Assembly (NCBI GenBank): GCA_047602405.1
Contig: JASGHJ010000002.1
Location: 96,001 to 160,000 of the forward strand
Direction of reading: 5' to 3'
Origin: Anaeromyxobacteraceae bacterium
GTDB taxonomy: Bacteria > Myxococcota > Myxococcia > Myxococcales > Anaeromyxobacteraceae
DNA: 64,000 nucleotides
Below the pieces are notes generated by a model. It made no database searches. It had not been told where the DNA came from and saw only the letters and a list, made by a program, of their open reading frames with translations. Each line of letters opens with the position of its first letter. Position 1 is the first letter of the stretch. Positions 1-64,000 of this stretch are shown here, one piece after another. A program made the position numbers and the translations under genes.

Positions 1-68
1 GGCTGGGCGAAGGCGAGGGCCGGCGCGAGCAGGCCGACGGCCGCGCCGAGGGTCTTGAATGGGATCAT
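1..68 (-). CDS. 5' end of an exported protein (partial, runs off window)
   Basis: ATG at 68 reads [23 protein letters not shown], a Sec signal peptide with an AFA|Q cleavage site. Confidence 0.6.
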
Positions 69-185
69 CTGACCGTGACGGGGCCGCGGCCCCGCGCGTG
101 GAGGTGGACGCATGGCGTCGTCCGGACCTCACCGTCCGGGCGCGCCGCTCCGATCCGGCGCCGGGAGGGCGCCGGAGGTCCGGGC

Positions 186-635
186 TCACGCCCGCGGAGG
201 CGGGGTCACGGGGCGCGCGGCGCCGAGGCCGGCGAGCGCGACGGCGCGCGGGGTCGCGCGCGGGGCGGGGAGCGTCAGGGCTGGACGGGCCGCCGGGAGC
301 ACGACGGGCTCGTGGCCGGGCGCGCGCGGCGCGCCCGCCTCCTCGTTGCCGCAGGTGCCCTTCACGCACGGGTGCGCGGGCGGCCGGGCGGAGCGGGCGA
401 GCCTCGCCTTCGCCGCCGCGCGGTGGCACGGCGGCAGGGCCTCGTCCCGCGCCGCGGCCTCGAGCGCGCGGTGGCAGCCCGTGCAGTCGCAGTCCTCGTC
501 GGGCCCGTGGTGGCACCGGCAGTGGTGCGCCGGGGGCCTCGTCGCGTCGACGAGCCCGCCGGCGCCGCTCGCGGACAGCGCGAGGGCGAGGGCGACCGCA
601 GGTCGCCACCAGCCGGACGTTCGGCGGGAGGGCAC
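186..635 (-). CDS. Cys/His-rich small exported protein, DUF2946/CutF/CruR-like leader candidate
   Basis: Hydrophobic N-terminus ([19 protein letters not shown]), [19 protein letters not shown] cluster, Pro-rich C-terminus [11 protein letters not shown] 635 chosen as start; the ORF is open to 671. Confidence 0.65.
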
Positions 636-892
636 GGACCCGTCATACGGGCTCGGGGTGCGGCCGGACAAGCACCATGCACGCAGGTCAGTATTTGTTG
701 CATCAACGATATCAGGGGTTTATGTACCCGCGTCGCGTTCGGTCGACCCGCCGGGACTTCGGGCGGCGTCCGCCGAGTTGCATCGGGTGCCCCGAATATG
801 CGAGGAAGCGCCCCGCGCGGCGGGGTGTTCTGCCGCCGCAACCCCTCGAATCGAGCGGTCCCAGAGGCCCGCCGGGCAGGTGGAGGAAAGTC

Positions 893-2977
<2,085 letters not shown>

Positions 2978-3000
2978 GGGCCTCCCGCTCCGGCGGTGCC

Positions 3001-4275
3001 ATGATCCGCCAGGAGGCGATCCTCCGGAGTCCGCTCCGGCTCCTCGACCGCTCGATCCACGGCGGGCTGGGGAAGGGTCACCTCGGGGTGATCATGGCGC
3101 CGGCGGGGGTGGGGAAGTCCTCCTGCCTCGCCCAGATCGGCCTCGACCTCCTGCTCCGCGGGAGGTCGGTGCTGCACGTCGCGCTCCACCAGTCGGTGGA
3201 GCACGTCCGGATCCGCTACGACGCGCTCTTCGACGACCTCGCCGGGCGCGTCGACCTCGCAGACCGGCCGGGCAACCGCGACGCCATCGGCCACCGCCGC
3301 CTCATCTGGACCTCGACCGGCGCGCACTTCGGCGCCGCCGAGCTCGACGCCGCCCTCGCGGTGTTCCGCGCCAACCTGGACCGCGATCCGCAGACCGTCC
3401 TCGTCGACGGCCTCGCCTGGACCGGCCCGGGGCTGTCCGCGACCATCGCGGAGCTCAAGGCGAGCGCCGCGCGGGTGGGCGCCGAGATCTGGCTCACCGC
3501 GCGCGACGGGCACGGCGAGGCGCTCCCGGACGGCTGCGCCCCTCACGTCGACATCGAGCTCTTCCTCGAGCCCGCCGGCGGCCAGGCCCGCCTCACGCTC
3601 GTGAAGGACTTCGAGGAGTTCCCCTCCACCCGCGTGCCGCTCGTCCTCGAGGAGGGCCGGCTGCTCGCGGGCCTCGACGAGGGGGCCGAGGACGAGGGCG
3701 CCGAGGCGTTCACCCTGCTCGCGGCCGGTTCGCCCGGCGCGGAGGAGGCGTTCGGTGCCTGCGCCGAGCGCTGGGGTCTCGCCGAGGTGAACTACACCTT
3801 CGACGGACGCAGCGGCCCGGCCGCCGGGGACGCCGTGCGCACGCGCGGCCTCGTCGTGCTCGAGGAGGACGAGCTCCGCCTCGGCGAGGTGAGCCCCGCC
3901 TACGTGCGGGCGCACCTGCACCGCGCGCTCGCGGAGTCGCCCGAGCTGCACCGCGTGCTGCAGACCATCTGGCACCAGGTCTCGACCGCGGGCGAGGTCT
4001 TCGCGGTCGGGGCGCTCAACGCCGACCGGACCGCGCACGGCGGCACCGGCTGGGCGGTCGAGCTCGCGCGCCACTGGGGCCGGCCGGTGCACCTGTTCGA
4101 TCAGGAGCGCGGCGCCTGGTTCCGCTGGGTGGAGCCGGAGTGGCTCCCGGTCGACGCGCCGGTCGTCACGCACGCGCGCTTCGCCGGCTCCGGCACCCGG
4201 CACCTGACCGACGCCGGCCGGGACGCCATCCGCGCGCTCTTCGAGCGGAGCTTCGGCCCCGCGCCGGTGCAGTAG
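3001..4275 (+). CDS. RecA/KaiC-like P-loop ATPase fused to a SLOG-like (Mo-carrier/YpsA-like) domain
   Basis: N-terminal GGLGKGHLGVIMAPAGVGKS Walker A and VLVDG Walker B; C-terminal GSPGAE, GGTGWAV and FAGSGTR motifs. Confidence 0.75.
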   Translation: MIRQEAILRSPLRLLDRSIHGGLGKGHLGVIMAPAGVGKSSCLAQIGLDLLLRGRSVLHVALHQSVEHVRIRYDALFDDLAGRVDLADRPGNRDAIGHRRLIWTSTGAHFGAAELDAALAVFRANLDRDPQTVLVDGLAWTGPGLSATIAELKASAARVGAEIWLTARDGHGEALPDGCAPHVDIELFLEPAGGQARLTLVKDFEEFPSTRVPLVLEEGRLLAGLDEGAEDEGAEAFTLLAAGSPGAEEAFGACAERWGLAEVNYTFDGRSGPAAGDAVRTRGLVVLEEDELRLGEVSPAYVRAHLHRALAESPELHRVLQTIWHQVSTAGEVFAVGALNADRTAHGGTGWAVELARHWGRPVHLFDQERGAWFRWVEPEWLPVDAPVVTHARFAGSGTRHLTDAGRDAIRALFERSFGPAPVQ

Positions 4276-4276
4276 C

Positions 4277-5602
4277 TCACTTCTCCGCGAGCGCCGCCTC
4301 GACGGCCTTGCGGAGCGCCTCGACGGTGAGGCCGCCAGGGTCGGGCGGCACGGGCTTGCCGTTCACGAGCAGCGTCGGCGTGCCTTCGAGCCCCTGCGAG
4401 AAGGCCTCGCGCCGCTGCCAGAGGACCTCGGCCCGCCAGCGGCCCTCGGAGAGCTCCCGGGAGAGGCGGTCCACGTCGAGCCCCGCCTTCCGTGCGTGGC
4501 GCAGGAGCCCCTCGAGCCCGAGCTCCGCCGGGTTCGCGAAGAGGCGGTCGGCGAGCTCGAAGAAGCGTCCCTGCGCGTGCGCCGCGAGCCCCGCCTCGGC
4601 GGCGAGGAGCGCGTGCTCGTGGGCGGGCATGGGCACGTTCCGGAAGACCCAGCGGACGCGCTCGCGGTACCCGTCGAGCGCCTCGTGCACGGTGGGCCAC
4701 GACCTCCCGCAGTACGGGCACTGGAAGTCGGCGTACTCGACGACGGTGACCTTCGCGTCCGCCGGCCCGCGCGCGGGCGAGCCCTCGAGCTCGGGCGTCC
4801 AGCCGGCTCCCTGCGGGATGGGGAGCAGGAACTTCACCCGGTGCCCCTCCTGCAGCCTCGCCATCGCCGCGGGGTCCTTCCGGAGCACCTCGGCGGTCAC
4901 CCGCAGGCGCGCGGCCGTCCCCCGCACGAGCCGCTCGTCGACGACCGCGCTCGCAGCCTCCCACCGGTCGGAGAGGAGCTCGAGCACGGCCTTCGAGTCG
5001 GCCACGGCGAGCGCGCCCGCGAGATCGCGCCGGCGGAGGGCCGCGTCGCCGAGGTGGACGATGACGTCGTCGGCGTCCCCCGCGAGGGCGGGAGGGGACG
5101 CCGGGCGCACCGGGAAGGCCGTCTCGAGCCCGCGGGCCAGCTCCGCCTCGCGGGCCTCGAGCTTCCCGAGGAGGACCATGCCCTCGAGCTGGCCGCGCAC
5201 GTCCTCGAGCTTCTTGCCCGCGAGGCGCGGGGTCCTCGCGAGCCTCGCGGCGAGCTCGTCGAACGTCGCGGGGCCGACCTTCCGGAACACCTCCTCCTCC
5301 CACAGCGCGCGGAGCGTCACGCCGCGCCTCCTCGCCTCGAGCCCGAGCAGCGCGTTCGTCACGGCGCGGCGGACCGCCGCCTCGCGCGCGGCGGCGCGCC
5401 GCGAGGGGAAGGCGTCGGCGAGGGCGCGAACCCCCGCGGGGAGCTCGCGGTGGAGAATGACGTCGCCGTCGAGCGAGATCACCGGCGCCTCGGGCCCGAG
5501 GGCGACGCCGGGCGGGAGCGGGTCCGTGGCGGGGGCCGGTGCGGCGGGCGCCGAGGGCGCGGGGCCGGTCGCGAGGAGGAGCGCGAGGGCGAGGGCGTGC
5601 AT
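4277..5602 (-). CDS. DsbA-family thioredoxin-domain exported protein
   Basis: Signal peptide; VTVVEYADFQCPYC and GTPTLLVNG. Confidence 0.9.
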   Translation of the reverse strand: MHALALALLLATGPAPSAPAAPAPATDPLPPGVALGPEAPVISLDGDVILHRELPAGVRALADAFPSRRAAAREAAVRRAVTNALLGLEARRRGVTLRALWEEEVFRKVGPATFDELAARLARTPRLAGKKLEDVRGQLEGMVLLGKLEAREAELARGLETAFPVRPASPPALAGDADDVIVHLGDAALRRRDLAGALAVADSKAVLELLSDRWEAASAVVDERLVRGTAARLRVTAEVLRKDPAAMARLQEGHRVKFLLPIPQGAGWTPELEGSPARGPADAKVTVVEYADFQCPYCGRSWPTVHEALDGYRERVRWVFRNVPMPAHEHALLAAEAGLAAHAQGRFFELADRLFANPAELGLEGLLRHARKAGLDVDRLSRELSEGRWRAEVLWQRREAFSQGLEGTPTLLVNGKPVPPDPGGLTVEALRKAVEAALAEK

Positions 5603-5700
5603 CCACCGATGCTACGCCCGGTGCGCGGGAGCGCACGAGCCCCCTTCCGAGCAACGGGACGCTGGACGCTCGGGCGGCGTGCCTCTAGAACGGAGCCGCC

Positions 5701-8586
5701 ATGACCACCTCGAAGCGGCGCCGCCTCCTCGCGCGGCTCGGCCTGGGCGCGGGCGCGCTCGCCGTGCTGTACGTCCTCCTCGGCTTCGTCCTCGCGCCCC
5801 GCCTCGTGAAGGGCGCCATCGAGGAGAAGGGCTCCGCGGCGCTGCACCGCGCGGTCACGGTGGCCGAGGTGAAGGTGAACCCGCTCGTCCTCTCGGTCAC
5901 CGTCCGTGGCCTCGCCGTGGCGGAGCCCGCGGGCGGGAACCTCGCCTCCTGGGAGTCGCTGTACGTCCGGCTCGCGCCGTGGAAGGTGCTCGCGGGCGAC
6001 GTCGGCATCGCGGAGATCGTGCTCGTGAAGCCCGCGGCCGCGCTCGGGCTCGACGCGAAGGGGCGGCTGACCATCCAGGATTTGCTCGACCCCGATCCGG
6101 CGGCGCCGCCGCCCACCGGCGAGAAGGAAGGGAAGCCCGCGCTCGGCCTCGCCCTCGACCGGCTCGAGATCGATCAGGCGACGCTCAGCTTCCACGACGA
6201 CACCCGCGCGCCGCGCTTCGAGACCGTGCTCGGCCCGCTCACCGTGAAGCTCTCGCAGTTCCGCACCCGCGGCGGCGGCGACAGCCCCTACGCGTTCACC
6301 GGCGCCACCGAGGCGGGCGAGACGTTCTCCTGGAGCGGCACGCTGCAGAGCGAGCCGCTCCGCTCCGCGGGCACGCTCAGCTTCAAGGGCATCGACCTGC
6401 CGAAGTACGGCGCCTACTCGCGCGACACCGCGCCGAAGCTCCTCGTCGCCTCGGGCAAGCTCGGCCTCGAGACCCGCTACGAGCTCTCCTGGGGCGACGC
6501 CGCGCGGCGGCTCGCGCTCAGCGGGCTCGGCGTCACCGTCGACGACCTCGCGCTCGCCCGCCTCGCCGACCGCGCGGTCGCGGCGAGGCTGCCGCACATC
6601 GAGGTGAAGGGCGGCGAGGTGGACGTGCTCGGGAAGACGGCCACCGTCGCCGAGGTCCGCGTCGCGGGCGGCGCGCTCACCGCCCGCCGGGAGCCGGGCG
6701 GCGCGATGGCCCTCCTCGAGATGCTCGAGCTCGCGCCGTCGCCGCCGTCGCCGTGGCGCTGGAAGGTCGGCACGGTCGCCATCGACGACGTGGCGCTCGA
6801 CGTCGAGGACCTCACGACGCCGCGCCCGGTGAAGCTCGCGCTCGCCGGGCTGAGGGTGCGGCTCTCCGGGATGGAGCAGCGGGCCGACGTCGCCTGCCCG
6901 ATGCAGGCGAGCGTGCGCGTGGGCGAGGCCGGGACGTTCGCGGCCGAGGGGACGGTCTGGCCGAACGCGGCCCGCGCGAAGCTCGCGCTGAAGGCCGCGG
7001 CCATCGATCTCGTCCCGCTCGCGCCGCTCGCGGAGGCGGGCGCGCCGGTGCGCGTCGCCGAGGCCCGGTTCGGGATGGACGCGAGGGTCGAGGTGGACGC
7101 GGCGCAGAAGGAGCCCACGTGGAGGTTCGCGGGCGACGTCGCGCTCGAGGGGCTGCGCCTGCGGCACCCCGCGCGCGAGGAGGAGCTCGTGCGGCTGACG
7201 GCGCTCCGCGTGGAGGGCGTCGACGCGGAGTCGACCGGCCGCGCCTCGGTGAAGGCCGTCCGGCTGGTGGAGCCGCGCCTGAGGGCCATCGTCTTCGAGG
7301 ACGGGACGACCGGGTTCGCGCCGGCGGCGAAGCCGGGCGAGCCGCCGGCGGTCCAGCCCGCCGCCGCGCAACCCGCCGCGGCCACGAAGGCTGCTTCGAC
7401 GAAGCCGGGCGCCGCCCCCGCCTGGCGCACGACGCTCGGCGTGTTCCAGGTCCTGCGCGGGCAGCTCTCCTACGTGGACCGCTCGGTGAAGCCGCCGGTG
7501 CTCCTCGCGCTCGACGACGTCGAGGGCAAGGTGACGAACCTGTCCTCCGACCCGAAGGTCCGCTCGACGGTGGACCTCAAGGCCCGCGTCGGCGCGGCGC
7601 CGCTCGCGATCACCGGCACGGTGAACCCGCTCCAGGCCGAGGCCTACACCGACGTCGCGGTGAGGTCGAAGGGCATCGAGCTCACGCCGCTCTCCCCATA
7701 CGCCGGCAGGCACCTCGGCTACCTGCTCGAGAAGGGCAAGCTCGACCTCGACCTCGCCTACAAGGTGCAGGCGCGCGCGCTCCAGGCCGGGAACGTCGTC
7801 AAGGTCGACCAGCTCACCCTCGGCGAGAAGACCGACAGCCCCGACGCCACCTCGGCCCCCGTGAAGCTCGGCCTCGCGCTCCTGCGCGACAAGGACGGGG
7901 TCATCCTGCTCGACCTCCCCATCGACGGGAACCTCGACGACCCGGAGTTCCGCTACGGCAAGGTGGTCTGGCGGGCGGTGCTCAACGTGCTCGTGAAGGT
8001 GGCGACCTCGCCGTTCTCCGCGCTCGCCTCGCTCGTCGGCGGCGACAAGGAGGACATCTCGCTCGTCGAGTTCCCGGCGGGCGCGGCGAAGCTCGACGAG
8101 GCCGGCCTGAAGCGCGTCCAGCTCCTCGCGGGCGCGCTCGCGCAGCGGCCCGCGCTGTCGCTCGACCTCGAGGGCACCGCGGATCCCGCCGCCGACGGCA
8201 CCGCGCTGCGGCGTGCCGAGCTCGACCGGACGTTCCGGGTGCAGGAGGCGAAGGCGCGCGGCGTCTCGCCGGAGGCGGTGACGTTCACGCCCGAGCAGCG
8301 CGCCGCCCTCGTCGAGAAGGCCTGGCGCGCGGCGTTCCCGCCGGCGCCGCCGGCCGCGGGCCAGGCGGCCGCGAAGGCGCCCACGCCCGCCGAGATGGAG
8401 GCCCAGCTGCTCGGCCGGGTCGCGACGCCGCCGGAGGCGCTGAAGGCGCTCGCGGTGGAGCGGACGCAGGTGGTCCGGGACGCGCTCCTCGCGGCCGGGC
8501 TCGACCCCGCGCGGCTCTTCACGGTCGAGGGCGGCGAGCGCGCGCAGAAGGAACCCGGACCGCGGGCGTACTTCACGGTCAAGTGA
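5701..8586 (+). CDS. DUF748-family large periplasmic/membrane-anchored protein
   Basis: N-terminal TM anchor, repeated beta-rich segments, LDLPIDGNLDDPEF and VATSPFSAL motifs, OmpA-like C-terminus. Confidence 0.85.
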   Translation: MTTSKRRRLLARLGLGAGALAVLYVLLGFVLAPRLVKGAIEEKGSAALHRAVTVAEVKVNPLVLSVTVRGLAVAEPAGGNLASWESLYVRLAPWKVLAGDVGIAEIVLVKPAAALGLDAKGRLTIQDLLDPDPAAPPPTGEKEGKPALGLALDRLEIDQATLSFHDDTRAPRFETVLGPLTVKLSQFRTRGGGDSPYAFTGATEAGETFSWSGTLQSEPLRSAGTLSFKGIDLPKYGAYSRDTAPKLLVASGKLGLETRYELSWGDAARRLALSGLGVTVDDLALARLADRAVAARLPHIEVKGGEVDVLGKTATVAEVRVAGGALTARREPGGAMALLEMLELAPSPPSPWRWKVGTVAIDDVALDVEDLTTPRPVKLALAGLRVRLSGMEQRADVACPMQASVRVGEAGTFAAEGTVWPNAARAKLALKAAAIDLVPLAPLAEAGAPVRVAEARFGMDARVEVDAAQKEPTWRFAGDVALEGLRLRHPAREEELVRLTALRVEGVDAESTGRASVKAVRLVEPRLRAIVFEDGTTGFAPAAKPGEPPAVQPAAAQPAAATKAASTKPGAAPAWRTTLGVFQVLRGQLSYVDRSVKPPVLLALDDVEGKVTNLSSDPKVRSTVDLKARVGAAPLAITGTVNPLQAEAYTDVAVRSKGIELTPLSPYAGRHLGYLLEKGKLDLDLAYKVQARALQAGNVVKVDQLTLGEKTDSPDATSAPVKLGLALLRDKDGVILLDLPIDGNLDDPEFRYGKVVWRAVLNVLVKVATSPFSALASLVGGDKEDISLVEFPAGAAKLDEAGLKRVQLLAGALAQRPALSLDLEGTADPAADGTALRRAELDRTFRVQEAKARGVSPEAVTFTPEQRAALVEKAWRAAFPPAPPAAGQAAAKAPTPAEMEAQLLGRVATPPEALKALAVERTQVVRDALLAAGLDPARLFTVEGGERAQKEPGPRAYFTVK

Positions 8587-8609
8587 GGGGGCCGCTCGGT
8601 GCGTCCGGC

Positions 8610-8885
8610 CTACGCCCCGATCACCACGTTCCACGGGTGGATCCGGTGCCCGGTCACCACCCCGTTCGCGACGTACGGGTCGCGCTTCACGAACGCCTCG
8701 ACCTCCGCGATCGCGTCGACCTTGAAGATGAAGAGCGCGCCGTCGGTCGGGGGATCGTAAGCGCCCGCGAGGAGGAGCTTGCCGGCGGCGAGGTACTCGT
8801 TGGCGAGCGTGAGGTGCGCCGGGCGGTGAGGCGTGCGGCGCTCGAGGACGTCGGGGACGTAGTCGTAGCGGAGGGCGAAGTACAT
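8610..8885 (-). CDS. YciI-family protein
   Basis: 91 aa with RRTPHRPAHL, LAGA and DPYVANG motifs. Confidence 0.9.
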   Translation of the reverse strand: MYFALRYDYVPDVLERRTPHRPAHLTLANEYLAAGKLLLAGAYDPPTDGALFIFKVDAIAEVEAFVKRDPYVANGVVTGHRIHPWNVVIGA

Positions 8886-8966
8886 GAACCTCCTCTATCA
8901 CGGCTCACGGCGGTCCCGTCGGGTGGGCCCCACGGCGGGTGGGCGCCGGCGGGCGCCGCGGAAGGT

Positions 8967-10101
8967 TCAGGTGCGTGGAGGGGTCGCCTCGCGCCCGATC
9001 GCGTCCCGCAGGATCGCCTCGAGCCCGTCGGCCGCCCGGGCCCAGGTGAACCCCTGGATCAGCGCGTGCCCGGCGCGCGCCAGGCGGACCCGCAGGGCGG
9101 GGTCGCGCACGAGGCGCAGGAGCGCGGCCGCGAGCGCCTCGGGAGCGCGCGCGGGCACCACGAGCGCCGTCTCGCCGTCGTGCGCGAACTCGCGGAAGCC
9201 GCCGGCGTCGGTCGCGACCACCGCGGCGCCGCACGCCATCGCCTCCGCGGGCGTGAGCCCGAAGCCCTCGGTCCAGCTCGGCGCGAGGAACACCGCCGCC
9301 TCGTTGTAGAGCGCGCGCAGCCGCGCCGGGGAGGGGCGCCGCTCGTAGGCGATCCAGGCGGGCAGGTCGGGCGGGCGCGGGAAGACGCCGAACAGCGTCG
9401 CGGCGAGGGCGGGGTGCTCGCGGCGGGCGCGCTCGAGCGCGGCGAGGCCGTCCGGCGTGCCCTTCCAGTCGGCGGTGTGGAAGAGGCATGAGCGCGCGAT
9501 CGGGCGCGCGGGCCTCGGGGGCGACGTCGAGCCCGAAGCGCTCGAAGTCGAGCCCGTTCACGACGACCTCGGCCCGCTCGCCGTGCGCCTCCGCGAACTC
9601 CTCCAGCCAGCGGGCGATGACGACCTTCCGGAGCGGGAGCTTCCAGGTCGCGATCACCTCGTCCTGCGGGCCGGCCCAGGTCTCGAGGTGCTGGATGAGG
9701 TAGAGGTGCGCGCCGGGCAGCGCGGCGACCCACGGCGCGGTCTGCCACGCGGTCGCGAACCAGGCGTCCACCCGCGGGAGCTCCGCGGCCTCGGGCGTCG
9801 GCACGAACGCGAGCTCGACGCGCGGGTCCACCGGGAACCAGGCCCTCGGGTCCCAGCCCCGCCTCAGCCGGCGGTTCGCGAACGAGAGCGCCGCCTTCGC
9901 GCGGAAGAGCGGGCTCGTCCGCCGCCGGGCGACCTTCCCGGGGTCGACGAGGTGCGGCATCGCGACGACGACGCGCCACCCGCGGGCGGCGAGCGCGTTC
10001 GCGTACTCGAGCACGACCTTCACGCCGCCGACCGGCACGCCGGCGCCGGCGGGGAGCAGGAAGCCGACGCTGGGGGCGGAGGAGGTCGTCACGGGCTCCA
10101 C
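8967..10101 (-). CDS. glycosyltransferase family 4, apparent single-base frameshift at 9485/9486
   Basis: GGVKVVLEYANAL and ATAWQT in one frame; FHTADWKG and EGFGLTPAEAMACG in another. Deleting one G at 9485/9486 joins them. Confidence 0.85.
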
Positions 10102-10121
10102 TAGCTACCACACCGCCCGGG

Positions 10122-11036
10122 CTACGCGGGCTGCGCGAGCGCGCCGGGCGTCCGCAGCATCTCGATCACGAGGTCGCGGAACGCCGAGACCTTCGAGGGC
10201 ACGAACTTCGTCGCGGGCGTGACGAGGTAGAGCTGGCCCACGAGGCGCTCGAGCTTCGGCACCACGCGCACGAGCCGGCCCGCGAGCACCTCCCCGTCGG
10301 CGACGATCCCCGGCAACAGGCCGATGCCCGCGCCCGCCCGCACCGCGTCCCGGGTGAAGAGCACGTCGTCGCAGAGCACCCGCGCGCGGGCGGGGGAGGG
10401 CGAGAGCGCGCCGGCATCGCGCAGCGCCTTCACGTTGAGCCGCTGGGGCCCGCCCTTGAACACGACCCAGTCGTGCGTCTCGAGGTCCTCCTCGGTGCGC
10501 GGCGTGCCGCGGCGGGCGAGGTAGAGCGGGGAGGCGTAGGCGCCGAAGAGGATGGGCACCACCTTCTTCACGACGAGCGTCGAGTCGGCGAGCTTCGGCG
10601 CGGCGCGGAGCGCGACGTCGAAGCGCTCCGCCACGAGGTCGACCACCCGGCCGGTGAGGGTGAGGTCCACGGTGACCGCCGGGTAGCGCGCCGTGTAGCG
10701 GGTGATGGCCTCGGCGAGGAACAGCACCCCGAGGTCGACCGGGGCCGTCACGCGGAGCACCCCGCTCGGCGCCTCCTCGCGGCGCTCGGGGACGTCGGTC
10801 ACGGCGTCGCGCAGCTGCTTGAGGAGCGGGGTCGTGCGGTCGTAGAGCGCGGTGCCCGCGCCGGTGAGCGAGACCTGCCGCGTGGTCCGGAAGAGGAGCT
10901 GCGCCTCGAGGTCGCGCTCGAGCCGCGCGACCCCGCGGCTCACGGTCGACTTCGGCAGCCCGAGCTCCTTCGCGGCGGCGGAGAAGCTCTTCGTGCGGGC
11001 GACGGCCTCGAAGACGGCGAGCAGATCGAGCTCCAC
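10122..11036 (-). CDS. LysR-family transcriptional regulator
   Basis: HTH SFSAAAKELGLPKSTVSRGVARLE...LFRTTRQVSLT; GGAGG RBS before GTG 11036. Confidence 0.95.
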   Translation of the reverse strand: MELDLLAVFEAVARTKSFSAAAKELGLPKSTVSRGVARLERDLEAQLLFRTTRQVSLTGAGTALYDRTTPLLKQLRDAVTDVPERREEAPSGVLRVTAPVDLGVLFLAEAITRYTARYPAVTVDLTLTGRVVDLVAERFDVALRAAPKLADSTLVVKKVVPILFGAYASPLYLARRGTPRTEEDLETHDWVVFKGGPQRLNVKALRDAGALSPSPARARVLCDDVLFTRDAVRAGAGIGLLPGIVADGEVLAGRLVRVVPKLERLVGQLYLVTPATKFVPSKVSAFRDLVIEMLRTPGALAQPA

Positions 11037-11070
11037 GGCGGCTTCCTCCAGGCTGGCTGCGGGTTTCCAA

Positions 11071-11126
11071 CTGTTCCCTGTGCGGAACAGAGAAGTGATA
11101 GGAGCACGATTGCGCATCGAGCGCAA
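11071..11126. promoter_or_regulatory. putative LysR binding sites between lysR and yceI
   Basis: CTGTTCC-N6-GGAACAG (11071-11090, contains T-N11-A) and TTGCGC-N5-GCGCAA (11110-11126) in the divergent spacer. Confidence 0.55.
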
Positions 11127-11160
11127 CGGCGGCATCTTGCGTGTCGAAAGGACGACACAC

Positions 11161-11710
11161 ATGACGACCCCCTGGGACATCGACGTTTCTCACTCCGCCA
11201 TCCACTTCCACGTTCGCCACATGGTCATCTCGAAGGTGCACGGCCGCTTCGCGAAGTGGGCCGGCGCGGTCGAGCTCGACCCGGCCGACCTCGCCCGCTC
11301 CTCCGTGAAGGTGACGATCGACGCCGCCTCCATCGACACGCAGGTGGCGGACCGCGACGCCCACCTCCGCTCCGCCGACTTCCTCGACGTGGCGAAGTAC
11401 CCGGAGCTCACCTTCGCCTCGCGGAAGGTCGAGAAGGCCGGCGACGGCTACCGCGTGACGGGCGACCTCACCCTCCACGGCGTCACGAAGGAGGTCGTGC
11501 TCGAGGCCGAGTTCGCCGGCACCGGCAAGGATCCGTGGGGCAACGAGCGCGCGGGCTTCTCCGCGAAGACCGCGATCGACCGCAAGGAGTTCGGCCTCAC
11601 GTGGAACGCGGCCCTCGAGGCGGGCGGCGTGCTCGTCGGCGAGAAGGTCGAGATCGCGATTCGAGCTCGAGGCCGTGAAGCGCGCGGCCCAGAAGCCGGT
11701 GGCGGCGTAG
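11161..11710 (+). CDS. yceI: YceI-family protein, apparent frameshift near the C-terminus (11660/11661)
   Basis: WDIDVSHSAIHFHVRH, RDAHLRSADF and GKDPWGNER. Removing one T restores ...VEIAIELEAVKRAAQKPVAA* with stop at 11708-11710. Confidence 0.9.
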
Positions 11711-11734
11711 CGCCGGGCCGCTTAGGGGAGGGCG

Positions 11735-12655
11735 ATGGCCCTCCCACCCGACGCGCCCTCTCCGGGGCCCGATCCCGCCGTCGAGGCGGTGATCGTGCCC
11801 CGGACCCGCGATCTCGGCGGCTTCGAGGTCCGGCGCGTGCTGCCCTCCGCCGTGCGGCGCATGGTCGGGCCGTTCGTGTTCCTCGACCAGATGGGCCCGG
11901 CGCTCCTCGCGGCCGGGCAGGGGATCGACGTGCGGCCGCACCCGCACGTCGGCCTCGCGACCGTGACCTACCTCTTCACGGGCGAGCTCCTCCACCGCGA
12001 CAGCCTCGGCTCCGTGCAGGTCATCGAGCCCGGGGCGGTGAACTGGATGACCGCCGGGCGCGGCATCGCGCACTCGGAGCGCACGCCGCCCGCGGCGCGC
12101 GCGCGGGGAGGGCCGATCGCGGGCCTGCAGCTCTGGGTGGCGCTGCCCGCCCGCGACGAGGACGCGCCGCCCTCGTTCACGCACACGCCCGCGGCCGCGC
12201 TGCCCCTCGTCGAGGGCGACGGGCTCGCCGCGCGCGTCGTGCTCGGGGCCTTCCTCGGCGCCCGCTCGCCGGTGCACGTCTTCTCGGAGAGCCTGTTCGC
12301 CGACGTCCGGCTCGCGGGCGGCGCGCGCCTGCGGCTCGAGCCCGCGCTCGAGGAGCGTGCGGTGTACGTCGTGGAGGGCGCGGTCGAGGAGGCGGGCGCA
12401 CGCCACGAGGCGGGGCGCCTGCTCGTGCTCCGCCCGGGTGCCGAGGTGGTGCTGCTCGCCGCGGCGTCGCCGGCACGGGTCGCGGTGCTCGGTGGCGAGC
12501 CGCTCGACGGCCCGCGCCACCTCTGGTGGAACTTCGTCGCCACCTCGACCGAGCGCCTCCGCGCCGCCGCGCGCGCCTGGGAGGAAGGCCGGTTCGCCGA
12601 GGTCCCCGGCGAGGGCGAGCGCGTGCCGCTGCCCGACCAGGCGCTCCCGCGCTGA
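11735..12655 (+). CDS. pirin-family protein
   Basis: GPFVFLDQMGP, HPHVGLATVTY, WMTAGRGIAHSE, QLWVALP. Confidence 0.95.
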   Translation: MALPPDAPSPGPDPAVEAVIVPRTRDLGGFEVRRVLPSAVRRMVGPFVFLDQMGPALLAAGQGIDVRPHPHVGLATVTYLFTGELLHRDSLGSVQVIEPGAVNWMTAGRGIAHSERTPPAARARGGPIAGLQLWVALPARDEDAPPSFTHTPAAALPLVEGDGLAARVVLGAFLGARSPVHVFSESLFADVRLAGGARLRLEPALEERAVYVVEGAVEEAGARHEAGRLLVLRPGAEVVLLAAASPARVAVLGGEPLDGPRHLWWNFVATSTERLRAAARAWEEGRFAEVPGEGERVPLPDQALPR

Positions 12656-12763
12656 CGCCGCGGGCGTCCGTGCGGCGAGCAGGAACGCCGCGCCGGCCAT
12701 CCTCCCCGGGGGGACCAGGGGAGGAGGCCGGCGCGGCCACCCGCAACGGCTGGCGCTACGAGG

Positions 12764-13612
12764 TCAGTGGTGCCCGCCCATGCCGCCGCCGCCGGGCATC
12801 ATGCCGCCGCCACCGGGCATCATGCCGCCGCCGGTGCCGGGGCCCTCGTGGCAGTCGAAGCGGCCGCCGAGATCGGCGCACGCGGCGACGCAGATCGCGG
12901 CCGAGCCGTCGGTGGGGGTCACGCAGGTGCCGGAGACCTCGCCGTGGCGGCCGACCGTGCAGGCCGCGCCCACCGCGAGGCCGGCGCAGGCGTCGGCGGC
13001 GGAGGGGCGGAGGTCGTGCATCGGCGCACAGGCGAGGACGCCCGTGCCGGCCGGGCCGTAGGCGCAGGTCCCCGTGTGCGTCTCACCCTCGCGCCCGGTC
13101 ATCGTGCAGGCATCGCCGGCGGCGGAGGTGGCGCAGGCGTCGATCGCGGCCTGCGGCGGCATGTGCGCACGGCCGCAGACGAGCGTGGTGCCGTCCCGCG
13201 CGGTGACGCAGACGCCGGTGTGCGTGTCGCCGTCCTTCTCGGTCACGGTGCAGGCGTCGGCGGCCGCCTTGCCGGTGCACGCGTCGACGAGCTCCTGCGG
13301 CGGGCCCTTCGGGTTCGGGGCGCACGCGACCTGCGTGCCGTCGACCGTCGCGCGGCAGGTGCCGTCGATGGTGGTGGTGCCGTCGGACGCGAGGAGGGTG
13401 CAGGCGTCGCCGGCGGCCTTCGACGCGCAGGCGTCGAGCTGGGCCTGCGAGGGCGCGCAGAGGAGCGTGCCGGTCGCGTCGGTGGCGGAGGCGATGGTCG
13501 CGTCGATGCCGACCGCGGCCCCCGAGGAGGAGGACTTGCCGCCGGCGCAGCCGGCCGCGAGGAGGAGGGACGCCGCCAGGACCGCGGCTCGCTTCGTGTA
13601 GGTGTGGGTCAT
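12764..13612 (-). CDS. Cys-rich repeat lipoprotein with Gly/Met/His tail
   Basis: Lipobox LAAGC; four repeats of P-x-DAC-x4-GDACT...GxC; C-terminus GGGMMPGGGGMMPGGGGMGGHH. Confidence 0.8.
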   Translation of the reverse strand: MTHTYTKRAAVLAASLLLAAGCAGGKSSSSGAAVGIDATIASATDATGTLLCAPSQAQLDACASKAAGDACTLLASDGTTTIDGTCRATVDGTQVACAPNPKGPPQELVDACTGKAAADACTVTEKDGDTHTGVCVTARDGTTLVCGRAHMPPQAAIDACATSAAGDACTMTGREGETHTGTCAYGPAGTGVLACAPMHDLRPSAADACAGLAVGAACTVGRHGEVSGTCVTPTDGSAAICVAACADLGGRFDCHEGPGTGGGMMPGGGGMMPGGGGMGGHH

Positions 13613-13679
13613 CGGGGCTCCGGGGAGTTCCGGCTTCGGGCCGGTGCATTGCCGGCGTGCTGCCGGTCTCGAGGCGTAC

Positions 13680-13705
13680 GACGGAGGCGCGCGGCAGAAG
13701 GTTCC
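13680..13705 (-). promoter_or_regulatory. putative ECF sigma promoter for the lipoprotein gene
   Basis: GGAACC-N16-CGTC on the minus strand. Confidence 0.65.
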
Positions 13706-13753
13706 CGCACACCGCTCCGGGCCTCGCACCCGTCGCTGGAGTATCCTCCGGCC

Positions 13754-14386
13754 GTGCACCGGGAGGACCAGGACGCGCTCGTCGCGAGGGCCCAGGACGG
13801 CGACGTCCGGGCCTTCGAGCTCCTGCTCGCGGAGCACCTCCCCACGGTGCGCCGCTTCGCGCGCGCGTTCGCGCAGACCGAGCATGAGGCGGACGACCTC
13901 GCACAGGACGCCCTGCTGCGCGTCTACCGGAACCTCCGCCTGTTCCGCTGGCAGTCCGCGTTCTCGACCTGGCTCTACGCGGTGGTGCGCAACGCCTTCC
14001 TCGACACCGGCAAGGGCCGCTCGGGCCGGCGGCGGGCCCTCGAGCAGCCCCTCGGGAAGGAGCACGAGGAGCACGCGGGCGGGGTCCGGCCCGACGAGGC
14101 CGCCCTCGGAGAGGAGGAGCGGCGGCGGGTCTGGGACGCGCTGCGCCGGATTCCCGAGGAATTCCGCACGGCCGTCGTGCTCTTCGACATCGAGGGCCGC
14201 ACCTACGACGAGGTCGCGGCCGTCGAGGGGGTGGCGGTCGGCACGGTGAAGTCGCGCCTGCACCGGGGCCGCGCGGCGCTCCGTGCGCTGCTCGGGGACC
14301 TCCCGTCGGAGGGTGACCCCGAGGGCGACGAGGCCGCGGGAACCTCGGGGCGTCGAGCTTCGTCACACGGCACGAGGGGAGCATGA
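13754..14386 (+). CDS. ECF RNA polymerase sigma factor
   Basis: DDLAQDALL, FSTWLYAVVRN, YDEVAAVEGVAVGTVKSRLHRGR. Confidence 0.93.
   Translation: MHREDQDALVARAQDGDVRAFELLLAEHLPTVRRFARAFAQTEHEADDLAQDALLRVYRNLRLFRWQSAFSTWLYAVVRNAFLDTGKGRSGRRRALEQPLGKEHEEHAGGVRPDEAALGEEERRRVWDALRRIPEEFRTAVVLFDIEGRTYDEVAAVEGVAVGTVKSRLHRGRAALRALLGDLPSEGDPEGDEAAGTSGRRASSHGTRGA
14339..14364 (+). promoter_or_regulatory. putative ECF sigma promoter inside the 3' end of the sigma gene, upstream of the anti-sigma gene
   Basis: GGAACC-N16-CGTC, same architecture as 13680-13705. Confidence 0.6.
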
Positions 14387-14955
14387 GCGACCTGGAACGC
14401 GAGGAGAGGGAGCTGCGCGAACGCCTGCGGGCGCTCCGCGTCGATCCACCCGATCGCGGCTTCTCCGCGGGCCTCCACGCCCGCCTCGCCGCCGCCGGAC
14501 CGCCGGCGCCGGAGCCCTGGTGGCGCCGCCTCGGCGAGCTCCTCTCCGCGCCCCGCTGGGCCTGGCCGGCCGCCGGCCTCGCCACCGGCGTCGCCGTCTT
14601 CCTCGCGCTCACCTGGCTCCCCGGCCTGCGCGGCGGCGCCGGCGAGCGGGCCGCGCACGTCACGACGCTCCCCGCCACGCAGGTCGCGCTCGTCCGCCTC
14701 AACCTCTCCACCGAGGTGGACGTCGCGAACGCCCGCATCTGGATCACGCTCCCCCGCGAGCTGTCGTTCTGGGCCGAGGGCGAGGAGCTGCCGGACCGCA
14801 CGCTGGAGTGGACGCAGGCGCTCCGCCGCGGCGACAACGAGATCCCCGTGGCCGTGCGCGGCAAGGCGCCCGGCCGCTACCGCATCGCGGTGAGCGCCCT
14901 CGTCGGCGGCGAGCAGGTGAAGGACGAGGTCGTGCTCGAGGTGGTGGACGGATGA
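14383..14955 (+). CDS. putative anti-sigma factor (single TM, periplasmic beta-sandwich)
   Basis: ATGA overlap with the ECF gene; short cytoplasmic N-terminus, one TM (WAWPAAGLATGVAVFLAL), beta-rich C-terminus. Confidence 0.7.
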   Translation: MSDLEREERELRERLRALRVDPPDRGFSAGLHARLAAAGPPAPEPWWRRLGELLSAPRWAWPAAGLATGVAVFLALTWLPGLRGGAGERAAHVTTLPATQVALVRLNLSTEVDVANARIWITLPRELSFWAEGEELPDRTLEWTQALRRGDNEIPVAVRGKAPGRYRIAVSALVGGEQVKDEVVLEVVDG

Positions 14956-15362
14956 AGCCCGCGCTCCTCTCCCTGCTGCTCGCGCTGGCGGCGCCCGCGG
15001 CCGCCGACGGCCCGCAGTCGACCGCCGCCCAGGGCCAGGACGCCCTCGCCCCCGGCAAGGACGCCCCCGGCCAGCGGGTGAAGGCCTCGCACCGCGTGGA
15101 CGTCATCGCCCCCGGCGAGCGCGTCGAGACCGTCATCGATCGGCTGCGCGCCGCGCGGCCGCAGGCCACCGGCGCCGCCGAGGCGCCGCCGTCCGCGGAC
15201 CGCCCCGTCCGCCCGCCCGACGGCCGCGCCGGTGGCGAGCACGATCGCGCGGGCGCGCGCGGCGGCCGCGAAGGGCACGAAGGGATGCCGCCGCCCGGGA
15301 CCGCCCCGCCGGGCACGGCCCCCCCACCCATGGGTAGCCACGGCGAACGCCAGCATCGATGA
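14952..15362 (+). CDS. small exported Pro/Gly/His-rich protein
   Basis: ATGA overlaps on both sides; signal peptide MKPALLSLLLALAAPAAA; core HRVDVIAPGERVETVIDRLR. Confidence 0.7.
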   Translation: MKPALLSLLLALAAPAAADGPQSTAAQGQDALAPGKDAPGQRVKASHRVDVIAPGERVETVIDRLRAARPQATGAAEAPPSADRPVRPPDGRAGGEHDRAGARGGREGHEGMPPPGTAPPGTAPPPMGSHGERQHR

Positions 15363-17143
15363 TCGCGGCCACCGCGCTCGCGCTCGTCGTCGCCGCGTCG
15401 CCGGCCACCGGCCCGGACCCGCTCGCCGCGGCCCGGGCCGCGCTCGCGTCGGGTGATCCCGCGTCCGCGGAGCGGCTCGCGCTCGCCGCCGCGGAGGCGC
15501 GCGACGCGGCCGCGCTCTACCTCGTCGGCGTCGCCCGCTTCCGCCTCGGCCGCCCCGCCGAGGCGCTCGACGCGCTCGACCGGGCCGGGCCCGAGGGCGA
15601 CGCGCCCGGGCCCTGGAGCTACAACCGCGGCGCGTGCCTGCTCGATCTCGGCCGCCCCGAGGAGGCGGAGCGGGCGTTCGTGGCCGCGGCAGAAGCGGAC
15701 CGCGCGCTCGCGCCGGTCGCGCTCGTGAACGCGGGCTTCGCCGCGCTCGACGCGGGCGCGCTCGACCGCGCCACGGCGCACGCGGCCGCCGCGCGCCACG
15801 CCGCGGAGGGGCCGGGCGCCGACCTCGTGGGCGAGCTCGAGCGCGGGGTGGCCGAGGCCGCCGCGGCGCGGGCGACCGCGGCGTACGCGGCGGGGCTCGC
15901 GGCGTTCGACCGGGGCGACTTCGTCGAGGCGCGCGGCCGGTTCGTGGCGGCGGCGGAGCTCGCGCCGAAGGACGGGAAGAGCCGGCTCATGGCCGGGGCG
16001 AGCGCGCTCCGCCGCGGCGAGCGCGACGCCGGCGAGGCCGACGTGCGCCGGGCGCTCGAGCTCGGCCTCGCGGCCGAGGACGCGCGCGTCGCGCTCGCGT
16101 ACCTGCAGCGGCCCGCCGCCGAGGGCGCGTGGAGCGCGCTCGCGAGCGCGGAGGCCGGCTGGGACTCGAACGCCCTGCAGACCGGCACCGGCGTCGCGAA
16201 CGACCGGTTCGCCACGGCGGCCGGGCGGACCTCGAGCCCGTTCGCGCAGGCGGAGCTCGCCATCGGGTGGGGCGGCACGTTGAAGGGCCTGCGCCTCGAC
16301 GCCGGCTACGACCTCGTGCAGCTCGCCTACGCCGCGCAGGCCGCGCAGGACTACGGCGTGCAGCAGCACGCGGGCCTCCTCGCGCTCACCTTCCGGCCGC
16401 CGGGCCCGCTCACCCTCGGCCTCGCCGCGGAGGGGCAGGTGGCCTTCACCGGCCTCTCCGACTTCCGAGGGCTCCTCGCCGCGGGCGGGCTGCGGGGCTG
16501 GGCCGCGCTCGCGGAAGGGCGCCACCTGGCGACGCGCCTCGAGCTCGCCGCGGATCGCCGCCGCGGGCTCGACGGCTTCGGCTACCTCGGGGGGCGTCGG
16601 CTCGAGGCGGGCCTCTCGCAGGAGGTCGCGCGCTCGCGCGCGACGCTGCGGGGCGGGTACCGGCTCAGGCTCGACGACCTCGGGGACGACGTCGCGGCCG
16701 CCCCGGCCCCGCACGGCCCGCAGTGCGACATGATGGACGGGTGCACCGCGGCGACGATCTCGCGCTTCGGGCACCTCGGGCAGCTCGGTTGGCTGTCCGC
16801 GAAGGTCACGCTCACGCCGCGGCTCACGCTGGACCTGTCGGCGGGAATCGAGCGGCGGGTGTACCGGGGGGACGACCGGTTCCTCGTGACGGTCCTCGGC
16901 GGGCCGACGCTCGTGGCGTACGCGCAGCGGCGGAAGGACTGGCGCGTGACCGCCGGGGCGAGCCTCGGGCTCCAGCTCGCCGGGCCGTGGTCCGTCGTGG
17001 CGCGGTGGGACCACGTCACGAACCTGTCGACCCTGGACGGGCGGCGGACGGATTGCACGGAGGGCTTCTGCCCGCCGTCGCCGCTCGGGGACCGGAACTA
17101 CGAGAAGGACGTCGTGGGGGTCGGGATCTCGGGAACGTATTGA
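15359..17143 (+). CDS. TPR-repeat protein with C-terminal outer-membrane beta-barrel
   Basis: Signal peptide, Ala-rich TPR helices, GWDSN barrel start, alternating strands, terminal aromatic residue (...VGISGTY). Confidence 0.75.
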   Translation: MIAATALALVVAASPATGPDPLAAARAALASGDPASAERLALAAAEARDAAALYLVGVARFRLGRPAEALDALDRAGPEGDAPGPWSYNRGACLLDLGRPEEAERAFVAAAEADRALAPVALVNAGFAALDAGALDRATAHAAAARHAAEGPGADLVGELERGVAEAAAARATAAYAAGLAAFDRGDFVEARGRFVAAAELAPKDGKSRLMAGASALRRGERDAGEADVRRALELGLAAEDARVALAYLQRPAAEGAWSALASAEAGWDSNALQTGTGVANDRFATAAGRTSSPFAQAELAIGWGGTLKGLRLDAGYDLVQLAYAAQAAQDYGVQQHAGLLALTFRPPGPLTLGLAAEGQVAFTGLSDFRGLLAAGGLRGWAALAEGRHLATRLELAADRRRGLDGFGYLGGRRLEAGLSQEVARSRATLRGGYRLRLDDLGDDVAAAPAPHGPQCDMMDGCTAATISRFGHLGQLGWLSAKVTLTPRLTLDLSAGIERRVYRGDDRFLVTVLGGPTLVAYAQRRKDWRVTAGASLGLQLAGPWSVVARWDHVTNLSTLDGRRTDCTEGFCPPSPLGDRNYEKDVVGVGISGTY

Positions 17144-17169
17144 GCGGGAGGGTGTCCCTACCTTCCCCC

Positions 17170-18864
17170 ATGCTCTTCTTCGGCGACGCCTCCCGCTCCG
17201 CCGAGCCCCGCGCCGTCCTCGCCTCCCTCCGCGAGACCCTCGCGGCCCTCGCGAGCCTCCCCGCCGGTCCCGACCGCCACTCCGCGCTCGCCGCCGCCCT
17301 GGTCGGGTCCGGGATCCTCGCCCAGGCCCTCGCCGACGCGCCGGGCGAAGCAGGCGCCCCGGAGTCCATGGCGCTCACCGCCTCCCTCGCCCGCGCCCTC
17401 TGGCGCTCGTTCCGGACCGGCGGCCGCGCAGCGGTCCCGTCCGGTCTTCCGCTGGCCCCGCTCGAGGCGGCCCCGATGCCGCCGCGGGTCCGCCTCCGCC
17501 GCCCCGAGGGCTTCGCCCTCTACGGCCTCGCGCCCGAGGCGCACGCAGTCGCCGCCCGGGCCCTCTCGTCCCGCCGCGATCGCCTCGTCGTCCTCGGCCT
17601 GCGCTCCATCGGCACCGCGCTCGCCGCGATGGTCGCCGCGGGCGCCGGCTCGGACGCGACCCCTTTCACCGTCCGTCCCACCGGACACCCCTGGTCCCGC
17701 GAGGTCACCCTCCCGCACGGCTTCCCCGCCCGCGGCGCCACGGTCGCGATCGCCGACGAGGGGCCCGGTCTCTCCGGCTCCTCCCTCGCCGCCGCCGCCC
17801 GCGCGGCGCTCGAGGCGGGCGCGGCCGAGGTCGTCCTCCTCCCCGCGCACGCCGGCGGCCCCGGTCCGGCCGCCTCCCCGGAGACGCGCGCGCTCCTCGC
17901 CTCGCTGTCCACGCGCTGCGTCCCCTCCGGCCGCCTCGTCGCGGGCCGCGGCCCGCTCGCGCTCCCCCGGCTCGTCGAGGACCTCACCGGGCCCGCCGAC
18001 GGCCCCGCCGCATGCCTCGCCGGCGGAGCCTGGCGCACGCACGTCCCCGGCGCCGCGCGCGCGCCGTCGACCGGCTGGCTCGAGCGCCCGAAGCACCTCC
18101 TCTCCGCGGGCGGTCGCCGCTGGCTCGCGCGCCTCGCGGGCCACGGCGAGGAAGGTCCCCGCCGGCTCGCCCGCGCCCGAGCGCTCGCGGCGGCCGGGCT
18201 CTGGGGCGAGCCCGCGGGCCTTCGCCACGGCCTCATCCTGGAGCCCTGGCTCGAGGGCGCGCGGCCGTTGCCCGTCGCGCCGCCGCCCGCGCGGGCCGCG
18301 CTGCGCGCCGCGCTCGCGCGGTGGGTCGCCGTCGCGGCCGCGCGGCCGGCGCCACCGGAGGCGGGCGCCGATCCCGAGGCGGTCGCGCGGATGATCTCCG
18401 TGAACGCGGCGGAGGCGCTCGGCCCGGAGGCGGCGGCGGGCGCGGCGCGGCTCGCGGCGCTCGCGCCCGAGGTCGCCCGGCAGGCGCGGGCGGTCGAGCT
18501 CGACGGCCGGCCCGCGGCGTGGAAGTGGCACGTGCTCGCGGACGGCCGGCTCGCGAAGGCGGACGGCGCGGATCACCTCGCGGGCCACGAGCTCGCCGGC
18601 TGCCAGGACGCGCTGTGGGACGTGGCGGGCGCCGCGCTCGAGCTCGGCCTCGAGCCCGCCGAGGAGCGCGCGCTCGCGGAGGCGGCCCGCGCGGCGGGTC
18701 CGGGCGCCGACCCGTCGCTCTTGCCGTTCTACCGGGCGGCCCACGCGGCGCAGGAGCTCGGGCGCTGGACCTTCGCGGCCTCGTCCGCGGTGGGCCCCGA
18801 CCGGGCCCGGTGCGAGGGGGAGCGCGACCGGTACCGGGCGGCGCTCGCGGCCGCGCTCGGGTAG
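17170..18864 (+). CDS. hypothetical protein with PRTase-like motif and kinase-like C-terminal region
   Basis: EGFALYGL, GLRSIGT, VRPTGHP, IADEGPGLSGSS; C-terminal DG...W...G..KAD...D.LWDVAG. Confidence 0.65.
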   Translation: MLFFGDASRSAEPRAVLASLRETLAALASLPAGPDRHSALAAALVGSGILAQALADAPGEAGAPESMALTASLARALWRSFRTGGRAAVPSGLPLAPLEAAPMPPRVRLRRPEGFALYGLAPEAHAVAARALSSRRDRLVVLGLRSIGTALAAMVAAGAGSDATPFTVRPTGHPWSREVTLPHGFPARGATVAIADEGPGLSGSSLAAAARAALEAGAAEVVLLPAHAGGPGPAASPETRALLASLSTRCVPSGRLVAGRGPLALPRLVEDLTGPADGPAACLAGGAWRTHVPGAARAPSTGWLERPKHLLSAGGRRWLARLAGHGEEGPRRLARARALAAAGLWGEPAGLRHGLILEPWLEGARPLPVAPPPARAALRAALARWVAVAAARPAPPEAGADPEAVARMISVNAAEALGPEAAAGAARLAALAPEVARQARAVELDGRPAAWKWHVLADGRLAKADGADHLAGHELAGCQDALWDVAGAALELGLEPAEERALAEAARAAGPGADPSLLPFYRAAHAAQELGRWTFAASSAVGPDRARCEGERDRYRAALAAALG

Positions 18865-18873
18865 AGTGCGCCC

Positions 18874-19311
18874 GTGAACCCCTCGCACGGGACCGACATC
18901 GCCCGCGTCATCCAGCTCGCGGTGGCGCCGGTGTTCCTCCTCACCGCCATCGGCACCATCCTCTCGGTGCTCTCCGGCCGGCTCGCCCGGGTGGTCGACC
19001 GCGCGCGGGTCCTCGTGGGCATCATCGAGGCGGCGCCGCCGGACCGGCGCACCCCCGCCGAGGAGGAGCTCGCGATCCTGCTGCGCCGCCGGCACCTCGT
19101 GAACCTCGCCATCACGGCGGGCACGACCGCCGCGCTCCTCGTGAGCGTCCTCATCATGTCCGCCTTCGTCGGGTACCTCGTGGGTGCCGACTTCTCGGTC
19201 GCCCTCGCGGTGCTCTTCATCGGGGCCATGGTCGCGTTCGTGACCGCGCTCCTGTTCTTCCTCCGCGAGATCCTCATCGCGGTCGGCAGCCTCCGCCTCG
19301 ACCTGCGCTGA
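18874..19311 (+). CDS. DUF2721-family membrane protein
   Basis: IQLAVAPVFLL...RLARVVDRAR with three TM segments. Confidence 0.85.
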   Translation: MNPSHGTDIARVIQLAVAPVFLLTAIGTILSVLSGRLARVVDRARVLVGIIEAAPPDRRTPAEEELAILLRRRHLVNLAITAGTTAALLVSVLIMSAFVGYLVGADFSVALAVLFIGAMVAFVTALLFFLREILIAVGSLRLDLR

Positions 19312-19346
19312 GCTACACTCGCCGCCTTCGACGGAGGTCCCCCCGC

Positions 19347-22058
19347 GTGCTCCTCGCCCTCGCCGCCACCCTCGGGCTCGCCACCGGCGCGCCCGCCGCC
19401 GCCCCGGTCTCAGGCCCCGCCGCCGCCCTGCGCGTCGACGAGGCTCCGCCGCTGCTCGACCTGCCCGCCGACGTCCGGGCGGTCCGGGCCCAGGTGGAGC
19501 TCGAGGTCGATCCCGCGGCGGACGGGTTCCGGGGGAGCATCGCGCTCGAGGTGACGCTCGCGGAGCCGCGCCGGGTGATCTGGCTCCACGGCCGCGGGCT
19601 CTCGGTGGACGAGGCCGCCGTCGAGGCGGGCGGGGTGAAGGCCCCCGCCGCGTACGCGCAGGTCACGCCGGAGGGCGTCGCGTCCCTCACGCTCGCGGCC
19701 CCGGTCGGACCCGGGCCGGCGACGCTGCGCCTCCGCTGGCACGCGCCCTGGGGCGCGCTCGCCGGCCTCTACGTCTCGCGCCAGGGCGAGGACCGCTACG
19801 CGGTCACGCACCTCGAGGCCGTCGATGCGCGCGGCCTCCTGCCGTGCTTCGACGAGCCCTCGGCGAAGATCCCCTGGGAGCTCACGCTCACCGTGCCGGA
19901 CGGGCTCACCGCGATCTCGAACCAGCCCGCGGCGTCCAGCGTGGCGCTCCCCGGCGGGAAGCGAAAGGTGGTCTTCGCGAGGACGCGGCCGCTCCCGAGC
20001 TACCTGCTCTTCGTCGGGGTGGGGCCGTTCGACGCCGTGCCCGACGGGCCGCTCCCGCCGAACGAGGTCCGGCCCCGCGCGCTGCCGGTGCGCGGGCTCG
20101 CGCCGCGCGGGCGCGGCAAGGAGCTCGAGGTGGCGCTCGAGCAGGGGGCGCGGATCGTGCCGGCCCTGGAGCGCTACTTCGGCGTGGCCTACCCCTACGA
20201 CAAGCTCGACCACGTCGTGATCAGCGACTTCGCCCCGGGCGGGATGGAGAACGCCGGGGCCATCGCCTACCGCGACACCGCGTTCCTCTTCTCGGACGGG
20301 CGCACGCCCGAGGCGATGCGGCGCCGCATCGCCTCGCTCACCTCGCACGAGCTCGGCCACCAGTGGTTCGGCGACATGGTCACGCTGCGCTCCTGGACCG
20401 ACGTGTGGCTCAACGAGGCCTTCGCGAGCTGGGTGACGCCGAAGGGGCTCGCCCCCTGGCCCGCCTGGCGCGCGGAGCTCCAGGTCCTGCGCGGCGCCGG
20501 CGACGCGATGGATCGCGACGGCTTCGCCTCGGCGCGCAAGATCCGCCAGCCGCTCGCGCGCATCTCGGAGGTCGGGCTGCAGTTCGACGTGATGAGCTAC
20601 CAGAAGGGCGCGGCCGTGCTCGCGATGTTCGAGCGCTTCGCCGGGCCCGAGAAGTTCCGCGCGGGCGTGAAGGCCTACCTCGAGCAGCACCGGGACGGCG
20701 TCGCCACCACCGCCGACTTCCTCCAGGCGCTCTCCGCGGCGGCGGGCCGCGACCTCGGGCCGGCGTTCTCGTCGTTCCTCGACCAGCCCGGGGTGCCCCT
20801 CGTGCGCGCCGAGCGCGTCTGCGAGAAGGGGAAGGCGAGCGTGCTCCTGCGCCAGTCCCGCTGGCAGCCGCGCGGGGCGGCGCCCGCGCCCGCCCAGCTC
20901 TGGAGGATCCCGGTCTGCGTGCGGGCCGGCGCCGGCAAGGAGAGCGCCGAGGCCTGCACGCTCCTCGAGGAGGCGGAGGGGGTGCTCGACCTGCCCGGGC
21001 CCTGCCCGGACTGGATCCACCCGAACGCCGGCGGCGCCGGCTACTACCGCTTCGCGCTCGAGGGGCCGGACCTCGCGCGCCTCCTCGGCCGCGGGCTCCC
21101 GTCGCTGACCGCGGCGGAGAAGATCTCGGTCGGCCAGTCGATCGAGGCGGCCGAGGCCGCCGGGCAGCTGCGCTACGCCGAGCTCGCCGGCGCCGCGGTC
21201 GCGCTCGCCCGGGACCCGGACCTCGACGTTGCCCTCTCGGTGCGCGGCGTCTTCGAGGACGCGCGCGTGCGGCTCGTGCCGCCGGCGGAGCGCGCGGCGG
21301 TGGAGGCCGCCGTGGTGCGCCTGTACCGCCCGGCCTTCGACCGGCTCGGCTGGTACCCGCGCGGCGGCGAGGACGTCGAGGCCCGCCGCCACCGCGCCGA
21401 GCTCTTCGACCTCCTCGTCTCGACCGGCCGCGATCGCGAGCTGCGCGCCGAGGCCGTCGCGAAGGCGGCCGGGTGGCTCGGCCTCGACGGGAAGACCCCC
21501 GACCCCTCCGCGGTCCCCATCGACCTCGTCGCGACCGCGCTCTCGGCCGCGGTGCAGGACGACCCGCGCGCCTTCGACGCCGCGCTCTCTCGCGCGCCGG
21601 ACGCGAAGGGCGGGCAGCGCTACCAGCTCCTCACTGCGCTCCGCCGCACCACCGATCCGGCGCGGTTCGCGAAGGCGTGGGCGCTCAAGGACGACCCGCG
21701 GCTCGGCAAGCGCGAGCGGCTCTCGGCGGTCTCGGAGTGGCCGGAGGAGGCGCAGCCGCTCGTCACCGAGGCGTTCCTCGCCGACGTCGACGCGATCGTG
21801 AAGCTCCTCCCCACCGAGAACGTCTCCGGCCTGCCGCGGCTCGCGGGCCGGCCCTGCGACGCCGTGCGCGCGGCCCGCGTGAAGGCCGCGCTCGAGCCGC
21901 GCGTCGCCGCCGAGCCGGGCATGCGCCGCCCGCTCGATCAGCTCCTCGAGGGCGCCGCGATCTGCGCGGCCGCGCGCGACGCGAACGGGGAGGCGGCGGC
22001 GAAGGCCTTCCGGGTGCTGGGCAGGGCGCCGGCGAAGGCGAGCGGGGGGAGGCCGTGA
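19347..22058 (+). CDS. M1-family aminopeptidase, exported
   Basis: GGAGG RBS and signal peptide; PCFDEP, GGMENAG, HELGH...WLNEAFA, YQKG; ERAP1-like C-terminus. Confidence 0.93.
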   Translation: MLLALAATLGLATGAPAAAPVSGPAAALRVDEAPPLLDLPADVRAVRAQVELEVDPAADGFRGSIALEVTLAEPRRVIWLHGRGLSVDEAAVEAGGVKAPAAYAQVTPEGVASLTLAAPVGPGPATLRLRWHAPWGALAGLYVSRQGEDRYAVTHLEAVDARGLLPCFDEPSAKIPWELTLTVPDGLTAISNQPAASSVALPGGKRKVVFARTRPLPSYLLFVGVGPFDAVPDGPLPPNEVRPRALPVRGLAPRGRGKELEVALEQGARIVPALERYFGVAYPYDKLDHVVISDFAPGGMENAGAIAYRDTAFLFSDGRTPEAMRRRIASLTSHELGHQWFGDMVTLRSWTDVWLNEAFASWVTPKGLAPWPAWRAELQVLRGAGDAMDRDGFASARKIRQPLARISEVGLQFDVMSYQKGAAVLAMFERFAGPEKFRAGVKAYLEQHRDGVATTADFLQALSAAAGRDLGPAFSSFLDQPGVPLVRAERVCEKGKASVLLRQSRWQPRGAAPAPAQLWRIPVCVRAGAGKESAEACTLLEEAEGVLDLPGPCPDWIHPNAGGAGYYRFALEGPDLARLLGRGLPSLTAAEKISVGQSIEAAEAAGQLRYAELAGAAVALARDPDLDVALSVRGVFEDARVRLVPPAERAAVEAAVVRLYRPAFDRLGWYPRGGEDVEARRHRAELFDLLVSTGRDRELRAEAVAKAAGWLGLDGKTPDPSAVPIDLVATALSAAVQDDPRAFDAALSRAPDAKGGQRYQLLTALRRTTDPARFAKAWALKDDPRLGKRERLSAVSEWPEEAQPLVTEAFLADVDAIVKLLPTENVSGLPRLAGRPCDAVRAARVKAALEPRVAAEPGMRRPLDQLLEGAAICAAARDANGEAAAKAFRVLGRAPAKASGGRP

Positions 22059-22426
22059 GCGTGGCCTACGACGCCGAGCGCGCCCCCGACGCCGCGCCCT
22101 GGTCCGCGGCCTCCCGGGAGGACCGGGTCCGCGCGGTCGAGGCGTTCCACGCCGCGAGCCAGGCGCCGCACCCGCCGATCGAGCGCGCCCGCATCCACGC
22201 GGCGCTGCACGTGGTGGTCGAGGACCAGCTCGCGAAGGGCGAGCCGCCGGAGGCCGCGCGCGCGGTCGCGCGGCTCGTGGCGGGCGGGGCGACCCGGCAC
22301 GCGGCCCTCCACGAGGTGGGCCGGGTCGCCTCGGCGGCGCTCCAGGCCGCGCTCACGACGGGCAGGTTCGACGCGGAGGCCTACGCCCGCGCGCTCGACG
22401 CGCTGGGGGTTCCGCCGCCGCCGTGA
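22055..22426 (+). CDS. DUF1841-like hypothetical protein
   Basis: GTGA overlap; HAALHVVVEDQL...RHAALH. Confidence 0.7.
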   Translation: MSVAYDAERAPDAAPWSAASREDRVRAVEAFHAASQAPHPPIERARIHAALHVVVEDQLAKGEPPEAARAVARLVAGGATRHAALHEVGRVASAALQAALTTGRFDAEAYARALDALGVPPPP

Positions 22427-22449
22427 GGGCGGCGTGCTAAGGATCGGGC

Positions 22450-22827
22450 GTGCAAAAGCTCCTCCTCGTCTGCGCCGGCGGCGCGTTCGGCAGCGGCGCG
22501 CGCTACCTCGTCCAGACGCTCGCGGTGCGGGTGTGGGGCCCCGACTGGCCGCGCGGCACCTTCGTCGTCAACGTGGTCGGCTCGTTCCTTCTCGGCACCA
22601 TCGCCTCCTCGCTGGGCGGCCGCCCCGACGCCGAGCACCTCCGGCTCCTCCTCGGCGCGGGGATCATGGGCGGGTTCACGACCTACTCGTCGTTCAACGC
22701 CGAGACGCTGCAGCTCTGGGCCTCCGGCCGCCCCGTCGCCGCGGCGGCGTACCTCGCCGGCACCATCCTCACCTGCCTCGTCGCCGGCGTCGCCGGGCTC
22801 TCGGCGGGCCGGGCCATCGCGAGCTAG
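22450..22827 (+). CDS. crcB: fluoride channel CrcB/FluC
   Basis: [30 protein letters not shown]. Confidence 0.93.
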
Positions 22828-22829
22828 TC

Positions 22830-22880
22830 CATGAACGGCCTCACCGCATGAACGGCCTCACCGCATGAACGGCCTCACCG
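22830..22880 (+). repeat. 3 x 17-bp perfect tandem repeat CATGAACGGCCTCACCG
   Basis: Copies at 22830, 22847 and 22864; a degenerate fourth (CATGAGCGGCC) contains the ABC start codon. Confidence 0.95.
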
Positions 22881-22881
22881 C

Positions 22882-23814
22882 ATGAGCGGCCCTGCCATCC
22901 GCTGCCGCGCGCTCGTGAAGCGCTACCCGGGCTCGCCCGAGGTCCTCGCCGTGAACGGGCTCGACCTCGACGTCGCGCGCGGCGAGTGCTTCGGCCTCCT
23001 CGGGCCCAACGGCGCGGGCAAGACCACCACCGTCGAGATCCTGGAGGGCCTCCTCCCGCCGACCTCCGGCGAGGTCGAGATCCTCGGCGCCCGCTGGGAC
23101 CGGGACGCGACCGGGCTCCGCGAGCGGCTCGGCATCACGCTCCAGGAGACGCACCTCCCCGAGAAGCTCACCGTGGAGGAGGTGCTGCGCCTCTTCCGCT
23201 CGTTCTACCGGACCGGCCGCGGCGTCGACGAGGTCATCGGCCTCGTCGCGCTCGAGGACAAGCGGCGCACCTGGTACGAGCGGCTCTCGGGCGGCCAGAA
23301 GCAGCGGCTCGCGGTGGCGTGCGCGCTCGTCGGCGATCCGGAGCTGCTCTTCCTCGACGAGCCGACCACCGGCCTCGACCCGCAGTCGCGCCGCCAGCTG
23401 TGGGACGTCGTCGTCGACCTCAAGCGCAAGGGGAGGACCGTCGTCCTCACGACGCACTACATGGACGAGGCCGAGCGGCTCTGCGACCGGGTCGCCATCG
23501 TGGACCGCGGCCAGGTCATCCGGAGCGGCACGCCCCGGGAGCTCGTCGCCGCAGTGGTCGGCCACGAGGTGGTCGAGTTCGAGGCGCCGGACGGCGCGGT
23601 CGGGGAAGGGGAGCTGCGCGCGCTGCCGGGCGTCGCGGGCGTCCGTCGCGCCGGCGCGGCCTGGGCGCTCACCGCCGACCGCGTGCACGTCGTCATCCCG
23701 GCGCTGCTCGGGCACCTCGAGGCGAAGGGCGTCCCGCTCACCGCGCTCTCGACGCACCGGGCGACGCTCGAGGACGTGTTCGTGACGCTGACCGGCCGGA
23801 GGCTGCGTGACTAG
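22882..23814 (+). CDS. ABC-2 type exporter ATP-binding protein
   Basis: GPNGAGKTT, LSGGQKQR, FLDEPTTGLD, TTHYMDE. Confidence 0.95.
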   Translation: MSGPAIRCRALVKRYPGSPEVLAVNGLDLDVARGECFGLLGPNGAGKTTTVEILEGLLPPTSGEVEILGARWDRDATGLRERLGITLQETHLPEKLTVEEVLRLFRSFYRTGRGVDEVIGLVALEDKRRTWYERLSGGQKQRLAVACALVGDPELLFLDEPTTGLDPQSRRQLWDVVVDLKRKGRTVVLTTHYMDEAERLCDRVAIVDRGQVIRSGTPRELVAAVVGHEVVEFEAPDGAVGEGELRALPGVAGVRRAGAAWALTADRVHVVIPALLGHLEAKGVPLTALSTHRATLEDVFVTLTGRRLRD

Positions 23815-24862
23815 CGACCCCGGCTCCCCGGTCGACCGCTTTCCGGTGCTGCAGCTCACGCTCGCGCGGCTGCGCGACTTCTTCCGGGAGCCCTCCACCG
23901 TCTTCTGGAGCTTCGGCTTCCCGGTGCTGCTCGCCGTCGCGCTCGGCATCGCGTTCCGGGCCCGGCCGCCGGAGCCCGTGCACGTCGCCGTGCAGGACGG
24001 CCCGGGCGCCGCGGAGGCCCGCGACGTGCTCCTCGCCGGGAAGGACGTGAAGGCCCGGGTGCTCGCGCCCGCCGAGGCCGCGGTCGCGCTCCGCACCGGC
24101 CGCGTCGCCATCGTCGTCGTGCCGGGCGAGCCGCCGGTCTACCGGCTCGACCCGACCCGGCCCGAGAGCCGGCTCGCGCGCGCGGTCGTGGACGATCTCC
24201 TCCAGCGGGCGGCCGGGCGCAGGGACGCCATCGGCCCGCGCGAGGAGGCGCTCACCGAGCCCGGCGCGCGCTACATCGACTTCCTCGTGCCGGGCCTGCT
24301 CGGCATGAACCTCATGTCGGCGGGCATGTGGGGGATCGGCTGGGTGATCGTCGAGCAGCGCTCGAAGAAGCTGCTCAAGCGCATGATCGCGACGCCGATG
24401 GCGAGGCGGGACTACCTCGCCTCCTTCCTCCTGATGCGACTCTTCTTCCTCGTCATCGAGGTGCCGCTCTTCCTCGGGTTCGCGGTGCTCGCGTTCGGCG
24501 TCCCCGTCCGCGGCTCGCTCGCCGCGCTGGCGCTCGTCACCACGCTCGGCGCGCTGGCGTTCAGCGGGCTCGGGCTCCTCGTCGCCTGTCGCGCGCGGAA
24601 CACGCAGACGGTCTCCGGCCTCATCAACCTCGTGATGATGCCGATGTTCCTCCTCTCCGGCGTCTTCTTCTCCGCCGACAACTTCCCCGAGATCATGCAG
24701 CCGGCCATCCGGGCGCTCCCGCTCACGGCGCTCAACGACGGGCTGCGCGCGGTGATGAACGACGGGGCCGGCCTGGCCGGCGTCGCGCCGCAGGCGCTGC
24801 TCCTCGCGGCGGTGGGGAGCGTCAGCTTCGGCCTCGCGCTGCGCCTGTTCCGCTGGTCCTCA
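23807..24862 (+). CDS. ABC-2 type exporter permease (expected stop missing at 24860-24862)
   Basis: YIDFLVPGLLGM, LSGVFF and LPLT motifs, ending in the family-typical LFRWS. The next codon is TCA, so the ORF runs on to 26002 across another gene. Confidence 0.85.
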
Positions 24863-24980
24863 GGACGTCGAGGCCGCCGGCCGACGGTACGCGGCCGCCG
24901 CCGTGCCCCGCCGCCGCGCCGTGCCCACCGTGCTGTTCGAACGCAACGGGGTTCGGACGGACCACGGCGGGGAGGCGGTC

Positions 24981-25778
24981 ATGGCGAGGCTCATCGGGGC
25001 GTTGGCGGTCGTGGTGGCGCTGGGCGCGGCGCCCGTGGCGCGCGCGCAGGACGGGGCGGCGGGGCGGGGCGACCCCCGTGGCCAGCCGGGCGGCCCGGAC
25101 CTCCAGGACCGGTGCGTCCGGCTCCTCTCCGGCGAGATCCTGGAGGGCGACGACCTCGCCCAGCTCCGGTCCCGCTGCGAGGCGCTCGTCCGCGCCGGCA
25201 CCTCCCGCGCGCAGGCCGAGCCGGGCGAGGCGGTGCGCACGAGCTTCACGCAGGCCGGCTCCGAGCTCTTCGGGCGCGGCCAGCGGCTGCCGATGGGCCA
25301 GACCCGGCGTGGACCGGTCGAGAACACGCTCATGACGAACCCGGTCGGCTGGTTCTCCGGGCTCGGCGTGAACGCCGAGTACTCCCGGCCGCTGCCGCAG
25401 TGGAACAAGGTGTCCTTCGCCGTGGGCGGGAACTACGCGCGCGCGAACGCCTCGAACGGCAACGTCACCTCGTTCGGCGCCGGCGGCGGCCTCGACCTCT
25501 TCATCCTCGGCCGCTCGAACGAGGGCCTGCGCCTCGGCGGCCGGCTGGGCTTCTCGATCGGCAACGAGGACGTCGGCAACACCACCACCTTCGCGCGCAT
25601 GAACGCGGGCGCCGAGCTGGGCTACCGCTTCATCGCCTCGAACGGGCTCTCGGCGGGGATCACCTTCGGCCTCGGCGGCCGGGTGGCGGGGGACGAGCAG
25701 AACACGCAGTTCGAGTCGCTCACCGGCTCCGGCGAGTTCGGGCCCTACTTCAAGCTCGGGGCCGGCTACTCCTGGTAG
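24981..25778 (+). CDS. outer-membrane beta-barrel protein (DUF3575-like)
   Basis: GGAGG RBS, signal peptide, amphipathic strands, C-terminal GAGYSW. Confidence 0.75.
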   Translation: MARLIGALAVVVALGAAPVARAQDGAAGRGDPRGQPGGPDLQDRCVRLLSGEILEGDDLAQLRSRCEALVRAGTSRAQAEPGEAVRTSFTQAGSELFGRGQRLPMGQTRRGPVENTLMTNPVGWFSGLGVNAEYSRPLPQWNKVSFAVGGNYARANASNGNVTSFGAGGGLDLFILGRSNEGLRLGGRLGFSIGNEDVGNTTTFARMNAGAELGYRFIASNGLSAGITFGLGGRVAGDEQNTQFESLTGSGEFGPYFKLGAGYSW

Positions 25779-26388
25779 TCAGCGGGGCCGCTCGAGCCCC
25801 AGCCGCGCGAGATCCTCCGGCGTGTTCGCGTTCTCGAACGCGCGGCCGGCGGGATTCGAGCGCGGCCCACTCCGCCTCGCTCACCTCCGCCACCCGCACC
25901 GCCGCCGCGACGTCCCACAGCGACGGGTCGCCCCCGGCGAGGAGCCGCTCGAGCGGGGCCAGGCACGCCCTCGACCAGAGCGCGTGCATGAACTGGAGGT
26001 GACCCTGCCAGCGCACGATGACCGCGTCGGCGCCGGCGCGGCGCGCGGCGAGCGCGCGGACGCCCTCCGCGGACACGAAGGGCATGTCGCACGCCGCGGT
26101 GAACACCCACGGCGCGCCCGCCGCCGAGAGCACCGCGTGGAGCCCGCCCGGCGCGCCTCTCCCGGGCAGCCGGTCCGGCACCGCGCGCAGCCCCAGCGCG
26201 GCGTACGGGGCGGGATCGTTCGCCGAGAGGAGCACCTCTCCGAAGAGCGCCGACAGCACGCGCGCGGTCCGGGCCGCGATCGACTCGCCGTCGAGCGTGA
26301 GGAGCCCCTTCGCGAGGCCGCCGAGCCGCTTCCCGCCGCCGCCCGCGAGGAGCGCCCCCGCGCAGCCGTCGATCCGTCCGTCCGTCAT
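25779..26388 (-). CDS. mobA: molybdenum cofactor guanylyltransferase, apparent frameshift at 25855/25856
   Basis: LLAGGGGKRLGG..K and ACDMPF. Removing one base restores the conserved FENANTPEDL and a stop at 25779-25781. Confidence 0.88.
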
Positions 26389-26477
26389 CGGACCGCCAGT
26401 CTACAACGCGGCGCGCAAGGCAGGCCCTCGCGAGCGCTTGGTCTTTGAGCCGGGGTCCTGTTACAAGACCCGTTTCC

Positions 26478-26810
26478 GTGAATCCGGACCAGCGCATCGT
26501 GGCCTTCCAGGCCTTCGTGGCGAAGAGCCCCGGCGACGCCTTCGCGCGCTACTCGCTCGCGATGGCGCTCCGCTCGGCGGGTCGCCTGGAGGAGGCCGTG
26601 CGGGAGTTCGAGGAGAACGTCCGCCGCTGCCCGGACTACGTGCCGACCTACCTCATGCTCGGGCAGTCGCTCGAGGCGCTCGGCCGTGCGCCGGGCGCCG
26701 CGGCCGCCTACGAGCAGGGGGTGGCGGCGGCGGGGAGGGCCGGCGATTCGCACGCCGCCTCCGAGATCGGCGGGGCGCTCGAGGCGCTCCGCGCGAAGGG
26801 AACGACATGA
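26478..26810 (+). CDS. small TPR protein
   Basis: PGDAFARYSLAM and PDYVPTYLMLGQ; ATGA overlap with fabI. Confidence 0.8.
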   Translation: MNPDQRIVAFQAFVAKSPGDAFARYSLAMALRSAGRLEEAVREFEENVRRCPDYVPTYLMLGQSLEALGRAPGAAAAYEQGVAAAGRAGDSHAASEIGGALEALRAKGTT

Positions 26811-27670
26811 GCATCGATCCGAAGGACGTGGACGTCACCCGGGCGAGGATGGAGACGGACGACGTCCGGCTCTCGCTGGGCGGCCTGATGAAGGGCAAGC
26901 GCGCCGTCATCTCCGGCGTCGCGAACGACCGCTCCATCGCGTGGGCGATCGCGGAGGCGTTCCACCGCGAGGGCGCCGAGCTCGTCTTCACCTACCCGGG
27001 CGAGGCGATGGAGAAGCGGGTGCGCCCGCTCGCCGAGTCGCTCGGCGCGAAGGCGTGCCTCGACTGCGACGTCTCGAAGGACGAGGACCTCGACCGCACC
27101 GCCGCCGAGATCGCGAAGGTGTGGGACCGGGTCGACGTCGTGCTGCACTCGATCGGCTTCGCCCCGCGCGCGGCCCTCGACGGCCGCTTCACCGACGTGA
27201 CCACCCGCGACGCATGGCGGATCACGATGGACATCTCGGCCTACTCGCTCATCGGGATGGCCCGCTCGCTGAAGCCGCTCATGAAGCCGGGCGCGTCGAT
27301 CCTGTCGCTCACGTACTACGGCGCCGAGAAGGTGGTCCGGAACTACAACGTGATGGGCGTCGCGAAGGCCGCGCTCGAGTGCGCCACCCGCTACCTCGCC
27401 GACGACCTCGGCCAGGACGGCATCCGGGTGAACAGCATCTCGGCCGGGCCCATCAAGACGCTCGCCGCCGCCGGCATCAAGGGCATGCGGACGATGCTCT
27501 CCGAGAACGCCGCGCGTACGCCGCTCCGCCGCAACGTCGAGCAGGAGGACTGCGCCCGCGCGGCCCTCTACCTGTGCAGCGACCTCGCCCGGAACGTGAC
27601 CGGCGAGATCCTCCACGTGGACGCCGGCCAGAACATCCTCGGCACGGTGTCGATGGGCGAGGAGAAGTAG
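26807..27670 (+). CDS. fabI: enoyl-ACP reductase FabI
   Basis: GVANDRSIAWAIA, HSIGFA, YNVMGVAKAALE, SAGPIKTLAA. Confidence 0.96.
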   Translation: MSIDPKDVDVTRARMETDDVRLSLGGLMKGKRAVISGVANDRSIAWAIAEAFHREGAELVFTYPGEAMEKRVRPLAESLGAKACLDCDVSKDEDLDRTAAEIAKVWDRVDVVLHSIGFAPRAALDGRFTDVTTRDAWRITMDISAYSLIGMARSLKPLMKPGASILSLTYYGAEKVVRNYNVMGVAKAALECATRYLADDLGQDGIRVNSISAGPIKTLAAAGIKGMRTMLSENAARTPLRRNVEQEDCARAALYLCSDLARNVTGEILHVDAGQNILGTVSMGEEK

Positions 27671-27728
27671 CGCCCGCGCCTTCGTAGCCCTCCTGCAGGC
27701 GGGTTTCCTCTCTGGGGGTGCCGTGGGC

Positions 27729-27971
27729 GGCCGGCTCGCCGGGCCTCTCCGCTCCTCGGGCCGTTGGGCAAAGGCCCGCCGCGCAGGGGATCCTGGAGAC
27801 GGCACCGGATCGGTGGAGACCCGCGGCACGTCCACGCGTGCCAGCCGAGTGGGACGTCCACGATGAGCTGACGTCTCCGGCTCGGCTGTCACGCTCCGTG
27901 CAGATCGCGGCTCCGTCGTTGGGCGGGCCAGCCGAAGGCCCTGCGGGGCAGAGAGGCCCGGCGATCCGGCC
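27729..27971. repeat. structured repeat unit A (terminal 21-bp inverted repeat), paralogue of unit B in opposite orientation
   Basis: 27729-27749 pairs with 27951-27971 (20/21); shares exact 18-20 bp blocks with the reverse complement of 28104-28372. Confidence 0.85.
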
Positions 27972-28028
27972 GCCTGCGATCGGGGTGATGGGTCGAGGAG
28001 GGATGGCGGACGCGTTGGAGAACTCGGA

Positions 28029-28068
28029 GAACGTGAGGCTTCAACTCCGAACGTAAGGCTTCAACTCC
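28029..28068 (+). repeat. 2 x 20-bp tandem direct repeat GAACGTRAGGCTTCAACTCC between units A and B
   Basis: 28029-28048 and 28049-28068, 19/20 identical. Confidence 0.9.
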
Positions 28069-28103
28069 GGAGCTCCGCCTCTCCCCCATCTCCACGCAAC
28101 CCA

Positions 28104-28372
28104 GGCCGCCTCGCGGGGTCTCTCCGCACCGCCGGCTTTCGGCAGGCCCGCCCAAGATCGGAGCCGCGATCTGCACCAAGCGTGACGGCCGAGGCGGCCA
28201 GCACCGCGTCACCTTCGTCACCGCCCCGCGCCCAAGACCACGCACCTCCCGCCTCGGCTGGCACGCGTGGTGGTGCCGCGGCTTTCCCATCCCCGGCACC
28301 GCCTCCACGATCCCCCACGCGGCGGGCCTTTGCCCAAGGCCAAGCGGTGCGGAGAGGCCCCGCGAGGCGGCC
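28104..28372. repeat. structured repeat unit B (terminal 29-bp inverted repeat)
   Basis: 28104-28132 pairs with 28344-28372 (28/29; the exception is G.U on the + strand). Confidence 0.85.
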
Positions 28373-28408
28373 CATCGGACAGGTCACCAGGACTGGACGA
28401 GGGAACAG

Positions 28409-29065
28409 CTACACGAACCGTCCGCGGGGCTTCTTCTCGCCCACGAATGGGTTCGTCCGCCGCTCGTCGCCGAGCCGGCCCGCCGGGCCGTGGCCCGGGT
28501 GGAAGGTGACGTCGTCGCCGAGCGGGAACAGCCGCTCGACGATCGACGCGCGAAGGGCGTCGAAGTCGCCGCCCGGGAGGTCGGTGCGGCCGACCGAGCC
28601 CGCGAAGAGCGTGTCGCCGGTGAAGAGCACCTTCGCGTCGGGGAACCACAGGCAGGTCCCGCCGCGCGTGTGCCCCGGCGTGTGGAGCACCTGCCCGACG
28701 TGCTCGCCCACCCGCACCTCGTCGCCCTCGCCGTGGCGGAGGTCGACGGTGGGCGGGGTCGCCCGCGGGAAGCCGAACATCTCGGCCTGGCCGGGCAGCG
28801 CCGCGAGCCAGGGCTCGTCCTCCGGGTGGATCGAGAACGGCGCGCCGGTCGCCTCGCGGACCGCCTCGGCCGCGGTCACGTGGTCGATGTGCCCGTGCGT
28901 CGCGAACACGCGGGTGACCTTCAGGCCGCCCGGCTCGCGGAGCCCGAGGATCCGCGGCGCCTCGTCGCCCGGGTCGACGAGCACGGCCTCGCCGGTGCGG
29001 TCGCACGCGACGAGGTAGCTGTTCTCCTGGAACGGGCCGACGACGACGCTGCGGACGACGAGCAC
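28409..29065 (-). CDS. MBL-fold metallo-hydrolase (GloC/YcbL-like)
   Basis: THGHIDH, HTPGHT, FTGDTLFAGSVGRTDLPGG, PGHG. Confidence 0.93.
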   Translation of the reverse strand: MLVVRSVVVGPFQENSYLVACDRTGEAVLVDPGDEAPRILGLREPGGLKVTRVFATHGHIDHVTAAEAVREATGAPFSIHPEDEPWLAALPGQAEMFGFPRATPPTVDLRHGEGDEVRVGEHVGQVLHTPGHTRGGTCLWFPDAKVLFTGDTLFAGSVGRTDLPGGDFDALRASIVERLFPLGDDVTFHPGHGPAGRLGDERRTNPFVGEKKPRGRFV

Positions 29066-29137
29066 GATCGCTCCCCTCGGAAACGGAAACGGGGCCGCGA
29101 GGGCCCCGTTCACGGTGCGGCGGAGGTGGCCTCCCGG

Positions 29138-29524
29138 CTACGCGGAGAAGCTCGAGCCGCAGCCGCAGGTGCTCTTCGCGTTCGGGTTGATGAACTTGAA
29201 CCCGGCGCCCTGGAGGCCGACCACGTAGTCGATGGTGACGCCCTGCAGGTACATGGAGCTCATCGGGTCGACGAGGAGGGTGACGCCGTCCTGCGCGATG
29301 GTCATGTCGCCCTCGCGCGGGTCCTTCTCGAAGTCCATGGAGTACTGGAAGCCGGCGCAGCCGCCGCCCATCACGCCGATGCGGATGCCGTAGCCGCCGA
29401 GCCCTTCGCGCTCCATCGCGTCCTTGATCATCTCGACGGCCTTCGCCGTCAGGGCGACGGGCGCCTTGTCGAGGCCCAGGTCGGCGGGGGTCGCGGTGGC
29501 GGGGGCGGCGGTGGTGGCGTCCAT
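29138..29524 (-). CDS. A-type Fe-S carrier (HesB/IscA/ErpA family)
   Basis: GGGCAGFQY and NPNAKSTCGCGSSF. Confidence 0.95.
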   Translation of the reverse strand: MDATTAAPATATPADLGLDKAPVALTAKAVEMIKDAMEREGLGGYGIRIGVMGGGCAGFQYSMDFEKDPREGDMTIAQDGVTLLVDPMSSMYLQGVTIDYVVGLQGAGFKFINPNAKSTCGCGSSFSA

Positions 29525-29576
29525 GCGTTTCTCTCCAGGAGTTCCGGCGGTTCGCCGGGGTTCGTCGTGAACACGG

Positions 29577-29623
29577 AGCCTAACAGCGGCCCCCGGTCAG
29601 ATCAATGCGGACTCACGGAGTCC
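29577..29623 (-). promoter_or_regulatory. sigma70-like promoter with adjacent IscR/Rrf2-like palindrome
   Basis: TTGATC-N17-TAGGCT (29605-29577); GGACTC-N3-GAGTCC at 29609-29623. Confidence 0.55.
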
Positions 29624-29658
29624 AGATCGCCCCGGGAAAGCGGGACTCACGGTCCGGG

Positions 29659-30354
29659 TCACGCCCGCCCCGACAGGTGCCGCCCGCCGTCGACCGGGAG
29701 CACCGCCCCGGTGACGAACGGGGCCGTGGCGAGGAAGCGGACCGCCGCGGCGACGTCCCCGGCAGTGCCGGTCGCACCGAGCGGGATCCGGCGGGCGAGC
29801 GCGCGCCGCCGCGCGGGCGGGTACCGCTCCGGCCAGAGCACGGTCCCGGGCGCCACCGCGTTCACGCGGACCTTCGGGGCGAGCTCGAGGGCCAGGCACT
29901 CGGTCAGGCGCACGAGGGCCGCCTTCGACGCCGCGTAGGCCGCGAAGCCCTTCCAGGGTACGAGGCCGCCGCCGACGTCGGCGACGTTCACGATCGCGCC
30001 CCTGGCGCGGCGGAGCAGCGGCGCGAGCGCCCGCGCGAGGAGGAGCGGCGCCCGGGCGTTGAGGTCCATCTGCGCGTCGAAGCTCGCCGCGTCGATCGCC
30101 TCGAGCGGCTGCTCGTCGAAGCCGGCGGCGCTGTTCACGAGGAGGTCGAGCCGGTCGAAGCGCGCGCGGAACGCGGCGGCGAGCGCGCCGGGCCCGTCGG
30201 GCAGGGCGAGGTCGGCCGGCAGCGCGGCGGCGAAGCCCCGGGGACGGTGCGTCCGGTAGTGCGCCGCGACCGTCCAGCCGTCGCGCGCGAGGCCGCGGGC
30301 GATCGCCTCGCCCACGCGCACGCCCGCGCCGGTGACGAGCGCGACGCGCCTCAC
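29659..30354 (-). CDS. short-chain dehydrogenase/reductase (pteridine reductase-like)
   Basis: VTGAGVRVG, LLVNSA, YAASK, VNAVAPG, VDGG. Confidence 0.9.
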   Translation of the reverse strand: MRRVALVTGAGVRVGEAIARGLARDGWTVAAHYRTHRPRGFAAALPADLALPDGPGALAAAFRARFDRLDLLVNSAAGFDEQPLEAIDAASFDAQMDLNARAPLLLARALAPLLRRARGAIVNVADVGGGLVPWKGFAAYAASKAALVRLTECLALELAPKVRVNAVAPGTVLWPERYPPARRRALARRIPLGATGTAGDVAAAVRFLATAPFVTGAVLPVDGGRHLSGRA

Positions 30355-30923
30355 GCCTGCTCCCCGGCCGCGGGGCGAGAGGGCCTCCAGGGCGCCTCCG
30401 GCCGGCCGGCGCGGAGGTTCGCGACGCGGGCCGCGGTGAAGAGGTAGTCGGAGAGGCGGTTCAGGTACACGAGCACCTCGGGATCGACCGCGGCCTCGGC
30501 CGCGAGCGCGACCACCCGGCGCTCGGCCCGGCGGCAGACGCAGCGCGCGAGGTGCAGGGCCGCCGCGGCGGGCGTGCCGGCGGGGAGGACGAAGCTCGTG
30601 AGCGGGGGCAGCTCGCGGTCCCACGCGTCGATCGCGCCCTCGAGGCGGGCCGCCCAGGCCGGGTCGACCGGCGGCACCACGGCCCGGGCCTTCGCCTCGT
30701 GCGGCGTCGCGAGCTCGGCGCCGAGCGTGAAGAGCTCGGACTGCACGAGGCCGAGCTGGGCCTCGAGCTCGGGGTCGAGCGGGCCGGCCCGCACCACCCC
30801 CAGGGCGGCGTTGAGCTCGTCGACCTCGCCGTAGGCCTCGACCCGCGGGTCGAACTTCTTCACCCGGGGCCCGCCGAACAGGGCGGTCTCTCCGCGGTCG
30901 CCCGTCTTCGTGTAGATCTTCAC
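30351..30923 (-). CDS. pduO: ATP:cob(I)alamin adenosyltransferase, PduO type
   Basis: KIYTKTGDRGET, AYGEVDELN, CRRAER, YLNRLSDYLF. Confidence 0.95.
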   Translation of the reverse strand: MKIYTKTGDRGETALFGGPRVKKFDPRVEAYGEVDELNAALGVVRAGPLDPELEAQLGLVQSELFTLGAELATPHEAKARAVVPPVDPAWAARLEGAIDAWDRELPPLTSFVLPAGTPAAAALHLARCVCRRAERRVVALAAEAAVDPEVLVYLNRLSDYLFTAARVANLRAGRPEAPWRPSRPAAGEQA

Positions 30924-30986
30924 GGCCCGGTGCCTAACATCCCCACCGTCCGGGGACAACGCCCGGCAAAGGGTCGAGAGCCAGCC

Positions 30987-32348
30987 ATGTCCCAGCCTCC
31001 CGCGCCGCCCCAGGTCCCGTTCACCGCCGAGGCGCTCGCGCGCGTGGGCCGCGCCGCGGCCGCGCTGGCCTGGGCGGAGGGCATGACGGTGCTGAAGCCG
31101 GACGGCACGGTGGTGCCGATCCCGCTCCTCGCCGAGCCGGAGGTGATGCCGCGCGAGGAGCTCCTCGCGGCGGCCCGCGAGGCCGAGCTCATCCTCTCGG
31201 GAGCGGTGAAGCTCGCCCGCCACCTCGCCACCGGCGGCGACGACCGCGACCGGGCCGCGCTCGCCGAGCCCTTCTCCGGCCTGGAGGCCGAGGCGATGGC
31301 GGTCCTCTTCGCCCGCGCGCCGCTGACCGTGATGGTGGCCCGGGTCGACTTCCTCGTGCCGGAGACCGGCGGGGCGCCGCGCGCGCTCGAGCTCAACGCG
31401 ACCATCCCGGCGATGCCGGCGTACGCGGACCTCGCGACCTTCTCCTGGCTGCGGGCGGCCGCGCGCGAGCGCGGGCTGTCGCCGCGGCAGGAGGCCGACC
31501 TCGTCGCCCGCACCGGCAGCCACATGGAGCGGCTCCGCGAGGCGCTCGTCGCCTACTACCGGCAGCGGGGCGGCACCCGCGAGCGCCCGTCGATCGCCAT
31601 CGTGGCGCGCCCCGGCGACGCGCAGATCGGCGAGCTCCGCCGGCTCGCCGGGCACTTCCGGCAGATGGGCCACCGGGTCGAGAACCTCGTGCCGCTGGAC
31701 TGCGTGCCGGAGGACTGGGACGTCCTCTACCGGCACGTCTGGGCGAACCGCGTCGACCCCAACACGCCCTTCGCGCGCGCGCTCCGCGCGCCCGACCGCT
31801 ACGTGCTCGCGAACCCGGTGAACGGGCTGCTCGAGGCGAAGGCGCTCTTCGCGCGGCTCTCGGAGTGCGCGGAGGACCGCGGGCTCGCCGGCCGCGCCGG
31901 CCTCTCGGAGGACGAGCGCGGGGCCGCGGCGCGGCTCCCCTGGACCCGGCGGCTCGAGCCGTCCCTGCGCGCGAGGCTGCTCGAGGACCGCGCCGCCTTC
32001 GTGCTGAAGCGCAGCTGGGACTACGGCGGCAAGAGCGTGCACCTCGGCGCCGAGCTCGAGCCCGCGGCCTGGGCCCAGGCGGTGGACGCGGCGCTCGCCG
32101 ACCCGCGCGGCGGCGGGTTCGTGGCGCAGGAGCGGATCTTCGCGCGGCGCGGGCCCGCCACCCGCATCACGCCCGACGGCGCCCACCCGGGCGTCCTCTA
32201 CCGGGACCTCTCGACCTACTGCGGCCTCGGCCCGTCGCGGCCGGACGGCTCGGTCGTGCGCGCCGCGGCGTCGCCCATCGTGAACATCCTCGGCGGCGGC
32301 GGCCTCGCCGCGCTCGTGCCCGCGGACGTCCTCGCCGCCCTCGCGTGA
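30987..32348 (+). CDS. ATP-grasp ligase, glutathione synthetase/circularly permuted type-like
   Basis: RVDF...LELNAT, VLKRSWDYGGKSV, FVAQE, VNILGGGG. Confidence 0.65.
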   Translation: MSQPPAPPQVPFTAEALARVGRAAAALAWAEGMTVLKPDGTVVPIPLLAEPEVMPREELLAAAREAELILSGAVKLARHLATGGDDRDRAALAEPFSGLEAEAMAVLFARAPLTVMVARVDFLVPETGGAPRALELNATIPAMPAYADLATFSWLRAAARERGLSPRQEADLVARTGSHMERLREALVAYYRQRGGTRERPSIAIVARPGDAQIGELRRLAGHFRQMGHRVENLVPLDCVPEDWDVLYRHVWANRVDPNTPFARALRAPDRYVLANPVNGLLEAKALFARLSECAEDRGLAGRAGLSEDERGAAARLPWTRRLEPSLRARLLEDRAAFVLKRSWDYGGKSVHLGAELEPAAWAQAVDAALADPRGGGFVAQERIFARRGPATRITPDGAHPGVLYRDLSTYCGLGPSRPDGSVVRAAASPIVNILGGGGLAALVPADVLAALA

Positions 32349-33529
32349 TGTCCCCGCTCGACCGCCTCGGCCGCGCGGCCCTGCCTGCGGCCACGGCCGC
32401 CCTCGCGCTGCTCCTCGTCCTGCCGCGCGCCGACGCCCCCTTCAGCGGGCCGAAGCGCACCGCGCTCGTCGTCGCGGCGGCCCTCTCGCTCGCGCTCCTG
32501 CCCTGGACGCGCCGGCGCCCGGCCGCGCTCCTGGCCCTGCCGGTCGCCTCGGTCGCGCTCTCGGCGTTCCTCGGCCCGCACACGGCCCCGGCCGCCGCCT
32601 GGACCGCGCTCGGCGGCGCGGTGCTCGCCTTCGCGTGGACCGCGAGCGGGGTCTCCCGCGCGGCGGTCGTGCCGGCGGCGGCCGGGGCGGGGGCGATCGC
32701 GGCGCTCGTCGCGCTCGCGCAGTGGGCCGGGCTCGACCCGTTCGCCGCGTGGGCCCCGGCCGCCGGGGGCGCGCGCCTCGGGGTCTACGGCACGCTCGGC
32801 AACCCGGACTTCGTCGCCTCGGCGCTGGCGGTGCCGTTCGCGCTCGCGCTCGGGGAGGTGCCCGGCGCGCGGCGGCGCTGGCCGTGGGCCCTCGCCGCGG
32901 CGGCGATGGCGCTCGCGCTCGCGGCGACGCGCTCCTTCGCGACGGTCGTCGCGCTCGGGGCCGGCCTCGCCGCCGCGCTCCTCCACGGCGCGCTCCACGG
33001 CGGGCGGATCCCGCGGCGGGCCGCCGTCGCGCTCGCGGTGGGCGCGGTGCTCCTCGCGCTGCCGCTCGCGGGGCGCTCGGCCTCGGCGGCGGCGGGCGGG
33101 CGGATCTACCTCGTGCGCGTCGCGGCGCCCCACGCGCTCGCCGCACCCGCCGCCGGGCTCGGCCCGGGCGCGGTCGAGCGGCTCTGGCCGGCCTGGGAGC
33201 TCGAGCTCTGGAAGGACCGCTGCGGCGAGGACCGCGCCTGCGTCGAGGCCCACCGGGAGGGCGTGTTCACCGGCCGCCAGGATCACCTGCACGCCGACTG
33301 GCTGGAGCTCCTCGTGGAGCGGGGCGTGCCGGGGGTGGTCTCGCTCCTCGTGCTCCTCGGGGTGGGGCTCGCCGGCGCGGCGTCGCGCCCGGGGCCGCGA
33401 GACGCCGCCCTCGGCGGTGCCTTGACGGCCGTGGCGGCGCGGGCGAGCTTCGACTTCCCCATGGCGCGCCCCGCCGACCTCGTGCTGCTCGCGCTCGCCG
33501 TCGCCCTCGCCGTCGACCCGGAGGACTGA
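32348..33529 (+). CDS. O-antigen ligase-family membrane protein
   Basis: Multiple TMs; GTLGNPD, GLGPG and HLHADWLELLVERG motifs; TGATG coupling to the upstream gene. Confidence 0.8.
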   Translation: MSPLDRLGRAALPAATAALALLLVLPRADAPFSGPKRTALVVAAALSLALLPWTRRRPAALLALPVASVALSAFLGPHTAPAAAWTALGGAVLAFAWTASGVSRAAVVPAAAGAGAIAALVALAQWAGLDPFAAWAPAAGGARLGVYGTLGNPDFVASALAVPFALALGEVPGARRRWPWALAAAAMALALAATRSFATVVALGAGLAAALLHGALHGGRIPRRAAVALAVGAVLLALPLAGRSASAAAGGRIYLVRVAAPHALAAPAAGLGPGAVERLWPAWELELWKDRCGEDRACVEAHREGVFTGRQDHLHADWLELLVERGVPGVVSLLVLLGVGLAGAASRPGPRDAALGGALTAVAARASFDFPMARPADLVLLALAVALAVDPED

Positions 33530-34504
33530 ATGAACCGCCGGAACCTCGCGCTCCTCGCCGCCCTCGCCCTGCCGCTCGCGCTCGCCGCCGCGGCCGACGC
33601 CGTGCCCGCCTGGCAGGCGAAGCTCGACGCCTTCGAGAAGACCGGCGAGGCCGAGCGGAAGAAGCTCGGCCTCGACCGGAACCGCGACGCGCTCCGCCAG
33701 CGCTACCCGACGCCGGAGGTGACGTTCGGGGAGCCGCGCGTGCTCTGCCCCGGCGCGGTCGCCGACGTGAAGCTCGACGGGAAGATCCAGGAGGGCTCGC
33801 TGGTCGTCGCGCGCACCGACGCCGCCGAGGTGGCCTCCGGGGCGCGGACGAAGGACGGCGGGTGGGCGGGCAAGGTCCGGGCGGTCCCCGGGGCCGCGCC
33901 CGGCCCGGTGAACCTCGTGGTCGTCGCGCCGGTCTCGCTCATCGAGGGGTACGCGACCCCGGTCTTCGTCGGCTGCCGGTACACGTTCACGCTCGACGCC
34001 GGCGGCGACGCGCTCGTCGTCCACGCGGACCTCTCGGGAGACGACGCGCGCGGGGAGGGCGAGTGGCGCCGCGCCGGGAAGGTGCTCGGCAAGGTGCCGT
34101 ACCGCCTCTCGATCTCGGAGGGCTCGGTGTCGCTCCAGCAGGACCAGAGCCCCGAGGAGATGCAGGCCCAGGTCGGCGGCTTCACCGGGATGATGGAGTC
34201 GAAGGCGTGGAAGGACCTCGACGCGCGCACGAACGTCGAGATGAAGAAGATCGAGGCCTGCGCGAAGCTCCCGCCGGAGAAGATGGCGGCCTGCTTCGCG
34301 GCCCCGCAGAAGGCGCTCGAGAAGCTGAACGAGGAGCGCCAGAAGCTCGTCGCGGGCGCCGAGGTCGCGGGCGCGCCCGCGTTCGGCTGCCGCCAGCTCG
34401 CGCTCACCCTCCGCGGCGGGAAGGTCGAGGGCGACGCCGAGCAGTGCGCGGGCAAGCGCACGAACGACCGGGTCGCGGTGAAGGGGACCTACGCGTCGCC
34501 CTGA
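33530..34504 (+). CDS. exported hypothetical protein
   Basis: Signal peptide, GC3-biased codons, paired cysteines. Confidence 0.8.
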   Translation: MNRRNLALLAALALPLALAAAADAVPAWQAKLDAFEKTGEAERKKLGLDRNRDALRQRYPTPEVTFGEPRVLCPGAVADVKLDGKIQEGSLVVARTDAAEVASGARTKDGGWAGKVRAVPGAAPGPVNLVVVAPVSLIEGYATPVFVGCRYTFTLDAGGDALVVHADLSGDDARGEGEWRRAGKVLGKVPYRLSISEGSVSLQQDQSPEEMQAQVGGFTGMMESKAWKDLDARTNVEMKKIEACAKLPPEKMAACFAAPQKALEKLNEERQKLVAGAEVAGAPAFGCRQLALTLRGGKVEGDAEQCAGKRTNDRVAVKGTYASP

Positions 34505-34527
34505 GCTGCCGTGCCGCCCGTGGGCCG

Positions 34528-35274
34528 TCAGGGCGCCGCGAGCTCGGCGGGCGCGCCCTCGGACGGCCTGAAGTCGCGGATCGACGGCACCGAGGCGAGC
34601 ACCTGCTCCGGGCGGCCGCTGTGGTCGGTGTCGAGGTGGATGGCGAGCACACCCGGGAACGCGCGCGCGTAGAGGTTCACGTGCGCGGGCTCGTTGTCGA
34701 ACGCCGCGACGACCTCGCCCATCCGCTCGACCTCGAGGCACGCCTCCTCCTTCCAGGCGTCGTCGCCGAGCTCGGGATCCGGCTTCATGAGGAGCTCGAC
34801 GCGGTCGCCCGGGAGGGGGAACCCGTGGCGCGCGAGGCAATCCACCGTGCCCTCGCGCATGCCCCGGTGACGCCCGGTGACGTAGGCGATCCGCGCCCTC
34901 GCCCGGGCGAGCGCCGCCACGAAGGCGGGGGCCCCGGGGATCGGGACGTCGAGGCGGCAGTAGGCGCTCGTGAAGAAGCGCTCGCGCCAGAACGCCCGCA
35001 CCGGCCCGAGGTGTGCCTTCAGGCCCGCCGGGCCGAGGCCGGCGTTCGAGAGGGCGACGGCGAGGTCCCAGCCCTGCCAGTGCTCGGGCCGGGCGTCGAG
35101 GAGCGCCGGCACACCCGCGAGCGACGCGTAGTCCCGGACGATGCGGGCCTGGCGCGGGCGGTTGTCGAGGAGCGTGGAGTCGAGGTCGAAGACCACGACC
35201 GCCCCCGGCGTGCCACGGACGCGGGACAGCACCGCGGTGAGGAGGACGGCCTGATCGCCGGGTCGGGCGCGCAC
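34528..35274 (-). CDS. HAD-superfamily hydrolase
   Basis: VFDLDSTL, YVTGR, LMKP, FDNE. Confidence 0.85.
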   Translation of the reverse strand: MRARPGDQAVLLTAVLSRVRGTPGAVVVFDLDSTLLDNRPRQARIVRDYASLAGVPALLDARPEHWQGWDLAVALSNAGLGPAGLKAHLGPVRAFWRERFFTSAYCRLDVPIPGAPAFVAALARARARIAYVTGRHRGMREGTVDCLARHGFPLPGDRVELLMKPDPELGDDAWKEEACLEVERMGEVVAAFDNEPAHVNLYARAFPGVLAIHLDTDHSGRPEQVLASVPSIRDFRPSEGAPAELAAP

Positions 35275-35368
35275 CAGGGAGAGTTAGCGGCCGGGGGGCC
35301 GCCGCGCATCCTGGTATCGGCGCCGCCTCACCTTGGGACGGGCCGGGATTGCCTGTATCCTCCGGACC

Positions 35369-36337
35369 GTGGCGGAGGCGAAGCGCAAGATCCTCGTCGT
35401 CGACGACGCGAAGACCCAGGCCGACTGGCTCGTGGGGGTCCTCGAGCGCGAGGGCTACGACGTGCGCACGGCCGCGACCGGCGAGGACGCGATCAAGCAG
35501 GTGCGGCTCGATCCGCCGGACCTCGTGCTCCTCGACATGGTGCTGCCGGGCCTCGGCGGGCTCGAGGTGCTGCGCATCGTGAAGGCGCGCCCCGACGAGC
35601 ACTTCATCCCGGTGATCATCACCTCGCAGAAGACCGACACCGAGTCGAAGGTGAAGGGGCTGCGCATCGGGGCCGACGACTACGTCGCGAAGCCGCTCGA
35701 GGAGACCGAGATCCTGGCGCGCTGCAACGCGATGCTGCGCATCAAGACGCTCCAGGACCAGCTCCGCTCGAAGGAGAAGCTCCTCGAGGAGATGTCGGCG
35801 ACCGACGGCCTCACCCGCCTGAAGAACCGGCGCTTCTTCGACGAGCGGCTCTCCGAGGAGTTCCGGCGCGCCTCGCGCTACTCCGATCCGCTGTCGCTCA
35901 TCATGGTCGACCTCGACCACTTCAAGGAGATCAACGACCACTTCGGCCACCCGAACGGCGACGCCGTCCTCCGCGAGGCGGGCGACGTGATCCGCGCCTC
36001 CACCCGCGAGCCCGACATCTGCGCGCGGTACGGCGGCGAGGAGTTCGCGGTCATCCTGCCGAAGACGCACCTCACCGGCGCGCTCGCGGTGGCGGAGCGC
36101 ATCTGGAAGGAGCTCGGGTCGAAGGTCTACCGGCTGAAGCCGCCCGGCGGCGGCGACGCGATGGAGCGGCGGGTGACGGCCTCGCTCGGCGTCGCCGCGT
36201 TCCCGTACGTGGACATCACGAACGCCGAGCTCCTCCTGAAGTACGCCGACGCCGCGCTCTACCAGGCGAAGGAGTCGGGCCGGAACACCATCTGCCTCTA
36301 CCAGCGCCAGCCGTACCGGTACGACGCGGCCCGGTAG
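35369..36337 (+). CDS. response-regulator diguanylate cyclase (REC-GGDEF)
   Basis: ILVVDD, LLDM and KP receiver motifs; DLDHFK; RxxD I-site (REPD) followed by YGGEEF. Confidence 0.95.
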   Translation: MAEAKRKILVVDDAKTQADWLVGVLEREGYDVRTAATGEDAIKQVRLDPPDLVLLDMVLPGLGGLEVLRIVKARPDEHFIPVIITSQKTDTESKVKGLRIGADDYVAKPLEETEILARCNAMLRIKTLQDQLRSKEKLLEEMSATDGLTRLKNRRFFDERLSEEFRRASRYSDPLSLIMVDLDHFKEINDHFGHPNGDAVLREAGDVIRASTREPDICARYGGEEFAVILPKTHLTGALAVAERIWKELGSKVYRLKPPGGGDAMERRVTASLGVAAFPYVDITNAELLLKYADAALYQAKESGRNTICLYQRQPYRYDAAR

Positions 36338-36611
36338 CTTGGGGGGCGAGGTCGTATCCCGACCCACCCCGGCGCCGCCCTGCCGGTGGGTCCTCGCGGC
36401 CGGTCGATCCGCGTAACCCCGTGTGAAGACGGGCCTGGTGCGATCTCGACGGTGGGTTTCGGACCCGCGGAGAGGCCTCCGGCACTCGTCAGGTTGAGTG
36501 GACCCAGGGTGCAGGGGTACCCTGGGGCCCAGGCTCCCAAAGCTCCGGAAACACAGGACCCCGGGTGCAGGGAGCCATGGATCGGGCCGTGCACCCGCCG
36601 GAGGCGCCAAG

Positions 36612-38210
<1,599 letters not shown>

Positions 38211-38240
38211 CGCCGCCGCACCGAGAAGCGAGGAGACACC

Positions 38241-39701
<1,461 letters not shown>

Positions 39702-39899
39702 GGCTCGCACCCGTTCGCCCGAGCCCGTCGGAGGGCGGAGGCACGGTTCCCCGGGGAGGGGTGCCACGCGGCCCGTTCCGGCCCACGCCGGGGCGGGCCG
39801 TCCTGCGTCCGCCGCCCGGCGGGGCTGCACCCCGGGTGAGGCGTCGCGCCCCGGTGTCGGGCGCGTCCCGGCGCGCTAGAGTGGGCCGAGGGGCCCGCC

Positions 39900-40706
39900 A
39901 TGCCTGCCACGTCGATCCTCGAGCGCCTTGCGGTCCGCGTGGTGGGCGAGGGCCCGCGCGTGGTCGTCCTCGCCCACGGCTTCGGGTCCACCCAGACGGC
40001 CTGGGACGGCCAGGTCGCGGCCCTCGCGCCGCGCTGCCGCCTCGTCCTCTTCGATCACCTCGGGTGCGGCAAGGCCGCGGACGGCTACGACCCGGACCGC
40101 TACGACGCCCTCGACGCGTACGCCCGGGACCTGCTCGCGATCCACGCCGCGCTCGGCCTCGAGTGGGACGTCTACGTCGGTCACTCCGCCGCGGGGATGA
40201 TCGGCGTGCTCGCGTCGCTCGCGCGGCCGGACCTGTTCGATCGCCTGGTCCTCCTCGGGGCGTCGCCGCGCTACCTCGACGACACGGGGTACGTGGGGGG
40301 CTTCACCCGCGGCGACCTCGACGCCCTCTACCGGGCGATGGCGCGCGACTACCTCGGCTGGGCGAACGGGTTCGGTCCGGTCGCCATGGGCAACCCCGGC
40401 CGCCCCAGCCTGGGCGCCGCGTTCGCGCAGTCGCTGGGCGGGATGCGGCCCGACGTGGCGCAGTCGGTGGCGCGCGCGATCTTCGAGTCGGACTTCAGGA
40501 GCCGCCTCGGCGAGGTGCAGGTGCCGACGCTCGTGCTCCAGTCGAGGAACGACGTGGCGGTGCCGATGGAGGTGGGGACGTACCTCGCGCGCCACATCCC
40601 GCGCAGCCGGCTGCGGGTCCTGGACGCGGAGGGGCACTTCCCGCACGTGAGCGCGCCCGAGCAGGTGAACGGGGCGCTCGTCGAGGAGCTCGCGCTTGTC
40701 GCCTGA
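39900..40706 (+). CDS. RsbQ/KAI2/D14-like alpha/beta hydrolase
   Basis: LAHGFGSTQ..W, VGHS nucleophile elbow, ASPRYL.D..Y.GGF, EGHFPHVSAP. Confidence 0.9.
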   Translation: MPATSILERLAVRVVGEGPRVVVLAHGFGSTQTAWDGQVAALAPRCRLVLFDHLGCGKAADGYDPDRYDALDAYARDLLAIHAALGLEWDVYVGHSAAGMIGVLASLARPDLFDRLVLLGASPRYLDDTGYVGGFTRGDLDALYRAMARDYLGWANGFGPVAMGNPGRPSLGAAFAQSLGGMRPDVAQSVARAIFESDFRSRLGEVQVPTLVLQSRNDVAVPMEVGTYLARHIPRSRLRVLDAEGHFPHVSAPEQVNGALVEELALVA

Positions 40707-42333
40707 GCGCACGCCGGGCGAGCCGGAGCCGGGCGCGCTCCGCTTCGGGGAGCTCATCGAGGGCTTCGCCGATCCGCTCGTCGCCGTGGACGCCGACGGG
40801 CGGATCCGCTACGCGAACGCCGCGACGAGCGCCGTGCTCGGGCACGGCCCGGCGGGCGTGATCGCCCGGCCGCTGTCGTCGCTCCTCCACCCCTCCGAGA
40901 GCCAGGCGCTGCTGGTCCGCCTGCACGACGTGCTCGCCGGCGGGAGCACCGCGGTCCTCGAGCACCGGATCCTGCGTGGAGACGGGCACTGGGAGCTCGT
41001 GGAGACCCTCCCGAACCGGCTGGTCGATCCGGCGGGCCGCAGCTCGCTCCTGCTCCACGTCCGCAGCATCGCCCGGCGCCGCGAGGCCGAGGAGGCGCTG
41101 CGCGCGAGCGAGCGGGAGCAGCGGGCGCTCGCCGAGCAGCTCCACCAGGCCCAGAAGCTCGAGAGCATCGGGCGCCTCGCCGGCGGCGTCGCGCACGACT
41201 TCAACAACCTCCTCACCGTCATGCTCGCCTGCGGCACCGAGCTCCGCGCCGCGGTGCCACGCGTCGACCCGGACCTCGTGGAGGCGTGCGACGATCTCCT
41301 CGGCGCGGCGCGCCGGGGCACCGAGCTGACCCAGCAGCTCCTCGCGTTCGCGCGCAAGCACCCGGGCGCCCCCGTGCGGACCGATCTCACCGAGGTGGTC
41401 CGGCAGACCGAGCGGCTCGTGGGCAGGGTCATCGGGGAGGACGTCCAGGTCCGCGAGGCGCTCACCGACGCACCGTGGCCGGTGCGGTGCGACCCGGGCC
41501 TGATGAGCCAGGTGCTCATGAACCTCGCGGTGAACGCCCGGGACGCCATGCCCCAGGGCGGCACGCTGACGCTCTCGACCGAGAACGTGGTGCTCGGTCC
41601 GGAGGCCGCGGCGGAGCGGGCGGTGGCGCCCGGGCGCTACGTGCGGCTCGGGGTGGAGGACGACGGGAAGGGGATGTCGGCCGAGGTGCTGCAGCACGTC
41701 TTCGAGCCCTTCTTCACCACGAAGGCCCCCGGCGCCGGCACCGGCCTCGGGCTCGCGACCGTCTACGGCATCGTGAAGCAGAGCGGGGGGCACGTGAACG
41801 TCCGCTCCGCGCCCGGCGCGGGCACGCGCTTCGAGCTGCTCTTCCCGGCCGCCGAGGCCGCGGCCGCCCCGGCGCCCCCCGAGGAGGGCCCCATGCCCGG
41901 CGGGACGGAGCGGGTGCTGCTCGTGGAGGACGACGAGGCGATCCGCAAGATCGCCGCCCGGGTGCTCCGGCGCGCGGGCTACGACCTCGCGGTCGCCGAC
42001 GGTGGCGAGGCCGCCATCGAGCTCCTGCGGCTCGGCCCGCCGTTCGACCTCGTGGTGACCGACGTCGTGATGCCCGGCGTGGGGGGGCGCGAGCTCGCCC
42101 TGTTCGCGGAGGCGCTGGGCCCCCGGCCGAGGGTGCTCTTCATGTCGGGCTTCCCGGACGCCGCGGCCACGCGGCTCGGGCCCCTCGCCGACGAGCTGCA
42201 CCTGCTCGCGAAGCCCTTCTCGGGCTCCGCGCTCCTCACGCGGGTGCGGGCGGTGCTGGGCGGGCCGCGGCCGTCCGCTACGGGAACAGCGTCTCCGGCA
42301 GCCGCGGGTTCGCCTGGGCCTTCTCGGTCGTGA
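40696..42333 (+). CDS. PAS-domain hybrid histidine kinase (PAS-HisKA-HATPase-REC)
   Basis: QAQKLESIGRLAGGVAHDFNN, NARDAMP, GTGLGL, C-terminal receiver; TTG start overlaps the hydrolase stop. Confidence 0.9.
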   Translation: MSPERTPGEPEPGALRFGELIEGFADPLVAVDADGRIRYANAATSAVLGHGPAGVIARPLSSLLHPSESQALLVRLHDVLAGGSTAVLEHRILRGDGHWELVETLPNRLVDPAGRSSLLLHVRSIARRREAEEALRASEREQRALAEQLHQAQKLESIGRLAGGVAHDFNNLLTVMLACGTELRAAVPRVDPDLVEACDDLLGAARRGTELTQQLLAFARKHPGAPVRTDLTEVVRQTERLVGRVIGEDVQVREALTDAPWPVRCDPGLMSQVLMNLAVNARDAMPQGGTLTLSTENVVLGPEAAAERAVAPGRYVRLGVEDDGKGMSAEVLQHVFEPFFTTKAPGAGTGLGLATVYGIVKQSGGHVNVRSAPGAGTRFELLFPAAEAAAAPAPPEEGPMPGGTERVLLVEDDEAIRKIAARVLRRAGYDLAVADGGEAAIELLRLGPPFDLVVTDVVMPGVGGRELALFAEALGPRPRVLFMSGFPDAAATRLGPLADELHLLAKPFSGSALLTRVRAVLGGPRPSATGTASPAAAGSPGPSRS

Positions 42334-43039
42334 GCCGGAGCCGGAGCTCCTCGCCCTGCCAGACCTCGATGGCGCGGGGGAACCAGTCGCCGCCGGTGGG
42401 GCTGCCCCAGCCGAGGAGCCGCACGTCGTAGAGCGTCCCGCCCTCCTGCGCGACGAGGCGCGCGGGCTGGAAGGTGTCCTTCTCGACCATCGCGAGCGGC
42501 CTCGCGTCCTTCGCGCGCGCCCCGAGGACGTAGACCACCTTGCCCTCGAAGCGTCCGAGCGAGGCGTCGGCGAGGCCGACGCCGCGGCGGCCGAGCGCGG
42601 CGGCGTAGTTGCCCGGCGCGTCGCCGGACACCGTCGTCGCGAGGAGCGTGCAGACCGCGCGCACGAGCGCGGCGGCGGGCGCGGAGTCGGCGAGCGCGCC
42701 CTTGCCGGTGACCTTGCCGTCGCGCAGCGAGGCGAAGGTGCGGTCGGCCTCGGCCACCTCGGGCCCGCCGGCCTCGAGCCGGCAGCGGCCGGGGATCTTG
42801 AGGTCGAGCCGGGCGGGGAGGGCGACGCGCTGCGCGCCGGCGCGGCCGGCGGTGGCCGCGAGCTTCTCGGCCCCGGGCCCCTCGGCGCGGAGCGTCCCGG
42901 TGACCTCGAGCGCCTCGAGGTTGAGCGCGGCGCGCTTCTCGCCCATGCGCTTCAGGATCCCGGAGACCGGCAGGACGTACGCGAGCGCCGGGACCGCCGC
43001 GGCGAGCGCGACGGCGGCGGCGAGGCGGCGGGCCCTCAC
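42278..43039 (-). CDS. exported hypothetical protein (LolA/lipoprotein-sorting-like fold possible)
   Basis: GTGA overlap with galU, signal peptide, WFPRAIE and NPRLPETLF C-terminus. Confidence 0.7.
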   Translation of the reverse strand: MRARRLAAAVALAAAVPALAYVLPVSGILKRMGEKRAALNLEALEVTGTLRAEGPGAEKLAATAGRAGAQRVALPARLDLKIPGRCRLEAGGPEVAEADRTFASLRDGKVTGKGALADSAPAAALVRAVCTLLATTVSGDAPGNYAAALGRRGVGLADASLGRFEGKVVYVLGARAKDARPLAMVEKDTFQPARLVAQEGGTLYDVRLLGWGSPTGGDWFPRAIEVWQGEELRLRLTTEKAQANPRLPETLFP

Positions 43040-43902
43040 TTCGAGAGCTCCCGCAGCCACTCCCGGAGCGGGCCGGCGAGCTCGGGCCGCTTCAGCGCGT
43101 AGGCGACGTTGGCCTTCAGGTAGCCGAACCGGTCGCCCGCGTCGTAGCGGTCGCCCTCGAAGCGGTAGCCGAGGAGACCCTCCTCGCGCGCCAGCACCGC
43201 GAGCGCGTCGGTGAGCTGGATCTCGCCGCCCACGCCGGGCCGGACCTGCTCGAGCACCTCGAAGATGCGCGGCGGGAGCACGTAGCGGCCGATCACCGCG
43301 AGGTTCGAGGGCGGGTCCTTCTTCGGCTTCTCGACCAGCCGCTCGATCTTCATCGTGCGCTCGTCGACCGGCTTGCCGGCGGCGATGCCGTACATGCCGG
43401 TGTCCTCGCGCGGGACCTCCATGAGCGCGATGGTCCCGAGCCCGTGCCGGTCCCAGCAGTCGGCGAGCTGCTTCGTGCCCGGCACCGCGGCGTCGATGAT
43501 GTCGTCCCCCAGCATGACCACGAACGGCTCGTCGCCGACGAGGTCCTTCGCGCAGAGCACCGCGTGGCCCAGGCCGAGCGGCTCCTGCTGGCGGACCGTC
43601 ACGACGTTCGCCATCTGCGCGATCGCCCGCATCTGCTTCTTGAGCTCGGCCTTGCCGGTCCGCTCGAGGTTCGCCTCGAGCTCGCCCGCGATGTCGAAGT
43701 GATCGGCGATGGAGTCCTTGCCGCGCGCGACCACCAGGATCACGTCCCGCACGCCGGCCGCGACGGCCTCCGCGACGATGTACTGGATCGTCGGGGTGTC
43801 GACGATGGGCAGCATCTCCTTCGGGACGGCCTTCGTCGCCGGCAGGAAGCGGGTGCCCAGCCCGGCGGCGGGGATGACGGCCTTGCGGATCTTCTTCGCC
43901 AT
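43036..43902 (-). CDS. galU: UTP--glucose-1-phosphate uridylyltransferase
   Basis: KAVIPAAGLGTRFLPATKAVPKEMLP, LVEKP, GEIQLTDA. Confidence 0.97.
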   Translation of the reverse strand: MAKKIRKAVIPAAGLGTRFLPATKAVPKEMLPIVDTPTIQYIVAEAVAAGVRDVILVVARGKDSIADHFDIAGELEANLERTGKAELKKQMRAIAQMANVVTVRQQEPLGLGHAVLCAKDLVGDEPFVVMLGDDIIDAAVPGTKQLADCWDRHGLGTIALMEVPREDTGMYGIAAGKPVDERTMKIERLVEKPKKDPPSNLAVIGRYVLPPRIFEVLEQVRPGVGGEIQLTDALAVLAREEGLLGYRFEGDRYDAGDRFGYLKANVAYALKRPELAGPLREWLRELSK

Positions 43903-43992
43903 AGGTGGCGGCAATCTACCGCCCCTCCGGGCGGGCAGGTACCCCGTACCCGCGGGGCTGTGTCGCGCGGGGGGCTCGGCGCCCTGTGCTTC

Positions 43993-44075
43993 GAGGGGGC
44001 GTAGCCCCCTCCCCGTGGAGCGGAGCTCCACGGGGCCCCTCCCCGGAGCTGCTCCGCTGCGCTTCGCAGGGGGCC
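43993..44075. repeat. cluster of short GC hairpins (REP-like)
   Basis: GAGGGGGC-GTA-GCCCCCTC, CCCCGTGGAGC-GGA-GCTCCACGGGG, CGGAGC-T-GCTCCG and CTGCG-CTT-CGCAG back to back. Confidence 0.6.
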
Positions 44076-44110
44076 TGTCCGGGATCACGGGCGGTCCGCG
44101 TGCCCGGGGC

Positions 44111-44476
44111 TCAGGCCCGGGCGACGTGCTCCCGCTGCTCTGCCTCGGCCTTGCAGGTCACGCAGAGGTCGGTGATCGGCCGCGCCCGGAGCCGCTCGGG
44201 CGGGATCGGCCCGCCGCACGCCGTGCACCGCCCGAACGTGCCGGCCTCGAGCCGGGCGAGGGCGCCCCGGACCTTCTCCTCGAGCCTGAGCTCGCGATCG
44301 TGCAGCCGCACGCTGCGCGCGCGGACCTCCTCGGCCGTGGCGCGGTCGGCGGGATCGGGCAGCTCCTCCGCGCCCGGCCCCGCGAGGTCGCCCGCGACGC
44401 GGCGCTCCTCCTCGACGACCGCGGCGAGCAGCGCCTCCAGCCTGTGACGGTACCGCTCCACCTCGCGCTTCCGCAT
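44111..44476 (-). CDS. DksA/TraR C4 zinc-finger protein
   Basis: DPADRA coiled-coil tip (DxxDxA); CTAC...ERLRARP...CVTC. Confidence 0.9.
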   Translation of the reverse strand: MRKREVERYRHRLEALLAAVVEEERRVAGDLAGPGAEELPDPADRATAEEVRARSVRLHDRELRLEEKVRGALARLEAGTFGRCTACGGPIPPERLRARPITDLCVTCKAEAEQREHVARA

Positions 44477-44533
44477 GGCGTGCCTCCGTCGTCCATGACG
44501 TTAACGCCTCCGCCGGTGCGCGGGCCAGCATCC

Positions 44534-44562
44534 TTGCCGGGGGCCCCGAGCGACCGTATCCT
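44534..44562 (+). promoter_or_regulatory. sigma70-like promoter, probably leaderless transcript
   Basis: TTGCCG-N17-TATCCT ending 6 nt before GTG 44569. Confidence 0.55.
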
Positions 44563-44568
44563 CGCCCG

Positions 44569-45441
44569 GTGACCTCGCGAATCCCGAGTGCCCTCGCGGC
44601 CTTCGTGGCCTGCCTCGCCGCCGCCCTCTGCGCGCCTGCGCGCGCGGCGGATTCACCCCCCGTCCCGCCCCTCCCGATCCTCGCCGGCGCGCGGACGGTC
44701 GGCCTGTCGGCGAGCGTGGGCACGTTCTCGGGCAACGACGGCATCTTCGTGAACCCGGCCGCCATCGCGGCCCGGCGCCGGTACTCGATCGAGCTCGGCG
44801 GCCTGCTCGAGCGGCGGGGCGCGGAGTCCCCGGCGCAGGTGCTCCAGGGCTCGGTGGTGGACGCCATCAGCTCGCCCATCGCGGCGGGGCTCGCCTGGGA
44901 CAAGGTGCTGAAGGGCCCCTACGAGGGCTCGGTCATCGACCTCGCGCTCGCGGGCGCAGCCTCCACCGGCGTCTACCTCGGCGCGTCGGCGAAGTATCTC
45001 TCGGTGGACGGCCCCAGGAAGGCGAAGGCGGCGACCGTCGACGCGGGCCTCTTCTGGCAGGTGACCGAGTTCGTCGCCATCGGCGGCGCCGGCTACAACC
45101 TCGTGCCCATCGGCAACGAGGAGCTCGCGCCGCGCATGGCGGGCGCCGGCCTGACCCTCGGCACCGACCGGTTCGCGCAGGTGAGCGCGGAGTGGACCGG
45201 CAACCTCGACGCCCCGAAGACGCTCAACCGGTACGCGGTCGGCGTGGAGGCGCTGCTCGGCAACATGTTCCCGGTCCGCGCCGGGTTCGTGAAGGACGAG
45301 TTCCTCGACACGCGCTGGTGGTCGGCGGGCGTCGGCGTCGTGCAGGGCCGGGTGGGCATCGACCTCGGCTACCGGCAGTCGCTCGACGCGAGCTCCGCGC
45401 GCACCCTCTCGGTGAGCTTCAAGAGCTACTTCACCGAGTGA
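44569..45441 (+). CDS. outer-membrane beta-barrel protein (PorV/FadL-like NPA motif)
   Basis: Signal peptide, GARTVGL...IFVNPAAI, amphipathic strands. Confidence 0.75.
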   Translation: MTSRIPSALAAFVACLAAALCAPARAADSPPVPPLPILAGARTVGLSASVGTFSGNDGIFVNPAAIAARRRYSIELGGLLERRGAESPAQVLQGSVVDAISSPIAAGLAWDKVLKGPYEGSVIDLALAGAASTGVYLGASAKYLSVDGPRKAKAATVDAGLFWQVTEFVAIGGAGYNLVPIGNEELAPRMAGAGLTLGTDRFAQVSAEWTGNLDAPKTLNRYAVGVEALLGNMFPVRAGFVKDEFLDTRWWSAGVGVVQGRVGIDLGYRQSLDASSARTLSVSFKSYFTE

Positions 45442-46259
45442 CCGCCGCCGGCCGGGCCCACGCCCGGCCGCGGCAGCTCGGGCAGCACCACCGGCGCGCC
45501 GGAGGCGGCGTTCTCGCCCCGCCACACCGGGACCCCCCACACCTCGCGGATGAGGTCGCCGCGGAGCACGTCGCGGGGGCGGCCCTCGGCCACCACCCGG
45601 CCACCGTGCACGACCACGATCCGGTCGCACGCCGCGCCGGCGAGGTTGAGGTCGTGCAGCACCGCGATCACCGAGAGGCCGCCCTCGGCCGCCACGCGCG
45701 CCATCCTCATGGCCGCGACCTGGTGGGCGAGGTCGAGGAAGGCGGTGGGCTCGTCGAGGAGCAGCACCCGCGGCTCCTGCGCCAGCGCCCGCGCGAAGAA
45801 GACGCGCCGGCGCTCGCCGCCGGAGAGCGCGTCGAGGCGGCGGTCGGCGAGGCCGACGAGGTCGCAGGCGGCGAGCGCGCCCTCCACCGCGCCGCGGTCG
45901 AACCGGTCCGCGACCGCGAGGAGCCCCTGCCGCGCCGAGCGGCCCATCATCACCGCCTCGCGGACGGTGAACGGCCAGGCCACCTTCGGCTCCTGCGGGA
46001 CGAGCGCGCAGACCTGGGCGACCTCCCGGCGCGGGGCCGCGTGGGGATCGAGCCCGGCGAGGCGCACGGTGCCCGCCCGCGGCGCCGCGAGCCCGGCCAC
46101 GAGCCGGACGAGCGTGGACTTCCCGGCGCCGTTCGGGCCCACGAGCCCCACGAACTCGCCCTCGCGCGCCTGGAAGGAGACCCCCGCGAGCGCCGCCGCG
46201 CAGCCGTAGGCGAAGTGGACGTCCCGGACGTCCACGATGGGAGGGGCGCCGTCGCTCAC
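45426..46259 (-). CDS. ABC importer ATP-binding protein (BtuD/FecE-like)
   Basis: GPNGAGKST, LSGGERRR, LLDEPTAFLDL.HQ, LHDLNLA. Confidence 0.93.
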   Translation of the reverse strand: MSDGAPPIVDVRDVHFAYGCAAALAGVSFQAREGEFVGLVGPNGAGKSTLVRLVAGLAAPRAGTVRLAGLDPHAAPRREVAQVCALVPQEPKVAWPFTVREAVMMGRSARQGLLAVADRFDRGAVEGALAACDLVGLADRRLDALSGGERRRVFFARALAQEPRVLLLDEPTAFLDLAHQVAAMRMARVAAEGGLSVIAVLHDLNLAGAACDRIVVVHGGRVVAEGRPRDVLRGDLIREVWGVPVWRGENAASGAPVVLPELPRPGVGPAGGGHSVK

Positions 46260-47287
46260 GTCCCCTCCGACCGCTCCTGGTTGCGCAGGAGCCAGAGGAA
46301 GAACGGCCCGCCGAGGAACGCGGTCACGGCGCCCACCGGGGGCTCGGTGCCGAGCGGCAGGAACGCGAGGCGCGCGCCGGCGTCGGCGAGCACGAGGAAC
46401 GCGGCGCCGAAGAGCGCGGACGCGGGCACGAGCCGCCGGTGATCCGGGCCGGTCACCCGCCGCACGAGATGCGGGACGATGAGCCCGACGAAGCCGACCA
46501 TGCCGGCGAGCGCGACCGCCGCGCCGGTGGCGGCGCTCGCGGCGAAGAAGACGAGCGCGCGGGAGCGCGGCACGTCGACGCCCAGCGACGCCGCCTCGTC
46601 GTCGGCGAGGGTCAGGAGGTTGAGGCGCGCCGAGAGCGCGACGAGCGCGCCCACCGAGAGGAGCACGAGCGCCGCGCCGGCGGCGATGGTGGCGGGCGTC
46701 TCGTAGCCGACCGCGCCGAGGAGCCAGTAGAGGAGCCGGCTCGCCTGCTCGGGCGGGACGAGCATCTTGATGAGCGTGATGACGCCCGCGACGAAGGCGT
46801 TGAAGACGATGCCGACGAGGAGCGCCGCCTCCGGGACGAGCCGCCCGCCGACCCGCCCGAGGCCGAACACCAGGAACGTCGAGGCGACCGCGCCCGCCAC
46901 CGCGCCGAGCGCGACCGGCGGCGCCGAGAGGAGCGCGTCCGCTCCGCCGGCGACGAGCCGCGAGACGCCGGCCGCCGCGACGACCACGAGCGTGCCGCCG
47001 AGCGCCGCGCCACCCGAGACGCCGAGCACGAACGGCTCCGCGAGCGGGTTGCGGAGCAGCGCCTGGAGCGCCGCGCCCGCGGCGGCGAGGGCGCAGCCGA
47101 CGAGCGCGGCCACGAGCGCGCGCGGGAGCCTGAGGCCGATCACGATTGACGCGTCGGGGTCGGCCCCGGCGAGCGCGGCCCGGAGCGACACCGGCTGCGG
47201 CCCGAGCGCGACCGAGGCGGCCACGGCGAGGGCGATCGCGAGGAGGCCCGCGGCGGCGAGCAGGGCGATGGGCGGTGACCGGTTCAT
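46256..47287 (-). CDS. ABC importer permease (BtuC/FecCD family)
   Basis: RLPR, LRNPLAEPFVLGVSGGA, GFVGLIVPH, PVGAVTAFLGGPFF. Confidence 0.93.
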   Translation of the reverse strand: MNRSPPIALLAAAGLLAIALAVAASVALGPQPVSLRAALAGADPDASIVIGLRLPRALVAALVGCALAAAGAALQALLRNPLAEPFVLGVSGGAALGGTLVVVAAAGVSRLVAGGADALLSAPPVALGAVAGAVASTFLVFGLGRVGGRLVPEAALLVGIVFNAFVAGVITLIKMLVPPEQASRLLYWLLGAVGYETPATIAAGAALVLLSVGALVALSARLNLLTLADDEAASLGVDVPRSRALVFFAASAATGAAVALAGMVGFVGLIVPHLVRRVTGPDHRRLVPASALFGAAFLVLADAGARLAFLPLGTEPPVGAVTAFLGGPFFLWLLRNQERSEGT

Positions 47288-47472
47288 GCGACGCGGGCCC
47301 CGCGGCCGCCGCGGCGCCACGGCCGGGGGGCGAAGGGGGCCGCATCATGCGCGGGGTGGCCCGGACGGGCAAGGCGCCCGGCGGCTGCGCCCCGGGTCCG
47401 TCCCGCTGCGCCGGACGTCACGTCCCCCCGCGCCGGCCCTCCCGGTTCCGTCCACCGCTCCCTGGAGGCCGC

Positions 47473-48946
47473 ATGCCGACCCCGATCCGACCCGTCCACG
47501 CCCTGGCCCTCTCGCTCGCGCTGGCCGTCCCCGCGGCGCGCGCCGCCGAGGCCGATCGCATCCCCATCACCACCCCGTCCGCCGAGGCGCGGGCGCTCTA
47601 CGTCGAGGGGCGCGCCTTCGCCGAGGCGCTCCGCGCGAACGACGCGCGCCCGCGGTTCGAGGCGGCGATCGCGAAGGACCCCGACTTCGCGCTCGCGCAC
47701 TTCGGCCTCGCCGGCGTCGCCTTCGGCGGGCAGGCGTTCTTCGACAGCTTGAAGCGCGCGGTCGAGCTCGCGCCGAAGGTCTCGTCCGGCGAGCGCCACC
47801 TCATCCTCGCGCTCGCCGCCGGCGCGCGCGGCGATCGCGAGGCGCAGGAGAGGGAGCTCGCCGCGCTGCGGGCGGAGTACCCGAAGGATTCCGCGCGCGC
47901 TCGTGCCGACCGCGAACCTCCGCTTCGGCCAGCAGCGCTACGAGGAGACGGTGAAGCTCTACGAGGAGGTCATCGCGCTCGAGCCGACCTGGGCGTTCCC
48001 CTACAACCAGCTCGGCTACGCGAACCGGTTCCTCGGGCGCTACGACGCCGCCGAGCAGGCCTTCGCGCGCTACGTCGCGCTCGTGCCGAACGACCCGAAC
48101 CCGCACGACTCCCTCGGCGAGCTCTACCTGAAGGCCGGGAAGTTCGAGCAGGGCATCGCCTCGTACCACAAGGCGCTCGAGGTCGAGCCGAGCTTCATCC
48201 CCTCCTACGTCGGCATCGCGAACTGCGAGCTCGGCCTCGGCCGCCCCGCCGCCGCACGCGCGACGCTCGCGAAGCTCCGCGCGCTCGCCCGGAACCCGGG
48301 CGACGTCCGCACGAGCGTGTTCTGGACCGCCGTCGCCTGGCTCCACGAGGGGAAGCCGGACCAGGCGCTCCAGGCGTTCGAGGAGAACCTGAGGCAGTCG
48401 CGCGGCGCCGGCGACCTCGCCAACCACTCGGCCGACCTCGTCGTCGCCGCCAACATCCAGCTCCTCTGGGGCCGGCCGGCGGCCGCCCAGAAGAGCTTCG
48501 AGGCGGCGGTGAAGGCGATGGAGGGCGCCAAGGTGGAGGAGCCCGTGAAGGAGGGCGTGCGGCGGAACCACCGCTTCTTCGCGGGCTGGGTCGCCGCGGT
48601 GAAGGGGGACCTCGCGGCGGCGAGGAAGCACGCCGACGCCTACCGCGCGGCCGCGACCGCGAAGGGGCTGCCCTTCGAGCTCCGCCGCGTGCACGAGCTC
48701 GACGGCCACCTCGCGCTCCTCGGGAAGGACCCCGCGCGCGCGGCCGCCGAGCTCCGGCAGGCCAACCAGAACGACCCGTACGTCCTCGCCCTGCTCGCCC
48801 GGGCCCTCGAGGGAGCGGGCAAGCCCGCCGAGGCGCGCGCCGCCTGGCGGGAGGCCGCCGCGTACAACGAGATCGGGTTCCCGATCTCGTGGGCCTTCGT
48901 CCGCGCCGAGGCGGCGCGGCGCGAGAAGGCGCTCCCGCCGAGCTGA
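47473..48946 (+). CDS. exported TPR protein, apparent frameshift at 47889/47890
   Basis: GGAGG RBS, signal peptide, TTPSAEA..Y..G, DPDFALAH, NPHDSLGE. Removing one T gives continuous PKDPRALVPTANL. Confidence 0.85.
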
Positions 48947-48963
48947 GGGGCGGCCCGCCACCA

Positions 48964-49902
48964 TCACCCGGGGTGGATCATCCGGAACATCCGCTCGAGC
49001 CCGCGCACCATGCGCGGGCCCGCGCGGAGCACGTCGTCGTCCGGGAGGCGCGCGACGGCGCCCTTCCGGACCGCGGGGATGGCGCGCAGCCGGCCGATGC
49101 CCTCGGCCGGCTCGAGCGCCGCGGCGTCGACCACGAGGGCCGGGTCGTCGGCGACCGCCTTCTCGAGCGGGTAGACCGGCCAGGGCCGCTCGCCCTTGAC
49201 GACGTTCTCGGCGCCGGCGATCCGCAACAGCTCGTCCGGGAAGGAGCCCGGCCCCGCCACGACGAGCGGCTCCCGGCCGACGACGAAGAGCACCCGCGGC
49301 CGCGCGAGGCCGGCGGAGGCTCTGCGCACCGCCTCCACCCGCGCCGAGAGCTCGGCCGCGAGCTGCTCGCCTGCCGCCGGCGCGCCGAGCGCGTCGCCCA
49401 CGATGCGCGGCAGCGCGAGCACGTCGGCGACGCTGATGACCGGGATCGCGAGGACGGCGAACGGCCGCCGGGAGGAGAGGGCGAGCTCCGCGATGCGGCG
49501 CACCGCGGGCAGCGCGCCGCCGTCGGTCACCCAGAGCACGAGGTCCGGCGCGAGGCCCACCACGGCCTCCGGGCTCGGGTCGATGAAGCCGCCGACGCGC
49601 GGGAGATCCTTCACCTCCGGCGCGTCGTCGAGCCGGGTCACGCCGACGAGCCGGTCGCGCAGGCCGAGGGCGAGCACGACGTCGGTGAGGCTCGGCGCGA
49701 GCACGACCACCCGGCGCGGCGCGGCGGGCCGCTGGCCGACCCAGAGGCTGCCGCCGTCGGCGGCGCCCTTGCCGGTGGGCTTGAGGAGGTCGCCCCGCGA
49801 CTCCGCGCCCCTCGACTCCGCGGCGCTGCGCGCCGCTACGCTCGGGGTGAGCGGGGCTTGAGCGAAGGCGACGAGCGCCGCGACCGCGAGCGCGCGGATC
49901 AC
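48964..49902 (-). CDS. cobalamin-type helical-backbone substrate-binding protein (BtuF-like)
   Basis: RVVVLAPSLTD, VGGFIDPSPEAVVGLAPDLV, LRAGPR; last gene of the riboswitch operon. Confidence 0.88.
   Translation of the reverse strand: MIRALAVAALVAFAQAPLTPSVAARSAAESRGAESRGDLLKPTGKGAADGGSLWVGQRPAAPRRVVVLAPSLTDVVLALGLRDRLVGVTRLDDAPEVKDLPRVGGFIDPSPEAVVGLAPDLVLWVTDGGALPAVRRIAELALSSRRPFAVLAIPVISVADVLALPRIVGDALGAPAAGEQLAAELSARVEAVRRASAGLARPRVLFVVGREPLVVAGPGSFPDELLRIAGAENVVKGERPWPVYPLEKAVADDPALVVDAAALEPAEGIGRLRAIPAVRKGAVARLPDDDVLRAGPRMVRGLERMFRMIHPG
49809..49854 (+). repeat. REP-like palindromic element inside the btuF-like CDS
   Basis: CCCTCGACTCCGC...GCTCGGGGTGAGCGG matches both ends of the intergenic element at 63030-63078. 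Confidence 0.65.
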
Positions 49903-51194
49903 GGCGCGGCCCCGCAGGCGAGCGCCGCGGCCCAGTCGAAGAACTGGCCGCCGGTGCAGACGGTCGCCGCGACGGGCGTGCCGCCGGAGGCCGCCACGCG
50001 CGCGACCTGGCCGGAGTACTGGTCGGCCGCGTAGAGCACGCCGCCGCAGAAGGCGAGCGCGCCCGGGACGATCGGGAAGTCGATCGCCGCGCCCACGGCC
50101 GGCGCGGCGCCCCCGACGTCCACCGGGACCACGGTCATCGATCCGCCGCAGGAGACCCAGAGCGTCGCGCCGTCGGCCACGATGGCGCCGGGGTTCGTGC
50201 AGGACGCGCCGAGGTCGACGAACGCCGGCTCCGCCGCGAGCGAGGTCGTGTCGACGACCGCGAGGCGACCGTGCCCGGCCGGGGTCCCGTAGAAGCCGCC
50301 GGCCTCCTTCAGGTTCGCGAGCGTCACGTAGGCCTTCGTGCCGTGCACGGCGACGTCGGCGGGGAAGGGGAGCCCGGGCGCGTCGTAGGCGCCCACCACG
50401 CCGGTCTCCGCCGGCACATTGAGCGCGACGCGGCGGACGATCGCACCGCACGGCGCCGCCGCGCAGGTGGGCGAGCCCGCGACGTCGACGATGGCGATCG
50501 ACTGCCCCTCGTCCCAGGTCGGGGTGATCGCGTCGCCGTAGAGGGCGACGACCGCGCGGTGGTTGGCCGTCACCACGCCGACACCCCGGGGGTTCACCTC
50601 GACGCCGGGCGCGCCGAGCGCGATCTCGTCCACGACGCCCTGGTCCGGGTTCACGACGACGAGCGTGCCGGCGTGGGCGGTCGTGAAGAGCGTCCCCTCG
50701 GACGAGGTGACCGCGTTCAGGTAGTCGCCGCCGAGGGTGTGGCGCAGCTGGCCGGAGACGCCAGGCGTGAAGCCGACGAGCGTCGGCACCGAGAAGCCGT
50801 GCGCCGCCCAGAGCCGGTCGCCGGCCCACGCGAGCGAGACCGGGCCGTCGTCGACGTCGCGCGCCGGCCCCGCGGCCGCGAGCTCGCCGTTCACGCCCAC
50901 CACGCTGTCGGTGGAGAAGCACGCCACGTACAGCGCCGCCTTGCACACGCCGCCCTCGCAGGTCTGGCCCGCGCCGCAGGCCGAGGCGCAGTCGGTGCAC
51001 GCGCCGGCCCGGCAGGCCTCGCCGGCGTTGCAGGTCTTCCCGCACGCGCCGCAGTTCGCGGCGTCGAGCGCCACGTCCACGCAGGCCCCGCCGCAGTCGC
51101 GCTGCCCGGCCGGGCACACGATCTCCTCGTTGCACCCGGCGAGCCCCGCCGCCACCAGCGCCGCCACCATCACGCCCATCACCCCAGCACGCAT
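49899..51194 (-). CDS. Cys-rich (MXAN_6577-like) lipoprotein with probable beta-propeller
   Basis: Lipobox LAGC; CGGACVD...D..NCGACG..C repeats followed by YVTN-like blades (KAYVTLAN). Confidence 0.8.
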   Translation of the reverse strand: MRAGVMGVMVAALVAAGLAGCNEEIVCPAGQRDCGGACVDVALDAANCGACGKTCNAGEACRAGACTDCASACGAGQTCEGGVCKAALYVACFSTDSVVGVNGELAAAGPARDVDDGPVSLAWAGDRLWAAHGFSVPTLVGFTPGVSGQLRHTLGGDYLNAVTSSEGTLFTTAHAGTLVVVNPDQGVVDEIALGAPGVEVNPRGVGVVTANHRAVVALYGDAITPTWDEGQSIAIVDVAGSPTCAAAPCGAIVRRVALNVPAETGVVGAYDAPGLPFPADVAVHGTKAYVTLANLKEAGGFYGTPAGHGRLAVVDTTSLAAEPAFVDLGASCTNPGAIVADGATLWVSCGGSMTVVPVDVGGAAPAVGAAIDFPIVPGALAFCGGVLYAADQYSGQVARVAASGGTPVAATVCTGGQFFDWAAALACGAAP

Positions 51195-51205
51195 CGAAGG
51201 TTCCC

Positions 51206-53200
51206 TCACCGTGTCGTGCCGCCCGCCCGGAGGGTGATCATCACCGTCCGGCCGGGCAGCGGGTTTGCGAAGCCGTCCTGCACGTCCTGCGCGTCCGCCA
51301 CGTTCCGCACCTCGAGGTGCAGGCGGAGCTCCGGGCGGCGCGCGAGCCGCGCCGAGAGCCCCACGTTCGCGGTGGTCGAGGCGCCGATCGACGTGCGCGC
51401 CTCCGCGTCCTTCCACTGCCGGCCGAGGTGCTGCACCTCGGCGTGCGCCTCGAACGCGCCGCGCTCCCCGCCCACCCGGCCGAAGAGCCGGACCCGGGGC
51501 TTGCGCGGCAGGTCGTGGCCGACCTCCTCGGGCTTGCCGCGGAGCGTGCGGCTCGCGAGGAGCGTCGCCGCGCCCTGCGCCGAGAGCCCGAGCGGCCCCA
51601 CCGGCGCGACCGCGGCCTCCGCCTCGAGGCCGCGCACGAGCGCGCGGGCGTCGTTCACCGGGCCGAAGGTGTCGAGGCTGAGCGGCACGTAGACGATCAG
51701 GTCCTCGTAGCGGCTCACGAAGGCGGTGACGCTCGCGAGCGCGAGGCGCCCCTCGGCGACGAGCCCGGCGTCCGCGGAGAGCGCGCGCTCCGGGGTCAGG
51801 TCCGGGTTCGGGCGCAGCGCGGCCTGGGTCAGGTGGAGCTCCGAGAAGCTCGGCGCCCGGAAGGTGCGCCCCGCGCTCGCGCGCAGCGCGAGGGGGCCGC
51901 CGAGCGCGACCGAGGTGCCGAGCTTCGCCGAGAGCCCGTGGAACGGCCCGGCCGCCTCGGCGCGCAGCGCGGGCGCGAGCCGCACGCGGCCGCCCGCCGC
52001 GGTGACCTCGCCCGCCGCCCACGCCGCGAGCTCGGCGCGGGTGCGCGCGTCGCCGAGGCCGGTGCCGGCGAGCCGCTCGCCGCCGGCCGTCGCGCCCGCC
52101 TCGAGCGAGGCCGGGCCGAGCTCGCCGGTCGCCTTCAGCTCGAGCGAGGCGGCCTGGCCGCGCTGCGTGCTCCGGAAGAGCGTGGAGCCGGCGTGGAGGT
52201 CGAGGCCGTCGCCGCGCAGGGCGAGCGTCGCCGCGAGGAGCGCGCCGGCGGGGCCGGGCCGGGCGTGGCGGACGGCGAGCGCGACGCGCCCATCGCGCTG
52301 CAGGTCGATGAGCGGGTCGGAGGCGGTGAGCGGGTTGCCGGGGATCTCGCGCTCCCCGCCGGACGCCTGCAGGAGCACGTCCCAGCGGGCGTCACCCCGG
52401 CGGAGGAACGCCTTCGCGAGGAGGCCGCCGGAGCCGGAGGCGTCGGGGCGGCGGATCACGGTCTCCTCGCCCCCGGGCGTGGACGGCCTCCTGTCATAGG
52501 TGAACGGGAAGTCGCCGCGCGTGCCGGAGAGCGAGAGCGCGGCCGCGAGCCCCCAGCCATTGCCGCCGGTGGACACGTCCGCGCCGGCGGTCCACGTGCG
52601 GAACGAGCCCACGCCGAGCTCGGTCGACCAGGCGTCGCCGCCCGCGGCGCGGGTCACCACGTTCACGACCCCGCCGAGCGCGCCCGCCCCGAAGCGCGCG
52701 CCCTCGGCGCCGCGCACGATCTCCATCGAGGAGACCCAGCCGCGCGGGATGCGGGAGAGGTCCACGCCGCCGCCCGCCGCGGTGTTGAGCGGCATCCCGT
52801 CGAGGAGGACCCGCACGCCGTCGGCGCTCGCGCCGCGGATGGAGACCGTCGCGAGCTGCCCGGGGCCCTGCTCGCGCACCGCGACGCCGGGCGCGGTCGC
52901 GACGAGCTCCGCGACCGCCTTCGCCTCGCCGGCGTAGGCCTCGGCCCGGACCACCGTCGCCGACGAGGTCGGATCGGAGGCCTTCGCGCGCGGGAGCCGC
53001 ACGACCTGCTCCGGCAGCTCGACGGGCGCGTCCCCATCCGTCCCCCCTTCTCCCGGGCTCGTCGGGGGGGGAGGGCGAACGGGTGCCGGGTCGGCGCTCG
53101 GCGGACGCGGCTCGTCGCCGGCGGCCGCGAGCGGGACCGGGAGCAGGGACGAAAGGACGAGGGCGCAGGCGCCCCGCCGGAAGGCGGAATACAGGCTCAA
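51206..53200 (-). CDS. TonB-dependent receptor, BtuB-like
   Basis: Plug motifs SIRG, LLDGMPL, EIVRG..GARFGAGALGGVVNVVT; FRAPSF.EL; NPDLTPE. TTG 53200 follows GGAGGAG. Confidence 0.9.
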   Translation of the reverse strand: MSLYSAFRRGACALVLSSLLPVPLAAAGDEPRPPSADPAPVRPPPPTSPGEGGTDGDAPVELPEQVVRLPRAKASDPTSSATVVRAEAYAGEAKAVAELVATAPGVAVREQGPGQLATVSIRGASADGVRVLLDGMPLNTAAGGGVDLSRIPRGWVSSMEIVRGAEGARFGAGALGGVVNVVTRAAGGDAWSTELGVGSFRTWTAGADVSTGGNGWGLAAALSLSGTRGDFPFTYDRRPSTPGGEETVIRRPDASGSGGLLAKAFLRRGDARWDVLLQASGGEREIPGNPLTASDPLIDLQRDGRVALAVRHARPGPAGALLAATLALRGDGLDLHAGSTLFRSTQRGQAASLELKATGELGPASLEAGATAGGERLAGTGLGDARTRAELAAWAAGEVTAAGGRVRLAPALRAEAAGPFHGLSAKLGTSVALGGPLALRASAGRTFRAPSFSELHLTQAALRPNPDLTPERALSADAGLVAEGRLALASVTAFVSRYEDLIVYVPLSLDTFGPVNDARALVRGLEAEAAVAPVGPLGLSAQGAATLLASRTLRGKPEEVGHDLPRKPRVRLFGRVGGERGAFEAHAEVQHLGRQWKDAEARTSIGASTTANVGLSARLARRPELRLHLEVRNVADAQDVQDGFANPLPGRTVMITLRAGGTTR

Positions 53201-53253
53201 GATTCGCGGGTCTCCTCCGGACCCGGAACGTCCGCCCCGCACCATGCGAGGCT

Positions 53254-53434
53254 GCTCGGAGGGAGGTCTCCTGGCTTCCGGGGCTGCGGAGCGTGCGACC
53301 GCTCCGCGCTCACCCTCCGCCTTCCCACCGCGCGTCGACTTCCGCGCGGCAGTGGCACCGATGGAGGGCGCTTCACCCCGGCTACAGTGGCGGGACCGCG
53401 CCGGACTTGGACCGGCTTCCCTGTTCCTCCGAGC
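53254..53434 (-). promoter_or_regulatory. cobalamin riboswitch
   Basis: AACAGGGAA-CCGGT..AAGTCCGG, CCCGCCACTGT, GCCACTG...GGGAAGG and B12 box AAGCCAGGAGACC; closing stem GCTCGGAG/CTCCGAGC. Confidence 0.93.
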
Positions 53435-53587
53435 CTTGCTTCGAGTGCACGAGTATCCCTCGCGCTCCATGTCGTCAAGCGAGGACGCGCGTGCGCCCCG
53501 CAAGCGAGCGGCGCGAGGCCCGAAACCGCGGCCGCCGGAGGTCGCCCGTCGAGGAGGACGCGACGGCCCGGCGGCCGCTGCTCTGAC

Positions 53588-53929
53588 TCAGCGTCGCTGA
53601 GACGCCGAGGCCTGGGACCCCTGCGCCGGGGCGGCGGGGGCGCCGACCACCACGTTGCCCCGCACCTTCGCGAGCCACTTCGGCCCGAGCCCCTTCACCG
53701 AGGTGACCTCCTCGAGCGTCCGGAACGGCGCCTTCGAGCGCCGCTCCACGATGGCCTTCGCCTTCCTCTCGCCGACGCCGGGCAGGCGCATGAGCTCGGC
53801 CACCGGCGCGCGGTTGAGGTCGATGCGCTCGCCCGGCGGCAGCGACTTCTTCGCGGCGGCGGGCGAGGCGACTGCGAGCGCGGCGGCGGCCGCGAGCGCG
53901 CCGAGCGCGCGGAGCGCGGCGCGGGTCAC
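53588..53929 (-). CDS. comEA: ComEA-family helix-hairpin-helix DNA-binding protein
   Basis: Signal peptide; IDLNRA...LPGVGERKAKAIV..R...F...EE...VKGLG. Confidence 0.88.
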   Translation of the reverse strand: MTRAALRALGALAAAAALAVASPAAAKKSLPPGERIDLNRAPVAELMRLPGVGERKAKAIVERRSKAPFRTLEEVTSVKGLGPKWLAKVRGNVVVGAPAAPAQGSQASASQRR

Positions 53930-54192
53930 GTGCGCACCTCCTCGAACGGCTCCTCCTGCCGGGCCCGGGCGCCGGGCACGCCGCGCGCCGCGTCCTCCTT
54001 GATCTCCCGGACCTGGAGCTTGTTCGTCCCGAGCGGCAGAGAGTCCAGCAGGATGGAGAGGCTGCCGTCGCGGTTGGTGAAGGCGACCCCGATGCGGGTC
54101 CAGAAGCCCTTCCCGTTCGTCTTGTCCTCGTCCTTCGGGATCGCCCACACGCCCAGCCGGCGCCCGGGGTTCCTCGCCATGATGTCGTCCAT
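53926..54192 (-). CDS. small conserved-looking beta-rich protein (WTRIGVAF.N.DGS motif)
   Basis: GAGGA RBS, GC3-biased codons, GTGA overlap with comEA. Confidence 0.75.
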   Translation of the reverse strand: MDDIMARNPGRRLGVWAIPKDEDKTNGKGFWTRIGVAFTNRDGSLSILLDSLPLGTNKLQVREIKEDAARGVPGARARQEEPFEEVRT

Positions 54193-54297
54193 CGGGTCCT
54201 CTCTTCCGTGCTTCCGTTCTCGTTCCGTGGGTTCGCTGCGGCCGGGGTTCGCCCCGGTGCGGCGGCGGCGCACGTTGCGCCGCCGGAGAATCCGCAT

Positions 54298-54313
54298 AGC
54301 AGCGGGCGTGCCG
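54298..54313 (-). promoter_or_regulatory. putative sigma54 promoter
   Basis: CGGCACGCCCGCTGCT: GG-N10-GC with GGCACG -24 and TGCT -12. Confidence 0.6.
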
Positions 54314-54433
54314 ACGCCAAGCGCCCGGAATCACGAGGGGTGGAATCCGAACAGGGGTTCAGGCGCGGACCATGGTCCGCGCCGCGGACCACGAGCGAGG
54401 GCGCGGGCGCCGCGGGGACGCTAGAACGGGGAC

Positions 54434-55714
54434 GTGCCGAAGGCCTCGGAACGGACGCTCCTCTTCCTCGTGGGGGCGGTCCAGTTCGTCAACGTCCTCG
54501 ACTTCATGATGGTGATGCCGCTCGGGCCGGACTTCGCGGTCCACCTCGGCATTCCGCTCTCGCAGATCGGGCTCGTCGGCGGCTCGTACACCGCCTCGGC
54601 CGCCGTGGTCGGCCTCCTCGGCGCGGGCTTCCTCGACCGCTTCGACCGGCGGCGCGCGCTCGCGGTGACCATGGGCGGCCTCGTCGTCGCGACGGCGCTC
54701 GGCGGCCTCGCGACCGGGCTCCACTCGATGATGGCCGCCCGCGTCCTCGCGGGCGCGTTCGGCGGCCCGGCGACTGCGCTCTCCCTCTCGGTCGTCGCGG
54801 ACGTCGTGCCGGCCGAGCGGCGCGGCAAGGCCATCGGGGCCGTGATGGGCGCGTTCTCGGTCGCCTCGGTGCTGGGGGTGCCGGCCGGGCTCGAGCTCGC
54901 GCGGCTCGGCGGTTGGCGCGCGCCGTTCTTCGCGGTGGCGGCGCTCGGGCTCGTCGTCGCCGGCAGCGCGCTCGCGATCATGCCGCCACTCCGCGGTCAC
55001 CTCGATCGCGTGGCGGCCGGCCCCGCCCGCGCGGCGGTGAGCGGCCTCGACGGGCTCGTCGCCATCCTGCGCCGCCCGGCGGCGGTGGTCGCGCTCGGGG
55101 CCGTCGCCCTCTCGATGATGTCGAACTTCGCCATCGTGCCGAACATCGCCTCGCACCTGCAGCTCGACCTCGGCTTCCCGCGCGAGCACCTCGGGCTCAT
55201 GTACATGCTCGGCGGCGGCGTGGCGTTCTTCGCGATGCGGTTCGCCGGGCGCGCCGTGGACCGCTTCGGCGAGTGGCCCGTGTCGGCGTTCGGCACCGCG
55301 CTCTTCCTGGTCGTCCTCGCGGTCGGCTTCGCCTACCCGCAGCCGTGGTTCCCGGTGCCGGCCCTCTTCGTCCTCTTCATGGGCGGCAACTCGGTGCGCA
55401 TGGTCGCGATGCAGAACGTGACCTCGCGCGTGCCGGCGCCCGACGAGCGGGCGCGGTACATGTCGACGCAGTCGGCGGTGCAGCACCTCTCGAGCGCGGT
55501 GGGCGCCGCCCTCTCGACGCAGCTCCTGTGGGTGCAGCCCGACGGCCAGCTCGGCGGCATGCCGCGGCTCGCCGCCTTCTCGGGCGCGCTCGCGATCACC
55601 CTGCCGTTCCTCATCCGCGCCGCGGCGCGGAAGGTGCCGCGCTACGCGGCGGCGCCGCCGGTCGGGAACGCCGGGCCCTCGCCGATCTCGACCGCGCCGA
55701 AGCGGGCCTCGTAG
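54434..55714 (+). CDS. MFS transporter
   Basis: About 12 TMs, motif A G.LDRFDRR, RGKAIG. Confidence 0.92.
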   Translation: MPKASERTLLFLVGAVQFVNVLDFMMVMPLGPDFAVHLGIPLSQIGLVGGSYTASAAVVGLLGAGFLDRFDRRRALAVTMGGLVVATALGGLATGLHSMMAARVLAGAFGGPATALSLSVVADVVPAERRGKAIGAVMGAFSVASVLGVPAGLELARLGGWRAPFFAVAALGLVVAGSALAIMPPLRGHLDRVAAGPARAAVSGLDGLVAILRRPAAVVALGAVALSMMSNFAIVPNIASHLQLDLGFPREHLGLMYMLGGGVAFFAMRFAGRAVDRFGEWPVSAFGTALFLVVLAVGFAYPQPWFPVPALFVLFMGGNSVRMVAMQNVTSRVPAPDERARYMSTQSAVQHLSSAVGAALSTQLLWVQPDGQLGGMPRLAAFSGALAITLPFLIRAAARKVPRYAAAPPVGNAGPSPISTAPKRAS

Positions 55715-55959
55715 CGGCCGAGGTTCTCCTCGAGCGCGGCCACGAGCCGCTTCAGGTGGCGCGGGGTCAGGATGGCCCGGGCCCGCACCGTCGCCTTCGG
55801 CGCCTGCGGCTGCACGTAGATGAGGTCGAGCGTGAACTCGGAGTCGGTGTGGTTCACCATCGCCATGTTCACGAAGACCCCGTTCGCGACGGCCGGATCG
55901 AGCTCGATCTGGAGCTGCACGGCACCGGGCGGCGGCGGGGGGGTGGGCTTGTCGGCCAT
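55642..55959 (-). CDS. DUF3467-family protein
   Basis: ANGVFVN...HTDSEFTLD...RAILTP.HLKRL..AL..N...YE..FG. Confidence 0.88.
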   Translation of the reverse strand: MADKPTPPPPPGAVQLQIELDPAVANGVFVNMAMVNHTDSEFTLDLIYVQPQAPKATVRARAILTPRHLKRLVAALEENLGRYEARFGAVEIGEGPAFPTGGAAA

Positions 55960-56048
55960 GGCCGTCCTTACCACGCCGGGGCCGTTCGGGGGTGTCCGCA
56001 GGTTCGGCGTTGAAAGCCGGCCCGGACAGGGGTAACCGATCACTCACC

Positions 56049-56909
56049 GTGTCGCGCCTGCCCGACATCGAGCACGGACGGGAGTTCGAGCTGCCGGGGG
56101 GACCCGACGCGGTGCTCCTCCTGCACGGCCTCACCGGCTCGACCTGGGAGATGACGCACGTCGCTCGCCGCCTGCACGCCGACGGCATGCGTTGCCTCGC
56201 CCCGGTGATGGCCGGCCACGGTGGGCCGGCGAGCGGGCTCGTCGGCGTCGGCTGGGAGGAGTGGGTCGCGAAGGCGCGCGGCGACCTCGCCCGCCTGCAG
56301 GGGGCGCGGCGCACGTTCGTGGTGGGCTGCTCGATGGGCGCCCTCGTCGCCTGCGCGCTCGCGCACGACGTGCCGGAGCGGGTGGACGGCCTCGTGCTGC
56401 TCGCGCCCGCGCTCGAGCTCCAGCTCGGCGGGAAGCTCGGCGGCCTCCTCGGCCGGGTCCCGGCGCTGCGCGAGGCGGTCATCCCGAAGCGCGCGGGCTC
56501 CGACGTGGCCGACCCGGCGGCGCGCGCCAGCAACAAGTGCATGGACGGCGTGCCGCTCGCGGCGGTCGCCGAGCTCGAGGCGCTGCAGGCGGAGGTCGAC
56601 CGGCAGCTGCCCGGCGTCGCCGCGCCCGCGCTCGTCATCGCCGGCGCGCACGACCACACCATCACGATGCGCGGCGCGCGGCGGGTCGCGCGCCGGATCG
56701 GCGGCGGGCCGGCCCGGCTCGTCGTGCTCGAGAACAGCTGGCACCTCGTCGGCGTCGACGTGGAGCGCGATCGCTGCGCCGAGGAGGTCGCGACGTTCCT
56801 CGAGGGGCTGCCGGTGCCCGGGCGGCCGGCGGCGGCGACCCGCCGGCCCAGGAAGACGAAGGCGCCGCCCAGGAAGCGGAAGGCGGCTCCGGCGCGCAGG
56901 CGCAAGTAG
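56049..56909 (+). CDS. carboxylesterase (alpha/beta hydrolase)
   Basis: LLLHGLTGS, GCSMG, DH, SWH; basic tail. Confidence 0.9.
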   Translation: MSRLPDIEHGREFELPGGPDAVLLLHGLTGSTWEMTHVARRLHADGMRCLAPVMAGHGGPASGLVGVGWEEWVAKARGDLARLQGARRTFVVGCSMGALVACALAHDVPERVDGLVLLAPALELQLGGKLGGLLGRVPALREAVIPKRAGSDVADPAARASNKCMDGVPLAAVAELEALQAEVDRQLPGVAAPALVIAGAHDHTITMRGARRVARRIGGGPARLVVLENSWHLVGVDVERDRCAEEVATFLEGLPVPGRPAAATRRPRKTKAPPRKRKAAPARRRK

Positions 56910-56931
56910 CGGTCCAGGGGGAGGGAGTCAC

Positions 56932-58410
56932 ATGGCGTCGTACGTGATGTCGATCGACCAGGGCACGACCGGCACGACCGTGCTCATCCTCGACAGGCGC
57001 CTGGGCCTGCGGGCCAAGGTGAACCAGGAGTACCGCCAGATCTTCCCGCGGCCGGGCTGGGTGGAGCACGACCTCGAGGACATCTGGAACTCGACGGCCG
57101 CGATGGTGCGGAAGGCGCTCGCGCAGGCGGGCGTGAAGGGGAAGGACCTCGCCGCGATCGGCATCACGAACCAGCGCGAGACGGTGGGCATGTGGAGCCG
57201 GAAGACCGGCAAGCCCCTGCACCACGCGATCGTCTGGCAGGACCGCCGCACCACCGACGCCTGCGCCGCCATGAAGGCGGCCGGCCACGAGCCGCGCATC
57301 CGGGAGCAGACCGGCCTCGTCCTCGACCCGTACTTCTCGGCGACGAAGATCCGCTGGCTCCTCGATCACGCGAAGGGCGTGAGGGAGAAGGCCGCCTCCG
57401 GCGAGGCCGCGTTCGGCACCATCGACACGTTCCTCGCCTGGCGGCTCACCGGCGGCGCCGCACACGTCACCGACGTCTCGAACGCCTCGCGCACGCTCCT
57501 CATGGACCTGCGCTCGCGCGCGTGGGATCCGGGGCTGCTCGACCTCTTCGGCGTGCCCGCGGGCATCCTCCCGGAGATCCGGCCGTCCTCGCAGGTGTAC
57601 GGCACGACGAAGGGCGTGCGGGTGCTGCCCGACGGCATCCCGGTCGCCGGCATCGCGGGCGACCAGCAGGCGGCGCTCTTCGGGCAGGCCTGCTTCGATC
57701 CGGGCGCCGCGAAGTGCACGTACGGCACCGGCGCGTTCCTCCTGCAGAACGTCGGCCCCGAGCCGGTCGCGTCGTCGCGCGGCCTCCTCGCCACGGTCGC
57801 CTGGCAGGTGGGCGACGAGGTCGCGTACGCGCTCGAGGGCTCGGCCTTCATCGCGGGCGCCGCCGTGCAGTGGCTGCGCGACGGGCTCGGGATCATCAAG
57901 CGGTCCTCCGACGTGGAGGCGCTCGCCCGCACGGTGAAGGACTCGGCCGGCGTGGTGTTCGTGCCCGCCCTCGCGGGCCTGGGCGCGCCGCACTGGCGCC
58001 CGGAGGCGCGGGGCCTCGTGCGCGGCATCGACCGCGGCACGACCGCGGCGCACCTCGCGCGCGCGACGCTCGAGGGCATCGCGTTCGAGACCTTCGAGCT
58101 CGCCGAGGCGATGCGCGTCGAGGCCGGGAAGCCCTTCCCGGTGTTCAAGGTCGACGGCGGCGCCTCGATGAACGACCTCCTCATGCAGTTCCAGGCCGAC
58201 CTCCTCGACGTGCCCGTCGAGCGGCCGCGGATGATCGAGACCACCGCGCTCGGCGCGGCGTTCCTCGCCGGCCTCGGCGTCGGCTTCTGGAAGGACCGCA
58301 GCGAGATCCGCAAGGCCTGGAAGGCCGGGAAGCGCTTCACGCCGAGGATGAAGGCGACCGAGCGCGAGGCCCACCTCGCCCGCTGGCGGAAGGCCGTGCA
58401 GGGGGCCTGA
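56932..58410 (+). CDS. glpK: glycerol kinase
   Basis: [41 protein letters not shown]. Confidence 0.97.
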
Positions 58411-58847
58411 TGAAGGCCCACACCCGCTACCTGACCTTCGACCTCCCGCGCCGCCGCGGCCTCGTGCGCATCACCGACGAGGTCGAGAAGACGTGCCGGG
58501 AGAGCGGCATCCAGGAGGGCATGGTCCTCGTGTCGGCGATGCACATCACCGCGGCCGTGTTCGTGAACGACGACGAGCCCGGGCTGCACGCCGACATCGA
58601 GCGGTGGGTGCAGGAGCTCGCGCCCGGCCCGGCGGCCGACGACTCGGCGCCCGGCCCCGACTACGAGCACCACGCGAGCGGCGAGGACAACGGGGACGCC
58701 CACCTGAAGAACCTGCTCATCGGGCACCAGGTGATCGTGCCGATCACGAAGGGCAAGCTCGACCTCGGCCCGTGGCAGCAGGTCTTCTACTTCGAGTTCG
58801 ACGGGCGGCGCCGGAAGCGGCTCGTCATGAAGGCGATGGGGGAGTGA
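58410..58847 (+). CDS. yjbQ: YjbQ/UPF0047 family protein
   Basis: [24 protein letters not shown]. Confidence 0.92.
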
Positions 58848-59305
58848 TGCGCGCCGAGGTCGCGCTCGTCGCAGCGCTCGTGGCGTCGGGCCCGCCTTCG
58901 GAGCTCGTCGAGGAGCCTCGCCGCGCCTCCTGCGGCGCCGAGCAGGCCTCACGGTGCGAGCCAGGCGGCGGCTGCGCACGGGTCGATCCCGCGGCGCTCC
59001 AGGCCGAGCGCTTCGAGCTCGACCTGCGTGCGCGCACCTTGACCGCGTGCCTCTACACCGACTGCCTCGAGGGCCGCGCCACGCTGGTGCGGGAGCCCGG
59101 CCGCCGCTGGGTGGTCACCGCCTTCGCGCTCGTGCGCTCCGGCCGCAAGGCGGGCGCCGCGCCGCCGCCGGGGAGCGGGCCGATGCCGGTGACGCTCACC
59201 GTGGACCTCCGCACCGGCCGCTTCGCCGCCACCTGGGGGCACTCGCCGGAGGGTGTGCAGACCGACTTCGGTGCGTGCACGTTCGGGGCGACCCCGGGCC
59301 GCTGA
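58847..59305 (+). CDS. hypothetical exported Cys-containing protein
   Basis: TGATG coupling, hydrophobic N-terminus, paired cysteines. Confidence 0.6.
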   Translation: MRAEVALVAALVASGPPSELVEEPRRASCGAEQASRCEPGGGCARVDPAALQAERFELDLRARTLTACLYTDCLEGRATLVREPGRRWVVTAFALVRSGRKAGAAPPPGSGPMPVTLTVDLRTGRFAATWGHSPEGVQTDFGACTFGATPGR

Positions 59306-59349
59306 GCGCGCGCGGGTCCCCGTGTCCCGAGACGGGGTGGCCCGGTCCG

Positions 59350-59949
59350 TCAGCCCAGAAACGCGCGCACGAGCGCCGCGACCTCGTCCGCACGCGCCTC
59401 GCCGAAGCCGTGGTCGCCCCCGCGGATCACCTCGAGCCGGGCGTGCGGCAGCGTCGCGCGCAGCTTCTCGCCGACCGCGAGCGGGCTCACCGGATCGGCG
59501 TCGCTCCAGAGGAGCAGGGTGGGGGCGCGCAGGGTGGGCAGCCGCGCCGAGAGGTCGGTGCGGTCGACGAGGAACCACGGCGGCACGTCCGGCAGCGCCG
59601 CGCGGTAGTCGGGGCGCCAGTCGGCGGCGCCGAGCGAGGCCACGTCGAGGCCGCCGGAGGTCGCGGCGAGGACGAGGCGGCGCACGCGGCCGGGCTCGTC
59701 GAGCGCGAGGCGCGCCGCGAGCACGCCGCCCATCGACTGCGCCACGACGTCGAATGGCCCCGCGGGCAGGCGCGCGACGACCCAGCGGTAGAGGTCGTCG
59801 AGCGAGGCGAGGGCGGGATTCGGCGGGAGCCCCGCGAAGCCGGGGTAGCCGAGGAGGTGCGTGGGGCCGAGGTCCGCGAGGTGCTCCGCGACCGGCCGCC
59901 AGAAGCCCGGCCGGCCGGCCGCGCCGGGGAGGAACACGATGGGGGTCAC
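59350..59949 (-). CDS. alpha/beta hydrolase
   Basis: FLPGA, AQSMGG, DPVSP, GGDH. Confidence 0.88.
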   Translation of the reverse strand: MTPIVFLPGAAGRPGFWRPVAEHLADLGPTHLLGYPGFAGLPPNPALASLDDLYRWVVARLPAGPFDVVAQSMGGVLAARLALDEPGRVRRLVLAATSGGLDVASLGAADWRPDYRAALPDVPPWFLVDRTDLSARLPTLRAPTLLLWSDADPVSPLAVGEKLRATLPHARLEVIRGGDHGFGEARADEVAALVRAFLG

Positions 59950-60002
59950 GCGCGAGAGCCTACCGCGGCGCCGGCGGTGCGGCGCCGTGGTAACAAGGTG
60001 GG

Positions 60003-61049
60003 GTGACCGCCGCCCCCTCCGCCGTCCCCGCGAAGGTGCTCGCCGCCTGGGGGCTCGAGGCCTTCCTCGCCACGCCCGTCGATGCCGGGCTCATCAACCG
60101 CACGTTCGTCGTGAGTGCACCGGGTGGGCGATGGATCCTGCAGTGGGTGAACCCGATCTTCGGGCCCGAGGTGAACGAGGACATCGAGGCGGTGAGCGCC
60201 CACCTCGCGGCGCAGGGCTTCCCGGTGCCGCGCCTCGTGCGGACGCGCGTGGGGGCGCTCTCGGTCGCGGACGCCGCGGGTGGCCACTGGCGCCTCATGA
60301 CCTTCGTCGCCGGGCTCACCTTCCACAAGGCGACCGGCCCCGCGCTCTGCGAGAGCGCGGGCAGGCTGGTCGGGCGGTTCCACCGCACCGTCGCCGACCT
60401 CGGCCACGTGTTCGCGCACCGCCGCCCCCACGTGCACGACACGCCCCGGCACCTCGCGCACCTCGCGGAGGTGCTCGCGCGGCGGGCCGACCACCGGAAC
60501 CACGCGCTCGTCGCGCCGGTGGCCCCGGAGATCCTCGCGCGCGGCGCGGACCTCCCGCGGGTCGAGGGCCTGCCTCAGCGGGTCGTGCACGGCGACCTCA
60601 AGCTCTCGAACGTGCTCTTCTCGCCGGAGGGCGAGGCGATCGCGCTCATCGACCTCGACACGCTCGCGCGCATGAGCGTCGTGCTCGAGCTCGGCGACGC
60701 GTGGCGCTCCTGGTGCAACCCGGCCGGCGAGGACGACCCCGCGGCCGCGCGGCTCGACCTCGGGCTCTTCGAGGCCTCGGTGCGCGGCTACGCGGAGGGC
60801 GCGGCGGGGCTGCTCGAGCCCGCCGAGGTCGCGGCGCTGCCGAGGGCGGTCGAGCTCATCGCGCTCGAGCTGTCCGCGCGCTTCTGCGCGGACGCGCTCG
60901 ACGAGAGCTACTTCGGCTGGGACCGCAGCCGGTTCCCGAGCGCGAGCGAGCACAACCTGCTCCGCGCGCGCGGCCAGCTCGCCCTCGCGCGGTCGGCGGC
61001 CGACCAGCGCGCGGCGCAGGAGCGGGTGGTGGCGGGGGCGTTCGGGTAG
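60003..61049 (+). CDS. aminoglycoside-phosphotransferase-like kinase (NahK-like)
   Basis: GLINRTF, LQWVNP, HGDLKLSNVLF, IDLDT, GDA.RS, HNL.RA..Q. Confidence 0.9.
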   Translation: MTAAPSAVPAKVLAAWGLEAFLATPVDAGLINRTFVVSAPGGRWILQWVNPIFGPEVNEDIEAVSAHLAAQGFPVPRLVRTRVGALSVADAAGGHWRLMTFVAGLTFHKATGPALCESAGRLVGRFHRTVADLGHVFAHRRPHVHDTPRHLAHLAEVLARRADHRNHALVAPVAPEILARGADLPRVEGLPQRVVHGDLKLSNVLFSPEGEAIALIDLDTLARMSVVLELGDAWRSWCNPAGEDDPAAARLDLGLFEASVRGYAEGAAGLLEPAEVAALPRAVELIALELSARFCADALDESYFGWDRSRFPSASEHNLLRARGQLALARSAADQRAAQERVVAGAFG

Positions 61050-61170
61050 CGATCGGCGGCTGCGGGGTGCGCCGGCGGCGGGGTGCGCCAGGTCCTGTTG
61101 CGACTCGTTCGCAAACACTTCCGCGGAGGAAGTCCCGGGGCTCCGGCGACCCAACCCCTGAGTGAGCCGG

Positions 61171-61362
61171 TCAGCTTCTCGCTATCAAGATTGATAGCGG
61201 CTCCCGCCGACCGCGGAGGCGTGGGGTCGTCGCCACCAGGTCCTCGATGCCCGCAAAGCCGTACCCGTGCTCCACGAGCATCCAGAAAAAGAGGGCCAGC
61301 GAGGCGAGGGCCGTGGCGACCCGCGCCACCCACCGCCACGCTCCGAGCGCTCCCGTGCCCAT
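61171..61362 (-). CDS. putative small single-TM membrane peptide (63 aa)
   Basis: TM ATALASLALFFWMLV; TACGCT 7 nt before the ATG, as for other apparently leaderless genes here. Confidence 0.4.
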   Translation of the reverse strand: MGTGALGAWRWVARVATALASLALFFWMLVEHGYGFAGIEDLVATTPRLRGRREPLSILIARS

Positions 61363-61594
61363 GCCTCCCAGCGTACCGCGTCGCCGGGCAAGACCGCGGT
61401 CGAGCCCGCGCCGACCGTGCTCAGGCGCACCACGAGCGTGGTCCGCCTTAGGGGTCTGGTTCAAGCGCTTGAACTCGCGAATTAAGTCGCGCAACCGCCC
61501 GCGACGACTCGGATTGTCGGTTTGTCATCAAGCGGCCGGCCCCCAACGTCGGCCCGGCCACGCCCTTCACCCTCCGTCACCGCCAGCCTTCCGC

Positions 61595-62992
61595 CTACTC
61601 CAGCGCCTCCAGCGCGGCCTGCACGGAGTCCACCCCCACGAGCTCGATCCCCTTCGGCGCCTCGGCGTGGCGGGCGTTCGCGGCGGGGAGGAGCGCGCGC
61701 TCGAAGCCGAGGCGGGCGGCCTCGGCGAGGCGGACCTCGGGCTGGCTGACGGCGCGGACCTCGCCGGCGAGGCCGATCTCGCCGAGGAGCAGCGTGCGGG
61801 CGGGGACGGGGCGGTTGCGGAACGAGGACGACAGCGCGGCGGCGCAGGCGAGATCGGCGGCGGGGTCGTCGATGCTGAGGCCGCCGGCGACGTTCACGAA
61901 GATGTCGCAGCCGGAGATCTCGAGGTCGAGCTTCTTCTTGAGCACCGCGGCGAGCATCGCGACGCGGGCGGAGTCGAGGCCGAGCGAGGTGCGGCGCGGC
62001 GTGCCGCCCTGGTAGGCGGCGTCGGAGACGAGCGCCTGGATCTCGCAGAGGATGGTGCGGGTGCCGTTGAGGACCGCGGTGACCGCGGAGCCGGACGCGC
62101 CCTCGGGGCGCTCGGCGAGGAAGAGCGCGGAGGGGTTCGGGACCTCGGCGAGGCCGCCGGCCTTCATCTCGAAGACGCCGATCTCGCTCGCCGAGCCGAA
62201 GCGGTTCTTGTGCGCGCGCAGCACGCGGTACGGGTGGGCGCCGCCGCCCTCGAAGTAGAGGACGGTGTCGACCATGTGCTCGAGCACGCGCGGGCCGGCG
62301 ATGGAGCCGTCCTTCGTCACGTGCCCGACGAGGAACACCGGCGTCTCGGTGGTCTTCGCGTACGCCATGAGGCGCGCGGCGACCTCGCGGATCTGGGTGA
62401 CGGTGCCGGGCGCGCTCTGGAGCTCCGGCAGGTACTGCGTCTGGATCGAGTCGACCGCGACCGCGGCGGGCGTGAGCGCGTCGGCGGCGTGCAGCACCTT
62501 GCCGGCGTCGGTCTCGGCGAGCACCTGCAGGTTCGGGGCGGAGACCTGCAGGCGGTCGGCCCGGAGCTTCACCTGGCGCGCCGACTCCTCGCCGGAGACG
62601 TAGAGCACGGGCTTGTCGGGCGTGGTGCGGGCGAGCCGGTCGAGCGCGGCGAGCAGCAGCGTCGACTTCCCGATGCCGGGGTCGCCGCCGAGGAGCACGA
62701 GCGAGCCGGGCACGACCCCGCCGCCGAGCACGCGGTCGAGCTCGGCGATGCCGGTGTGGCAGCGCAATTCGACGTCGGCGGTGACCTCGCGGAGCGGAAC
62801 GGGCTTCGTGGAGCCCGAGGTGCCCCAGCCGCGCACGAGCGCGCCGGCCTTCGGCTCCGGCGCGGCGACCTCCTCCTGCAGCGTGTTCCACTGCTTGCAG
62901 GAGGGGCACTGGCCGAGCCACTTCGGGCTCGAGTGGCCGCACTCGGCGCAGGCGTAGACGGTCTTCGTGCGCGAGGCGCCGGGGCGGGACAT
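61595..62992 (-). CDS. radA: DNA repair protein RadA/Sms
   Basis: C4 zinc finger, GDPGIGKST, KNRFG, GEIGLAGEVR. Confidence 0.97.
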   Translation of the reverse strand: MSRPGASRTKTVYACAECGHSSPKWLGQCPSCKQWNTLQEEVAAPEPKAGALVRGWGTSGSTKPVPLREVTADVELRCHTGIAELDRVLGGGVVPGSLVLLGGDPGIGKSTLLLAALDRLARTTPDKPVLYVSGEESARQVKLRADRLQVSAPNLQVLAETDAGKVLHAADALTPAAVAVDSIQTQYLPELQSAPGTVTQIREVAARLMAYAKTTETPVFLVGHVTKDGSIAGPRVLEHMVDTVLYFEGGGAHPYRVLRAHKNRFGSASEIGVFEMKAGGLAEVPNPSALFLAERPEGASGSAVTAVLNGTRTILCEIQALVSDAAYQGGTPRRTSLGLDSARVAMLAAVLKKKLDLEISGCDIFVNVAGGLSIDDPAADLACAAALSSSFRNRPVPARTLLLGEIGLAGEVRAVSQPEVRLAEAARLGFERALLPAANARHAEAPKGIELVGVDSVQAALEALE

Positions 62993-63029
62993 CCGTGCAG
63001 GGTAGCGCGGGGGTCCGACAGGCCCGGCT

Positions 63030-63078
63030 CCTTCGACTTCGCCTGCCCTGCGCCTGTCGAAGGGCTCAGGATGAGCGG
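63030..63078 (+). repeat. REP-like palindromic element
   Basis: CCTTCGAC...GTCGAAGG stem followed by GCTCAGGATGAGCGG, intergenic. Confidence 0.7.
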
Positions 63079-63081
63079 AGC

Positions 63082-64000
63082 CTACTGCCCCCCGCCCGCG
63101 AACTCCGGCCGGCAGAGCACGTGCCCGAGCTGCCGCTCCTCGCGGCCGCGCACCTTGCAGCCGTAACCGGGGCCGTCCATCGAGGCGCCGCCCGCGAGCC
63201 AGGCGACGTCCCAGCGGTCGAGCCGCCCGCAGACCGCGTCGCGGTGCGCGTCGACCTCGCCGATGGTGACCGGGAGGTAGCCGCCCGGGCAGGCCGGGCC
63301 GGCGACCTTCACCACGCTGCGCGGGTCGAAGGGCGCGGGGGCGCGGGGCGGATCGCGGTACGCAGGATCGCGCTCCGGCGGCGGGTCGCGGTAGACGGGC
63401 GGCTCGCGCCGTGGGGCGTGCGGGTTGGCCGCCCCCACGAGGCACTGCCCGGAGTCCCCGCCGGCGCCGCGCACCGGCGCGCCCGTGAAGATCCGCACCT
63501 CGAAGCGGCCGCGGCGCGGGCGGTCGAGGTCGAACCCGGTGCAGCCCGGGGTCCGCGCGCAGAGCGCGATCGCCTCGTTGAGCGTCCGCTCGCCGGCGCG
63601 CCGCGGGCCCCGGTCCCGGCGGCGCTCGCCGGGTCGCCGCTCGCCGGGGCCCTCGCAGCGCCCGGCCTCCGGGACGAGCGCGAGGCGCACCGCCGGGTCG
63701 AGGGCCATCCAGGTGAAGCAGGTGTCGCCGCCGCCCTCGGCCTCGAACGGCGCGTGGCCGAACAGGTTGCAGTCGAAGCGGCCGCGGTCCGGCCGGGCGA
63801 GGTCGAAGCCATTGCAGCCGGGCGTGTCGTCGCAGAGGACGCGGCACTCGGCGGGCGTGCGCTGGCCCTCGAAGCGCGGCCAGCCGTGCTCGTCCCAGCC
63901 CGGGCCGCGGCAGGAGCCGGCGAGGGGCACGTAGCCGGTCCCGGGCGGCGGCGGATCGGCGAGGGCCGCCCCCGGCGCGGCGGCGAGGAGCAGCGCCGCC
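63082..64000 (-). CDS. exported protein with two PAN/apple-like repeats and a C-terminal aerolysin APT-like domain (start outside window)
   Basis: Tail of a signal peptide at the window edge; C..LC..TPGC.GFDL twice; CPGGYLPV...W....LAGG...GPGY. Confidence 0.75.
   Translation of the reverse strand, partial: AALLLAAAPGAALADPPPPGTGYVPLAGSCRGPGWDEHGWPRFEGQRTPAECRVLCDDTPGCNGFDLARPDRGRFDCNLFGHAPFEAEGGGDTCFTWMALDPAVRLALVPEAGRCEGPGERRPGERRRDRGPRRAGERTLNEAIALCARTPGCTGFDLDRPRRGRFEVRIFTGAPVRGAGGDSGQCLVGAANPHAPRREPPVYRDPPPERDPAYRDPPRAPAPFDPRSVVKVAGPACPGGYLPVTIGEVDAHRDAVCGRLDRWDVAWLAGGASMDGPGYGCKVRGREERQLGHVLCRPEFAGGGQ

Follow-up and report, generated by a model that had tools for sequence, protein, structure and literature searches.

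A dispersed non-coding repeat of two facing hairpins behind stop codons in Anaeromyxobacteraceae: a candidate oversized REPIN-like element

The window, i.e., the whole 64,000-nucleotide stretch analyzed here (contig JASGHJ010000002.1 of assembly GCA_047602405.1, positions 96,001 to 160,000), contains a fabI-like gene and a convergent metallo-beta-lactamase-fold gene (MBL gene), with two facing, self-folding units, A and B, in the gap between their ends (Table 1). The first-pass annotation had described these units as diverged inverted copies sharing three exact blocks, and re-examination bore this out: the blocks are identical at 20/20, 18/18, and 18/18 positions, the + strand of A and the - strand of B are 72% identical over ~270 nt, and each unit folds on itself better than its shuffled counterparts (A, z = -8.5; B, z = -10.2; 0/200 shuffles as good), with ~90-105 predicted pairs per 245-270-nt unit. 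The gap also lacks a credible open reading frame (ORF), as had been proposed, with codon log-ratios of -0.41 to -0.61 per codon for the 4 ORFs tested, all non-coding, whereas fabI scores +0.47 and the MBL gene +0.39. Neither unit matched an Rfam family, a single chance match inside fabI being the only one returned. What we took to be a likeness of the unit to the HDV-type ribozyme motif was dropped, with no match in Rfam and the expected upstream pairing absent by eye. Furthermore, neither a promoter-like (sigma-70-like) site nor a U-tract terminator signature was found in the region.

Table 1. Features of the fabI-MBL gap and its host genes, in window coordinates.
Feature	Position	Strand	Remarks
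fabI-like enoyl-ACP reductase gene, left host gene	26807..27670	+	PF13561; 58 nt separate its stop codon from unit A
Unit A, outer unpaired foot motif	27712..27728	+	boundaries set by eye; loosely CGTC-tag-like in the family, degenerate in this copy
Unit A	27729..27971	+ (favored)	subtype A, ~245 nt; composed of a long outer stem, a side region and an apical hairpin that both vary, and an inner stem that is conserved
Unit A, inner core	27821..27910	+	part conserved across species
Unit A, C.T mismatch of inner core	27841 opposite 27889		flanked by invariant pairs
Spacer	27972..28103	.	A-type tail ~35 nt, 20-nt tandem duplication at 28029-28068, B-type tail ~25 nt
Unit B	28104..28372	- (favored)	subtype B, ~270 nt, facing A
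Unit B, outer foot motif	28373..28392	-	G010, the sister genome, retains a remnant of it within a 33-nt gap
Metallo-beta-lactamase-fold gene, right host gene	28409..29065	-	PF00753; convergent with fabI

When the whole 650 nt are folded together (+ strand), 209 of 254 pairs form between A and B, so that the structures of the 2 units compete. Folded by itself, unit B is more stable on the - strand than on the + strand (-194.7 vs -177.6 kcal/mol, with 11 vs 4 G.U pairs), and both units are therefore favored when read inward from the flanking genes. Two details that had been put forward in connection with strandedness are real, but carry less weight than was given to them: the 2 G.U pairs in the terminal stem of B do occur on the + strand, but do not prove which strand acts, and the C.C mismatch kept in both units is uninformative in this respect, as it corresponds to G.G on the opposite strand. 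Short tandem stutters of spacer or foot sequence are found at 28029-28068 as well as in the flanks of many other units, hexamer runs lie beside units in 2 related genomes (G020 and G021), and 2 metagenome contigs bridge the fabI-MBL gap wholly or in part, but were set aside as evidence since they derive from other strains.

The pair is not unique to this gap but belongs to a family with 14 loci in the source genome (G000; other G numbers denote related genomes compared with it). Together, these loci hold 20 full units and 3 partial or collapsed ones, with pairwise identities of 57-91% and 3 subtypes, A (8 units), B (9), and x (3), of which B and x form well-supported clades. They comprise 6 intact facing pairs, 5 singles, 1 fragment, 1 locus with a collapsed partner, and 1 in which the partners are separated by ~1 kb including an unannotated ORF. 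By gene calls from a codon model, each of the 14 loci is flanked by convergent genes, compared to a genome-wide baseline of 806/4932 gaps (16%), or 139/987 among gaps of at least 250 nt. The copies are extragenic, multi-copy, and inverted dimers mostly 3' of gene ends, with foot motifs pointing outward in heterodimer geometry.

Several further features of the source genome are worth recording. All but 1 of the full units (19/20) lie on contig C2 (3.76 Mb), the remaining one on C1 (2.39 Mb), and GC skew was too noisy for placing replichores. A lower-GC ORF (C2:278533-279363, L027:733-1563, - strand) lies between facing units with a third, partial unit adjoining; similar cargo ORFs occur in G012 (C12, L100), and none of the ORFs between facing units matched Pfam. 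Some units adjoin members of another family of short palindromic repeats, whose end is CGTC-like and whose pattern has 59 matches genome-wide; this family also occurs as a tandem array (e.g., C2:3114645 and C2:3676053-3677028). Moreover, 7 identical-scoring copies of a group II intron reverse transcriptase are present (e.g., C2:1212582).

The earlier proposal that the structure is under selection was supported by covariation, both within the source genome and across genomes. Among the 20 full units, 22 of 58 consensus pairs have changed on both sides while 95.9% of cells remain paired, a value reached by 0/500 shuffles and compared to 37-47% in slid controls; in the inner core, aligned over 11 genomes (22 rows), 15 of 20 pairs have changed on both sides with 93.5% paired, compared to 25-44% in slid controls, all of these shuffled and slid controls being blind to the relatedness of the sequences. 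The invariant pairs border one fixed mismatch in the core. Since mismatches and wobble pairs would tend to disappear if one arm were copied onto the other, their retention suggests selection on a specific structure of one strand. The inward-reading strand is the more stable in 20/20 units with RNA energies and in 14/20 with DNA energies (consensus, -82.9 vs -75.8 for the other strand). As RNA energies show this bias more clearly than DNA energies do, a role as RNA fits as well, and sequence alone cannot separate RNA from single-stranded DNA as the folded form.

Strong folding and covariation would also be expected of the first-pass annotation's proposed pair of divergently transcribed, locus-specific non-coding RNAs. 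This proposal has next to no chance of being correct, since the favored strands point inward, no promoter-like site accompanies them, the copies are dispersed over 14 loci among mutually unrelated host genes, and the site is empty in the other genus genomes examined. Its counterpart, a non-autonomous mobile repeat, gained ground from the dispersal of the copies, from filled and empty orthologous sites, and from the packaging of the pair as a MITE in relatives.

Filled and empty sites were apparent from G010, a sister genome ~92-95% identical to the source genome in flanking genes. Its fabI-MBL gap is 33 nt long and devoid of hairpins, with only a remnant of the B foot left, and in other genus genomes no unit was found between adjacent fabI and MBL genes (30 loci examined). 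In total, the hairpins are missing from G010 at 5 of 6 compared loci, the fabI-MBL gap included, and 2 of its empty sites consist of overlapping CTAG stop codons; its tsf locus holds a collapsed pair. Conversely, 2 filled sites of G010 have no unit in the source genome. The repeat is thus gained and lost between close relatives, and because G010 retains remnants at 2 loci (the fabI-MBL gap and tsf), some of its empty sites represent deletions rather than pre-insertion states.

Searching the 37 genus genomes with a covariance model of the core gave matches in 8 of them, namely 19 in the source genome, 65 in G048, 45 in G051, 12 in G021, 11 in G020, 8 in G012, 3 in G052, and 1 in G044. At the family level, a looser cut-off returned the core in 13/92 genomes, and in those added by weak matches (G269, G281, G006, and G011) it was present on inspection. 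In a phylum sample, only the source genome matched (1/149), and a second model applied to an order sample matched 4/150 genomes, all within the same family; the core was not found in any other family searched. A two-arm pattern, built on subtypes of the source genome only and thus not reaching diverged subtypes in viral or metagenome contigs, gave 1 match in genome contigs, 0 in viral, and 2 in metagenome contigs, all of them chance matches inside genes, and a plasmid search returned no match. Each carrier has its own set of subtypes, and the group, with a G+C content of 74%, is probably Anaeromyxobacter-like. Facing heterodimers were also seen in G048 and G051.

Copies in relatives are in part bounded by ends of insertion sequence (IS) type. 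Twelve aligned pairs of G051 are near-identical and bounded by a 15-bp inverted repeat that fits the IS50-subgroup pattern (PMC2266710, Table 1), with exact 10-11-bp target duplications at 4/4 loci with 2 intact ends. The pairs of G048 measure 790-927 bp, and their terminal repeats fit the IS4-subgroup pattern (PMC2266710, Table 1; 60 genome matches). Both ends were recognized at 5 of 14 G048 loci, and there 10-bp duplications agree at 8, 10, 9, 8, and 9 of 10 positions. Moreover, the G048 ends match the right end of a complete IS4 element of G051 at 21/22 nt and hold a 59-nt remnant sharing 80% identity with the final part of the IS4 transposase gene of the source genome. Short derivatives (138-255 bp) retain ends and duplications; one short G051 derivative has both ends and no duplication. 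These IS4-subgroup or IS50-like ends and the 10-11-bp duplications make it likely, at the level of sequence signatures, that the pairs of G048 and G051 moved as MITEs on a DDE transposase.

The source genome contains 5 near-identical IS4-subgroup elements (C1:1419281-1420723 and 4 other sites) with the same kind of end as in G048, and in 4/5 their 10-bp duplicated targets are centered on a stop-codon CTAG. One of them lies directly upstream of a single-copy Y1 gene (L025), with the IS end extending into the start region of the gene. While IS4 elements with near-identical ends thus exist in G051 and the source genome, the cognate transposases were not found in the incomplete assemblies of G048 (IS4) and G051 (Tn5-type; 81% complete), and no transposase was seen beside the G051-type end sequence in other genomes holding it. 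In G022 (C6:79803; L262, L278), a lone G051-type end lies beside an ORF that is, by eye, a candidate HNH nuclease. A broken Tn5-type gene adjoining a half unit of G020 was judged a coincidence.

It follows from these observations to ask whether all copies are IS4-family MITEs moved by a DDE transposase via terminal repeats, with the ends in the source genome since lost. We consider this unlikely, even though the G048 and G051 ends and duplications fit it, as do the CTAG-centered IS4 targets of the source genome set beside the 2 CTAG empty sites of G010. Within 110 nt on each side of 13 source-genome loci, neither terminal repeats nor target duplications were conspicuous, the window copy has no IS4-subgroup ends, and G021, G020, and G012 lack the IS4-type end pattern. 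Furthermore, the source-type IS4 transposase was found in only 4/37 genus genomes, the wrappers vary between genomes, and recognition of double-stranded ends would leave the covariation and strand bias 100 nt inside unexplained; the missing transposases of G048 and G051 and the derivative without a duplication count against it as well.

A second alternative starts from the host genes. The units could be structures selected as RNA in 3' untranslated regions, ending or protecting 2 converging transcripts, with no mover of their own and with passive spread on IS ends that capture them, as they would render gene-end insertions harmless. Consistent with this, the favored strand has the same sense as the nearer gene in 5/5 singles of the source genome, most singles of G012 and G052 start shortly 3' of a stop codon, RNA energies favor the inward strand throughout, and the gene context in other genomes is convergent in 29 cases, co-oriented in 19, divergent in 1, and undetermined in 7. 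Moreover, 3 unrelated IS ends adjoin the repeat, namely the IS4-type and IS50-like ends and the right end of an IS110 element in G021; this last association is limited to 3 of 8 near-identical singles. The orthologous genes of the sister genome manage without the repeat, a U-tract terminator signature is missing, and the spread of wrapper-less copies in G000, G012, G020, and G052 would be left unexplained, which together render this alternative unlikely.

With respect to a mobilizing enzyme, the earlier suggestion to look for a RAYT/IS200-type transposase yielded no such gene adjoining any unit. Y1 genes are present in 35/37 genus genomes, in carriers and non-carriers of the repeat alike, so that co-occurrence is uninformative, and the core was detected at 0/35 Y1 loci examined, these being a subset of the Y1 matches listed. 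Among 101 flanking proteins (of 111 called at 60 loci), none belonged to a transposase, recombinase, reverse transcriptase, or HUH family; one PD-(D/E)XK protein is encoded ~800 nt from a G020 unit. The core model also matched 0/32 loci around reverse transcriptase genes, transposase genes, and stray ends. This bears on a retron- or retroelement-derived origin with copying by a reverse transcriptase, which we regard as very improbable. The terminal stem around a long inner stem resembles retron RNA topology, and msDNA-like repeats have reportedly been seen in a myxobacterium. Nevertheless, no linked retron-type reverse transcriptase was found, G048 (91% complete, 65 core matches) and G012 (56% complete) yielded no reverse transcriptase, and the one beside G051 copies is part of an intron inserted in the terminal repeat.

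Taken together, the locus represents one copy of a dispersed non-coding repeat of 2 facing 245-270-nt hairpins behind stop codons, and we put the probability at about 0.5 that it is a selfish element moved in trans, by analogy most likely by an HUH-type (RAYT-like) enzyme. A folded single strand would be recognized and moved by an enzyme encoded elsewhere, and structure-specific recognition may maintain the covarying stems and the fixed mismatch. For the source genome, the lack of target duplications together with the structure-specific conservation of one strand suggests movement of HUH type rather than DDE type, and an enzyme of this kind would act there in trans. In 2 lineages, IS4-family ends would have enclosed the pair, leading to its amplification as a MITE, as its end signatures indicate. 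Because the core is wrapper-less in G000, G012, G020, and G052 and wrappers vary by genome, we infer that the hairpin core predates them. The best reading is therefore that of an oversized REPIN-like selfish element that in some lineages was repackaged as a MITE. Several findings count against it: no Y1/HUH gene was found beside a unit, all demonstrable recent bursts show DDE-type rather than HUH signatures, and the unit is ~10x larger than described REPs (20-40 bp; PMC3733652); the stronger strand bias with RNA energies and the remnants in G010 weigh in the same direction.

The repeat is itself a target of other elements. In G051, an IS1111-type element (PF01548 and PF02371, with subterminal repeats) occupies one position in the 3' arm of the unit at 9/12 loci examined, and 10 copies of a group II intron, spread over 9/9 loci examined, share one position within the terminal repeat, these loci having been selected as enlarged-looking, so that neither fraction is a genome-wide rate. 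For the IS1111-type element (L154:2439-3467 and 8 other loci), a guide for the repeat would be expected in the downstream non-coding region. IS1111 targeting of REP and attC sites has been described (PMC11187229); the G051 element resembles it in its subterminal repeats and single fixed position, but its target repeat is much larger, and neither an integron integrase nor a cassette array was observed. A more speculative proposal, to which we assign a low probability, is a structured 250-300-nt module with its own undiscovered mobilizing enzyme or a function as a two-way transcript insulator, which would have persisted across 2 genera through independent capture by IS4, IS50-like, and IS110 ends and become abundant enough for an RNA-guided IS1111 element and a group II intron to specialize on it as a target.

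No published description of the repeat family was found in a search of largely open-access main texts, and PMC6006769, as far as consulted, held nothing specific to this bacterial group. If the REPIN-like reading is correct, REP/REPIN-like repeats would extend to a ~10x larger unit whose cross-species covariation marks a specific recognized structure, and the birth of a MITE would become traceable, with one passenger gaining IS ends of different kinds in sister species. With an invariant core and only a few Y1 (3 types) and IS4 proteins in the source genome, the identity of the mover is open to direct tests, which bears on what mobilizes repeats without a dedicated transposase, a question raised for CGTC REPs (PMC3733652).

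Compared with known systems, the repeat resembles head-to-head REPIN/REP dimers in forming extragenic palindromes and inverted heterodimers after stop codons and between convergent genes, and REPs more generally in occurring as singles, in tandem arrays, and with DNA inserted between partners (PMC3116915, PMC3733652). It also shares with CGTC REPs the lack of a known dedicated transposase. However, its unit is a self-folding branched rod of 245-300 nt and not a 20-40-bp stem, the CGTC REP palindrome having an 8-9-bp stem and a 4-5-nt loop (PMC3733652). Where REPs carry an unpaired GTAG or CGTC tag at the foot of the stem, a loose CGT(C/T)-containing foot recurs in several genomes here and is degenerate in many copies, both window units among them. 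Unlike in REP/RAYT systems, no repeat-flanked RAYT gene was found. The terminal repeats and 10-11-bp duplications of G048 and G051, together with the transposase remnants of G048, are as in IS4-family MITEs (IS4 and IS50 subgroups; PMC2266710), although the G051 duplications exceed the 8-9 bp listed there for IS50. Unlike such MITEs, the window copy has no ends of this kind, and the interior is a conserved, covarying structure common to genomes with different ends. Thus, its size and the lack of a linked RAYT at the loci examined place the repeat outside the REPs, and the window copy is not a MITE, while the repeat works like both.
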